NCBI RefSeq assembly: GCF_032191835.1
Contig: NC_083237.1
Coordinates: 23,932,001 to 23,996,000, forward strand
Direction: 5' to 3'
DNA from: Heteronotia binoei
Lineage: Eukaryota
Length of the DNA stretch: 64,000 nt
Under the pieces are notes generated by a model that worked only from the letters and a program-made list of their open reading frames with translations, was not told the DNA's origin and ran no database searches. Positions within the stretch are counted from its first letter, which is position 1; each line of letters begins with the position of its first letter. A program made the position numbers and the translations under genes. Positions 1 to 64,000 of this stretch are shown here, one piece after another.

Positions 1-399
1 TTCGGTATAATGTGCCAAGTCCCTTAAGTCGACTGGTGTCTCTTCTCCCAGCCCTTCAGACTTCTAGACCCACATCTTTCTTTCAACCACCTCTTTAGCT
101 CTTAAGAGAAGTGTCTCTGTGTCTGTGACCGCTCAGGTCTTTTACTGTGACTCTCCTTTAGGCACACTCAGCCCCTTGGCTGCCTTTATAGAGTGAACAG
201 TGAGCTTTGCTTCTCTCGAAGACTTTCCTCAGCTCCTGTTTCAGCTCCTTCTCAGACCAACTGCTCTCTTCAGCAGTCTCCCTCAGACTCTGTCACTAAC
301 TGCCCCCAGCTGTTAGCTGTCAATCACCTCTGAGAGTTCCGATCACCTGACGCAGGCTCTATGCATCGTTTTCTTGTTAACCCATTCATTACCGTCACA
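1..399 (-). mobile_element. Probable LTR (Gypsy/ERV-like), truncated by the window start
   Basis: The minus strand begins TGTGACGGTAATG at 399, a TG..CA-type LTR terminus. A TATA-like CTATAAAGGCAGCC lies on the minus strand at ~177-190. CT-rich LTR-like composition ends abruptly at 399. The other terminus is not visible. Confidence 0.45.
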
Positions 400-707
400 G
401 ATGGAAAGAAAACCATTTTGCTAATTATGCAGGAAATTCCAGAAGGGGATGGGGGAAAGGGAGGAGCTGGGGAAAGAGAAGCTTGGTATCATACATATGT
501 GTGATTCTCTGTCACAGACTTGAACTGCTTACATAAATATGCAATTTACTGCTATATGCAGGGCCAGCCCTGCCACTATGCAATTGTCTAGGGCAGAGTT
601 TTCCATTTGCAGGGTTGCGACCTGGTACTGAAACACGGAAGCCTCAATACTGAGTCACAAGAAAAGCCAAAGCTAGCCCTGCCCGCAGAAGAGCATGAGC
701 TCTGCTT

Positions 708-920
708 TGCTTCCTTCCTTTCCCATCTCTCTGTTGTGCAGAGAAAAGCTAGACTTGAAGACTGACACAGGCTGCAAAGCCTGAGCTGTTTTCCTTCCTT
801 CCATCCCCCAATGTCTCTGTGTTGTGCAGATAAAAGCTAGGCTTGAAGACTGACACAGGCTGCAAAGCCTGAGCCCTGTTTTCCTTCCTTCCATCCCCCA
901 ATGTCTCTGTGTTGTGCAGA
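708..920. repeat. Tandem repeat, 88-90 bp unit, ~2.3 copies
   Basis: GTTGTGCAGA recurs at 733, 821 and 911, with near-identical intervening sequence (AAAAGCTAG.CTTGAAGACTGACACAGGCTGCAAAGCCTGAG). Confidence 0.9.
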
Positions 921-1248
921 GAGGAGCTGGACTGCCCCCCCACCCCAGTGTTTGAGAGAAAAACCAGAGTCCATTGGCACTTTAGACCCATTAAGTGTTT
1001 TTCAAGGTATGAGCTTTCATGTACCTTGCAGTATGTTCTTTTGGGAAGATTTTCCTGGGAGGCCTGGGCAGCAAAGAAGGGAGGGGGAATGTTTTTTTTC
1101 CCAGCCAGGAGGGGCAGGGAGTGAGCATTCCAGTTTTTTTTTTTTTTTACTAAACGACCCCTGGGCAGAATTGTTGCTGGCTGTGGTCATCTGATGGTGA
1201 GTAAGGCTTTATTTTTTCTTTGTCCCCCCTTCTTTCTTTCATTCCCTG

Positions 1249-1400
1249 CAAGTGATGCTCTGTCTGTATTCTTGGTGCTGGGGGGGGGGGAGCAATAGTG
1301 GGAGGGTTTCTAGTGCCCTGGCTCCACTGTGGACATTCTAGTGCTTTTTGGACTGGATGGTCCACTGGCCTGATCCAACATGGCTTTTTTTATGTTCTTT
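1249..1400 (+). mobile_element. CR1 LINE 3' UTR fragment
   Basis: Same sequence (GTGATGCTCTGTATTCTTGGTGC...GGACTGGATGG.CCA.TGGCCTGATCCAACATGGCT) follows the CR1 ORF2 end at 11050-11240. Confidence 0.75.
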
Positions 1401-3324
1401 CTTTCCATGTCTTTTTCTTCCCTTCCCTTTCATTCTTTCCCTTTCTTTCTTTCCTTCCATTTTTACTGGATGAAACTTTTCTATTCATCATACTGTTGTT
1501 GCAGACATAGAAGTTCTGCCAATGAATAGTTGGCACCCTCAGTTGGCCTTTCTATGAGATTTCTGTGTGAGTGAGTGAGAGATGTGGGGCAGAAAGAAAT
1601 TATTGGAGATTGCTGTATATCTCAACAGCACTGGAAGTGATGGCACTATGAATTTGGCACCATTTTACTGGTCCTGCTTTTAACAGCTGTCTGACACCAA
1701 AATTAAACTCATCCTGTAGATATTAAAAAGGATGAAAGGAGTTCATTGGCTAAATATCTTTACAACAGGTTGCTTTTAAAGGCATGGGAAATACAGCCAG
1801 TAAAAAGCTGCAAGCCCCTTATAAATATCCTTTTGGGGATAACTGCAGAAAAGCTTGTATGAACTTCGTATAACTTGAAATTAATTCATTAATTGCAGTA
1901 CAATTCTCTGCTATCTTTCACAACAATTTCCCACATTTCAGCCAAAGAAAAGTATGAAAAATAGCTGTCACAAGATTTTCTTGAAACCAAGCAAGCTTGG
2001 TAGTAGCTTGAGGCAGGGTTCCAGTAGTAGCAGCTGAAGGAAGGGCCTACTAAATGTGTCAGCATATTTTGAGGTAGAGCAGCTGCCAGGGCCCAATGTG
2101 GGTGGTACACAGTGCTGGCATTCCTGATGGCAATGGCAACAGCACTCCCAACTGCATACACTGGCCAGTGCTGTTGAGGAAGGGGTGTGTAGGTGGTGCA
2201 GGCAACTGAACATGGGCATTAGGAGTGCTTGCAAGCTGGAGAAGAATACACAAACAGATAGGTGCATGCAGGTGTGGGGGTGGAAAGAGAGAACCCTGGG
2301 AACGCATGAAAAAGTTGCAGACCACCCACTTTCCACCCCCATTTTGGCTTAGCATGAGTTTCAAAGAGATTTTTCTGCAAATTAAGTTACTTCAGAAAAA
2401 GAGGCAGGTTTGGGGGAGTGTCCTGGAAGTGACATCACAGGAAGAGGTGCAGCTTTGGTTCAGTGTGCCCCACAAGTGACATCACTTGGCCCTTGACCTG
2501 GATGTGACACCACGGGAAATTACATAATTGCTGTCTCCCAGTTCCACCCCAGTCTCCTGGCTGCACCCCCGAATTTTAGTGGGCCATGAAGAAGTGTAAA
2601 AATTACCAGGTAATTGGGGGCGGGTAGTTTGAGAAACCCTGCTCTAGGACACCAGCGTTCTGGGGTCACCAAATTGGGTGCCCCCATGTGACTTGGTGAC
2701 ATTATCAATAGCGGGGGGGGGGGGGGGACCAGAAGTTAGCCTTGCCTAGGGTGCCAGAGAATCTACAGCTGGCCCTGGCTATATGTGGCTAAATTCTGTC
2801 TGGATCTACAGCTTTTTAATTTATTCCCCATTTTCTTCCTAATTTACCCCTCGTTGATCTTGTTGCTCTTTGGGGACTATATTTTGTAGTGTGCAGCAGG
2901 TATTAAGACAGAGGGCCTGTAAGACAGAGTTGTTCCACCAGGCCTTTGGCTGGGGCAGCAGGTATCCAGGTATAGCAACCTCCCCAATTCCACCCATCCC
3001 TTCATTCCATTTTAATCATTCCATGTTCCAGTCATCTCCAATCAACTCTTCCAACTGGGCATACACATAGCATCCTCTGGAAAGCTTCTGTATTTATTTA
3101 TTTATTTAGCCATCTTGTGGTGATGCTGTTGGGGTTTTAAATAGGATTATTGTTTTGAGTATTTAAAAATGTTTTTACTCTGTTGAATTTTGTTGTAAAC
3201 TTTGCAGGGAAGGGCAGGTTAGAAATATAATAAAATAAAAAAATTGAACGTGCAGCTGATGTTCATTGAATCATAACATGATGTCAGATGCAAGGCTCTG
3301 AGCCTGCAATGGGCCTTTGGGGAT

Positions 3325-3503
3325 CTCATGAAACTGCCTTATACTGATTCTGTTAAGATCAGTATTGTCTACTCTGGCAACATTTCTCCAGGATCTCCGC
3401 TTGAGGTCTTTCATCTCACTGACAACCTGATCCTTAATTCTGGGGAATCCAGAGGCTGAGCCCAGGATCTTCTGCACACAGATCTTCTGTTGCTGAGCCA
3501 TGA
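3325..3503 (-). mobile_element. tRNA-derived SINE (same family as 14034-14236)
   Basis: The reverse complement has a TGGCTCAG A-box head and a body matching the 14034 copy. Confidence 0.6.
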
Positions 3504-3758
3504 CCCCCCAACCCTGACTCTTGGCCCCCTTACTGCATTCCATCCCAATTAAACACTTTCAAGGCCAGATTCCCAATGATTTTAGTAGGGCAAAGGTCCT
3601 GATTTGTTGATGGCTATTATTCATCAAATTGTAGGAGAATTGACTTATTTCTCTTGAAAAATTGCCATTCAACTGCTGGGTGAAGAATTTGGTCCTCTAC
3701 ATTGTTTCAGCATTTCATTTTCAATATAGATGTATGTTTCCATGCCTTATGTGACAAC

Positions 3759-3945
3759 CAATGTTCCCTCTAAGCTGTGGAGTCTTGTGAGAAAATTTTA
3801 CTTTGTGAGCTACTGACATTAAAGTTGTGAGCTACTGCATAAATTAGTTTGCTCTAGGGTCATTTTTCCTGAGCTGAGACAAAAATGTGTGAGCTGTAGG
3901 CTAAAAAATTGTATGCTAGCTCAGACTAACTCAGAGGGAACACTG
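3759..3945 (+). mobile_element. hAT-type MITE (family A)
   Basis: TIRs CAATGTTCCCTCT / AGAGGGAACACTG. Perfect 8-bp TSD GTGACAAC at 3751-3758 and 3946-3953. 8-bp TSDs are characteristic of hAT elements. Confidence 0.85.
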
Positions 3946-3989
3946 GTGACAACCTGCATCTTTACTACAGTGTGCTAAATTGCACTAGA

Positions 3990-4125
3990 AAACAGTCAGT
4001 CCGGTAGCACCTTATACACTTAACAAAATTTATCTCATACTCTACCACAAATTGTATTAGTCATTAAGGTGCTACTGGGCTCCTGCTCTTTTCTGCTGCT
4101 ACAGACAAATACCGCTACTCCTCTT
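3990..4125. mobile_element. Compact Penelope-derived inverted repeat
   Basis: AGTCCGGTAGCACCTTA (3998-4014) and TAAGGTGCTACTGGGCT (4065-4081) are inverted copies of the Penelope terminal motif seen at 24164-24480 and 52020-52235. Confidence 0.55.
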
Positions 4126-4239
4126 AATTTGCACTGTAGCAGCACGAAGTTTGTTTACATTAAGGAAAATAAATGGTTATGAAATGGCATGTGGCGATGT
4201 CTGTTAAGGGCCACGTCACTCACATGCCCCCACAACACG

Positions 4240-5300
4240 CATACACTGATACTTCCGTCCCATAATACTCTCATAGCTCTGCACAACCCCTTGACCAGAC
4301 TCTGGGGTCACCCTCAGGGAATTTCTTCCTTTAGCTTCTCATCAGTTTCTCCCCAATTATTTTCCATGGCAGTTTCCTCTGGCGTTGACAGTTGCCCAGC
4401 AGGCGGAAATACAGCAGCAACCTGACGTTTCCCGCGGCTTCCATCTCACCGCCATGCTAATGAACAGTTTCTCCTACTGAAATTCTGCCCGCTACACATA
4501 TTAGTAAAGCCCAGCCAAGCTTCAAGACACTACAAGGCTTTTGATTCTGCACTGAGATGATGCATACTTTTCTCGCACTAAATAGCATTTGAAGGCGAAT
4601 ACCACCGCAACGGCTTATGGGTAAAGTGAAGGCAAGCGGACACGCGCAAAGGACTCCGGGAAGCGAAGCTAAGGGGAGGGGGCAGGTGGGGGCAGAATGC
4701 GCAGAGGGTTGTGGGTACACGGGAGCGCAGGAAACGGGGCTCTTGCTTGGGAGGGAGGCTTCCGGTTCCGGTCGGGCCTGTGAGAGCTGCAGCCTGGCAG
4801 TGCCCCCCTGCCCCCCCACCCCAGAGGGACCAGCGACGCTCCCCGCATATCCTGGGGGCAAGGCAAAGGCCTGGGGGCTTCCCCCGACTCCAATCCTGCT
4901 GCACAGGGAACAGCCCCTACCCGGGGCGCAGAGGAGGCTGGGGCAGCGCCACATACCGGTGAGTGCCATCCTAGAGCCAGTCCTGCCCTAGAAATTGCCT
5001 CCCCTCACATACCGTATTGCGAGCGAAAATCCTTGCAACCCCCCCCCCCCCCTCCGATAACGCCCTTTGACTTCCGCCTCTCTTCAGTAGCCCCACCCCT
5101 GGCTACTCTGAGAACCCGCCTGACCGATCCGGTCGACCCTTTCCCCCAGTAGTCCCTCTGCTCATCCTTTCGCCAGGGTGATATATATCCCCTTTGCCAT
5201 CTCCCTGTTTCCAGTCCATACTCGAGCCCACCATTGGAAGATCTATTTTCTCTTCCCCCACCCCCTCCCTCCCTGCTGCGTTGCCACCCGGAAAGGTTTC
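4240..5300 (+). promoter_or_regulatory. ZNF865: CpG-rich promoter and non-coding exon 1 of ZNF865 (candidate donor CCG|GTGAGT, exon end 4958)
   Basis: High CpG density. ETS-type motifs (ACTTCCGT 4252, GCGGAAAT 4403, TTCCGGTTCCGG ~4761, ACTTCCGC ~5070), TGACGT and TTTCCCGC (CRE/E2F-like, 4423-4435). Consensus donor at 4959. It is the nearest island upstream of the ZNF865 acceptor at 14345. Confidence 0.65.
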
Positions 5301-5406
5301 GGCCTCTCGTCTCTCAGAACTTTATAGGGTAGCATAGAATTAGGTTGCTTCCCAAACTGCTGATCTACATAAACACATACAACTCTGCCTTTCTTAGAGT
5401 CCAATA

Positions 5407-5639
5407 CAGGGGTGGCCAAACTGTGGCTCAGGAGTCACACGTGGCTCTTCTACATATATTGTCAAAACGCCAGTGTTTATTGTCCAATGTCCATTGTCAA
5501 AACTCCAATGTTTATTCATTTTTTATTGTTTTAGTCTTGATTGTTGTGAGCCACCCTGAGCCTGCTTCGGTGGGGAGGGTGAGATATAAATCCAAGAAAT
5601 AAAATAAAATAAAATAAAATAAAATAAAATAAAATAAAA

Positions 5640-5670
<31 letters not shown>

Positions 5671-5926
5671 ATATATTCTGTGGCTCTCAGAAGTCCCCAC
5701 TGCCCCATTGGCCAACTTGGAGAAGTAATTTCTCTCTTTAAATCTCTGCTCCAAACCAGCCAGCAGCTTGGAGAATGCGGTTAAAGATGCTTTCTTTCCA
5801 CCTCTCCCCCCATATATTTGCTTTCTTTCTACCTTTCTTTCAATTTTTCTTCCCTCCCTTGTGGCTCTCAAACATCTGACATTCATTCTATGTGGCCCTT
5901 ATGTTAAGCAAGTTTGTCCACCCCTG
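5407..5926 (+). mobile_element. hAT-type MITE (family B) interrupted by a SINE tail and microsatellite
   Basis: TIRs CAGGGGTGGCCAAAC / GTTTGTCCACCCCTG. TSD GTCCAATA / GTCCAGTA (7/8). Same family as the clean copy at 56364-56565. Confidence 0.8.
5597..5671. repeat. (AAAAT)n(AAAT)n microsatellite, a retroelement tail
   Basis: Directly visible. It follows the SINE-tail-like GAGCCACCCTGAGCCTGCTTCGGTGGGGAGGGTGAGATATAAAT. Confidence 0.95.
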
Positions 5927-8355
5927 GTCCAGTATCTGCTCTCCTCCCCCCTCAGTTCAGTTTAATCTGTTTGGTATCCTTTTATAAAGCAAAACCAGCT
6001 TTTTCATTTTTGTTTCCAGAAAAAACTGTACTTTATTTTATCACAAACTTGTTTAGTCTCATAACCCTGTCAGTATAATAAAGGATCCTCTGCTGTTTCT
6101 TAAATTCAGTGGGCACAATTTGATTGTCTACTCCCATCTTTCCAAATGCTAGATAAAGTAAAAGGTGTTGCCTCGACCTCCCTGATTCCCCACCCCCATC
6201 TTACCCTTTAGTTCTACCCACACCTATACATCAGCAGGAGGGAACTGTGTCCCTCATGGATATTTCTTGCCTTCTTGTAGGAAACACCTTTCCTGATTGG
6301 CTCAATTCCTAACTACAGTTATCCTTCATGTTTCAATGTTCACATTGTCTCCATCCTTGGTTAAAAAAATAACCTCCTATCCATTCCTCCAGCATTCTCC
6401 ATATTCATAGAGCTCTTATATATTTTCCCCATTACTGTGATCCCACACTGCGGCATCTCCTGTCTGTTTCTGTGACTCTGCCAGCCTCTGTCAACATCAA
6501 GCCGTCTCTGTCTCATTCTGTCAAGTGTGAGAAGTCGCCCCATTCGTGGGAAGTCGCCCCACTCGTATTTCATCAGAAGCATCCAAAGTGCTCTCTGCTG
6601 CCCCCTCCCCTAAAAAACCCAGCTTTACACAGGATCAGGATAGCTCTTTGTGGTGCAGAATTTGGGCTACATTCTGTGACTTTTATTAATTGAGCAAATT
6701 TGCATGCATTTTCTTAATTCTTTATTCTGCTCTGCTAGTCATTGAGGGGAGAGGTCAAAGAGCTATGGACCGCACTGTAGTTTTGCCCCCCTGTGTACTA
6801 GGAACTGTTGCATCAATCCAATACTGGCTTTTGATACTTGATTGAGCATTGGCCACACGCTGTCTTACTGCATTAGTCTTTATCCAGATGAAAGATGCAG
6901 TTTCCCCTGGAAAGTATTGCCTCACAGATTACCCCTTTCTCAAACATTATACTTTTGAGGTAGCATGGTTCCTGTGACACATGTGCATTGCCCCAGTTCT
7001 GCATACTTGAATTAGTGGAGAATTAGCACGCAGTTCCTGAACTGGAAAATGTACACTGTAAATAGCAATAAACATGGGGACCATCTCTTGGCATTTTAAT
7101 GTTTTGTGTTGAGCAAGAAAACTCCCAAGGATTTGTTATCTAGAAGTGCAGGAGGAAACTGGCAATGGAGCATGTTGCTTGGGTGCCAGTTATCTAGGGA
7201 ACCAGAATAGACTTGGGGACACAACCCAGAAACCATTGTTTCAAGCCCTGCGTGCTTCAATTAATGCAGTAGATCCCATTCTCTCTCTCAAGGACTGTGG
7301 AATCAGATATCCCATCCTCGAGTGCTTCTCATTTTGGAATACTTGGTTCCTGGCTGTCCTGCTTCCACTTTCATGTCTCCAAAGGAATGGGAGCTCTTGC
7401 AGCCCCGTCACACCCTGCTGAAACAACAAATGCCCCTGGGGCTCTTCCCTTTTGTAGACCTTTCTTTACCATTGCCTTCCTTGTCAACTTTGCTTTCTCC
7501 CTTCCCCTTGTCTGTAATCATGTTGTTGCACTCCTTACTAAGTCCATCTGATGTTACAGCTCAGTTCTTCCGTTTAAGTGTTTGTGTTGTTACTCTTTTT
7601 TTAAATACAGCTACAGTATAGGCATCGTATAATTTCTTTGCTTAGTATAGCTCCTAGTATATAGTTGGCATTATATTAAGGCTGTTATTTAAAGGAACCC
7701 AGGAATTCTGGGTTCCTTTAAATTGTTGCCTTACATTGTTGCCTGTGGCAATGTTCTCTACCCTGCTCCTTTATTCAGCAGAAATCTTGGAAACCTGTTC
7801 CCAAGCATTCATCTGCCGCATTGTAACTCATTGCATTGCCATTGACTGCTCTTTACCACTGGGGGCATCAGTCATGCTCCAGAATTCTGCCAGTTTTAAT
7901 TTAAAGCAGTTTTCCAGTGGTTGAGATTAGGATAAAAGTGGTTGGTGCTAATAGTGTTTTTTAGTAAGTTGTTACTAGACTCAAATCTTGCACTTCAACA
8001 TATTGATGTCATACATGTGGGAAGCAGTTTGGGAATCTTTTTATGTTTCCTAACTTTAAAAAAAAATCTTTTGATAGTGAAAAGCTGGGGAAAATAGTTG
8101 TAACCCAAGATTTTGCTAGGCATCTGTAGGTGGGCATGCCAGCATAGGTGGCTGTAAAGTCAGTATAGAAGAATGCTGAAATTGGCTTCAGGAGAAAGGA
8201 CAAAGATGGCAGAATCAATCAAGAATGTTATATGTTTGATCCTATGTATTCATCAGATTATAGACTGTAATGGTCCCCTGCCCCTTTCTGGCAGGAATTT
8301 TGGACTAGTTCACATTAGGCTACGTCTGTGAGAATGCAGTTCTTTACAAGAGCAT

Positions 8356-8431
8356 AAAATCCACACACAGATCCCCATCATGTGAAGGGGATCTGTGTGT
8401 GGATTTTGATGGGGATCTGTGTGTGGATTTT
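8356..8431. repeat. Perfect 21-bp inverted repeat with 10-nt loop and a tandemly duplicated right arm
   Basis: AAAATCCACACACAGATCCCC (8356-8376) is the exact reverse complement of 8387-8407 and again of 8411-8431. Confidence 0.95.
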
Positions 8432-10423
8432 GTTCAGTATGTACACACCAAGAGGCTGTAGCCAAATGAAGCTTCTCACAGTGTGTACATGAAGCTTAAC
8501 TCAGGTGTTTCTGATCCATTATATTTCACTGCATTTGGCTATGGCTCCCAGCAAAGCAAATTGATATATTGCTCACAGCACTCTTCATAAGGATTTCATT
8601 TTTTCTCTTGGAGAGAAGGGCTTTCCATGCAGTAACAGCCTGTCATATAAGACCCTTGAGAAAGGAGGGTGGGGGAGACAAGACCAATGTAGCCTTATGT
8701 AACTTGGACCCTTTGCATCTCAATATCACATTTAAAGAGGATGAGCATTTTACTACAGGGTAGCTTTTAGTAGTAGGCATGGATAGGCCCATATGTCGTG
8801 CCAAGCCATGTGGTAACATGTTCTGGAAAACATCTGCACTAGATGAGAAATCTGGGCTGAAAGTAAAATTCTCCTTTCTGTATAGAAGGGAAGTTTCGGA
8901 TAAATCGTTTCTCATACGGCTGTATTTCTGCACCCTGTTCACCCACAATGTGCTTTCCTAATGGTGCTACCCATGTACTGAACTGTACTTCCTGGAACTC
9001 CCTAGATCATTATTGGAGCCTTAACCCGCAGCGTATGCTGAAAGCCCAATTTTCTGTTGGGATGGACATGTTGGTGGCTAGAGTCAAGCTAACAAGGTGG
9101 ATATGTGGTTATTTTACTTTTTGATGACATTTTCTGTAGACATTTTGGCTTGGATCCTATGATTAAGTTCCACATGCACTAAAACAGCCTCTGTGGGGGA
9201 GTGCGCTTCCTCTTCCACTAGTACATTTGCTTATGCAAGGGCTCACAGAAAACGATTAATCTTGCACAAAGTAACAGCAGAAGATGAAGCATGCTCCATG
9301 GCAGAGGCCCCCTTAGCGCTCTTGGAACTTACTTTGGGGTTAATTCTGGTGAGCTACTGTGAATGTTTGGTACTTGGTGAAGGGGCAGAAATTCAGTGAA
9401 TAAATATGAGCTTTTGATGATGTCTACTGTGCGGTTCTTCCTGACCCTGTAGGAACCCCAAGCTTCAGTGCTTCTGCTGAACTTCTCCTGGATCACCATG
9501 ATGTCATTTGATTTATTAGTTAATTTGCCTCCTTCTCCTTCCCCTCTTCTACAAGCTTGCATAGCCTGATCATTTAGCTCCTACTTAGACTGTAAGCTTT
9601 TTAGGAATCAGTTGAATTCATTTGTAAGCCCTATTTAGGGTCCAGTATGCTGTTGGCACTGATTTTAAGTGGTTAACCCTACTGGTAGAAGTCGCAGGTG
9701 CTTTGAAAGCAAAACTACTGAGAAGGTTGCTGCTTCAGTCCACTGATTGTCAAAGTAACAACTGACCCATTATCTTGGGACCAAATATTCTAGAAGTCTG
9801 CCATTCTTATTTCATTACTTAGGAAGGGCTAGAAAGAAAGTCATTTTCTTTCCTTGTCCTGCAGCATTGAGAAGCAGACCTGACCCAATAGCTGCTAGCA
9901 AAACATTTCCTCCTGGCCACTTGCTGTAACTACAGGCATCTCCAAACAGGAAAGGTTGCCTTGCTGCTCACCTTAGTACCATTTCCTTTAAAAACTGGCT
10001 TCAGGGTTGAGTTTTGGTTTTTTTTAATGTTTTTAATTTCATTTTTAAAATGGTATTTGTGGGCTGACTCTTGAGTTCTAGCTTAAAATTCCGAAGAACT
10101 GGACAATGAATTATTTGCATTGATTAGAAACCTTACCTAACATAAAATTATAATAATTCATTGTGAATTTTTTTAAAAGTAATTGTTTTACAATAAGGTA
10201 GCTAACGTTTTTGTAACTAGGGTAAGTATCTAATCTGTTGAAATTATTAAAGTGTTTTTTTGTGTGTTCTAATAAAGTTAATGCTTTTAAGCTATATAAA
10301 GCAGCACTTCACCCATCAGCTGACAAAGTTTTCTTTGATGTTAGCACCTATTGTGAATGGCCAGCTCTGCTTTTACATAGAATGACAATGAATGTTACAG
10401 GGAAAGTAGTGAAAAGTGCCATC

Positions 10424-10579
10424 CAGTTGCAACCAACCCATGGCAACCCTGTAGGGTTTTCAAGGGAATAGGCATTCTGAGGTGGTTTGCCATTGCCTGC
10501 TTCTGCATAGCAACCCTGGCTTCCAAGTGCTACCCAAAGCTGCCTCTGCTGCCCCTCAGATATAATAAGATCAGGCTAG
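10424..10579 (-). mobile_element. 5S rRNA-derived SINE, degraded
   Basis: Reverse-complement match to the family body (GAGGTGGTTTGCCATTGCC, GCAACCCTGTAGGGTTTTCAAGG) seen at 41690, 43825 and 57680. Confidence 0.6.
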
Positions 10580-11240
10580 TGTGGTCTCATTTGGAATACT
10601 GTGTACAGTTCTGGTCACTGCACCTCAAAAAGGATATTATAGCATTGGAAAAAGTCCAGAAAAGGGCAACTTGAATGATTAAAGATTTGGAACATTTTCC
10701 CTATGAAGAAAGGTTAAACCGCTTGGGGCTCTTTAGCTTGGAGAAACGTCAACTGCGGGGTGACATGATAGAGGTTTACAAGATTATGCATAGGATGGAG
10801 AAAGTAGAGAAAGAAGTACTTTTCTCCCTTTCTCACAATACAAGAACTCATCGGCATTCAATGAAATTGCTGAACAGTCAGGTTAGAACGGATAAAAGGA
10901 AGTACTTCTTCACCCAAAGGCTGATTAGCATGTGGAATTCACTGCCACAGGAGGTGGTGGCAGCTACAAGCATAGCCAGCTTCAAGAAGGGATTGGATAA
11001 ATATATGGAACAGAGGTCCATCAGTGGCTATTAGCCACAGCATATTGTTGGAACTGTTTGGGGCAGTGATGCTCTGTATTCTTGGTGCTTGGGGGGGTGG
11101 GGGGGGCAAAGTGGAAGGGCTTCTAGCCCCACTTGTGAACCTCCTGATGGCACTTGGGGTTTTTTGGCCACTGCGTGACACAGAGTGTTGGACTGGATGG
11201 GCCATTGGCCTGATCCAACATGGCTCTCTTATATTCTTAG
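10580..11240 (+). mobile_element. CR1 LINE, 5'-truncated (ORF2 C-terminus plus 3' UTR)
   Basis: The translation [63 protein letters not shown] is the canonical CR1 RT C-terminus. It contains an internal stop and is followed by the family 3' UTR. Confidence 0.92.
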
Positions 11241-11284
11241 CATGTGTCATCCAGGGATACAGGTGGTGAAATAAAATAAAACCT

Positions 11285-11740
11285 TTTTTCCAAATCCAGT
11301 GGCACCTTAAAGGCTAACAACACTTATTCCAGCATAAGCCTTCATGAGTCAGAGTTTCCTTTGTCAGATGCACAAAATATTCATCCATAAGGCAGACACA
11401 TTTATACTGAAAGCTACAAACTAAAGAAAACTGGGGCAGTGGGAGATATTACAAAGAGAGGCCAGTTTAAAACAAGATCCAGTCAGAAGGATAATCAATC
11501 TACTCTGAGTGAGTGAGAATCACTCCCAGCTGGTGGTAGATGGACAAAGTAGATTTAATGGAAAGTCAAATCTAATTTAGGGAAGTGCAGGATGAAACCT
11601 AAAGAGATCCAGTTAGAAAAGCATAACTGAATTTATTAATGTGTATGTGCTGGGATTGGCTAAGATGTTTGCACCTATTGTGAATGAGAAATCACATTTC
11701 CTTGTTCAGGCCAGGGAAGTGGGGTGGAAGAGATAGTGTT
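11285..11740 (-). mobile_element. Penelope-like element remnant
   Basis: Terminal motif CCAGTGGCACCTTAAAGGCTAACAAC...GTCAGATG at 11297-11370. The reverse complement near 11690-11740 (GGCCTGAACAAGGAAATGTGATTTCTC) resembles the Penelope post-GIY-YIG segment at 49780-49810. Confidence 0.55.
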
Positions 11741-12199
11741 GATGACCCCAAGGGATATGGGGTGGTTACGGTTCCTGGTGTATTGGCTAGGCATGTAATA
11801 AATCATCCATCAATATCTTTAGTCCTATACATTAGCTTCTTCGATACATCTTTAGTTTGAGCTATCTTTACAGTCTTGAACCAGAAGGGTAGATTTCTAA
11901 TGTCATGTGAAACAAAAAAAAAAGTATTTGAAAAGGTGCAGGGGAGAATTGCATTGCTGAATCACACCAAAGTTCCAACTAGATCAATTATAACTGTTGC
12001 AGTAGCCTACCAAAAATTGCAAGCAAGGCATGATAAGTGATAACCATACTTTGTTTGGCTACTGTGTTTGGGAAATGGAGGTGTAGTACCACTGGACACA
12101 TCGGTACTGTTTTTAGCTGTTAGGCTTACCTGCATTGATGATAGACTCCTGAAATTGGGGAACAGGCGAAATTACCCTGTACTGTGTCATTAGTCCATC

Positions 12200-12345
12200 T
12201 TGCCCCATATTATTTACTCTGACAGACAGTGGCTCTCCATGGTCTTAGATGGAGGCCTATTGCATTGCCTACTACCCAGTTCTTTAGTGGAAGATTAAAG
12301 TTGGGACCTTCTGCGTGCAAAGCAGATGTTCTTGTTACTGAACAA
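12200..12345 (-). mobile_element. tRNA-derived SINE, degraded
   Basis: Reverse-complement similarity to the 14034-14236 copy (GGGACCTTCTGCGTGCAAAGCAGATG). Confidence 0.55.
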
Positions 12346-12944
12346 TGACCCCTTCATAAATCTGTCAGATCTTTTAAAAAGCTGTTTAAGAACAATTTAA
12401 GATGACCCTGTTGGAGGGGACATGCAAGTCAGCTTCTGTCCCTCTTGTCCTTTTGGTATAACGCAGAGATCCCTAACCTTTCAAGTCTCTGGGCCAACTG
12501 GAATTCTGACACAAGGTAATAGGTGCAGCCACAAAATGGCTGCTGCAGGAGGCCGAGACATGCATATGCCCAGAGGAAGTCCCAGGTGCAGAGGAGAAGA
12601 GGAGTAGTTTTAAATATATACTGAGAAAGAGTGTGAGAGAATAAAACCAGGACTGATGGCAGCTGCTGCCAAAGCAACATTATTTTAATCTGCATGGCCA
12701 ATCAGATCTCCTGTGGCCTATTAAAAGCTGTATTGGACAATAGCCCCACTAGGCTCCACCCACCTTGTGAAAACACATGGTGGGTGCCTGGTGAGGTGTC
12801 GATGTATGCTATGGTGTCCGTGGACAGTGGACACTACATTGGGGGCTCTTGTTATAATACATGAGGGGGGGGGAACCCCTTGGTCCTTGACTCTTCTTGT
12901 GTCAAACAGATACAGAAATTCAGTAATGTGACCTAATGGTTGCA

Positions 12945-13135
12945 GCTTAGGAACTGAGAAGCTCAGGCTTGAATTCTTATTCTGCCATAGAAGTTTGCTG
13001 AGTGGCCTTGGGCCACACATGCGCTCAGCCTAACCCACCAAGCAGGGTTATCGTGAGGAGAAAATGAAGGAGGGAAGAATGATGTAAGCTGGTTTGGGTC
13101 CCCCACCAGGGGAAAAGGTGGCGTAAGTCATCGAA
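12945..13135 (+). mobile_element. Older Squam3-like SINE fragment
   Basis: GGCCTTGGGCC...CTCAGCCTAACCCACC..CAGGGTT.TCGTGAGG resembles the body of the 31177-31442 SINE. Confidence 0.5.
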
Positions 13136-14033
13136 GTAAATAAAACTGTATGCAACTGAATAAATTTTCTTTAGTTTACATGGGTTGAACAGTTTGTTGC
13201 TGTGGAAACAGAATGTTGGGATGTCTTGAGTGCAATAGCATCTAGACTTGAATAAAATCAACATGTTTGAATTAGGGGCAAGTTAGATTTAAAAACGATG
13301 GGATGAAAAGGGGCCAAAAATCTTCCACAATCCATTCCCACACAAGTGGTTATTAGCCAGATCTGTATTTTGTCCTCCTCTTTCTTGGGTGTTCAGGGGC
13401 TTGTATATGGGTCTGTCTTGTTTTATAATCACGCTGCGAAGCTGAGAGAGTGAGCCTTGCCCCAGGTCACGCCGAGAGCCTTGTGTCTGAATTTAGACCT
13501 GGATTTGTCACATTCAAAGCCAGCTCTATGGTGTGCCTCAAGAAGTGAGGTGATATTTGCACCTTGCAGACTATGCTGTAAACTACAGGAAAAACATGTG
13601 GCTAGTTTGGAAGCAAAGAGCTAATAGACTCCCTGCAATGACCCTGGCCTTGCACACTTTTCCAGTCCATGTACTAACTTTCTGATGTCTCATTTGCCTT
13701 CCAACTCAGATCTGTATGTCATCTTCCCAGTTAGTGAATTCACAGCTGAAGAGAAATTTCTATCCATGTCTTCCAGCTCATAACTCATGTTTGAAACTGC
13801 TGTAGTGTAGCAGTGGATAGAACTCCATAAATCTTCATAGAACTAGTGACACAGACGTTATCAGGGTTCATCTAGTACGGACAAAATAATGAACCCTGTG
13901 GGCATCATAAAATAGAGTGGTATCAAGCATCTGACAGGTAATGAGCCACATAAAATGATCTATGGGTGCTTCAGAGAGTTCATTAGCTAAGATAGCAATT
14001 AGGAGCTTTTTAATTGCACATTCTTCTCACAAT

Positions 14034-14236
14034 ATGTGGCTCAGTGACAGAGCCTCGGCTTGGCATGCAGAAGGTCCCAGGTTCAATCCCTGTCATCTCC
14101 AGTTAAAGGGACCAGGGAGTAGATGGTGTGAAAGACCTCTGCTTGAGACCCTGGAAAACTTCTGCTATTCTGAGTAGACACTACTGACAGTGATAGACCA
14201 AGGGTCTGATTTCAGTATGAGGCAGCTTCACATGTG
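14034..14236 (+). mobile_element. tRNA-derived SINE
   Basis: A-box-like TGGCTCAGTGA and B-box GGTTCAATCC, followed by a non-tRNA body shared with copies at 3325, 12200 and 43528. It does not form a complete tRNA. Confidence 0.7.
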
Positions 14237-14368
14237 AGTTATTGTTAGACCTGAAAAAACAAGAGACTGCTGCAGAGGAGAAACTCGACATGCATAGTAA
14301 TGAATATGTATGTATGTTGACATCATATTCCTTTTCTTTGTCTAGGCAGTGCCCCCTTCCGGGCGGAG

Positions 14369-17281
14369 ATGGAAGCCAATGCAGTGAGCGACGAGGGTGT
14401 GCATTTCCAGAGCTACCCCTTCGACTTCCTGGAGTTCCTGAACCACCAGCGCTTTGAACCTATGGAGGCTTATAATCACGAACACGCCAAAGCAGTTGCC
14501 ACCCTTCCTTGCCCACAGCCACCTTACGAGTACGCCCAGCCGCCCACCGCTGCCCCGCCTGCTCACTTTGACCGCATCCCTCCAACTGTTGGCACATCTA
14601 AGCCCAAAACTGAAGGGCCCTCCTCCTCCTCTTCCTCCTCCACCTCTTCTACAAACGTTCAAGTCAAGAAACCTGACCCCGGGGCCCCTGCATCGCAGCC
14701 GCCACCACAACAGCCACAGCCCCCATATAGTGCTCCATCAGTGGTTCCACCAACAGGCCAGCCTCTCTTTGATACTACAGCAGCCGCTGCAGCCGCTGCT
14801 GCTGCCTACAACACTCCACAGTGGGGTATCGTGGACCTTTCCGGCCACCAGCACCTCTTCAATAGCCTGAAACGTGGGCAGGCACCACCACAAGCCACCT
14901 CTTCCATAACCCCTGACAGCCAGGCAATCAAGGACGACAAGAATTACTTCCGGCGCCTGAAATACTTCATCGATCGGCGCTTCCCGTGCGGGGTGTGTCA
15001 GAAGTCATTCAAGCAGTCGTCCCACCTAGTACAGCACATGCTGGTGCATACGGGCGAACGGCCGTACGAGTGCACCACTTGTGGGCGCACCTACAACCAC
15101 ATCTCCAGCCTCATCCGACACCGCCGCTGTCACAAGGACACTGAGGATGCCGCTGCAGCTGCCAATGCGGCAGCTGCCAATGTAGCAGCCGCAGCAGCTG
15201 CTGCAGCTGCCGTAGCCAATGCAGCAGCCGCTCCCAGTGCCGAGGGAGCTGCCCAACCTCCCACCCAGAGCAACAACCCGCAGGTGGTACCGGCACCAAC
15301 TGGTGCGACAGCTGCTTCTGCTCTAGGCGCCGCCATTGCTCAGACAGAAGGCCCTTTCACTTGTTCTCTGTGCTGGAAAGTGTTTAAAAAGCCGAGCCAC
15401 CTGCACCAGCATCAGATCATCCACACTGGCGAAAAGCCTTTTTCGTGCTCCGTCTGCCAGAAGAGCTTCAACCGCCGTGAGAGCCTGAAGCGTCATGTAC
15501 GGACCCATTCAGACCTCTTGCGAGTGCAGTGCGGGGTGTGTGGCAAGGAATTCCGGGATGCCTCCTACCTGCTCAAGCATCAGGCCACCCACGCCCCGCC
15601 TGGAACCATACCCCCACGCCCTGAATACAAGTGTGACATCTGTGGCAAGGGCTATGTAGCTCCCCAGAACCTCCTGCGCCATCGGCAGCTGCAACATGAG
15701 GGAGCCCAGCTGCCCAAGGATGGCACCAGTGCCCTGTCCTACCTGCCACCAGGGGCGTATCTCCTTCCACAAGATGGACAGGCTACCAGTTCTGAGGGAG
15801 ACACCAAGCCGGCATCGTATGGGCTTCTGGGGGCCCACCCGCTGTTGGTGGGGACGGCAGCAGGCAAGAATTTCTGCTGTGGGATCTGTGGCCGTGGGTT
15901 CGGAAGGAGGGAGACGCTCAAGCGACACGAACGGATCCATACAGGGGAGAAGCCGCACCAGTGTGCAGTGTGTGGGAAGCGCTTCCGTGAATCCTTCCAC
16001 CTCAGCAAACACCATGTGGTTCACACACGGGAGAGGCCCTACAAATGTGAGATCTGTGGGAAGGTTTTTGGTTACCCGCAGAGCTTAACCCGACACAAGC
16101 AGATCCACCGGCTGCAGCTTCCTTGCTCTTTGCCACCCATGGGGCCTTCACTGACATCCATGGGGCCTTCGCTGCCTCCTCCTCCTGAGGGGCTGACCTA
16201 TGGGTGTTCTGACTGTGGCGAGCGCTTCCCGGATCTCTTTCACGTCATGAGCCACAAGGAGGTCCATGTGGCTGAGAAGCCATACCCTTGCGATGCCTGT
16301 GGCAAGTGCTTTGGCTTCATCGAGAACCTCATGTGGCACAAACTGGTCCATCAGGCGGCCCCTGAGCGGCTCCTCCCCCCTGATGAGACAGCAGCAGCCG
16401 TGGCTCCCCTGGAGAATGGGCTGGCTAGTGGTGACAGTATGGTGGCATCCTACGAAGATCACCATCCCACCTTGCCAAGCGGGGAACGCTTCTCCTGCTC
16501 CATCTGCGGCCAGACCTTCAAGCATTTCCTGGGGCTCGTCACCCACAAGTACGTGCATCTGGTGCGCCGCACGCTGGCCTGTTCAGTATGCGGGCAGAGT
16601 TTTGCAGGGGCCTACGATCTGCTGCTGCATCGCCGTACCCATCTTCAGAAGCGCCATTTCTCTTGCCCCGTCTGTGGGAAGCGCTTCTGGGAGGCTGCTC
16701 TCCTGATGCGCCACCAGCGATGCCACACAGAGGAGCGTCCGTATCGCTGCGCCGTCTGTGGCCGTGGCTTCCTGCGCTCGTGGTACCTGCGCCAGCACAA
16801 AGTGGTGCACACGGGCGAGCGGGCCTATAAGTGTGCCCTCTGCAACAAGCGCTTTGCACAATCATCCAGCCTGGCTGAGCATCAGCGCCTCCATGTGGTG
16901 GCCAGGCCCCAGCGTTGCCCCACCTGTGGCAAGACCTTCCGCTACCGCAGCAACCTCCTGGAGCACCAGCGAGTGCACCTGGGTGAGAAGGTCTACCGCT
17001 GCGATCGCTGCTCCAAGAGCTTTTTCTACCTGTCGTCCATCCTGCGCCACCAGCGCTCCCATGATGCCAAGCGTGAGTTGCGATGCGGGGCTTGCCTCAA
17101 GCTCTTCAAGGACCCCAAATATTTCAGCAAGCACCTCCAGGCCCACCAGGGCGGACGGCCTTTCAAGTGCAGCACCTGCGGGGAAGCCTTCTCTAACACC
17201 TACGGTCTCAAGAAGCACCGCCACATTCACAAGATGGAGCGCTTTGCAGCCATGGGGACCCACAAGGAACAACAGCCCTAG
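14369..17281 (+). CDS. ZNF865: Zinc finger protein 865, 970 aa, 20 C2H2 fingers, single coding exon
   Basis: The N-terminus GVHFQSYPFDFLEFLNHQRFEPME, PQWGIVDLSGHQHLF and KDDKNYFRRLKY..RRFPCGVCQKSFKQSSHLVQH match recalled human ZNF865. 20 C-x2-C-x12-H fingers were counted. Acceptor ttttctttgtctag at 14345 lies 23 nt before a strong Kozak ATG (GAGATGG). Confidence 0.95.
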   Translation: MEANAVSDEGVHFQSYPFDFLEFLNHQRFEPMEAYNHEHAKAVATLPCPQPPYEYAQPPTAAPPAHFDRIPPTVGTSKPKTEGPSSSSSSSTSSTNVQVKKPDPGAPASQPPPQQPQPPYSAPSVVPPTGQPLFDTTAAAAAAAAAYNTPQWGIVDLSGHQHLFNSLKRGQAPPQATSSITPDSQAIKDDKNYFRRLKYFIDRRFPCGVCQKSFKQSSHLVQHMLVHTGERPYECTTCGRTYNHISSLIRHRRCHKDTEDAAAAANAAAANVAAAAAAAAAVANAAAAPSAEGAAQPPTQSNNPQVVPAPTGATAASALGAAIAQTEGPFTCSLCWKVFKKPSHLHQHQIIHTGEKPFSCSVCQKSFNRRESLKRHVRTHSDLLRVQCGVCGKEFRDASYLLKHQATHAPPGTIPPRPEYKCDICGKGYVAPQNLLRHRQLQHEGAQLPKDGTSALSYLPPGAYLLPQDGQATSSEGDTKPASYGLLGAHPLLVGTAAGKNFCCGICGRGFGRRETLKRHERIHTGEKPHQCAVCGKRFRESFHLSKHHVVHTRERPYKCEICGKVFGYPQSLTRHKQIHRLQLPCSLPPMGPSLTSMGPSLPPPPEGLTYGCSDCGERFPDLFHVMSHKEVHVAEKPYPCDACGKCFGFIENLMWHKLVHQAAPERLLPPDETAAAVAPLENGLASGDSMVASYEDHHPTLPSGERFSCSICGQTFKHFLGLVTHKYVHLVRRTLACSVCGQSFAGAYDLLLHRRTHLQKRHFSCPVCGKRFWEAALLMRHQRCHTEERPYRCAVCGRGFLRSWYLRQHKVVHTGERAYKCALCNKRFAQSSSLAEHQRLHVVARPQRCPTCGKTFRYRSNLLEHQRVHLGEKVYRCDRCSKSFFYLSSILRHQRSHDAKRELRCGACLKLFKDPKYFSKHLQAHQGGRPFKCSTCGEAFSNTYGLKKHRHIHKMERFAAMGTHKEQQP

Positions 17282-19234
17282 TGTGGAGGGGGCTGCAGAA
17301 AAAATGGGTGGTCCAAGGGTGAGACAGGGGGCTAGTTCCAGGCTATTGTAAGCCATAAGGGGGAGGGGGCCATAATAGTAAGCAAAAGTGTGCTTGTTTG
17401 AAGCAAGGTGGCACCGTTGGGGATGGATTGGGGAGGAGTCACAAACACCTGCATGTGGCGAGCCATGTCAAACCAGAGATCAGGAGGGCTTAACGAGGAA
17501 GGACAGTTACTGTGCAGTGCCCTGCTGTTTTTCTGATCCCAAAAACAAAAATAGGCATAATCCTGTCTGCCATGGATTCCCCAAGACAAATGTGGTGGTG
17601 GGGGGTGGGGGTAGGGAAATGACTGCCTCAGAGGTGTAATTTCCCCACCAAAAGGGAGCGTAGCTTTGGGGAGGAACGTTTTGGGGTAGAGGTGACTGAC
17701 TGGCCGTGGTTTCTGCTTTAGGCCTAGATGCTGAAAGGAAATGAGCCAAAGTGAGTCCCCTGTAGCCGGAGTGGAATGTTAGAACCAGTTCATGCTGAAA
17801 GAAAGATGATACAGTCCTCTGGGATTGTGTCACTTCATTGTACAGCTAAAGGTTGCGTATTTAAATGTCTCCCCCTCACATGTTTTTTTTCTGTGCATGG
17901 AAAGTTAAGTCTGTCAGGGAGAAGAGTTTGAGCACAGCCTCCCTGATGTGCTGCTTTTGCATAGGTAGAGAGAGAATTGAATATTCTCTCAGAATATGAG
18001 AGAACATTCAGGCATGTGAATCCATTGGCTGAATTCTAAAATGGTACAGTCCCAGGAGGGAACAGTATCACATACAGGTTCTTTTTAGCAACATGTGAAT
18101 TGGCATTCAAACGTAGGCAGGAAATGCAAAAGCATTTTTGGATGTCCGTTATGGAAACTGTGGCATGGGCCTTCTCTGTGCCCCACAGTGCTAGGATTCT
18201 TGCATAACCCATGTGCCCTTTCGCCTAGTGAAGATGAATCCTCACTCCCAACATCAATGCCGAATGCCTTTTCTCAAGCTGCAAATACAGTGGATCTGCA
18301 ATGAGGGCTGTGGCCAGTGGTCACTCATGCACGGGTACATGTTTGTTGCCCCCCCCCCCCCCCAGTTGTTTGAACTAGGAAGGCAAACCAGAACGGTGAC
18401 CGCTCACATCCCAGGGCAGGGTGATATGTTACTTCTGCTTCTCTGTAGAGCTATTTGTTCACATGCATTCTCATCCTAGGTCTGAGCCATGGGTTCTTCT
18501 ATTTCTTGGCAACTCCCCCCCCCTCCCAAAATGAATTTTTTTTCCGCTTTGGAGCCAGCATGCCACATGATAACACCCTCATCCTCAGTCCTGACATGGG
18601 ACTCCATCCCCAAAGTGGAAACACTGATGTGATACGGACAAAAGAGATGCTTGTTAATGGTCTGACTTCCCCGTGTGTTTCCCTGATTCTCCCTCCCCAC
18701 ACACACTTTTATTTACCCCTTCCCTCAGCAAATTGTGGGGCACATCATTGTGTAGCTCTGAGCAGGAGCGCATGACTGATGTATTATAAACAACCAAAGA
18801 GTTCTAAAAGCGCCTCTCTCCTTCCTTTGGACACTATGTTGAACATTCCATTCTCTGCCTTTGTGATCTGGGTAGTGAGTTTGGGGCAGCATTTGGTGAT
18901 CCAGTGTGCCATTTAAACAAGCTAGATGCATGATGAAGAAAGTGAGAGACAGAAGAGGGATGTGTTTTTGCAGGGGAAAAGATACCTCACAACAACAACA
19001 AAAAAGTTGGCTCAGCTGATCGGTCTCATCAGGCTAATGCCTCCAGCAGTGATGGGGACTGGAACTTCCTTTTGTTTTTAATCTTTATCCCGAAGTTTAA
19101 AAACCTGAGCATGTAGCTGAAATTCAGTGGACTCTCTCTGCTTCTACTTCTGTCTGCCTTATATGGAAACCATTTTTTCCATAGTTTCTTTCCTGGCTTC
19201 CTGATTTGCCAGTAGAGTTGAACATTAGTTTTTA

Positions 19235-19240
19235 AATAAA
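19235..19240 (+). terminator. Candidate proximal polyadenylation signal (AATAAA) of ZNF865
   Basis: First AATAAA noticed downstream of the ZNF865 stop. Motif only. Confidence 0.35.
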
Positions 19241-21139
19241 CCCTTTATGAATACTCTGCACTCTCTTTATTCCATATCTGCTTATCAGAAGTAGCTCCTT
19301 CATCATTTTAATTGAGCATTGCATCATTGGAAATCCTATGGAAAGGAAATGTGATCTCCAAATTTTTCAAACCCGGAAGGTTAATCTTTATGCTTACTTG
19401 CCTTTTAAACTTGATAAAATGAGTTTGCAACAATGTATCTAGTAGGAGATGTATCTGTTGATTATTGAATTATAGCTTCCCAATTGGACAGGGAAACCCA
19501 TGAGAAGATGGGTGTGGGAGGGGGAAAGAAAGACTGTGCTTTTTTTTGAAGGGAAAATACTGATCAGAATCACCAGACTGTTTTATCTTTGGCCGAAGCA
19601 TGTGGACTTCCAAAGGAAATTCTCTCAGAATAATTTACAGGTCTTGAATGTATGAGACAGGTTTCACAATTGATTGTGAAATTCCTGTTTCAACTAGAAA
19701 ATTGATTTTATCATGTTCAGTCAGGTATTGCTTATCACGTTCACAATGGTGACGTGCTTTCCTACATATGAGAAAATGTAGTTTTTTCTAGGTGTGTGTG
19801 TTTTTTTTTAAGTTTCCCTGATTCACTTAACATGGGTTAGTTATCCTTAACACCCTTTTAGTACTCATTATTAGAATGATTAGAAAGTGATGTTCATTCA
19901 CTGCATATTTTTTCCTGGTGGCAGAGCAGAAAGAATGTCAGTTCTTTTCTAGCCAGATCTTTGATGGCAGAATGTAGGCATGCAGTACTTGCTAGCAAAG
20001 GCTCACCCAGCCCCTGTTAATGTTGCATCTGAGCTCTTTAACAAGGAAGATTTGCAGTTATCCTTCTTTCTAGGAGCCATTTCATTTCCCCCCTAAGCAT
20101 ATGTTTCTGTTCTCTGTAGTGGTTGAGCTTTGCTTGTGGGTACAATGTGAATTTAGCCCCTGAAACCCATCACTGTCCTGATTCTGGAGGAGAAGCTGAG
20201 GAGGACAATAAGTATCTCTGGAAAGGTGGCTCTGGTGGATTTTAGAGCAGAGGGCCTGGGAGGCAGCCTGCTTTAAGTTGAGCTCCGTGGCAGAGGCTTG
20301 TAAGAACTTAGTGGGTCAGAGAAATGGGAGGTCCAGGTTTTAATTCTGGTTAGGAAGCAAGAGTTTTCTTGAAGACTTGCTTGGTGTGGAGCACAATTAA
20401 GAGTTCCCATTGCACTGCCCTGCCTATTACATTGCTTAGTTGGATTCTGCGCTCTGAATTGTGTGCTGCTAGGATGCCACATCCTACAGGGTCCCTGCAA
20501 TGCTTTCTCTGCCTTTGTATTGGAATTGTGAAGCGGGCTGGGGAAGATGCTCCATCTTAAAGGACACCACAAGACATGCAGCTGTCGTCCAAGAACAACT
20601 TCTGCCCTCCCTTTTTTCTTTTTTTGGAGATCTTGGGATTCTGTGGTTAAGACTTCATGGCAAGATAATCATCTTGTGATGGCCAAAACTGGGAGACGGA
20701 GATTCCTGAGACAGAAATCAAAACTGCCCAGACCGGTAGCTGTTGCAGCCTCTAAATGAAGAGTCATGCCATTGATTGAACCCAACCCTTCGTTATCGTG
20801 TTAGCAGATGACTTTTTATATTAATACAGATATATAAATACATACATTTATATATAAATTCTTCTTTTCTAACTACCCCTTTCTTCCTTTGGCCACAGAG
20901 TGCAGTTCCTTTGGTGCCAAGATTCCTCTGTGTTAACAAAGTGTACTAAAATATGTATAGAACCCCTTTTGTTGTCCACGCAGCTGATGGGCCTGGACTG
21001 TGATAAGCCCTCGTTGCACCCCTTGGGAACTGTACAGTGTGTGTGTTTCTCATTCGGGGTGGGGGACTGGAGCGTGTTCGTGTTTTAAACCAAGCAATTG
21101 CTAAAAGTGTCTGATTCACAATGTACAGACTAAACAAAC

Positions 21140-21145
21140 ATTAAA
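21140..21145 (+). terminator. Candidate distal polyadenylation signal (ATTAAA) of ZNF865
   Basis: Preceded by TGTA motifs (20941, 21122), followed by a GT-rich tract. It marks the end of a ~3.9 kb TE-free stretch. Confidence 0.45.
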
Positions 21146-21204
21146 AAAAAGTAATGGGAAACAAATGACATTCCGTTCATTGTACGGTGACCGGGTTTGT
21201 ATAA

Positions 21205-21485
21205 TTCATGGGTACCCTATCTTTTGAGCCTGCGGGTACCTTTGGAGTTCTGATACAAGGCAGTGAGCATAGTCACAAAATGGTTGCCACAAGAGGTGGG
21301 GCCAACCACAAAGCTAGTTTATATATAGCTGTAACTCTTTAACACTTCAGGCAAAAGCTTTGCTTACCAGGAAGCTTTTAAATCTGTATGTCCAATCAGA
21401 AATGCTGCTGGACAGAAGCTCCACCTAGCCATGCCCATTTTTAAAAGTGCCATGACATGCTCAGGCACCATGGTGGGGACTACCT
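21205..21485 (+). mobile_element. MITE (family C, CACAAAATGGCTGCC core). Related copies at ~12460-12720 and ~32825-33160
   Basis: Shared motif TTTGAG..TG.GGG.ACCTT.GGA.TTCT.ACAC...CACAAAATGG.TGCC in three places. Termini are degraded. Confidence 0.5.
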
Positions 21486-21489
21486 GAGA

Positions 21490-22070
21490 CACTGCAGAGC
21501 TGGAAAAAGTGTAGAGACCAAGGTGATTAGGAGCACCTTCCGTATGCGGAAAGTCTGAAAGTCTGGGACTCTTCAGTTTAGAAAAGAGATAACTAAGGGG
21601 GAGGGGGACATGATAGAGGTTTAAAAATTATGCAGAGTTGACAAAGGGAAAATTTTCTTCCTCTCCCAAAATATTAGAACCCAAAGGCATCCAATGAAAC
21701 TGATGGGCAGAAGGGCAGGAAAAAAGAAATATTTTCTTTTTGCATTTTAATGTGGAATTCACTGCCAGAAGATATAGAATTAACAGCTTTAAAAGGGAAT
21801 ATAAGAATTAACTATATGGCTATAAGAATTAACAGCTTTAAAAGGGGATTAGATGAATTCATGGAGGATAACTCTTTCAATGGCTAGTAGCCATTGTGAC
21901 TGAGGAGAACTTCCACATTCAGAGGTACTAATCCTCTGAATTACAGAGCAAGGAGGCAACATCAGGGGAAGGCCTTGGCATCTGTCTATGCTGTGTTGCT
22001 GGCCGTCCAGAGGCACTGCGCAAGACAGAATGTTGGACTATATGGATCCAGCAGGGCTCTCACATTCTTA
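21490..22070 (+). mobile_element. CR1 LINE 3' fragment, degraded
   Basis: Sequence parallels 10640-11240 (GGACTCTTCAGTTTAGAAAAGAGATAACTAAGG, GACATGATAGAGGTTT, TGTGGAATTCACTGCCA) with frameshifts. Confidence 0.8.
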
Positions 22071-22149
22071 TGACTTTAACTGATGATGTAGAGGGGCACT
22101 TGAGATCACAAGAGTGGCTCTTTTAAGGTCCTCACTATGAATCTTAAGG

Positions 22150-22290
22150 GGACGGAAGGTGGCATGGTATAACCCAATTTTGTCAGAAGCTAAACACGGT
22201 TCTTCCAAGGAAGACTGTAGAGGAAGGTAATGACAAACCACCTCTGGTTCTCACTTGCTTTGAAAGCTCCTTGCTGGCTATGACTTGCCA
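22150..22290 (+). mobile_element. 5S-derived SINE, degraded and internally deleted
   Basis: GTCAGAAGCTAA.CA.GG followed by CCAAGGAAGAC...GGTAATGACAAACCACCTCTG family body. Confidence 0.5.
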
Positions 22291-24154
22291 GCCCTTATGT
22301 ATATACACACTGGACAGAGAAAGCAATGGCATTGGGACTGTGTATGTATCTTACACTGGGGAGGATTTGCATTGCCTAAAGAACTGAAGCAAGAAAACAA
22401 AAGGAAATCAAAGGAAACTTCCCTGCAGTATGGGAGTTACAAATTAGGGCAAACATTTTGAGACCCACTGATCTTTCTGCTTCTAGAACCTAGTCCTGGA
22501 AATCCAGAGGGGTTTGGCAACTACCTTCTTCAAAAATGTTCCCTTTCTACTGAGAAGGAGGTTTTTATTGTCCTAACAAATTCTTAGCAAGTTAGAATAA
22601 AAGGGGTGAAGATCCCTGAAGGCACCTCTGTCCTGAAAGGTTTCTGACCAGTATGGACCCAGTGCTAACATGATGGTACAAGGGAAAATGTGGACAAGCT
22701 AAAGGAGAAGCAGAGTAGAATCTCACTGTCACATTAAAATACTGGAAGTCAATCCCAGAAATGGAACATTCTGAGGTAACGAGAAGTCCCAAGAGCTAAT
22801 TTCTGACTAATTTCTGCCCTCGAGTGATAAAGCAAAAAGGGGGGGGGGGGGGGGGAAGAACCCAGCTAAATGATTCCAGTAACCAAAAGGTTGAGTAAAA
22901 CAACAAACCAGTGAAGGAGGGTATAAATTTCATAAATGCCACTAGAAATACCATAAAATATGAACTATAATATTTGAAATAAAATACATTAACCTTCCTA
23001 GTCAGGTAAGATAGCAGCACATTAAATCATTGTCCAGTGCATTTTGGCAAGAAATTACCTTAATCAGTGTGTGTGTGGGGGAATTCCTGAGAACTGTGTA
23101 TAGAGTCATATAAAACCACCATACAGAAGTATGTATCCTGCTGATCAGGTAAAACTGTTCAGTGTACCACTATAGAATTAGTGCCTTCCTATAAACCAGC
23201 ATCTTCAAGTCTACACTAAAATCCCTGAAATTCAATCAACAGTACAACTCTCACTATATGTGGTTAATGTATTATATTTCATTTAATATGTTAATATATT
23301 TCATTTAATATATTTATGGTATTTCTAGCGGTATTAAATTTATACACTTCCCTTAATGATTCACTGTCTGCTTTTCTCAGCCTTTTGGTTACTTGGCTTC
23401 CTTTCCACACCAGTCTCATTCTGGGAGAGGGACAAGAGCTGGCAGAGGAGAAGCTCATACAACTCATTAGAATACTACAAGATTTTAAATTTGTGGAAGG
23501 CAGTAATGTTACCTAGCCAAACATAATATTTTCAGGTCTTGTTTTATCGCAAAGAAGAAACCACAATCCAAAAGCATCCATACATTGGCTCTAATTTAAA
23601 ATAAATTGCAATATAAGACAAAACACTTGCAAGAAATCCTAAGTAGAACTTGCATGAGAAACCATCTCTCCCCTCCCCTGTTTGTTTCAGTTCAACCTCC
23701 CCACCCCGCACAGCAGGATAGAAAAAAAGGCAGGGAATAACAGCGCAGCCCCATCGTTCAGCAGAATCTTGTACGGGGGTCTCAGTTATTTGCTCAAAGC
23801 CCTTATCAGTGGGCAGGACTTGGAGAGCATGAATGCTATCTATCTGGAAAGTTTTATATGAAAAGATAATAGCAGAGTGCCTCTTGCTCATTCCATGTTT
23901 TTATCCCTCATGTCACAGAGGTTCCTGTACTGCTCCACTCTGGACAAGTTTCCATGTTTTCTAGGATTAATGTGTGTTGGTTTTTGTACCATGAAAGAAA
24001 TGCAAGTTCAGATGATAACTCAATGCACACTGATTTTTTTTAAGTGGATTGAAAACACTTGTTTAGAAGGCTGCATGTGTTCTGAATTGTGAAGTTGTAT
24101 GATACAGCCAAGCCAACCAATTTGTGATGCATATGGAAAGCCGCCGTGAAAATC

Positions 24155-24527
24155 CATCCTAGGAGAACAAAGTTGGAGTTCAGTAGCACCTTTAAGATCA
24201 ACAAAGTTTAATTGAGAATTTAAGCTTTCATGTGCATGCACACTTCATCAGATAGTGAAAATGGGGTACAATTAGCATTGCTACATATAGCTTGTGGGTA
24301 GTGAGTGGTTAAGCATGCAAAATAGTACAAAGTTAGAATCCAATAGTATAATAATGAAATTATGTAACACAGCTAATTGAACCCAATTTCATTGTCTGAC
24401 AAAGTGTGCATACAAAAGCTTACATTCTGAATATAACTTCGTTGGTCTTAAAGGTGCTACTGGACTCCCAACTTTGTTCTGTTACTTCAGACCAACACAG
24501 CTGCCTGCCTGGATCATCCTAGGAGAA
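24155..24527. mobile_element. Penelope-type inverted terminal repeat insertion with 13-bp TSD
   Basis: 24164-24252 is the inverted copy of 24396-24480. It is flanked by the direct repeat CATCCTAGGAGAA at 24155-24167 and 24515-24527. Confidence 0.75.
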
Positions 24528-25505
24528 GACCACAAGGGTGTTAAAGGGCTTATATTGCAAAATGTGCAATGAGGCAAGATCTGAGAACAATTTTTTTAAA
24601 ATAAAAAAGGGCTGTCCAGAAGTGTATAAGGTTTCCTTTAAGACGGAAAACAAATCACTTCTGCAAAGACACATAACAAGACAGTAAGTGGGATCTAAGT
24701 AAATTAGATGGAAGTAAATTTAAACTGAATCTTCAGCAGAAGTTTCATGGAGACTGGAGTAGGTAGTCTCAGATTTTCTCCCAGGCTTTATTGAGGGAGT
24801 GGAAATAATGCAATTTTGCTGCTCTCCTGTCCCTCCCCACCCATCACAATTACCTGAATATTCACCATGGTATAAAACACATTTTTAAAAAAATAACTGT
24901 AGATTTACAAATCAGAATTACCACTATTTGTTTTTTGAACATGACAACTTTTCAGAAAATTTATTTCTGGCTTTGGGTATTTGCTGACAATAGTTAAAAG
25001 ACTTTGAGGAGACTTTTGCCCCTCTAATTCCCTTTCCACATGTTGCTCCATTGCAGGCAAAACATGAACAGGTATTTAAGTCCCGCCACCCCCCCCCCTT
25101 TAACTAATAATTTTGGCAAATACATTTTTAGAGCCAAAAATCATTTTAAATTTGCCCGCTTCGTGATGAGCATGCTTAAAAACCTGTGGGTGGTGGCTAC
25201 TACCAGGCCTTTCCTAGAGAAAAAAAACCCTCAACTGTATAAAGTTACACAAACTATGCAAATTAGCAGATCCTTGTTTATTTTTTTCTTCTGCTATCCT
25301 CGGGAGGGGACACACAACTACACAAGGCACTGATTCACTACAAATTTTGCTCAGCTTCTTTTCAGCCCCACTTTGTCCACTTATTTTGGCCTCTTCATAG
25401 CCTGAAGGACTAGGAACTTTGAAACGAGAAAATGAGGTTCTGAATGAATGCTGAATTCAGTATTACAGTGTAGGAATTATCACAGCTCTGATTTCAGCTA
25501 CCATA

Positions 25506-25690
25506 TGCCATCTGGATAGCCCAGGCATTTCATGAGATCTCTGTAGCTAAGCAGGGTCAGCCCTGGTTAGTAATTGGATGGGAGACCACCAAGGAAGACC
25601 AGGAGTGTGACGCAGTAGCAACCCACTTTGACTTGAAATCTCTGCGGGGTTGCCCTCCCTCAGCTTTGACTTGACAGCACTTTCCACGAC
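25506..25690 (+). mobile_element. 5S rRNA-derived SINE (best-preserved copy), inside the ZNF784-like 3' UTR region
   Basis: GATCTCTGTAGCTAAGCAGGGTCAGCCCTGGTTAGTAATTGGATGGGAGACCACC closely matches vertebrate 5S rRNA (GATCTCGGAAGCTAAGCAGGGTCGGGCCTGGTTAGTACTTGGATGGGAGACCGCC), then continues into a non-5S tail. Confidence 0.8.
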
Positions 25691-25718
25691 ATACCATCGA
25701 TAAAACCCTCTGAAGCAG

Positions 25719-27728
25719 TCACTGTGGCTTGACACTCCGTGATATTTTCTCCACACCCTTATTGCCACTTCCTGTGCTCTCCTGCAAATGAAGCCGGCGA
25801 TGTTTGGCAAAGTTGGAAGAGTTATTGAAGCGCCGACAGCACACGGTGCATTCAAAGGGCTTTTCCCCAGTATGAAGCCTGCGGTGAGTTGCCAGGGCTG
25901 AGCTCTGCGTGAACCGCTTACCACAGACGGAGCAGCCAAAGGGCCTTTCACCTGTATGTACTCGCAGATGCTCCTTCAAATCAGTAGCACGCCGGAACTG
26001 CTTGGGACATGCAAAGCACAGGAATGGCTTGGAATCAAAGTCTGATTGGGAATGCTGAGCATAAGGCTCAGAATCTTGGAAAGGAAAGCAGGTAGGACTC
26101 TCTCCTTCCCAGGGCTGAATGGTGCTGCTGAATTGGTCTTGCAGTGAGTGGTGGGGGGACACTGAGAGGTCATAAGGCGAAGAGCACGCATTGGAGATGC
26201 CTGGTGCCCAAGAGGATGAACCGGGGCGCCTGTCAAAGGGACAACATTCTTCAAGTTCCTCTCTTTCCTTCATGGTCTCCATATCAGACTTTTCCCAGAC
26301 CATGATATCCCCCCTTTCAGGACAAGTTCCCACAGACATTTTAGGCACTAGAGAATTCATGTTTCCAGGAGTACATGTTTGAAAGTTCACCTGTTTCTCC
26401 TTGCCGGTGCTAGCATCATGGCTCAGATCTCCAAAATGGCTGGTGCAATTTTCACTCATGCCATGGACATGCCCTTCATGGCTGACATTTTGTCTCAGCT
26501 TTGTGGAGTGGTCATAGTGGATTTGCCTCAGCCCACTGTTTGGACTTCCCCCAGTGCCATTCTGTTTCATGTCTGCAATGGTGTCCTTTCCTCTGGTGTG
26601 CTTCAGCCCTTTGAGGTAGCCTCCGTTAGGCCTCCTGTCTAAGTTGTAGCCCCTGACACTACCATTTTGGCTATGAATATTGCCACCCACTGATAAGAGG
26701 CCTTTTCCATAGCTGACAACATCTAACTGTAACCTACCACTATAGCTGGCAACATGTTTCTGGTCTCCCTGAGTGTCACTTTCCTCTGCTTTCCTTGACT
26801 TCAGGCCTTTAGTGTGATTTCCCCCACTACCATACTTCAGAAGTCTGAACCTGTGGCCATTTTGAGCTTCCCCTTGTTCAAGGCTGCAGTTTCCATTTCC
26901 CCCCTGTTCACCAATATATCCTTTGCTATCACCTACCTTAAGTCGGACACTTCCATGTCTCATTTCAAGGTTAGGGCCACAGTAAGTGGCACCTTGCCTT
27001 ACTTTCATCCTCTTAAAATGACCTACATTATTACCAAGTTGCCTTAGACTGTTGTTACCACCATCTTGGCCTAGAAGCCCATTAACATAAGGGCCATTTT
27101 GTCTCCCAACAAGATTGTGGGCCCTGTTCCCGCCTTCTCTCAGTTCCTTGATGCTTTGGTGGCCATTTTGACTCAGTATCTTGCTTTGCCACTGGTTACT
27201 GCCTGTGGCCTGATGCTGCTTCTTCCCCCGAAGGATGGTACAGTTCTTCCCATCCTTCCCCTTGGGACCATATTCATATGGTTGTCCATGGATACGTTGG
27301 TGTTTGCGAAAATTGGAGCCATTGTTGAAAGACTTTAAGCAGACTGTGCAATGGAAAGGTCGCTCACCAGTATGAATACGCATGTGGCCAGAAAGCACCG
27401 AACTCTGAGTAAAGCGCTTACCACAGATACCACAGCCGTAAGGCCTTTCTCCCGTATGCACCCGCTCATGGTCACGCCGGTCTGAGGCCCTTTTGAAGCG
27501 CTTGGGGCAAAAAGAACAACCATAAGGTCTGTCAGCAGGGAGGGCCTGGGTCTCTAGGTTGTCAGGCAACCAGTTCCCAGGCTCCAAAACAATGCTTTTG
27601 CAGGCCTGGCACTGTGGAGTCTGCCCTGGGGATCCAGAAAAGTCTGGTAGCTCCTCCTGACACAGACAACAGGTTGGGAGAGTTACTGATCCAGTTTCTT
27701 CCTTTACTTTAATCAGCTCTGTTTCCAT
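25719..27728 (-). CDS. ZNF784: ZNF784-like C2H2 zinc finger protein, 669 aa, two 3-finger arrays separated by a long low-complexity linker
   Basis: Fingers [55 protein letters not shown] match the recalled C-terminal triplet of human ZNF784. Position and strand next to ZNF865 fit synteny. A minus-strand acceptor (ttttctttttcctaag) opens the exon at 27772, and an in-frame TAA lies just upstream of the ATG. Confidence 0.8.
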
Positions 27729-28799
27729 CAGTTAGTCCAAAGCATCACAGCACCAGCTTCTCAGTATCTGCCCTTAGGAAAAAGAAAACAGAAACAGAAA
27801 ATGAGAAAAGGGAACATGGGAAGGGAGGGGAGGAAAAGTAAAAGTGACATATAAAATTAATGCCATATACTGGGGGCCCCATGCACATACCTTCTTCCAG
27901 GAAAATTCAATTTCCAGCTTCTCTGTCTTAACTCAAGTCTTCCTGGATGTCTTGGGAGTGCTAGACCCCAGTTCTGCAGTCTCTCAATCTCCAATTTCTC
28001 TTTTAGAAATCCTTTTGTTCTTCAGCCTACTCAAGGTCCCTGGGGAATTCTGGGTCTATGCTCATTACAACCCCCACCGTTTCACTTTGTTCCCAAAAAG
28101 ACATGGGTACTCCAGCGCCAAAGCGACTCCCCTTCGTTAGGCTCTGCTTGTTCCTTATACAGTGGAACCTCCATGTACAGGAGCAGTCTGCCTTTAAATG
28201 CAAGACACTGGTGCAAACGACAACAAGCAAAAGGCCACTGTCTTCATGTCTTCCTTGTGAGTGCCCAAAGGTATCTGGCCAGGCGCTGCAAGAAAAAAAA
28301 CGAAGGGATAGGCCTGGAGCCTGCCACCCCCACAATGCAATTCAATTGTCTGACCTCAACCCTCCTCAAACTTACTAGACTCCACTCCTTTTGCGGAGGA
28401 GAAAGTCTCCCAACCAGGCCTGTAGCCAGGATTTTAAAAAATTGGGGGGGGGGGATTTAAAAAAGTCAGGGGGCACTTAGTGGCTCCCCTCCCTTGGCCA
28501 CCACCTGCATAACTCAGGACGCCTGACTTTCCCTCCCACCCCCACCCCCACTGGGGGCCTTTAGGAGGGGTAGCAGCTGCTTCTTTCTGGGTACCTCTCC
28601 CCTGCAATTTAAATCATGCGGGGAGGGAGGGAGCAGAACCCAGCCTTTCAGCTTTCACCCCTGCAGTGGTGGCAGGGGGAAGTAGGGAAGGCTGGGGGCA
28701 CCCATCAGGAAGTCAGAGGGAAGGGCCCCCACAGGTCCTCCTGTAGCTAAAGGCCTGCTCCCAACCCTGTCAAGGGGTGCCCCATCTCCATCCTGCCCT

Positions 28800-29600
28800 A
28801 CACGGCTCATTTCCTTCTCAGGAAACCCCTCTTAGACGCCTCGATCTCTCCCCCCTACTCTTCCCCCGAAAAGCCCCGGCGCTCTCCTGATTCAAAGCTT
28901 TCCTCTCTCGTCCTTTTAAACCCACCCAGCCCCCTCCCAGAGAACCCAGGCGTCCTGGGCCCCCAACCCCTTCTAGAGTATCCCGGCGACAGGCTTCGCA
29001 GAGACCTCGAGCGGCCGTCCCCGAGTCCTCCTCCGCGTCGCTGCAATCCAGCAGACCCACTGGTCCCCTTTGGAGTCCTGGGAGCTGAGAGAGAACAATA
29101 GCCCGACATTGGGCACGCCGAAGGCGCGGGGGCTGGAGCTCCGCCGGGTTGTGAGATCGGTATGCAAGGCCGATGCATGTCCACAAGACATGTCCCTACT
29201 ACGGTGAGTAAGTTCTTCCCACTTCTCCCCGCCACCACCACCCCACATCCCTCCCCCCTTCACCCCGATTTATTTACTTCGGTCTCTTTGTTTCCCACCC
29301 TCTGCTCTTCCCAAGAACTGCACGGAGATTTCTCCGGCCGAGCGGTTCCCTTTTCCTTTCTCCAGGCGGACTCTCACCTGCGCCGTCTCATCCAGTGTGG
29401 TTCCGGAAAGATTTCCCCCCCAAAAGTCCCTTCCCAACTTTCAGCTGCCTTCGTAGAGAAGCAGGGGAAAAACTCCCCTCCCCCTCCTCTTTCCTGCCCA
29501 TCCTCTTCCTTAGTCTTTACCTCCCCTTTAAATGGAGCCCAAAAGGAAATTAAAGGAAACGGGGAGATTGTGGCCTCCCCCCCCTTTTTGTCTGCCGTCA
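28800..29600 (-). promoter_or_regulatory. CpG island and candidate exon 1 of the ZNF784-like gene (minus-strand donor CAG|GTGAGA, exon end 29378)
   Basis: CpG-rich. Palindromic ETS-like TTCCGGAA at 29401-29408. Consensus minus-strand donor 1.6 kb upstream of the coding exon acceptor. Confidence 0.6.
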
Positions 29601-29867
29601 AAAAGTCTGGCTAATAGCGAGGTGGTTTTTTCTTATTATTTATTTAAAGAGAAAGAAGCACTGTTGATGGGAAATCGGATTAGGCACCTTTTGCCACAGA
29701 TGTGGCTTTTATAGTTCAATTATCTTCGAATTTTAATATTAACGAAGATCTAAATTCCACTAGACCCACCCCTCCGCTCTGTTTCCCAGTTCAGGGGCAA
29801 CTTGTAGGTAACCTTGTTGGTCCATAGGGTAGGGGGAGGGATCCAGTTGTGTAATACCACTAGGAAA

Positions 29868-30232
29868 CAGGGCTCTTTTTGTACAAAAAAGGCCACAGGA
29901 ACTCATTTGCATATTAGGCCACACCCCCTGATGCCAAGCCAGTTCCTGTTTAAAAAAAGCTCCCTCTCTCTGTAGTTGGAAGGGACCTCTAGGGTCATCT
30001 AGTCCAACCCCCTGCACTATGCAGGAAATTCACAAGTTCCTCCCCACCCCCACAGGACTTTTTATGGCAGGAACTCCTTTGAATATTAAGCCACACAACC
30101 CTGATGTAGCCAATCCTCCAAGAGTTTACAGGGCTCTTAGTACAGAGACTACTGTAATTTCCAGGAGGACTGGCTGTATTAGGGGCGTGTGGCCTAATAT
30201 GCAAATGAATTGCTGCTACAAAAAAAGCCCTG
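29868..30232. mobile_element. Two adjacent hAT-type MITEs (family D, TIR CAGGGCTTTTTT) with a CR1/SINE-tail fragment between them
   Basis: Termini CAGGGCTCTTTT (29868) and AAAAAAAGCCCTG (30232). Same family as the TSD-flanked copy at 55564-55673. Each carries ATTTGCAT/ATGCAAAT. Confidence 0.6.
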
Positions 30233-30239
30233 CAATGAA

Positions 30240-30380
30240 ACGTTAGCTTCCATTTCTATGTATCAGAAGTGTGTGAAAGCTTATTCCTGGGATAAACTTT
30301 TGTTGGTCTTAAAGGTGCCACTGGATTCAACATTTGTTCTACAGTTTTGCACCAACACAGCTAGCCACCTGGATCTAAAA
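30240..30380 (+). mobile_element. Penelope terminal fragment
   Basis: GAAAGCTTA..TTTGTTGGTCTTAAAGGTGCCACTGGA..CAAC.TTTGTTCT...ACCAACACAGCT, the same motif as 24396-24505. Confidence 0.7.
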
Positions 30381-30934
30381 AGCCACAAAGTTACTCATGG
30401 CTTTAATGAAGTGTCAGAAGACTGAGGGCAGATTACCCACCCTCCTGGGGCAGAAAATCCCATACCTGAAAATGTCATCAGTCTCATCTCTGTCAATGTA
30501 TACAAGCAGAACTCCCAGAAGGGCTTCACTCTCAAGGGAAGGCCTCAGATCACACAATCAGGTTGCTCTGACCTTTAGATAACCCAGTCCTTTTGAATTG
30601 GGCCCCAGAAACAAAGTAACAGTCAATAATGCTGCAGCAGCCATATAATTATGTGTTGGAAAATGGCCATAGATCAGCAGAAGTGCCTGTGCTGTGTGTG
30701 CAAGAATCAAGGTTGAATCTGGGCTTCTTCTGTTCTGTCACTGGTAGTAGGTGCTGGGAAAGTGTTTTCTCTACCAGAGACTCTGGAGAGCTGTTGCAAG
30801 TCACAGCAGACAATATTGGACTAGACAGCCTCTAGCTGTACTTATACTTTTATTTGTTACTTTTAAATTTTGCTTTAAATAAACAGAAATATCTGCAGCT
30901 GTTATGTTCTACTGTAGCATTTTAAATCATGCCC

Positions 30935-31110
30935 TGACCTGGATGTCCCTGGCTAGCCTGGCCTCATCAGACTTTGGAAGCTAGGGGTCAGTCTTGTTTA
31001 GTATTTGGATGCGAGACCACCAAGAAAGTCCAGGGTTGCTTCCCACCTGTTAGTGCTGAAATCTTTTGGGGTATCTGTAAACTGGCTCTGACTTGATGGC
31101 CCTTCCCACC
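30935..31110 (+). mobile_element. 5S-derived SINE
   Basis: TTGGAAGCTAGGG.TCAG..TTGTTTAGTATTTGGATGCGAGACCACCAAGAAAG is a 5S-like internal promoter region. Confidence 0.6.
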
Positions 31111-31176
31111 ACTACCACTTTCATATCCAGAAAGCATGGCATCTTCTGAACAACTACAGCAAGTGTACTCACCAAG

Positions 31177-31442
31177 CCAGTTTGGTGTAGTGGTTAAGTG
31201 CATGGACTCTTATCTGGGAGAACCGGGTTTGATTCCCCACTCCTCCACTTGCAGCTGCTGGAATGGCCTTGGGTCAGCCATAGCTCTCGCAGAGCTGTCT
31301 TTGAAAGGGCAACTTCAGGGAGAGCTCTCTCAGCCCCACCTACTTCACAGGGTGTTTGTTGCGGGAGGAGGAAGATAAAGGAGATTGTGAGTCGTTCTGA
31401 GATTCAGAGTGGAGGGTGGGATATAAATCCAATATCATCTTT
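31177..31442 (+). mobile_element. Squam3-like tRNA-derived SINE, near full length
   Basis: tRNA-like head (TGGTGTAGTGG A-box, GGTTTGATTCC B-box) with a body and tail shared by the copies at 43985-44255 and 52600-52845. Confidence 0.8.
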
Positions 31443-34400
31443 CACAGTGATGCCTGTTTTGTTTATATTAGATGGTGTACAGTTTGTTTTTTAGAAGTAG
31501 AATTTAAATTGTCAAGTATTTCAGTTTTCCATTTTCTACAAAACAAAATTCTAGACCCCACAGTTGCAGGAAGATGTTTGTGATGTACAGTCTGCAGCAT
31601 GGAAGGATTTCCCATGTTCAGGTTGGTACCCTGCACGGCTTCCATAAAGGCTTCACTCTCAAGTTCATGAACAAACTTTTAGAGCACTGAAACATTTCAA
31701 TGCATATCCTACTTTTTTTAAAAAAAAGTATACATGTCTGGCTCAGAATAAAGCAAGTGACAGAGGATGTTTATGCAAAATGAGCACTATACATATGTTT
31801 TATTGATTTGCATATTTTAAGCACTAAACCGGCATATTCAACACATATTTGGATTTTTAAAAAATTTTGGTGCATAAAATGATGTCCAGTGTATCTTCAG
31901 CCCACTCCCCTTCCCATACAATCAAACCTATTCCCTTTCTCGCCCTCTTCTCTATGGTCAAAGCAAACCATTGATCTCCAATATCTTGGTAAAAACCTTT
32001 TTGCATTTTTAAAAGTCATGGATACGAAAGGCACTCTTCTTAGTCCCAGCGTCAGAGGGTTCGCTTCCTATCGATGCATCTAACATAATGGGAAGTAACA
32101 GAGAATCACTTTGTTCCAGACACACAAAGATGAACCAAAACCCAGAGAACTATATTTAATTTAAAAAAGGACACACACAGAGATCAAAGAATCCACACTA
32201 AATATGAAGTGGAGAAACACAACCCAGGGGGTCTCCCTGGCAAACTTTGGAGGTGCCGGTCTTTCCGGCACTTTGGAACACATGCTGTGGGTCAGGCTCT
32301 TAACACTTATTCCCCTTGCCAAGGAAACAGAGATCCCAAGTCTGTTGTATATTGTAGGAAATCACTACAGTCTTCTTGCGTACGCCCCACAAGCCAAAAG
32401 TCAGAGATGAAGCACAGTGTCTTTCTGCCAGAGAACTAGGCTTTAAAATCTGCCTGGTCCACAACAGTCTGGAAAACCCTCTGCATCTGACCAAAGGGCA
32501 GAATGAAACCAGGCCTGCTGGCAAGAAAAGGTCTTATCCAGAGCTGGACAAATTCTGTCTTTTAGAGGAAATGTTGAATCTTTTTCTTTTTAACTGGAAA
32601 TGTCTGGAGGAAATAAGAGACTAAAGGGCCAACTGCAAAGGAATACCCCATATTTCAACACTTCAGTTCCACTTCTCCCCACCTAAGTGCTTTAAAAAAT
32701 GAACAGAGCCACAATATCTTAAAGGTAAGTTGGTTAGATTCAAGTCCAGTAGCGCCTTAGAGACCCACAAGAATTTTGTGGTATCAGCGTCCAAGAATCA
32801 AAGCTCTCTTCATCAGATATGTCTAAGGCAAGGGCCCCAAACCTTTTTGAGAATGTGGGCACCTTCAGAATTCTACTACAGTGGGCGCAACCACAAAATG
32901 GCTGCCACAGGAGGTAATGAAACACACAGAGAGACTAAGAGCAAGGGAGAAGAAGGGTAATTTAAAATACCCAGGGAAAGAAGGGTGAGAGAGAATAAAA
33001 CAAACACTGAGGTAATAAAAAAGAACTTTCAAATGTTATTTTGACATGGCCCGTCAAATAATTTGGTGGCAAGTCAGAAGCCCTGCCAAGCAACGGCCCC
33101 ACCTGGCCTGCCCACTTTCTAAAAACACTTGATGGGTACCAAGTTGGGGAGACCCCTTGTCTAAGGTTCTACTGGACGTGAATCTAGCTGTTCTACAGTA
33201 GATCCACACAGCTGCTCTCTGAAATGATCTCAAAGGTAAATGGAATCCACCAGGCTCTTCCTTCTGTTTAATCCTGAAGACTAACAAAACGCATTCCCAT
33301 ATAAACTACCATGAGTCATCAGGTGCCAAGCATCCAATGAAATCAGCTCTGACCAGCCTAAGATTATATTGGAATACATTTTGTTGGTCTTTAAGATGTC
33401 ACTGGGACTCCTGTTTATTTTGTTGTTACTGGGGATTGGGGAGGGTAGGAGGTAAGGGCTGGATTAACAATTAGGTCAAGTAGGCACTGGCCTATGGGCT
33501 CCCACACCTTTAGGAGCCCTGGGCCAGCTCCCCCCCGCCCAGTTTCCCCCCTGCTTGCAGCCCTCCCAGCCTGCACATACAGCCAGCAACTGAGCTGCTC
33601 TTTGCCAGACTTGCCTGGTGCATCTGATGTTGGCGTCATCACCAAGTTTGCCTCCCTCTGCTTCTCCATTGCAGCTTTGTCAAAGGGGCTTTTGAAAAGG
33701 TGTCTGCAGGCTGCAGCATGTGCTGCAGGCAGCAGGGCAGCTGCTCCAACTCTAAGATAATTTGCGAGGGGCCTCCCGAGATTTTGACTGCCGAAGGGCC
33801 TCCATAGGGTGTAACCCAGCCATGGAGGTAAGTGCAGACACAGATGTGCTGGGGTGAGATTCTACTCCAGGTGGACACCAAGATCTGCCAATGAGACTTC
33901 TGCAAAGGAGTTCACACATTTTGAAAAAATTGTAGTTGGTGACTGTGGAGGAAGGAGAGATATTCCCCTGGCTTTCACCCCTCCAGTTCATTTTTCCCAG
34001 ACCAACAGAAGCAGATACTTTCCGTATTTGTGAAGCATATCTTTAGAAAATGAGTGGGCCCAAGTTTCTTTTGCCAAGGTGAGGGTCTCCATGCTGTTTC
34101 CAAGCCAATGCACACCTGAAAGGGACGTAGGGTAACCCTTTGCAGAGATTTGCCTTTTCAAGGTCAAGTAAACAAAGGGGTAAGCTATTAATAGATGTGT
34201 ACTGCCAGTTTATACAGGCTATATGACAACATGTCCTTCAGACATATATGGTGGCTGTTTGTTAAGTGCAAGGCCTGGGCCTAGAGGGCTGGATTCTCTC
34301 TGCCACAGAGTCATAGGATTGGCTAGAGCTGGATGCTAGTAGGCCATGCTGTCTATTGCACAGGCAGATAATGCTAGGCCAGCATATCCATGGGTAGATG

Positions 34401-34463
34401 CATATGACCTACAAGGGCAATGGTCACTGGGATGAAACAGGAAGGAATGGCTCTCCCTGCCAA

Positions 34464-34469
34464 TTTATT
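34464..34469 (-). terminator. Candidate polyadenylation signal of the ZNF581-like gene
   Basis: AATAAA on the minus strand ~360 nt after the stop at 34828. Motif only. Confidence 0.4.
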
Positions 34470-34827
34470 AGGAGCTCAGGAAGGTGTGACAAACTAGAGT
34501 CGCTAGAGAACTGGTAGGCCAAGTCCTTGCAGCATGAGAAGATGGGCAACGTCCATGTTAAGTCTCAGAAAGCTGGCTCTTCCATGCCAGAGAGCTTCAG
34601 GCATTGGTGGATGAGGTTCTTCATTCAGATTCCTCCAGGGAACTGCAAGTCATTCACTGGCAGATGGGGAAGTACCAGTTCCATAAGACAAGGGCAAATA
34701 CGTTCAAGGCCAAGATTGCCATTGCATGCCCAGGTGCTAGCAAGTCCCAGGAAGTAGATTCCTCAGGGCTGGCAGGCAGTGGGGTCTCCATGCCTCTGAC
34801 ATAAGGTACATCCCAGAAGGTCAGTCT

Positions 34828-35586
34828 CTATGGTGTGGGGAGGAGCTGTAGACGGTGCTTCCGGCGGATATGCCTCTGAAGAGTGTTGCGCTCCCCAAAG
34901 CGCATATGGCATGCTTCACACTGGTAGGGCCGCTCACCCGTGTGCACCCGCTGGTGGTGCGAGAGCTCCCCAGAGTCACGGAAGCTGCGCTGGCAGATGG
35001 GACATTGGTGGGGCTTACGGCCAGAGTGGGTGTATTTGTGGCGCTCCAAGTGGGACGTGCGCTTGAAGGCCTTGCCACAAGCTCGGCACACATGTGGCTT
35101 GCTTTCCGAGTGGGTGATACTGTGGCGCTGGAGGTAAGACAGGTACTCAAATGTTCGCGAGCACACTGGGCAGCAGTACACCTTGCGCAAAGGGCCCCCG
35201 CTCCCTCCACCCTCTGTGCCTGCAGTCGCCTCAGCGGACCCCACCCCCTCTTCCACTAGTACCGTGTACGGCAGCCCCTGGCTGTCAATCAACAAGTAGC
35301 GCCCCAGTCGAGAAGTCTCTCCTTGTTCCATGCCGGTTGCCCCTATGGGAATGTGGGTTCGTTTGCCTGTGGCAGGCAACCCATTCAAGCCCTGAAGAAG
35401 GGCACCTGCAGGAGAAGGCACTGGTGGCCGAGACAGTTTAGGAGGTGGAATTTGGACTTCCCCTCCCTCATCCTCCAGCTTAATGTGCCCCAAGCTACTT
35501 GTGGGGTCTTGGAGAGAGGAGCGTTCCATGGTTTCATCTGGTCTAAGAGGATCCTCTGTAGACTTGGAATGTCTCTGCAGCTCCAT
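34828..35586 (-). CDS. ZNF581: ZNF581-like (ZNF580/581 family) protein, ~252 aa, 4 C2H2 fingers
   Basis: YLLIDSQGLPYTVLVEE and CPVCSRTFEYLSYLQRHSITHSE.KP..C..CGKAFKR.SHL match recalled human ZNF581. The acceptor ctttctcattgcag opens the exon at 35629, so the first usable ATG is 35586, not the ORF-track start at 35661. Confidence 0.88.
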   Translation of the reverse strand: MELQRHSKSTEDPLRPDETMERSSLQDPTSSLGHIKLEDEGGEVQIPPPKLSRPPVPSPAGALLQGLNGLPATGKRTHIPIGATGMEQGETSRLGRYLLIDSQGLPYTVLVEEGVGSAEATAGTEGGGSGGPLRKVYCCPVCSRTFEYLSYLQRHSITHSESKPHVCRACGKAFKRTSHLERHKYTHSGRKPHQCPICQRSFRDSGELSHHQRVHTGERPYQCEACHMRFGERNTLQRHIRRKHRLQLLPTP

Positions 35587-35752
35587 AAGTATCTCCTTAG
35601 AAGTGCTCCCTTGAAGTGAACTGCCAAGTCTGCAATGAGAAAGCAAGCGTGCAGATTGCACAAGTAAGAGTTACGCACGTGGCTGTATCAACAGTACTTA
35701 CAGAGCTTCCCAGTGTGTGATTCTAAGCAGAGCTACACCCTTCTATCTAAAC

Positions 35753-36296
35753 CAGGGGTGTCAAACTCATTTGTTACAAGGGTCAGATCTGACATAAATG
35801 AGACTTTGTTGGGCCAGGCAATGTGTGTCATAAAATGTAATGCCAGGTAGTGGAGATAAACTTTATAAAGGACACAAACACAAAGATTTTTTTAAAGCTT
35901 AAAATAAAACATGCTTAAAACATCAGCACTCGTGGGTCTTAAAGGTGCTTTCTTTGTATCTCTCCCATGTGATCCAGGGAACTGGGCAAAGTTCTGGTTC
36001 TTTCCTCCCTTTCCCAGGGGACTAGGAGGGGAGGAGCCTCAGTCAATAGAAGGAAGAAAGGCTTGGCTCAGTAGCTCTGTTGTGCAATTGAAATAGCCTA
36101 GCAAAGCTCCTCCCTAAGGAAGGCGCCCCAGTCAATGGAGAAATTAGAGATTTTGCGCTGTAGCTCCTGTGTGATTGAGCATGTCTGGCAAAGCAAGAGA
36201 TGCAGAAGGAAGCAAGAGAGAGGGAGAAGGAAGCAGATGACAGCCAGTTGCTCAGGGGCCTGATTCAGACCCCAGGCCACATGTTTGACGTCCCTG
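35753..36296 (+). mobile_element. hAT-type non-autonomous element, 544 bp
   Basis: TIRs CAGGGGTGTCAAAC / GTTTGACGTCCCTG. Perfect 8-bp TSD ATCTAAAC at 35745-35752 and 36297-36304. Confidence 0.9.
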
Positions 36297-37759
36297 ATCT
36301 AAACCCAGTGACTTCAATGGACTTATGCTCAGAAATGCACTCATAGTTACCAGTGATGTCAACAAATTCAAGACCTGTATTTGATAAATCATTTTATTTT
36401 AAACAATTTGATCATTACTCCATTTAAATATATCCACATATTACTGAACCCTTAAAATTTGAGGCTTTTTAGTGACTCAAAAGGAAAACTAACTTGCAGT
36501 CAAATAAGAAAAGTTACCACTAATTGCTAAAAGGAAAGACATCTTGCCTATTTTCTTTGCTGTGTCCAGGTTACAACAGAACAGACCCCAAACAACCCTA
36601 CAGATTAAACAACTATACCCTTACCTAGCAGCACCGCAAATCCCAACTCCAGTAATTAACTCAATCCTTCTCACACCGTTTAGGAATAAGTCCATGGGAT
36701 ACAGTAGGACTTTTTTCCAGATAGACACACACATGATCACACTGTACCCTTCTTGTTCTTGGAAATTTCACAAACCTTCAGCTCCAAAGCACAACAAAAT
36801 ATTCCAGCTGGTGCCAGAATAATCTGTTCCATCTCATCCATCTTCTCTTTGCAGTTTGATTGACTACATACAACTCTAGGAAACTTATACAGACATTACT
36901 CAAAGCAGGAAGCAGAGAGTTTATGACAGCCCTAGAAGTAAAACTCCACTAAACTTCCAGAAATATACTCAAAGTACTCGGCTGTTTTTCTCCCTGTGAA
37001 TACAATCATAGCCCTAGTCTTGTACAAAAAGTGCTAACCAAGTTTTGGCCCAGAAATAATGCACTTAATTGGATGTTAAGACAGACCGAAGGCAAAGAAA
37101 TTGAAATAAAATTTGGCTAGGACGTCAAGACAGGCTGAGATGGTAAGATTTCACCCCCAGAGGGGGAGAAGGCATTACATGGGTGCATGAGCTTCTAAAA
37201 TAAAACCAGGAAGGCCTTAATAAGATTCTAAGAATATCTATACAATTAACTTGAGGAATTAATACTCCATATTTTTTTAGCATTCATAATTTTGAGGAAT
37301 TCCTGTCTGCAAAATTTTTGTTATTGTAATGTGTGCTATTCATGCATGTTGGGGTGTTTATTGGGTCAAAGGAGATGTTTGGGGCTCACACCTCTCCTGT
37401 TTCTTTAGTTTGTAGTCTTGTACAAGTCACATGTCTTTGTATAATCCATCATTATACTTCTACCAATGGTCAGCTAAATGCTTCTGAAAAGCTTACAAGC
37501 AACGTATGAGGGCAGCAGTGTCCCTCTATTGTTCATCTGCCATATCTAGCCATACATACACTGCCTCTGACCCATTTAGCTATTAGAGCTGATAAGAAAG
37601 GCTAGCATGGTCAGAGTTGGGGTGAACCAGGTAAGAGGCACTTGAGGGTGCTGAGATGTGCAGTGGAAATGGCTTGGTAATAAGAGTTGGAACACCCCTA
37701 CTTTTCCAAGGCATCAGTATGTCCTACTCACAATCCTACTTGACCCTTCCTTCAACATG

Positions 37760-38215
37760 CCAACAGGTCATAAGAGTATAAAAATGCACTTTGCTGCACC
37801 AGACTAGTGGTCCATCCACTCCAGCATCCTGTTCTCCACCATGGCCAATCAGATCATAGAGGTCCATTTTGCTTCCTAATTCAAAAATTTACAACCTCTG
37901 GATGTGGAAGTTCCCTTTATCCATCATGGCTAGTAGCTGTTGATAGACCTATTCTCCATGAATCTGCCTTGTGCCCTTTAAAGTCATTTATGTCTTCACT
38001 ATGTCATTTATGGCCATCACTACATCCTGTGGCAGTTGATTCTACAATTTAGCTACCTGTTGCGTGATGTTGTATTTCCTTTCATCTGTCCTGAATCTAT
38101 TGCCCATCAACTACATTGGATGCTCCCAAGTTCTAGTATTATGAGAGGAAGACCAATCTTCTCTCTATCCACTTTCTCCACCCCATGCATCATTTTATAA
38201 GCCACTATCACCACC
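37760..38215 (-). mobile_element. CR1 LINE 3' fragment
   Basis: The reverse complement parallels the CR1 at 10760-11240 (ATGCATGGGGTGGAGAAAGTGGATAGAGAG, TGATGGGCAATAGATTCAGGACAGATGAAAGG). Confidence 0.75.
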
Positions 38216-38254
38216 CACACATCTGTTATCTGTATTTTTCTAAACTTAACTTAC

Positions 38255-38572
38255 CCTGCTTGGATGATATCCCTAAATGTACATCATGGTTCTCTTTTCT
38301 GCATCAAAGTTGCATGCCATGGTGGGTGGGCAGCAGAACGTGCCCTTTGCTACCATCTTGGAGCGCTGAGCAATAGAAACAGTACCATCCCAGCTGAGAG
38401 ATCCTATCAATCCAAGGTGGTAATATCCGTTGGTGGTCTGCAGAGGTCTAAGTGACGCAGTTTGCAGTAACAAGCCAAGCCACGTGTTGGACCGTGACTG
38501 GCAGAGCACATCTCCAGTCCCAAGTTTCCAGGATTAAGAAAAGGAATGAAGAATGCCCCTTTAGCACTGGAG
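38255..38572 (-). other. Candidate non-coding 5' UTR exon of the ZNF581-like gene
   Basis: Strong minus-strand donor AGG|GTAAGT at 38255/38254 and acceptor ctgtcttgtctcctgtag at 38573. An in-frame TGA at 38286 blocks N-terminal extension. Confidence 0.45.
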
Positions 38573-38999
38573 CTACAGGAGACAAGACAGTCCCAGTCTG
38601 ATAAGTGCCAATCCAAGAAGCTGTAAGGTCTCCCAAGCTCAGCAAGGGGGGGCGATCTTGAAGAAACGATGCAGGAGAGGTGGCCTCCATCCAGTGGGCA
38701 CAGCTGGCAGCAAGCAACGCCAACGCATCCTGACGAGGGTGAAAAGATCCGTGCTGGTTATCTGTCCTGAGATTTGGTGAAGTTGGCAGCGACCATCCCA
38801 ACCCTTGGAAGGGTCCCTGTGACAGAGCGGATGCAAATCAGGATAATCTTCCAAAGATGCCTGCTGCAGCCCCTCCCCAGCCCTCGCCCCCCCGCAACCA
38901 AAGAGCAATAGTGGGGGATCCAGGTCAGGGTACCTATCGCCCCCTTCCTTCCAGCCCGATCCTCAGCCACAATATCATATCCAATCACCTAAAGGAAGA

Positions 39000-39700
39000 A
39001 GGAAGAAAACTAAAGGATGAAACAAGAAGGGGCTATCGAGGGAGGGAAGGGAAGATTTCGGCGGGGGGGGGTGAAGGGGGGATTTCTACCTAGCTTTGGC
39101 GGGGGGGGGGGGCTGAAGGTGGAGGAGAAGGAGGCGGAGTGGGTGTCACAGGGAAAAGAGTCCTGACGGAAACGCAGCGGCTTCTCCCATCGGCTCATGA
39201 TGGAGAGGTTCCCAGATAAACACTCCACTCCACCCCCCGGGAATGGGAACGTGGGAGGTTCCCACACACCTTCCAGAGCACCGAAGAATCCGGGATCCCG
39301 GGGGCCTCCGCCCGTCGCCCACTAGACCCTCCCTCACTTTGCTCCACCTCCTCTCTCAGAGGAGGGCTTCCTTTGCCCGCAGCCTCGGAATCTGTTTGCA
39401 GCCCTGAAACACGATAGGAAGCGATCTCCCAAGACAGAACCTGCAGCACCTTGAGCCTCCTCAACTGAGAGGCATCACAGGTAAGTCAAGCCCCTTTCAG
39501 CTGGCACCAACGGAGGAGAGTTTTGCATGCCGGGGTTGGGGTTTGTGCGCCTTCCTTGAAGCACCCCAGGACAGCTCGTCTTAGGCTGAGGTTTTGGAGC
39601 TAACTTCTCCCTCCTCCCCAGTCGGCCTCAGCGGTACTTGCAATATGCACGCGGACACACACACACTCACACGTTAAATTCGGCAGAGAATGCACGTTGC
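39000..39700. promoter_or_regulatory. CpG/G-rich island, candidate bidirectional promoter. Plus-strand exon ends at donor CAG|GTAAGT (39480)
   Basis: CpG-rich, long G tracts (39061-39113), TGACGGAAAC ETS/CRE-like motif at ~39164, perfect plus-strand donor. It is the nearest island upstream of the minus-strand ZNF581-like exons. Confidence 0.55.
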
Positions 39701-41689
39701 TAACCCCGCCCACCTCTGTTCTTACCCAGACAAGATACCAACAGTTGTCAGACCCCTACGTGGTCTTGGATTCCCCTCCCGCTGGCCACACGTTAGACCC
39801 CCCTGCTCTTAGGGATGTCGACAGGCCTGAAGAAATCTGTTCTGTCCCTTTAACGGTGGTTCAAGAGGCTGTCGTTTATCAGGTGATGGCATTTACCTCT
39901 ATGCCATGAGGAGCTTTAATTGGCTATTCTCACCCGTTAAGCCTTTCTTAAAGGGATAGGCCATTTTCCTCCAGGCTTGTTGGCAACCCTGTCTTCTTCC
40001 TTCCTTCCAACAGAGAATCCAGAAGAACCAGTTCCCTTCCACGAATATGCATGTTCTATTTCATGTTTCACATATACCACATACACCCTTTGGTGTTTGC
40101 AGGCAAAGCTGAAGCCCCAGCCACCAATGAAGAAGACTTCAGTAGGTGAACCTTCAGCATGGTGAAGTAGGGTTGGGGAAAATAAAAAATCAACAGGCAA
40201 AACTTTCCCCCAGAGTTACACTTTTAGGCTGATGCAAAATGGCACATGTGTTTTTTCCTTGTTTATAATGCAACTGGTGATGGCACAAGAGTTCTTGGGG
40301 AGGGGATAGAAGAAGGAAAGAGAAGTAAGGTTTCCTGATAGCTTTTCCAGAAGCTCTTTTTGTACTAATGAATAGGGGCAGCAAGGAGGTCAGAATGTGC
40401 AGTGGGGGGGGGCCTTTATAGAGCATCAGATCATGAGAAGGAAGGCGGGAAGGGTTGCATCAATGCTTAGTTCTTGTGGCCCTTTCTCACATACCCAAGG
40501 AAATGCTGATTGACACTTTTGGGTCAGTCAGCAATTTGTCTCCAGGCCAGTTTAGCAAGGGATTCTTGAGTTTTTGCCATCTTGTGGGCAAGCAGCAGGG
40601 GTCACTGGGGATGTGTGTGTGTGTGGGGAGGCATTTGTGAATTTCCTGCATTGTGCATGTGGTTGGACTAGATCTCTTCCAACTCTGATTCTATCATGAT
40701 CTCCACAGGCTTGTGGTTCTTTCCATTTGGCAACATAACAGTACTAACTGGTGATGCCTTAAGGACTTTTCATAATTTGGCACTAGAATTTAATGGGAGG
40801 TATGAAAGTCGGAATGACTCCTGGGCTCTTTGATACAATGGTGAAAATCTAGACATTGGAACAAGATACTATTTTTTTTTAAATCTCCTTACAGAAGAGA
40901 TTTTGAGTCCCACTGTCAGCAGTGATGTTCATTTCAATAAGAATTTCTTTGTTCCATTCTCTTTGCTATCTGTTGCAAGAGTGGGTTGCATTTGTAAAGC
41001 ACGAGAGCTCTTAGCAAGCAAGGTGCAGCTAGTCTGTGTAGTGATCCTGAATCTGCTGTTGTGCTTAACAACATAGGAACTGTCTTCCCAAAGTTGACCA
41101 AGGTTCACCTAGTCCAGTAATCAGAAAATGCTTGGCAGACCACTGGAAGTTGGCCAGGAATTAACTAGTGGATCATGATTTACTTTAAGTTCATCCATCC
41201 TTGATCTTGTAAATTCAGCTTCTCTCACAAAATAGCAGGACTGTGGGCTTCTACCTTGCTGCTCTTCTAGATCCATGTTCTCTACCCAGAGAATCCCAAG
41301 ATATGACCCCCTGTGTCAGACATTTGTGGGAAGGCATTTATTTGGACCCAGACTATTTTTCCATGGCAGCATGGAATGTTCCTGCCTCCCCCCTCCCACT
41401 GCAACCTGGTGATCTCCACAAAAGGCTTCTTCTAAGAATAGGAGACTTTGAGGAATTACATGTGGGTGGGGTGATCTGCAGCAGGAAGGGGGAGCCCATT
41501 GACCCTTTTAAGGGTACTCTCCTGATGAATTCAGTGTGTGTGTGTATTGTTATTTGAACCAGAGACTGTAGTGTGTCAAAAACTGTTAAGAATGAAAGGG
41601 TGTCAGTAAATATTAGGAATGAAATCTCCACAGTTAGAGACCTTTTGAGTACCAGATACCAAGAGCTTTTGTTGTTGTTGCCATCAAAT

Positions 41690-41860
41690 CACAGCAGACT
41701 TATGGCGATCCCTTTGGGTTTTCAAGACAAGAGACATTCAGAGGTGCTTTGCCATTGCCTCTCTCCATGCATGACCATCATACTTCTTTGGTGGTCTTCC
41801 AAACAAATACTAGCCAGGGCAGCCCTGCTTAGCTTTTAAGATCTGATGAAACTGGGCTAG
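41690..41860 (-). mobile_element. 5S-derived SINE
   Basis: GGTGGTCTTCCAAACAAATACTAGCCAGGGCAGCCCTGCTTAGCTTTTAAGATCTGATGA is reverse-complement 5S-like, attached to the family body. Confidence 0.7.
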
Positions 41861-42939
41861 CATTGTCTCCCTCAAGGCTACCACTATCCCAGCCTGATTG
41901 TGAGGCTTGTGAAAGCGCTAAAATCACAATGTATTGCATCCTAAAAAACACATTCCCCTACATTTTGAGCTGTGGGGAACTTTGCACAAGACCATTTTGC
42001 TGCTTGCAGATGGGGGGGAGGGGAGAGAACCAGCTCTTGCTCATTCTTTCCTCTCAGAAACAATTGTATAAATTCCACCTGCCATTCTTCCACTTGCCAC
42101 ACCCAACTCTCTCTCACAAACACATAGAGATACACACAGCCATTCTTCACACAGTACGCAGAAAGCTATGGAAGGAAAACTCAGTGTAGCTATTATTCCC
42201 TTACACATGCTCATGTGTGTGCACACATCTTATCTATACACCAAGAGAGAGAGAGAGAACAGATTTTAGTTGGAGGGCATGTGATATATTCAGGGTAAGG
42301 CCTTTCTTTGCCTCAGGGCTTCTTCCACCTGCTGGGATAATGACCAGGCACTGGGATCCTATTTTTAGTCTTAATTATGGGTTTTGGCATTAAAATCAAG
42401 TCTGTTCCTGCAGATTCTAGGTTCTGTTTTGGCACATTCCTGCATCCTTGCCCCCCCCCCCCATACTCCCCTGCATTCTTCCATAGCTGTCTATGTCACA
42501 GTCATGGCAAAGGTTTTCTCTTACTTGTTGATTACATTTCTTTATATCACTTAAGCCCACCTGTGAGTTCCCTTTTTACATGAAGATTAGCATATAGCAC
42601 ACTTGGCAGTATTGTCTGTCCACCCAACCAGTGCAGTTTCCCATCCCCTTCTTCTGGGGCCTCTGCATTTGTCTCAACCAAAGAAAGGATTGTTGAGTAA
42701 GGAACATTTAGGCCTGAATGGCATTCATGGGGGAGATTCAGAGGACGATTTATGCTCAGAGTCTGATTCTGGCTATGTTTTTAGATGGGGAGCAACCTCC
42801 CCTCCCTCTCCCCCCAGACATATTAGTTTATAAGAAATTATCTAAATTAATTTTAAAAAAGGATGAGGAAGGTCAAAGAGGAAGGAAGGAAAATAGATGG
42901 GAAATAGAGAGGTAGAAATAAAGCAGCGTTAACTTCTTT

Positions 42940-43102
42940 AACTTTAAATTCGTTCTGGCTGGCTGGCTTGGCTTAGAGAAGAGATTTAAAGAGACAAATG
43001 TCTTCTCCAAGCCAGCTGATGGGACAGTGGGGGCTTTGAGAGCCACACAGTATGTGTGAAAGAGCCACATGTGGCTCCCAAGCTGCAGTTTGGCCACCCC
43101 TG
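42940..43102 (-). mobile_element. hAT MITE family B, partial
   Basis: Ends in GTTTGGCCACCCCTG with the AAGAGCCACATGTGGCTCC core. The other end is missing. Confidence 0.65.
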
Positions 43103-43527
43103 GGTTAAATCCTATCAGGTTTTTCACTCACTTTTGCCCAGTTTTCTATTTTATTACAGCCATGTAGGTTCTCTGTTCCTTAGCTAAGCCCTTTTTGAGA
43201 GGACCTCTTCCTGCATTTTTATCAGCAGAAAAAACTAGTTGGGTTCAATCCATTGTAACATGGCCTTTGTTGGCTTTATTACACTTTTTATTATATATTT
43301 TATTTTAAATATTTTATGCTCCTTAACCGTAGACTCAGAGAAATGTACAAATGAATTAAAACATACACTAAAACCATAAAACAGCAAAAAAAAAATCAAA
43401 TCCACAATAAAATAGCAAACAGCGTTCAAACCGCAACAACCCAAATCCAGTCTAAGGGGACTGTCTTGCACTATCTGTGGAAACTGTGCAAGATAATGTT
43501 GCATACTGCATCTGGTCTGGTAAAGAA

Positions 43528-43720
43528 TCAAAGAGCTGTGGCTCAGTGGCAGGGCCTCTGCATAGCAAACAGAAGGCCCTGGGCATCACTCGTAAAAAGG
43601 ATCCGCTAGTAGGAGATGTGAAAGATATCTATTAGATAACCTGAAGAGCTGAACCAGTTAGAGTAGATGATACTGACCTTGAAGGACCAATAGTTTGACT
43701 CAGTATAATGCAGCTGGGTG
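43528..43720 (+). mobile_element. tRNA-derived SINE
   Basis: TGTGGCTCAGTGG head and body matching 14034-14236. Confidence 0.65.
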
Positions 43721-43824
43721 CATTCAGTTCCAGAGGAGCAGGGCTGGCTGTAATTTAATAACCTCTAGAATAACTACAGCTGTCACTTGATAAAGTGGAG
43801 GGATTTCAAGAAGCCTGGCTGAGC

Positions 43825-44285
43825 TGATCTTATGGCAATCCTGTAGGGTTTTCAAGGCAAAGAGATGAAGAGAGATGGTTTGCCATTGCCTGCCTCTGTA
43901 TAGCAACCCAGGTTTTTCTTGGTGGTCTCTCATCCAAATACTAACCGGGGCCAACCCTGTTTAGCATCTGAGATCTGACGAAGAAGATTTTGGATTTATA
44001 TCCCGCCCTATACTCTGAATCTCAGAGTCTCAGAGTAGTCACAATCTCCTCTACCTCCCCCCCCACAAACACTCTGTGAGGTAGGTGGGGCTGAGAGTGC
44101 TTTTATAGCAGCTGCCCTTTCAAGGACAGCTTCTACGAAAGCTATGGCTGACCCAAGGCCATCTCAACAGGTGCAAGTGGAGTAGTCGGGAAACAAACCC
44201 GGTTCTCCCAGATAAGAGTCCCGCACACTTATCCACTACACCAAACTAGCTCTCTTGACGAGATCAAGCTGGCCTTGGCCCCAGG
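43825..44285 (-). mobile_element. 5S-derived SINE with a Squam3-like SINE (43985-44255) inserted in it
   Basis: 5S-like sequence breaks at GATCTGACGA (43972-43981) and resumes as TGACGAGATCAAGCT (44256). TGACGA is duplicated around the reverse-oriented tRNA SINE. Confidence 0.75.
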
Positions 44286-45039
44286 GCTGGCCCTAGACTA
44301 GCTGGCACCATAGGCAAAGCTAACTTCTGGCACCCCTCCTTCCACACTGATAACCAATTTTGAAAAACAGATGAATTGTAAGAAAAATGAAAAGCACAAA
44401 GCTTGAAATTGCTCCCTGACCTGGATAGCCCAGGTCACTCAGTCATGTGGGGGATGCCCAGTTTGGTGCCCTCAGAAGGCCAGTGCCCTGGGGAATCACC
44501 TGGTTTGCCTAGTGGCAGGGCCGGCTCTACTTGGCCCTCTATGAATTTGTCTAACCCACTTTTAAAGCACTGCGGTCAGTGTGGCAGTGAGCTCCATAAC
44601 TGGATAGTTCAGTCTACAAAGATGCACTTTCTTTTAACCGGACTATACTGCCCATTGACTTAAACTTGTTGCCTCAGAGTTCTTGGGAGAAAGAGAAGAA
44701 AATTCTTTCTATCCATTTTCTCCATTGAGACCAGCAACAATTTCCCCTTCACGTCTATATTTTATGAGTTGCTTAAGGCCTCCTCGGCGGCCTTAAGCAA
44801 CTAAATAAATAAATGATTGGATTTTAGTGTGTTGGGCATAGAAGAGCTGGAAGGGGGGGGGGTGAGTTCACCAGTGCTTAGATCTAGACCAGATTTAAGG
44901 ACTGTGTTCAGGGACAGATGACATAACTTTCAAGAAATCCTGAGCCCTATTAACTTTCATTTTCTGTATAAAGCAGTGTCTATATAGAAATAGATATACA
45001 GTTGTAAATGTTTCAGTGTCTATTGCTGATTGCTAGGGA

Positions 45040-45315
45040 AGTTTGGTTTGTTGAGGGGAGGAGGTTGCTATGAGGTCACAACAGACTTATGGCGACCCTG
45101 CAGGGTTTTCAGGGCAAGAGATGTTCAGACGTGGTTTGCCTCTGTTGAGATCCTGGACTTCCTTGGGGGCCAGGGCATATTTGTTGTGTTCGTTGTGGTT
45201 GCAATCAAGTAAAGTTGCAGCTGACTTATGGCGACCCCTTGTGGGGTTTTCAGGACGAGACGTTCGGAAGTAGTTTGCCATTGCTTGCCTCTGCATTATG
45301 GCCCTGGTATTCCTA
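45040..45315 (-). mobile_element. Two tandem tail fragments of the 5S-SINE family
   Basis: GACTTATGGCGACCC..GGGTTTTCAGG occurs at 45084 and 45223. Confidence 0.6.
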
Positions 45316-45485
45316 AAACAAACAATAAATGCTCTCATCCATGGGCTCAGGACTTGACAAACAAAATGTCTTCAGGGCTGAGCATTATCTGACATACGGG
45401 AAACCCGTTTAGGGGGTGAGGGGAGAGGGATGTGTGTGTGAAATTAGGCCTTTGGATACGCAGAACAGTTTGACCGGACTAATCA

Positions 45486-45940
45486 GTGGAGGTGCGCTGG
45501 GCAGGGCATATTTCTAGGATGGAAAACCACCGCCTTCCCAAGATTGCCCTGTATGGCGAACTCTCCACCGGCCATCGAAATAGAGGGGCACCAAAGAAGA
45601 GGTACAAGGACTCCTTGAAGAAATCCCTTAGCACCTGTTGCATCAACCATCACCAGTGGTCTGACCTAGCCTCAGATCGCAAAGCATGGAGGCACACCAT
45701 CCACCAGGCTGTCTCTTCCTTTGAGAACACACGCATAGCTGGTCTTGAGGACAAAAGGAGATTGAGGAAGAATCGCACTGCTACAGGACCAACCCTAAAT
45801 CAGACTTTTCCCTGCAGCCGCTGTGGCCGGACCTGCCTGTCCCACATTGGTCTTGTCAGCCACCAGCGAGCCTGCAGCAAACGTGGACTATTGCACCCTT
45901 CTTAAATCTTCGTTCGCGAAGCCAAGCCGAGAGAGAGAGA
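45486..45940 (+). mobile_element. RTE-clade LINE, 5'-truncated, ORF2 C-terminus intact to the stop
   Basis: RWAGHISRMENHRLPKIALYGEL..G.R.RGAPKKRYKDSLK and the terminal CSRCGRTCLSHIGLVSHQRAC zinc knuckle are typical of RTE ORF2. It ends in a short 3' UTR and a (GA)n tail. Confidence 0.88.
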
Positions 45941-46049
45941 TCTTTGGAGACAATCGGGTGGTTATTCGATCTCAGTAAATTTTCCATTCAGGGCTGTTTC
46001 ACATGGGCACTTTTATCACTTGGTTCATCGGAAGGTGAGGTGCTCACGG

Positions 46050-46700
46050 GTTCCAGATATGCGATCACCGTTCACACACGTAAAACAAACATTCGCTGTT
46101 GCGCGGATGAACAGGCACGTGTGAATTAGGCCGTGGCTTTTGCCTCCAACCACCGACGTGCCCAAGCTCAGCCGTCCTCCCTCCCCACCTTAAAGCTGCC
46201 TGGCTCCTCCTCCCTCTGCCGTCCCGCCTTTCCCCCCAGCACTTCACAGACGTTCCGTTCTGGGCTCCTTCGCTCGCTGGCTGGGGCGCTTGGCAGGACC
46301 AGGTAAGAGGGATGGTCTGGCGGGAGCCGGGCGGGAGCCGGGCGCTCCGCCTTCCTTCGCGACCCCGTCGGCCCTTCCTTGCCTGCCGCTGCCTCCTTCA
46401 CGAGGAGAGGTGCCGCTTCCCTTGAGAGCAGCCCAGAAAGCTCCCGCTTTCCCAGCCCTGGGGGCGCACCGTCCGAGGCGCACGGGAGGTCCTTTGGCGA
46501 CTCCAAAGTCCAGGGGCGCGCGTCGCTAACCCGAGGGGCCGAGGGACGAATCGCTCTTCACAGGGGAGCAGCCGGGGCCATTTTGGAGTGGGGACGACGG
46601 ACTCTTATTTTATTTTTATTTGCCAAAGGCCCTATTGGGGAGGGGGGCGCGCGACAGATCTTCACTCCCTAATTTGGCGTCATCAAAGCGGGCTGGAGTA
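46050..46700 (+). promoter_or_regulatory. CCDC106: CpG island and candidate non-coding exon 1 of CCDC106 (donor CAG|GTAAGA, exon end 46302)
   Basis: Very CpG-rich. Consensus plus-strand donor at 46303. YY1-like GCCATTTT at ~46577. It is the nearest island upstream of the ATG exon at 54813. Confidence 0.6.
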
Positions 46701-49419
46701 GGGAGTCGGCGTGGGAGAAGGCTGGTTGGAGTAGGAAAGCCGAGGAGGGAGAGGGCGAGGAGGGAGAGGGCAAGGAGGGCTTTGATGTGGCCCTTTTGAA
46801 TAGGGGAGGGGGGAGCTGGGAAGGGCTGTAGGTCAGCCTAAAAGGGAATGATGGAGGGAGTGGGGTGGAGTTGTTGCCCAAATGGACTAGTTGTCCGGTG
46901 TGTGGCAAGTGGGATATCAGCGATGGCTGTGCATAGAAGCAAGCAGGTGGTGTGTTGATGGACCAGTAAGCCTTGGCTAGACAGAAAAGCCATGTGTGAG
47001 GTTTGGAGAGGGGGAGCGCTTCTCCTGCTAGGTGCAACCCCAGTTACTTTGACGTCCTCCGGATCTCACAGGGGTGCCCTTAAGCCCCTTGCAGGATCAC
47101 AAGGGATAGGGGTACCTAGCTCTGCTTCACCAGTACTAGTCTCTTGCCTCTGTGCTGCTTCTTGTCCAGTTGGGCCAGCCCTGACTCCCCTCTTCTTGCC
47201 CAGTTTTGGTTGGCACAGGTTGAGGGGGTTGGTTAAGATGCTTTCCATTTTTGAGCTTTAGATGGACAGGCTGAAGTTAGAGGAGGGCACGGTAGCTAGG
47301 AAATGGGAGCATTTGGAGACCTCTGCCTAATAATGACAGTGTGATTTAAATCTGGGAGGCTGTATCTGGGCTTTGTTGTGTTCTGAGATGCCTGAAAGGC
47401 AGGTTGCTGAAATGTTCCTTCGCCCCTTCTTGACCAAATGATACTAGCTGAGCACAAGTGGCAAGAGGGTCCCACGCAGCTGATTATTTGACAGCATTTG
47501 CAGAATTTTAGGTGGAGCTATAATAATTACAGTGATTACAGACATAGGGGGCAAAAGGAATATTTAACTACAGAGCACTCAAAAGCCTTTCACATGCTCT
47601 TATTTTTGTAATCACATACACCAGGGATCTGCGACTCCAGAGCCCAATAGTATGGAAACAAATATGACTCTTAAAAAAAGAGGGGGGAAATGAAATTTTA
47701 AAGGCATATGGAAAGATAGGTGGGATGTTAGAATGACTAGTATGTGAAGAGAATGGTAGACAAGTATGGTTATGGGGCAAAAGGACTTCTCATAACTGCC
47801 TTTCAGAAATGGAAATGCGAGAGGCAAGCAGCTGACAAGAATCCAAACATGCACCATGCACATAGTTGTTCCAGTGCATCAAAGCAATCATGCAGGGTGA
47901 TCCTGCACATAGTTGTTGTGGGACCTTGTGTGTGTGCCACTTCTTATGGAATGGCCTGCTCAACGAGATTAGGGAGGTTTGGCTGTTCAGTTGTAAAAAG
48001 ATGCAGACCCCTGACTTGCACAGCTTTGCAAAACATCTGTAAAGTAGCCTAGTATTATCCTCCTCTCACAAAGTGGGGAAAGAGTGTCTTGTCTTTAATG
48101 ATGAATGGCTTTGGAGAGCTGTTTAAGAGACTCTAGGAATGGATGCACCACAGGTGGCTGAAGGACAACTAAGGGTGGGAGCCAGGGGGACAGAGATGGG
48201 ATACAACAATGGATGGACCAAAGAGTATGAACCCTCCTTGAAGGCAAGATGGAAAGAAAGAGGACAGGAACAGGGTCCAGTAATGAAAGATTCATAAGGC
48301 TGAAGGGCATTCTCTAGGGATTGAAGACGGTACTTGGAGAGTGGCTGAGCTGCAGACCTTGATTTGAGAAAAGCCCTAGATTTGAGATTGGCATGAGTGT
48401 CAGAGTTTAAGTTTTGGAAAGGTCAGGCAACTGGGATTATTTTAGTTTTCCAATGAGCAGACCAATAACAAGGATGGTTGGTGAAGGTGCAGGGAGGACT
48501 ATGTGGGAGGTGGAGAATGAGCCACTGAGGCAGAATTTGATCCTATGTGGGGACTGCTATTTGTGATAGGCACAGTGGTTTTCCTGGCAATATTTGGAAA
48601 TTGGTTGGGATACTAGGATAGCAAGGACCTTCCCTAATGATGAAGACTAAAGTTTGTCTCTCTTTCACCTTCCTGTAATTTTCTGGTATGAAATATCTTT
48701 CAGGAGAGAATAGTAGTATGTGGGATCTGAAAAAGGAAATGGGTGTGTTAATAAATGATTTAATTGTGTGAAGATGATGTAGGTTGGATACAGTGATAGA
48801 TGGACCATTATTAATAGGCTTTGGTAGACTGGGAGAGGTGCAGAGGCAGAGGAAAAGAGAGGAAGGAGTCTGGCCGTTTCTGATCTTTGGAACCTTGACT
48901 GGCATGTGGTGTACAAAGAGAAAAAACAAATATATTTGTTCGCAGTAGAGGTGTGAAAGGATACTGCAAGGGTAGTAGAGAAATCCAGCATTTAGCAAAA
49001 TTGTTTGGTTTAATGAGTTCAGAGACATTGTCCCTCCATTGTCGCCCCCGCAAGAGTTATTATCTTTTCAGGCATAGCTGCTGTGCAGGAAAATCTGGTT
49101 TCCAATCCCGTATAATTTTACATTTTCTTTTTGTTTCAAAGTCCTAAAATAGATGTTTCCCCAGCTTTTAAAGACATGTTCTCTCCTCCCACCCTAAAGG
49201 TTGTGACATCTGAGTAAACCAGGCTGTTAGAATCTAAAATGCAAGCATGTGATTTTTTTTTTTTTGCACGGTAAAAGAATTCTCTCAAAAAATATTAGAA
49301 TGGAAATGGAGTCAGTGACCCTTAGTTAACATTTGTTTAGCCCTTTTTGGCTCCATTCAGTTTTCAGAGGATTTGTAAATTGTGATTTGTTCCCTTGGTG
49401 GTTGGAACCTCCCAGGGGT

Positions 49420-49830
49420 TTGGGTTTGTTTGCCACATACACCCAGACAGCACAGTCACAGGACCTAACAACATCAACTACACTATCTTACACTTATTCA
49501 CATTCTCATCTTCTAACGTTGTATATGCCATTAAATGCCAACAATGCCCTTTGGTTCTCTGCATAGGGCAAACAAATCAAACACTGTGCCAAAGGATAAA
49601 TGGACACAAATCTGACATCAGGAATCACAAGCCTGAGAAACGTGTAGGAGAATACTTCAACCTTCCAGGACATTCTGTGGGTGTTCTCAGATGAGCTGTT
49701 TAACTGCAAAGGAGCTTCAGGAACAGACTAGAAAGAGAAATTGCTGAGTTGAAGGTTATTACAACACTCAGAACAATGTAATTCCCAGGACTTAATAGGG
49801 ATATTGGTTTCTTATCTTACTACATAAGCT
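49420..49830 (+). mobile_element. Penelope-like retroelement, GIY-YIG endonuclease fragment
   Basis: CHIH....TGPNNINYTI...FTFSSSNVVYAIKCQQCP..LCIGQTNQTLCQRINGHKSDI is the Penelope GIY-YIG signature (VVY..YIGQT), degraded. Confidence 0.85.
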
Positions 49831-50215
49831 TAACATCATTCAGCCCTTATGTCTGTATTCTCAACAGAAGAACCATATGTCCTCTTTATTTTATTTCTTA
49901 TTTACAATCTACTGTTCTAATCTATTCTTCTAATGTGATTAATAGTAAAATATAATGCAATTTGGAATGTATTTCTCTGGTCTGGGGACAGGAGAGATAA
50001 CTCTACACAGCCATTTGATCCACTCTAAAGAAGAAGGTGCTGAAAAGTCACCTCTGTGCTTGAGAGGAGACGATGGAGCATTATGGCAGGGTCTCAGTTA
50101 ATTACTCTCAGCATCCCACAATTAAGGATACATCTGCCCATCAATCTCCAGTTTTGATATATTTATCTTCTTCACTATGTTTTCCCCCCTGAACTAAACC
50201 CAAACAAATGGTAAC

Positions 50216-51886
50216 CAGTCTTTCCTCTAAGCTGAATTGGCATGAGCTAGCTCACAGATTTTTAGCTTCCAGCTCACACATTTTTGTCTTAACTCAGGAA
50301 AAATGGTCCCAGAGCACAATAATTGATTTTATTAGTGACATATGATAATAAATTTCAATTTCATACTTCATTAATAATTACTTTTTAAAAATCTATCCCA
50401 TATATTACTTTCTACCCACCCCTCCCCCCGTTACTTGACCCCCACCGGTGTTATATACTTAAAATCTTAATATTAAAGGTACCCTTAATTAATAAGAACC
50501 ACAATTAATATCCTCCTCCCTCTTGTACTTAGTCATTATCAAAAATTGTCCAATGTCCTTTTATTTTCCACTCTTTTTCTATGTATCTTCTGAACTTTTT
50601 CCACTCCATCTTAAATACTTCTAAATCATAGTCTCTTAAGGTTCTTGTTAACTTGTCCATTTCACTCCATGTCATAACTTTTACAATCCAATCCCATTTC
50701 TCTGGTATTTTTTCTTGCTTCCACAACTGCGCATACAATGTCCTAGCAGCTGAGAGAAAGTACCAAATTAAAGTTCTATCTTCTTTTGGAAATTTTTCCA
50801 TTTGTAATCTCAACAGAAAAGTCTGTGTTAAATTTGTATCCCAAGATCTTAGAAGTCTCTTGTTGAATCATCTGCCAGTACTTTTTCGCTCTTTCACAAG
50901 TCCACCACATATGGTAGGAATAACCTTCATGTTTTTTACATTTCCAACATCTATCTGGCATCTTATTGTTCATCTTTGCCAACTTTTTAGGAGTCATATA
51001 CCATCTGTACATCATCTTAAAACAGTTTTCTTTAATACTCTGACATGTTGAGAGTTTCATAGAGTTCTTCCACAAATATTCCCATGTGTACATCTGTATT
51101 TCTTTATTTACATTAATTGCTCACTTAATCATTTGAGATTTCACTACTTCATCTTCCGTAGACCATTTTAAAAGTAACTTATAGATTTTTGAAATTAATT
51201 TTTCATTATCTCCAAGCAGAACTTTTTCCATTTCTGTTTGTTCTCATCTTATTCCTTCAATTTTAACATCGCTTTCCACCAAACTTTTTATTTGTTGCAT
51301 TTGAAACCAATCATACTTATTATTCAACTCTTCAGCAGTTTTCAATTCTATTTTACTGCTTTGTATTTTTAGTCATTGATTATGTGACATCCCTTTTTCC
51401 TCTCCTGTCTCAGCTGTTATTCTTATTACTTCTGCTGGCACTATCCATAGTGGTTTTCTCTCATCGCCATATTTCTTATACTTCATCCAAACATTTAGTA
51501 GATTATTTCTTATATAATGGTGAGAAAAAAATAACATCCGACTTTTTCTTTCCATAGTACATATAAGCGTGCCAACCAAATTTATTTCCATGACCTTTCA
51601 ACGTTAAAAGTTTTTTATTCAACAGCGTCACCCAATCTTTTATCCACACTAGACAAACTGCTTCATGATATAATCTTAAATCTGGTAGTTGAAATCCTCC
51701 TCTTTCTTTAGCATCTGTTAAAACTTTCATTTTAATTCTTGGTTTTTTCCCGGCCCATACAAATTCTGAAATCTTTCTTTGCCATTTGCACAATAATTTA
51801 TCCAGTAGCAACTCACAACTTTAATCCCAGTAGCTCACAAAGCAGAATTTTTGCTCACAAGACTCTGCAGATTAGAGGGAACGTTG
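50216..51886 (-). mobile_element. hAT MITE family A split in two by an L1 insertion
   Basis: Halves at 50216-50324 and 51788-51886 reconstitute the 3759-3945 element in reverse. Perfect 8-bp TSD ATGGTAAC at 50208-50215 and 51887-51894. Confidence 0.9.
50325..51787 (-). mobile_element. L1/Tx1-clade LINE, 5'-truncated ORF2 C-terminal region and 3' UTR
   Basis: WQRKISEFVWAGKKPRIKMKVLTDAKERGGFQLPDLRLYHEA and the CWKC..HEGYSYHMWWTC knuckle are typical of L1 ORF2. Frameshifted. 11-bp TSD GCACAATAATT at 50314-50324 and 51788-51798. Confidence 0.9.
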
Positions 51887-52019
51887 ATGGTAACCATATA
51901 AACTAAGCTTGTTATTCCTGTTTGATCCTTGAATTGGTTAAACATCTTCATTATGCTATATGCTAATTTACTGCTCACCCTCTACCTATATGTATGGACT
52001 GGGAATTTCCATTCCATTG

Positions 52020-52235
52020 TATCTGAAGAAATGTGCATGCCCATGAAAGTGTATACTCAGAATACTACTTTGTTGGGTTTAAAGGACTGGACACATTGTT
52101 CAGCTGCTTCAGACCAACAGTTTTAGCACGCAATTTTAGCACATCTTGAAGAAGAAAACTTTGTTGGTCTTAAAGATGCTACTGGACTTCAACTTTGTTC
52201 TATTGCTTCAGACCAACACGGCTGCCCTACTGAAT
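52020..52235 (+). mobile_element. Two tandem Penelope terminal repeats
   Basis: TTTGTTGG.TT.AAAG..ACTGGAC...GCTTCAGACCAACA occurs twice (52069-52120, 52160-52220). Confidence 0.7.
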
Positions 52236-52278
52236 CAATTCTAAACAGAGTTATTTTCCTTTAAATTAGAGGTCCCCA

Positions 52279-52471
52279 NNNNNNNNNNNNNNNNNNNNNN
52301 NNNNNNNNNNNNNNNNNNNNNNNNNNNNNNNNNNNNNNNNNNNNNNNNNNNNNNNNNNNNNNNNNNNNNNNNNNNNNNNNNNNNNNNNNNNNNNNNNNNN
52401 NNNNNNNNNNNNNNNNNNNNNNNNNNNNNNNNNNNNNNNNNNNNNNNNNNNNNNNNNNNNNNNNNNNNNNN
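52279..52471. other. Assembly gap (193 N)
   Basis: Run of N. The true length is unknown. Confidence 1.
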
Positions 52472-52599
52472 CTCAACAAAAAGAGAGCAACGAAATGAGG
52501 TGCTCTTCCACAAACATACCAACACATCAAACACACATATTCATAAACCATTTAAATACATCTAAAACCATTAAACCATAGTAGTAATAATAATATGAC

Positions 52600-52845
52600 G
52601 ACATTGGATTTATATCATACCCTCCACTCCGAATCTCAGAGTGGCTCACAATCTCTTTTATCTTCCTCTCCAACAACAGACACTCTGTGAGGTGGGTGGG
52701 GCTGAGAGAGCTCTCCCCAGAAGCTGCCCTTTCAAGGACAACTCTGCGAGAGCCATGGCTGACCCAACGCCATTCCAGCAGCTGCAAGTGGAGGAGAAAT
52801 AAAACCCAGTTCTCCCAGACACACTTATCCACCACACCAAAATTA
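52600..52845 (-). mobile_element. Squam3-like tRNA SINE
   Basis: Reverse complement of the 31177-31442 element. Confidence 0.8.
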
Positions 52846-53867
52846 AGTGCACTATTGTATCATCCCGAAATCATCCCCCGCCCCCCCCCCCCCCCAGTCC
52901 ATGGAAAAATTGTCTTCCACGAAACCGATCCCTGGTGCCAAAGTCTGGGGACGGCTGCTTTAAATCATTTAGTCAGTGTGCTATCAACTGTGTTCATGAT
53001 TATTCTGCTGCTTCCTACTAAGCACAAGTGCCTTCAAAATCTGGCTTTTTAAAAAAAGAGCTGCTGTTACTTTGCTTTACCACTGGTTTAATTTTACTTT
53101 AAAAAAAAAAGGAAATGGATGCTTTTGGCTACAAACCAAAGGGAAGTACTGTTTAGTGAATTGTTCACCTTTTGAAGCCTTACCTGAAATAGTTATTCAT
53201 TTGCTAATTTTTTTTTCATTTTTAAAAAGAACTAAAAGTTAATTTTACTGTGCTACGATAACAAATTTATAAAAATTGTTAGCTTTTTCATATATTGTTA
53301 ATCCTGGAGTTTTAAAAAATAATTTGGCTAATTGTTATTGTCTTCTTCTTAAAAATTTGTCAAATGGCCAAATCTGGATTCCTCAAATGCTGTGCTTTTC
53401 AACAGGATTGATTCATACATTCAACTGCAAATGAGCCGGAATCCCTGATGCTTTCCTGGATTTCCAGGGTACTCTTCAGCGAAGTTCTAAGCCCATTGAA
53501 GTCAATGAAGGCTTTAGGATTGTACAATAAGCATTCCTTAAGCAGAGGGTAATTGTTGGGTACCTCTGCAGGACTGCCGTGAGCAGAAGTATCCCACATC
53601 TGTATCTAATTTGGAGGATCCTTCTTCACCCTCCCTGCTCTTGGAGGGTATCTAGAAAATACCAAAGAGATTGTCTTGTGCCTGCAATTTCTGATCTGCT
53701 TTGGTATCTCTGATTATCTTTTTTTTTAATATGCTCCCCTGAGTGCCCTAACCTACTGATTTTCTACTTCTTACCTTTGCTCAGGTGTCTGGAGTTATTT
53801 GCAGGTAGCTGTGTGGAGGCTGCAGTTCTGACAGCCATCCTGGCTCAGGTAAATATCCTCATTAGAT

Positions 53868-54173
53868 CAGAGGTGGTCAAACCGAAGCTCGGGAGCCACA
53901 TGTGGCTCTTTCACACATATTGTGGGGCTCTTGAAGCCCTCACCACTGTTAGCTGGCTTGGAAGAAGGCATTTTTCTCTTTAAATCACTTTGCCAAGCCA
54001 GATAGCAGTTGGAGAATGCATTTAAAATTAAAGTTGCTTTCTTTCCGCATCTCCCTCCTTCCCCCCCTCTATTTGCCTTCCTTCCTCCCTCCCTCCATTC
54101 ATGTCTTGCGGCTCTCAAACATCTGGTGTTTATTCTGTGGGACTCTTACATTAAGCAAGTTTGGCCACCGCTG
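53868..54173 (+). mobile_element. hAT MITE family B
   Basis: TIRs CAGAGGTGGTCAAAC / GTTTGGCCACCGCTG with a family B interior. The TSD is decayed. Confidence 0.75.
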
Positions 54174-54848
54174 AATTAGGAAGAGGAGGAAATAGCAGGA
54201 TTTTCCAGCTCCCTAAAAACTTGCAGAATTCAGCATAAGTATGCCAGGGCAGAACCCCAGAATCTTTTCTCAGAGCCCAGCCTGAGTACATATAGTAGTA
54301 GTAGCAACAGTGCAGCAAAGTACCTCTGAGCATGAGCGGAGTGCCTTTTCCTCCCCACAGTAACTTCATCATGACTCCGTTTCTCTTCATGGTCAAATAT
54401 GTTGCAGGGTCTGGGAGCCAAGAGACATGACTCCTACTTCTCCATACAGAAGAAACTGTGAAACCTGCATATGCAGTTGTTATGTGGGGTGGAGGAGAGT
54501 ATTAAAAAAATTGCACTCCCATGGTTCTGTGAAAGACTGTACCATGTGGGTTTTTCCAAATGTGTACTGTTCTTAATAGAAGGGGATCAACAGCCGCAGA
54601 AATCACTTGCTTGGTGTTCAGGGAATGGACCACAGAATTTTAAAAAGGCAACTGGGAATTCTTAAGGAAATGCTGGCTGGCTTAGAATTCACCAGCTAGG
54701 CAAACCTTGCCAGTGGGTATTGAAGAACAAGTAAGGGAAGCTAGGAGAGGTGGCTGTAAGATCCAACTACCCAGCTGTAAGATCCAGCTGCCCTTTCTCC
54801 TCTCCTCTTCAGGCTGGCAGTGTCCGTCCCCCTCGTGGAGGGAGGACA

Positions 54849-54888
54849 ATGAGTGAGACTAACCATCATCACCAGCGGTCAAGCATAG
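54849..54888 (+). CDS. CCDC106: CCDC106 coding exon 1 (MSETNHHHQRSSI, phase 1). The exon starts at 54813
   Basis: Acceptor ccctttctcctctcctcttcag at 54812, ATG with A at -3, donor TAG|GTAGAG. It splices in frame to the next exon. Size and phase parallel human MNDRSSRRRT-M. Confidence 0.7.
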
Positions 54889-55563
54889 GTAGAGGACGGC
54901 GTGGAAAGCAAGGTTGGTAATGTGTTAGTTGACTCACAGGTGGCTTACATGGGGGGGTGATCTGCTATCATCCTAATCAGATGTCTTACCCAGCATTTCA
55001 AATGGTATTGTGGAGAATTCCTAGGACTACAAATCCCAGAGGCACTCCTGCAGAATGCCGGCACGTTGTCAATGCAATAGAACATTAAGGTTGTTGTTAC
55101 TCCTACAGATGCATCCCTACAGATTGTAGATTTGACATTCAGCAAATACAAATGACATAAAGGGGTGGGGGAGTGTGAGTAAGCAAACAGAGAGAATCCC
55201 TTCCATATGATCTGGTAATATGATTCTAAGGAAGTCTTGAAATACCAGTTCAAGTGGAATTCCACTTCTGAAATCCCATTTGATGCTGTGTGGTCACACA
55301 AACACATACGAAGCTCTGTGTGTATAATACACTAAATCTCACTCCAGACCAGTGATGCCTTGTTTCATTTTTTAAAAAACTGTATGCAGCATGTTTGTTT
55401 TTGCACTGTCATAGCTGCAAAATAGAACATTGTGAGGAAAGTGATACATGTGATTTTTCTTTCACAGAATGGCAGATATGTCGTCATTAAGGCATCCTGA
55501 AACATTGCTATATGACTGAAAGCTGGGAAAGGGCAGGATTGTTTGTCATTATTTTAACACACC

Positions 55564-55673
55564 CAGGGCTTTTTTTTTTTGAGCAGGAATGCAGTTCCAC
55601 CTGGCTTGGTGTCGGGGTGTAGCCTAATATACCAATGAGTTCCTGCTGGCCTTTTTCTACAAAAAAAGCCCTG
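55564..55673. mobile_element. hAT MITE family D, 110 bp
   Basis: TIRs CAGGGCTTTTTT / AAAAAAAGCCCTG. Perfect 8-bp TSD AACACACC at 55556-55563 and 55674-55681. Confidence 0.88.
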
Positions 55674-55823
55674 AACACACCCAATATTATCTTCATCAAC
55701 ACTACAGCTTTAAACCACAGTCTTTTCTGATCAATATTTCTTTGAATCTTAGGACTTTGTGGATTCTGGTTCTGACAAAATAATGTTCTTTCTTTTCCTC
55801 CCCCCCTGCTTTGATGTCCCCAG

Positions 55824-55946
55824 TGAAAGAAGACAGTGAAACCTATGAACTATCCATACCCCTCGATGAACCACAGCAAATGGAGTCACAAACGCAAACT
55901 CAGCAGCAGTTATATTATGGTCTGAGCCCTCCACAGAACTTTGATG
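55824..55946 (+). CDS. CCDC106: CCDC106 coding exon 2
   Basis: KEDSETYELSIPLDEP...YYGLSPPQNFD aligns with human KDDETFEISIPFDEA..FYSLSP..NFE. Bounded by ccccag| and |gtaaga, phase 1-1. Confidence 0.88.
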
Positions 55947-56363
55947 GTAAGAAACAAACAACATTTTTACTCTCCCTCCTGCTGCTACTCATGCATTTTT
56001 GCTGACCCAGTATTAACTCAGTATCTTTTTAATGGCCATCCCTAGAATCAATGCATTCCTGCTGTCATTTCTGTGATCCTGGCAATTCCAGAAAGTGGCG
56101 CTTGTGGATTCTGGTGGTTATACAGTGTTGGGCTACAACTAGGGAAGTTTGGCTTCAACTCTCTACTTGAATCTCACTGGATAATCTTAGGTCAGCTGGC
56201 CTACTTGATAGGTTTTTTTGTGTGGATTAAAGGGAACTCAATGTGCTGCCCTGAAATCCTTGGAGAGGGGCAGAGTAAAAATAGAATAAATACAATACAT
56301 TTCTGCATGTCATCAGAAGGGACTGAATAGAGGGCATTTTATCTGTTTGAAGATGCTGTAGCA

Positions 56364-56565
56364 CAGGGGTGGCCAAACTGTGGCTCAGGAGCCACATATG
56401 GCTCTTTCACACATATTGTGTGGCTCTTGAAGACTCTCTGCCCTCCTTTCCTCCTTCCCTCCCTCCCTTCCACTCTCAAACACCTGACATTCATGTCTTG
56501 TGGCTCTCAAACATCTGACATTTATGCTGTGTGGCTCTTGTATTAAGCAAGTTTGGCCACCCCTG
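56364..56565 (+). mobile_element. hAT MITE family B, complete 202-bp copy
   Basis: 16-bp perfect TIR CAGGGGTGGCCAAACT. Perfect 8-bp TSD CTGTAGCA at 56356-56363 and 56566-56573. Confidence 0.92.
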
Positions 56566-56904
56566 CTGTAGCATTTCTACATAATGTGGCTGGGTGATTT
56601 CTTGGGAAGGGGAGTGGAGAAAAAAGGAATCAGAAGATGGAGGCTGGTTATACTGGCTCCCTATTTCCCCCCCTCCCCTATTACAATCTTCAGTGTTGGG
56701 GGGTTTCTTTTTTGAGAGGGAGGTCCAGTTAAAAGCTACTGGTATAAATAATGAGAGGAAATCTAAATCTGACCACATGGGAGGTGCCTTAGCTAGAGAA
56801 TGACCAGGAAAAGCCCCCCCCCCCAGTGATTATCTCCTGTGAAAAGTGCGAAGTTTATTTATAAATCCTCTGCTTTTCTCCCAATGGGGACTTCAAAATG
56901 CTTA

Positions 56905-57070
56905 TAACAACATTATCCCCTCTGAATTTTTTCCTCACAATAACAACCTTGTAAGGTAGTTTACACTGAGAGAGTGTCTGGCCCCATCGAGCTTCCATGG
57001 CGGACTGGGGATTTGAACTGGCATCACCCAGATCCTATTCTGACACCCTAACCACTACACCAGACCAGCT
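56905..57070 (-). mobile_element. Older tRNA-derived SINE
   Basis: The reverse complement starts with an AGCTGGTCTGGTGTAGTGGTTAGG tRNA-like head and a GTTCAAATCC B-box. Confidence 0.6.
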
Positions 57071-57245
57071 CTTGCCTTTACAGGAAAAGAAGATGATTTG
57101 TGCAGGCAGGAGTCAGACCTCCATGGGCCTCCATGGGGCAGCTTGAGATCGGTTCCTGTGGGTGTTTGAGAAGAAGCGGTGTGTGTGAAAGGAAACAGTT
57201 TCTGCTGTTATACAATGGGTGGGGGTTTTTTTACTCTCCTGTTGA

Positions 57246-57476
<231 letters not shown>

Positions 57477-57679
57477 TGAACCAAAAAGCTTTAAGGAAGT
57501 GATGGTGAGAGGCAAGGGAACAGGATGCCTTGCTTCTGCAGGGAAGGCAGCAAATTATCATCATCATACAGTATTGTGTGTAGTATAGCCAGGAGATCCT
57601 AAGATTGTTTGGCAGCCAGAAATTCTAGCTCTTTCAGCATTATGCACCACTAACTAGCTAGTGGTGAGCTAGACCTGTT

Positions 57680-57845
57680 TTGAAGGCAAGAGACATTTCA
57701 GAGGTGGTTTGCCATTGCCTGACTCTGTGCCATGACCCTGGTATTCCATGGAGGGTGCCCTTCCAAATACTAGCCAAGACGGACTCTGTTTAGCTTCCAA
57801 CATCTGATGGGATTGGGCTAGCCTGGGCTATCCAGGTCAGGGAGG
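57680..57845 (-). mobile_element. 5S-derived SINE
   Basis: CTTCCAAATACTAGCCAAGAC.GACTCTGTTTAGCTTCC..CATCTGATG is reverse-complement 5S-like, attached to the family body. Confidence 0.65.
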
Positions 57846-58050
57846 GCAGCGAAGTTTGAACAGATCGAAGTGGAGGGGGGGACTGGGATGTTGGGATGAG
57901 CCTGAACTAGCAGGGCTTTAATATATTAAAGCAAAGGAACGTGTGTCTTGAATTCTCTGATCTTCAGAAAAGGAGCTGGGCAGACTGTGCAGGCAGGGCC
58001 TCTCGTCTCTCCAGCCATGTGACATGTCCTGTTCTCTCGCCCACACTTAG

Positions 58051-58251
58051 ATGACCACTTCCGCAACAAACAGCTCCCTCGTCGGTTTGAGGTTTCTGAG
58101 AGTCGGAATGGGGATGTGACAGATGATGACAGTGTGGGTTCTTGGCTGAGTGCCAGCCCAGAAGAGGGGGGCTCTTCAGAGCATAAGAAACAGAAAGGAG
58201 GGGCAAACCGACGGCGCTTCATCAAGCCCAAAGTCCGCGAGAGGCAAAGGG
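58051..58251 (+). CDS. CCDC106: CCDC106 coding exon 4 (basic NLS-like region)
   Basis: DHFRNK...KKQKGGANRRRFIKPKVRERQR aligns with human [22 protein letters not shown]. Bounded by cttag| and |gtgagt, 201 nt, phase 1-1. Confidence 0.92.
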
Positions 58252-59585
58252 GTGAGTTAGAAGGGAGAAATAGAGTAGGGAGATGATTTGTGGGCCCTTG
58301 CGGTTCAGCCTTCTCAGCAAATGGGGTTATGAGTGATCACCCTCTTAGGTGGAGACTTTTTACTCTGTGTTTATTGACTGAGTTAACGTGAGCTCCAGGT
58401 GGCCTACGAGATGCACAAATCATAATGCCTCCTTTTCTCCCCCAAAAGTATCAGCTGGTAACATCCCTTACAAATTGCATGAAGCATTTAATCAAAACAA
58501 TAAAAATCAGCAAGACAATATAAACCAAAATGACTCCTTGGAATAAAAATTAATAGAAAGCGGTTTGAAATAGAGTTGCCTCTTAAAAATTCTCTCTCTC
58601 AAAAAAAAAAAAAGGTAGAGAGAAAAATACCCACTGGTGGCTTCTTGTAGAACATTGGCCAGCCCCAAAGAGGCTCTGGAATGGGCCACCATCTTCTGAA
58701 CCACCCTAGAGAAGGGCTGGTGTGGGGAGAGGGAGATTATAAATTGTTAATTCAGAATCATAAAGGTTTATGTAGGCAGAAGCTAGAGGTATCAAGTCCC
58801 ATATCTTTTATTCTACACCCATATAGCTTGTCCTATTAAAGCAGGTTTCCCAATGAGGAGGCAAAGTCTATAACCCCCAATATAATATAAAGCTCGACTC
58901 AGTTTGCATGCATGCATTTGATTGGTTTGATTGCAAAGGCACTGGGAGTTCCAAGCAAGACTTCAAACTTTCTGCAGGATCAGTTATAGAGGGGGAGGGC
59001 ATAGGAATAAATAATGAACTGGGAACCAGAATAATAGAATTGGAAAAGAAAATGTAAGGTTTGTTAACTCATCAGAAAATAAAAGGGAGGTGGGCAGAAG
59101 AATGAAGAAAAACAGGAATGCTTATTGCAAATGCAACAAATCTTAGTAAATTGCTACAATAACATGAACTCTTCCCCCCCCCCCCCCTTTCCCTGTACTT
59201 GTTCCTGTATTTCTCCCACCATCCCGTTTCCCTGCTCTAAATATTTATCTCCTGTCGCAAACAACCTCACCTTACTCATTATGTGGGATCTCTCATGCTT
59301 GGCTTTGCCTTTCTCCATTGGTTCCCTTTGGTGCCTGCCTTCCTGCTTTCTCTCGTTTCTCTCTTCCATGCACTTCCTCTTGTTTTCCTGTTCCACAATT
59401 TGTGCCTACTGAGCGTTCTTTTCTTGCTTTATTTGGTTAATATCGCTTTGCTTGGTCTTCCTTTCTCGATCTTTCTCCCCTCCCTCCCTCCCTCCTCCCC
59501 CCTGGGCTGCTTTATGTCTTTGATTTACTTCATGTTTCTATCTGCTTTCTAACCTTTGACTTCCTTCTGATCCTGGTTTCCGTGA

Positions 59586-60137
<552 letters not shown>

Positions 60138-60283
60138 TTTTCCCAACTCAGTATCAGGAACCTGCTTTGTCAGCCCCTCAGCCCTGTATCCCTATTTAAG
60201 TATTGATGTAGCCACTGCCTTGTTCTCCCCAGGACTGTCATCCATTTCCTACCAGCCATCTCCCCTACTTTTCAAAAGTGTTT

Positions 60284-60289
60284 AATAAA
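60284..60289 (+). terminator. Candidate proximal polyadenylation signal of CCDC106
   Basis: AATAAA 147 nt after the stop codon. Confidence 0.55.
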
Positions 60290-60749
60290 AATGTCAAATG
60301 CTCTTTCATGACAAGGTTGGCCCACCTATAAGGGAAGCAGGATGCTCTCCTCTGAAGTCAAGCACGTTAGGGAGCATCCCCTGGCCACACATTTTGACCT
60401 GTTCTTCAGTCAGTAAAGGCTTCTTAACAGCTACTGGATTAATATTGTTCGCCTCACTCCTGTCTGAAAGCTGCCAAAATGGCTAGCCAGAAGGCGGCAA
60501 TGGTGCAAACCAACATAATAGCATCCTCTACAGAAGGGCAAGGTGAGACAATAAAAGTTCACCCACAAAAGAAGAGATGGTACCTGCAGCCTTGAAGGTC
60601 TCTGGAATTACCAGCCCACACATTTTTTTTACTAGATTGTCTTCTCACATCTACCACTGGTGGCACATTAACAGCCTGAAAAGGGTAGACCACACCTAGT
60701 GTGCAGTTTTTTAAAAAAAGAAATTCCCTCCACTGCCTGCAGGACATTC

Positions 60750-60945
60750 TTGTTGGAACTCTGTCTGGGGCAGTGATGCTCTGTATTCTTGGGGAGGCCA
60801 CAGTGGGAGGGCTTCTAGTGTCCTGGCCACACTGGTGGACCGCCTGATGGCACCTGGTTTTGGGGGTTTTTTTGGCTACTGTGTGATGCAGAGTGTTGGA
60901 CTGGATGGGCCATTGGCCTGATCCAACATGGCTTCTCTTTTCTTC
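60750..60945 (+). mobile_element. CR1 3' UTR fragment
   Basis: Same sequence as 11045-11240. Confidence 0.8.
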
Positions 60946-62372
60946 TTACTTTTCATAGAAGTGGCCTATTCATGAGCCTATTTTAACAGCTCCAGAGCAT
61001 CATAGTACTTTTTTGGCTGCAGCTTAGGATAGCTAGATGGCTCACCCTGGAGACAGTGCTTGTCTGCTTCTAGTATTCTAGTAGTGGACTGAGAGGATGC
61101 AACCACTGCTATCATACCTGACTGCTGTGCCCTCCTCTGCAGCCTGTTGTGGGGGTCGTATTGGATGCTGGAGGCCATGACAGCAGATAGGAGATGTGGA
61201 ATAAATTTCAGAAGTCCTCATTGCTGAATCTGTCACTCATAGCCAAAACCAACAAAAACAGAGAAAGGGAAAACATATCAATCCAGAACAGACAATTTAG
61301 CCAAAAAGGGTGACAAAAAGAAAAAAAGCTGAAATTATAATCCAAAAATTTTAATCAACTAACAAATACTAAAACCCACGCATCACAAAACAGCAATCTT
61401 TGGTTACATATATGCATGCCTTCTCGTGGTCCATAAACTTTTTTTTTTTAGTAAGATTACACTTCTATACAGTTTCAGCCAAAACATGTTTGGTTTTGTT
61501 TTGTTTACTTGTATTTTATGCAGTCTGTAAAATGTACCTGGTTGTAGCAATGCTTGTAACTGTATAGAAATGTAAAGGTCTTATACACCAGGAGGAAGGT
61601 ACGTATATATGTAACCCAAAGATTGTTGTTTTATGATGCAGTTTTTACTTTTTGTTATTTGATTAAAGGTTTTGGATTATAATTTCAAGACTTTTTTTAA
61701 ACTGACAATGTTACTCTATATATAGATTACCACCCCCTTAAAACCTTTTTTGTCACTTTGTCTTATCTATAAGTGGATGTTCCTGGTACCTTCTCAAGCT
61801 CTTCCTTAGATTGAGAGGCTTAACTGTAACATTCAGCAGCCTCCAGTTTCCTAATGTCTCCCAAAGATGTTCCCCTGCTCCCAGTGCACTTCTTTATCTC
61901 ATGGTTGTCCTGAGAAGTGTCCATGGGCATCACTGTCCTTCCCTAGCTGTTATCCCAATACAGACTCCTCCTGGGCTCTTATTTCATTGGCACTTCTGTG
62001 CCATTACCACTCATTTTGCCCTCTCTGCTCTCCAAGACAGGGTGTGTGTGTGTTTTCTTATATTTTTGTGGCTTCAAGCTGCTGTTGTGTATGTGTGTGC
62101 AAGGATTTTGATAGTACGTTGCCTGTTTCTTGGGGGGAGGCCTCCGTTTTATTCATTGTAATTAATGAACTGTTTCCACTGTGCCTGTACTTTCTTGCCC
62201 AGTCTTTTTTCTTCCTGTTTAAAAAAAAAAAAATGTTTAAAAAAACTTTATTAAGAGAATTTAAATTAAAGAATTTTCAATAAAAAACAAATAGTGTTTC
62301 AGTTTTTACACAATTGTTATTTCCTAGATATAATTGCAGAAATAGCACTTATTTGTGGCCAGTATTGGTACC

Positions 62373-63047
62373 TAGGGTTGCCAATCCCCAAACGGGGACA
62401 GCGGATCCCCTGGTTTGGAGGCCTTCCCTCTACTTCAGGGTTATTTGAAAGCGGGTGGGGGAGTTGAATGTCTGCTGGGCACTCCATTATACCCTATGGA
62501 GACTGGTTCCTATAGGGTATAATGGAGAATTTTTTCAATGGGGATCTGGGGCTTGGGAGCGGTAAAGGCACCAGATTTTCAGCATAACATCTGGTGCCTC
62601 TTCTCAACCCCCCCCCCCCAGTTTAAAAAAGATTGGACCAGGGGGTCCAATTCTATGAGCCCCAAAAGAAGGTGCCCCCAGCAAAGGCATTTAAAAGGAG
62701 CACAGTTCCTTTATATGTGATGGCCAGAACTCCCTTTGGAGTTCAATTGTGCTTGTCACAACCTCACTCATGGTTCCTACCAATACTCCCTTTGAGCTGT
62801 GGAGTCTTGTGAGCAAAAATCCTACTTTGTGAGCTACTACTGGCATTAAAATTGTGAGCTATTGCATACATTGGTTTGCTCTGGGGCTATTTTCCTGAGC
62901 TAAAACAAAAATGTGTGAGCTGAAGGCTAAAAAACTGTGTGCTAGCTCTCACTAACTTAGCTTAGAGGGAACACTGGTTCCAACCCCAAAGTCTTCTGGC
63001 TCCACCCCCAAAGTTCCCAGATATTGAGTTGGACCTGGCAACCTCTA
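62373..63047. mobile_element. TIR element (TAGGGTTGCCA termini) containing a nested family A MITE at 62781-62976
   Basis: TAGGGTTGCCA at 62373 and TGGCAACCTCTA at ~63036-63047. The inner MITE has TSD GTTCCTAC / GTTCCAAC (7/8). Confidence 0.7.
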
Positions 63048-63059
63048 TTCATATGAGAG

Positions 63060-64000
63060 GCTTACTTCTTCCGGGCTCTCCCGGCCCCAGAGATTAAGGG
63101 CATTGAATGTGCCGGTCTGACGTGGGACGTTGGGGAGAGGTTGGCGGTCTGGCTGGTGTACCGACCGCCTAACGCACCAGCTGGCACCTTACCGTCCCTG
63201 ATGGAGGCCATAGCAGGCTGGGCATTGGAGTACCCAAGGCTTTTGATCCTGGGTGACTTCAATGTCCATGCCGATGACATGACCTCCAGTCAGGCAACAG
63301 ACCTAGTGTCATCCATGGCGACGCTAGGACTCTCCCAAATTGTTACAACGCCCACTCACCCCGCGGGGCACGTTAGACTTGATCTTCGCGGCGGGAATTT
63401 TAGTGGATGATATTACTGCTGAAGCAGTGCCATGGTCGAACCACTACGCCCTCAAGGCTCGTGTGGATGTTCCACCCCAAGCCCGTTTAGGCGGCGAGCG
63501 TATTTTAGCTCGCCTGTGGAGCCAGATGGACCCCGAACAGTTCCAGATGGCTCTACGGGATCCCTGGCCCTCTGGTGATTCTCTGGATGACCTGGTGGAG
63601 TCTTGGAATGACAGGCTCTTCAGGGCCATCGACGAGATCGCACCTAGACGTCCTCTGCGCCCTCGCTTAAAGCTAACACCTTAGTATAACCAGGAGTTGC
63701 GGCAATTAAAGCGAGGACTCAGATTACTAGAGAGGCAATGGCAGTGTACTGGAGACGAAGTGACTAGAACATCTTCTAGAGAATTTATGAAGTCCTATGA
63801 GATGGCAGTCAAAGCCGCAAAGAAAACATACTTTGTGGCTAAGATTGCGTCTGCAATTTCACGCCTGGCACAATTGTTCAACACAATTCGGACTTTTATA
63901 ACGCTGCCACAGGGCAGTCCAAATTCTAATCAATTGGAGATTGGCTGTGAGGCTTTTGCGAATTTTTTTGCAGATAAGGTCGCCCCGCTCTGCCACGACT
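63060..64000 (+). mobile_element. L2-clade LINE ORF2 (AP endonuclease region), frameshifted, runs off the window end
   Basis: LVYRPP, LLILGDFNVH, LGLSQIVTTPTH..G.TLDLIF and SNHY are APE motifs typical of L2 elements. It has a frameshift near 63365 and later stops. Confidence 0.88.

Follow-up and report, generated by a model that had tools for sequence, protein, structure and literature searches.

A ZNF784 orthologue of the gecko Heteronotia binoei with two paralogous three-finger arrays: evolutionary history and possible two-handed DNA binding

The locus and its transcript

On the reverse strand of a 64,000-nt stretch of the Heteronotia binoei genome (contig NC_083237.1, positions 23,932,001 to 23,996,000; hereafter the window), we found a complete zinc-finger gene whose protein is encoded in a single exon (Table 1). 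A six-frame regex scan recovered exactly six canonical C2H2 fingers in the 669-aa ORF. They form two three-finger arrays 421 aa apart, and the coordinates obtained reproduce those of the original prediction exactly. Pfam matches in the gecko protein were to C2H2 families alone; none was obtained in it to a KRAB, SCAN or BTB effector domain, the linker between the arrays yielded no Pfam domain, and an Rfam scan of positions 24000-31000 gave no match. The product is most likely a sequence-specific C2H2 transcription factor, although this role is putative.

Table 1. Features of the gene and its transcript in the window (positions are those of the window).
Feature	Position	Strand	Details	Basis
5' UTR exon 1, part	29378..29455	-	53.5% G+C stretch	contig X2 r12; composition profile
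5' UTR intron	28286..29377	-	canonical GT-AG	contig X2 r12 joins 28285 to 29378
5' UTR exon 2, approximate bounds	27891..28285	-		contigs X2 r11 (27890-28125) and X2 r12 (28141-28285)
5' UTR intron	27773..27890	-	canonical GT-AG	contig X2 r11 joins 27771 to 27890
Complete CDS	25719..27728	-	669 aa, stop included; single coding exon	ORF list
N-terminal motif	27696..27728	-	family consensus EIQ[VL]VKVKEE; kept from coelacanth to gecko	alignments A2 and A3
CxxC-x16-CxxC relic	27600..27671	-	C20, C23, C40, C43	38-sequence alignment A3
Array 1 (triplet B)	27288..27524	-	aa 69-147; helices RASDRRD / QSSVLSG / NGSNFRK
Array 1 fingers	27524-27456, 27440-27372, 27356-27288	-		regex scan
Linker	26025..27287	-	421 aa	AlphaFold2, dN/dS, alignment
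Array 2 (triplet C)	25788..26024	-	aa 569-647; helices RATDLKE / QSSALAT / NSSNFAK
Array 2 fingers	26024-25956, 25940-25872, 25856-25788	-		regex scan
C-terminal tail and stop codon	25719..25787	-	short tail	alignment A2; turtle protein P0237
3' UTR, at least this far	25124..25718	-		RNA contigs X2 r9 and X1 r1

Contigs from two RNA-library sets tile the ORF (25574-26653, 25632-26976, 26876-27124, 27302-27670 and 27051-27771). A single study, on this or a very closely related organism, produced both sets, their depth is about 5x, and the two arrays never occur on one gecko contig. At this depth, no splice junction inside the ORF is listed among the gecko contigs that tile it, and two raw-read RNA runs contributed sparse reads in the linker. 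The array-1 contig extends upstream across a splice from 27771 to 27890, where the acceptor of the removed intron lies 44 nt upstream of the ATG, and another contig joins 28285 to 29378. Since canonical GT-AG introns are spliced out in these contigs, they represent mRNA and not contaminating DNA. A repeat-like stretch at about 25388-25781, assigned to the 3' UTR, is covered by RNA at very high depth. Further transcript evidence comes from a skink-like squamate, in which a Logan contig of 3412 nt (L006) holds an uninterrupted 665-aa ORF followed by 1.2 kb of 3' UTR. The L006 protein is 75% identical to the Tiliqua protein, and the contig carries the homologous 5' UTR splice; a sister contig (L005) keeps the intron's polypyrimidine tract and CAG. 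With the gecko contigs tiling the ORF without an internal junction and L006 holding the whole of it, the RNA agrees with the expectation that the linker is retained as exon.

Gene identity and orthologues

A word search with the full gecko protein returned full-length, collinear relatives of 650-730 aa at 97-100% coverage across Squamata, from geckos, anguimorphs, amphisbaenians, lacertids, skinks, iguanians, teiids and snakes. The closest of these is from Gekko kuhli (82% identity), and the squamate ZNF784 group as a whole is collinear over its full length at 51-83% identity. NCBI gives many of the relatives, from at least eight squamate species, the name 'zinc finger protein 784'; predictions so named include those of Paroedura picta, Tiliqua scincoides, Anolis sagrei, Candoia aspera, Pseudonaja textilis and, outside squamates, the caecilian Geotrypetes seraphini. 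Other squamate copies are filed by NCBI under names such as ZNF226-like, ZNF91-like or ZKSCAN5-like, which are generic finger matches, and the inconsistent naming of squamate copies could be unified. Orthologues were collected by word searches with the full gecko protein, the full axolotl protein and the N-terminal half of the axolotl protein, the lists from which are dominated by poly-ZNF proteins. The amphibian sample covers all three orders (axolotl, Pleurodeles, Xenopus, Ascaphus, many other frogs and two caecilians), and beyond squamates the amniote sample consists of one turtle orthologue (Terrapene) and one Pelusios gene model. The orthologous CDS forms a single continuous genomic range in Paroedura, Eublepharis and Xenopus.

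The neighbours of the gene in the window are a 970-aa multi-finger ZNF ORF (14369-17281, + strand) and a 252-aa four-finger ORF (34828-35586, - strand), the latter part of a protein cluster whose members in four gecko species bear the name 'zinc finger protein 581-like'. In Paroedura, all three genes are found in the order and orientation of the window. In Eublepharis, a 971-aa ZNF gene is adjacent to the orthologue, and the ZNF581-like gene does not lie within the 10-kb flank. Orthology among geckos is supported by this conserved neighbourhood. The window also contains a run of Ns at 52279-52471. We take the human neighbours at 19q13.42 (ZNF865, ZNF524/580/581 and CCDC106) to resemble the neighbourhood in the window, where the ORF at 59589-60137 presumably resembles CCDC106. 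Human ZNF784, which we take to be about 323 aa long, would match the N-terminal half of the gecko protein, and array B is presumably the triplet retained in mammalian ZNF784. Orthology to the human gene is suggested by the NCBI names and by the presumed synteny. The name ZNF784 is given by NCBI to a vertebrate gene of lizards, snakes and a caecilian; we consider it very probable that the gene described here is its gecko orthologue, and we hold the evolutionary reading given below with the same high confidence. Compared with other squamate ZNF784 members, the gecko protein has the same N-terminal motif, the same B and C helices and the same single coding exon, and in geckos the same neighbours. 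The window gene is an ordinary, intact, expressed and conserved orthologue, and a typical member of its group.

Ancient triplets, their reduction and the linker

The two arrays align without gaps and in register (F1-F1, F2-F2, F3-F3), with 63% identity over 84 aa by BLASTP (E 8e-43) and 64.6% across the 79-aa core. At the DNA level they are about 64% identical; the F2 units, exactly 1500 nt apart, reach 74%. Because C2H2 frameworks are alike everywhere, the likeness had to be judged against a background, for which we used 1964 three-finger windows from 245 other ZNF proteins, a search-derived set that is already biased toward likeness to the query. Whole-window identity of the background to array 1 or 2 averaged 46-47% with a maximum of 61%, and helix identity averaged 20-25% (sd 8%) with a maximum of 52%. 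The recognition helices of the two arrays are 57% identical over 21 positions, a value reached by 0 of the 1964 background windows. The likeness of the arrays exceeds chance. Their contact residues at positions -1, 2, 3 and 6 are very similar (RSDD/QSVG/NSNK in array 1 and RTDE/QSAT/NSNK in array 2), and the strings had been read correctly in the original prediction. Its view of the arrays as true paralogues within one coding exon is upheld. In the tree, the arrays are not sister copies. In a maximum-likelihood analysis of 6 A, 13 B and 13 C triplets (A being a further triplet described below) with 40 background triplets, the 25 most similar ones included, C (99/94) and A (100/99) each formed a clade, array 2 (C) joined the lost triplet A with moderate support (90/65), and B formed a weakly supported group (65/50) that was not placed relative to the background. 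An AU test did not reject A, B and C as one clade (p = 0.31), although the 79 columns of the alignment are too few to establish such a clade.

Within this tree, the relatives of each gecko array, from turtle to coelacanth, are the triplets in the corresponding position and not the other array of its own species. This grouping by position clearly indicates that the duplications are older than the coelacanth-tetrapod split, and the sequences give no sign of concerted evolution. Recent duplication of the arrays, or gene conversion between them, can be rejected on the positional grouping across classes and on their DNA identity of no more than about 64%. The contact residues of B are invariant in 68 family proteins, and those of C are nearly so (RTDE/QSA[S/T]/NSNK); the small differences between B and C (D/E, V/A, G/S-T and S/T) are themselves conserved. 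As judged from these alignments, the contact residues of both triplets have been essentially unchanged since before the coelacanth-tetrapod split, each with its own fixed differences.

The proteins of amphibians, lungfish and coelacanth (640-820 aa) carry three triplets, A, B and C, together with extra fingers. Their layout runs from an EIQVVKVKEE motif through an atypical finger 0 to A and B; some 300 aa of linker then lead to C and the terminal finger, and in lungfish and coelacanth one or two additional fingers follow triplet B. In these animals the helices read [SC][TS]SNLKD / QSSSLxx / [DN]ASNF[VI]K in triplet A, RxSDL[KR]D / QSSVLTG / NxSNFKK in triplet B and RATDLKE / QSSALS[ST] / NSSNF[SA]K in triplet C, and by position gecko array 1 corresponds to B and array 2 to C. 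In the turtle Terrapene, the protein (416 aa) lacks A: the motif is followed by B, some 140 aa of linker separate B from C, and a terminal finger comes last. The 3+3 count of fingers is exact in all 26 squamate orthologues of alignment A3, whose two arrays start 485-515 residues from each other; the squamate linker is about 420 aa long, and a short tail stands where turtle, amphibians, lungfish and coelacanth have the terminal fourth finger. Compared with amphibian and fish members, then, the gecko protein is without finger 0, triplet A and the terminal finger. Three paralogous triplets, rather than two, are thus the ancient state of the family, and the squamate 3+3 layout is a reduction of that arrangement. 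The ancestral sarcopterygian protein contained the EIQVVKVKEE motif, finger 0, A, B, a long linker, C and a terminal finger; the sampled sauropsids (squamates and one turtle) are without finger 0 and triplet A as fingers, and squamates have lost the terminal finger as well. The original prediction had called the twin-array architecture unusual. For ZNF784 it is not, being fixed in 26 of 26 squamates, present in a turtle and reduced from three triplets. The opposite view, that the layout is standard for ZNF784 across vertebrates, comes close to the observations: it holds for squamates and turtle, whereas amphibians, lungfish and coelacanth have three triplets. Contrary to what had been supposed, the N-terminal fingers of non-amniotes are related to the arrays and form the third paralogous triplet, A. 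An origin of mammalian ZNF580/581 by fission of array C was considered and rejected, as the gecko has its own ZNF581-like neighbour, the four fingers of which have unrelated helices. The evolutionary interest of the family is modest and lies in three ancient paralogous three-finger modules with frozen contact residues, pruned differently by lineage.

A trace of the missing N-terminal fingers is kept in four cysteines (C20, C23, C40 and C43) that are at least 90% conserved among the 38 sequences of alignment A3 and are kept across squamates. They occupy the position of finger 0 and triplet A of the amphibian and fish orthologues and line up with the knuckles of the second and third fingers of triplet A, which survives in the gecko solely as the CxxC...CxxC relic. 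AlphaFold2, run on the 38-sequence alignment, gave this segment a pLDDT of 59-76 with beta-bridges at residues 19, 26, 39 and 46, and the relic may be a small C4 zinc module.

In the same model both arrays have a pLDDT of 80-93, and residues 151-560 fall below 50 without any secondary structure. The 421-aa linker is thus predicted to be disordered, in keeping with the long flexible tether proposed originally. Pairwise Nei-Gojobori dN/dS among three geckos was 0.01-0.05 for array 1, 0.00-0.09 for array 2, 0.21-0.24 for the N-terminus and 0.37-0.47 for the linker, the last of which indicates that the linker is translated and moderately constrained. Gly, Ser, Gln and Asn abound in the linker, the first ~300 aa of which are basic and the last ~120 aa acidic, and it contains islands conserved among squamates (e.g., QNG.Q..E, LQL....GKG.L, NG..L.GLK, S.QDQ and F.F...EP). 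This composition, together with the conserved islands, suggests that it is more than a passive tether.

Binding mode and known systems

The best explanation of the locus as a whole, which we consider probable, is a conserved ZNF784 orthologue that carries triplets B and C and possibly binds DNA in a two-handed manner. Separated finger clusters (found by regex) and a long flexible linker (predicted by AlphaFold2) do occur on one polypeptide in the gecko. Each array would bind about 9 bp, and both would read related, non-identical sites of approximately 5'-GAA-nTA-CCG-3' that differ mainly at the middle finger, a site predicted from the canonical recognition code rather than by computing a PWM. 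A single molecule might in that case contact two sites whose spacing and orientation vary, with avidity on clustered sites. We propose such two-handed binding as the actual mechanism only tentatively, giving it somewhat less than an even chance.

A division of labour between the arrays, in which one of them (probably B) reads DNA, its counterpart recognizes another motif, RNA or a protein partner, and the protein would not be bivalent for one site, strikes us as rather unlikely. At contact positions, B and C have differed in the same fixed way since before the coelacanth split, and the persistence of these differences for over 400 My argues against the arrays as redundant readers of one site. 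The tree likewise puts C with A and not with B, and HT-SELEX of human ZNF784 yielded, beside the canonical motif, a second and distinct non-canonical one (PMC8408965). Against such a division, B and C have identical or conservatively exchanged residues at 10 of the 12 canonical contact positions, and both arrays have TGE[RK]P linkers and near-zero dN/dS, as is typical of DNA-binding arrays. The opposite extreme would be that ZNF784-family proteins are obligate multi-handed binders that clamp or bridge copies of one ~9-bp site, that the mammalian protein (presumably shorter) is a derived, single-handed remnant, and that squamates made a new C4 zinc module from two dead fingers. Near-identical reading residues kept for more than 400 My and a disordered linker with conserved interaction islands would fit this scheme, which we nevertheless regard as improbable.

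Alternative splicing inside the large exon could also make one-array forms the main functional products. Several models depart from the full two-array form: one Pantherophis isoform, X3 (538 aa), stops immediately ahead of array 2, Pantherophis isoform X2 and the Naja model delete part of the linker, and the Pelusios model abuts B directly to C. However, these forms are gene predictions, whereas the gecko RNA contigs cover the ORF from end to end, no junction inside it is listed, and the spliced skink-like contig carries all of it; moreover, the linker is open in every squamate examined and evolves under the constraint given above. We therefore hold little belief in one-array forms as the main products. 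That two neighbouring three-finger genes, or a gene and a pseudogene, were read as one ORF through an error of assembly or annotation has nothing beyond the unusual spacing in its favor, and such a fusion or artefact is effectively refuted by the same uninterrupted ORF, which recurs in amphibians and in over 25 genomes or transcriptomes of squamates, by RNA contigs that overlap across the ORF and by purifying selection along its whole length.

The two-handed mode that we tentatively prefer is not new, as it has precedents in ZEB1/2 and HIVEP. A sequence search of the PDB found no ZNF784 structure; the matches to the gecko arrays were generic C2H2 arrays, among them ZNF568, PRDM9, Aart and Zif268. 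Like Zif268/EGR1, each gecko array joins three canonical fingers by TGE[RK]P linkers, and the helices differ. ZEB1 and ZEB2 (deltaEF1/SIP1) share with the gecko protein two finger clusters and a long, probably flexible linker. In these proteins, the N- and C-terminal clusters bind two CACCT(G)-type boxes whose spacing and orientation vary, a tolerance attributed to the long linker (PMC8304685). Unlike the gecko protein, they have 4+3 fingers, a homeodomain and SMAD/CtBP-binding regions, and there is no sequence orthology; no Pfam match to a homeodomain was obtained in the gecko protein, which does not belong to the ZEB family. The ZAS/HIVEP/Schnurri proteins (PRDII-BF1/MBP-1) resemble it in having two widely separated paralogous finger modules, and each of their two finger domains binds the same consensus on its own (PMC3048431, citing Fan and Maniatis 1990); the gecko modules are finger triplets in a protein on the 74-kDa scale. 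If the modules of ZNF784 read related sites, the non-mammalian proteins, and not the human one, would be the forms to study, and the family would offer a small, tractable two-handed model alongside ZEB and HIVEP.

The N-terminal cysteine segment and predicted isoforms of ZNF784

Another feature of the ZNF784 orthologue is a cysteine-rich segment near its N-terminus (Table). Amphibian and fish orthologues have an N-terminal finger triplet, A, and in squamates this segment stands where its fingers 2 and 3 would be. The four cysteines are kept in lizards and snakes and the histidine pairs are lost; the segment may be a C4 zinc module arisen from two dead C2H2 fingers. AF2 confidence for it was moderate, and the turtle orthologue was found to lack it. 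Snake and turtle gene models of ZNF784 (P0026, P0054, P0029, and P0289) include predicted isoforms with altered linker or array content, which carry in-frame deletions within the linker, stop short of array 2, or fuse array B (array 1) directly to array C (array 2). They may reflect intra-exonic splicing in certain lineages, or else be artefacts of gene modelling.

Table. Features of the ZNF784 coding exon and of its surroundings
Feature	Position	Strand	Basis
970-aa ORF, intact, ~19 C2H2 fingers	14369-17281	+	ORF
CxxC-x16-CxxC segment, aa 20-43	27600-27671	-	Comparison with amphibian and fish orthologues; AF2
Five-codon upstream ORF, ATG CTT TGG ACT AAC TGA	27728-27745	-	5′ UTR portion of the ZNF784 coding exon
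252-aa four-finger protein	34828-35586	-	90% cluster named "zinc finger protein 581-like"
139-aa ORF, CxxC...HxxxxxC knuckle at its end	45486-45905	+	ORF
182-aa ORF	59589-60137	+	Probable likeness to CCDC106

Untranslated regions and repeats

The stop codon of the upstream ORF shares one base with the main ZNF784 start codon (UGAUG), an overlap that could permit termination-reinitiation control of ZNF784. Relative to the window, both sets of RNA contigs have six extra nucleotides (TAACAG) in the 3′ UTR, following position 25698, along with scattered single-base differences of ~0.2-1.2%; together these are consistent with population or sister-taxon variation. Two stretches, 29722-30312 and 25388-25781, showed very high depth in all four RNA runs (word depth up to ~50,000), with numerous loose ends and chimeric joints, such as one from 25597 to 29995. 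They look like copies of an abundant dispersed repeat, possibly SINE-like, one of which lies in the ZNF784 3′ UTR. An Rfam scan of 24000-31000 gave no match to either stretch. The 139-aa ORF has the look of a LINE ORF2 remnant, of which it would be the C-terminal tail.

Neighbouring genes

The 970-aa ORF, which we take to resemble ZNF865, has long Ala/Pro/Ser-rich stretches and is matched in position by a 971-aa gene in Paroedura and Eublepharis; its exact sequence was absent from the protein collection. The cluster name of the four-finger protein is carried in Gekko japonicus, Eublepharis, Sphaerodactylus, and Euleptes. Finally, the 182-aa ORF presumably resembles the C-terminal part of CCDC106, a likeness that would agree with the human ZNF784 neighbourhood.
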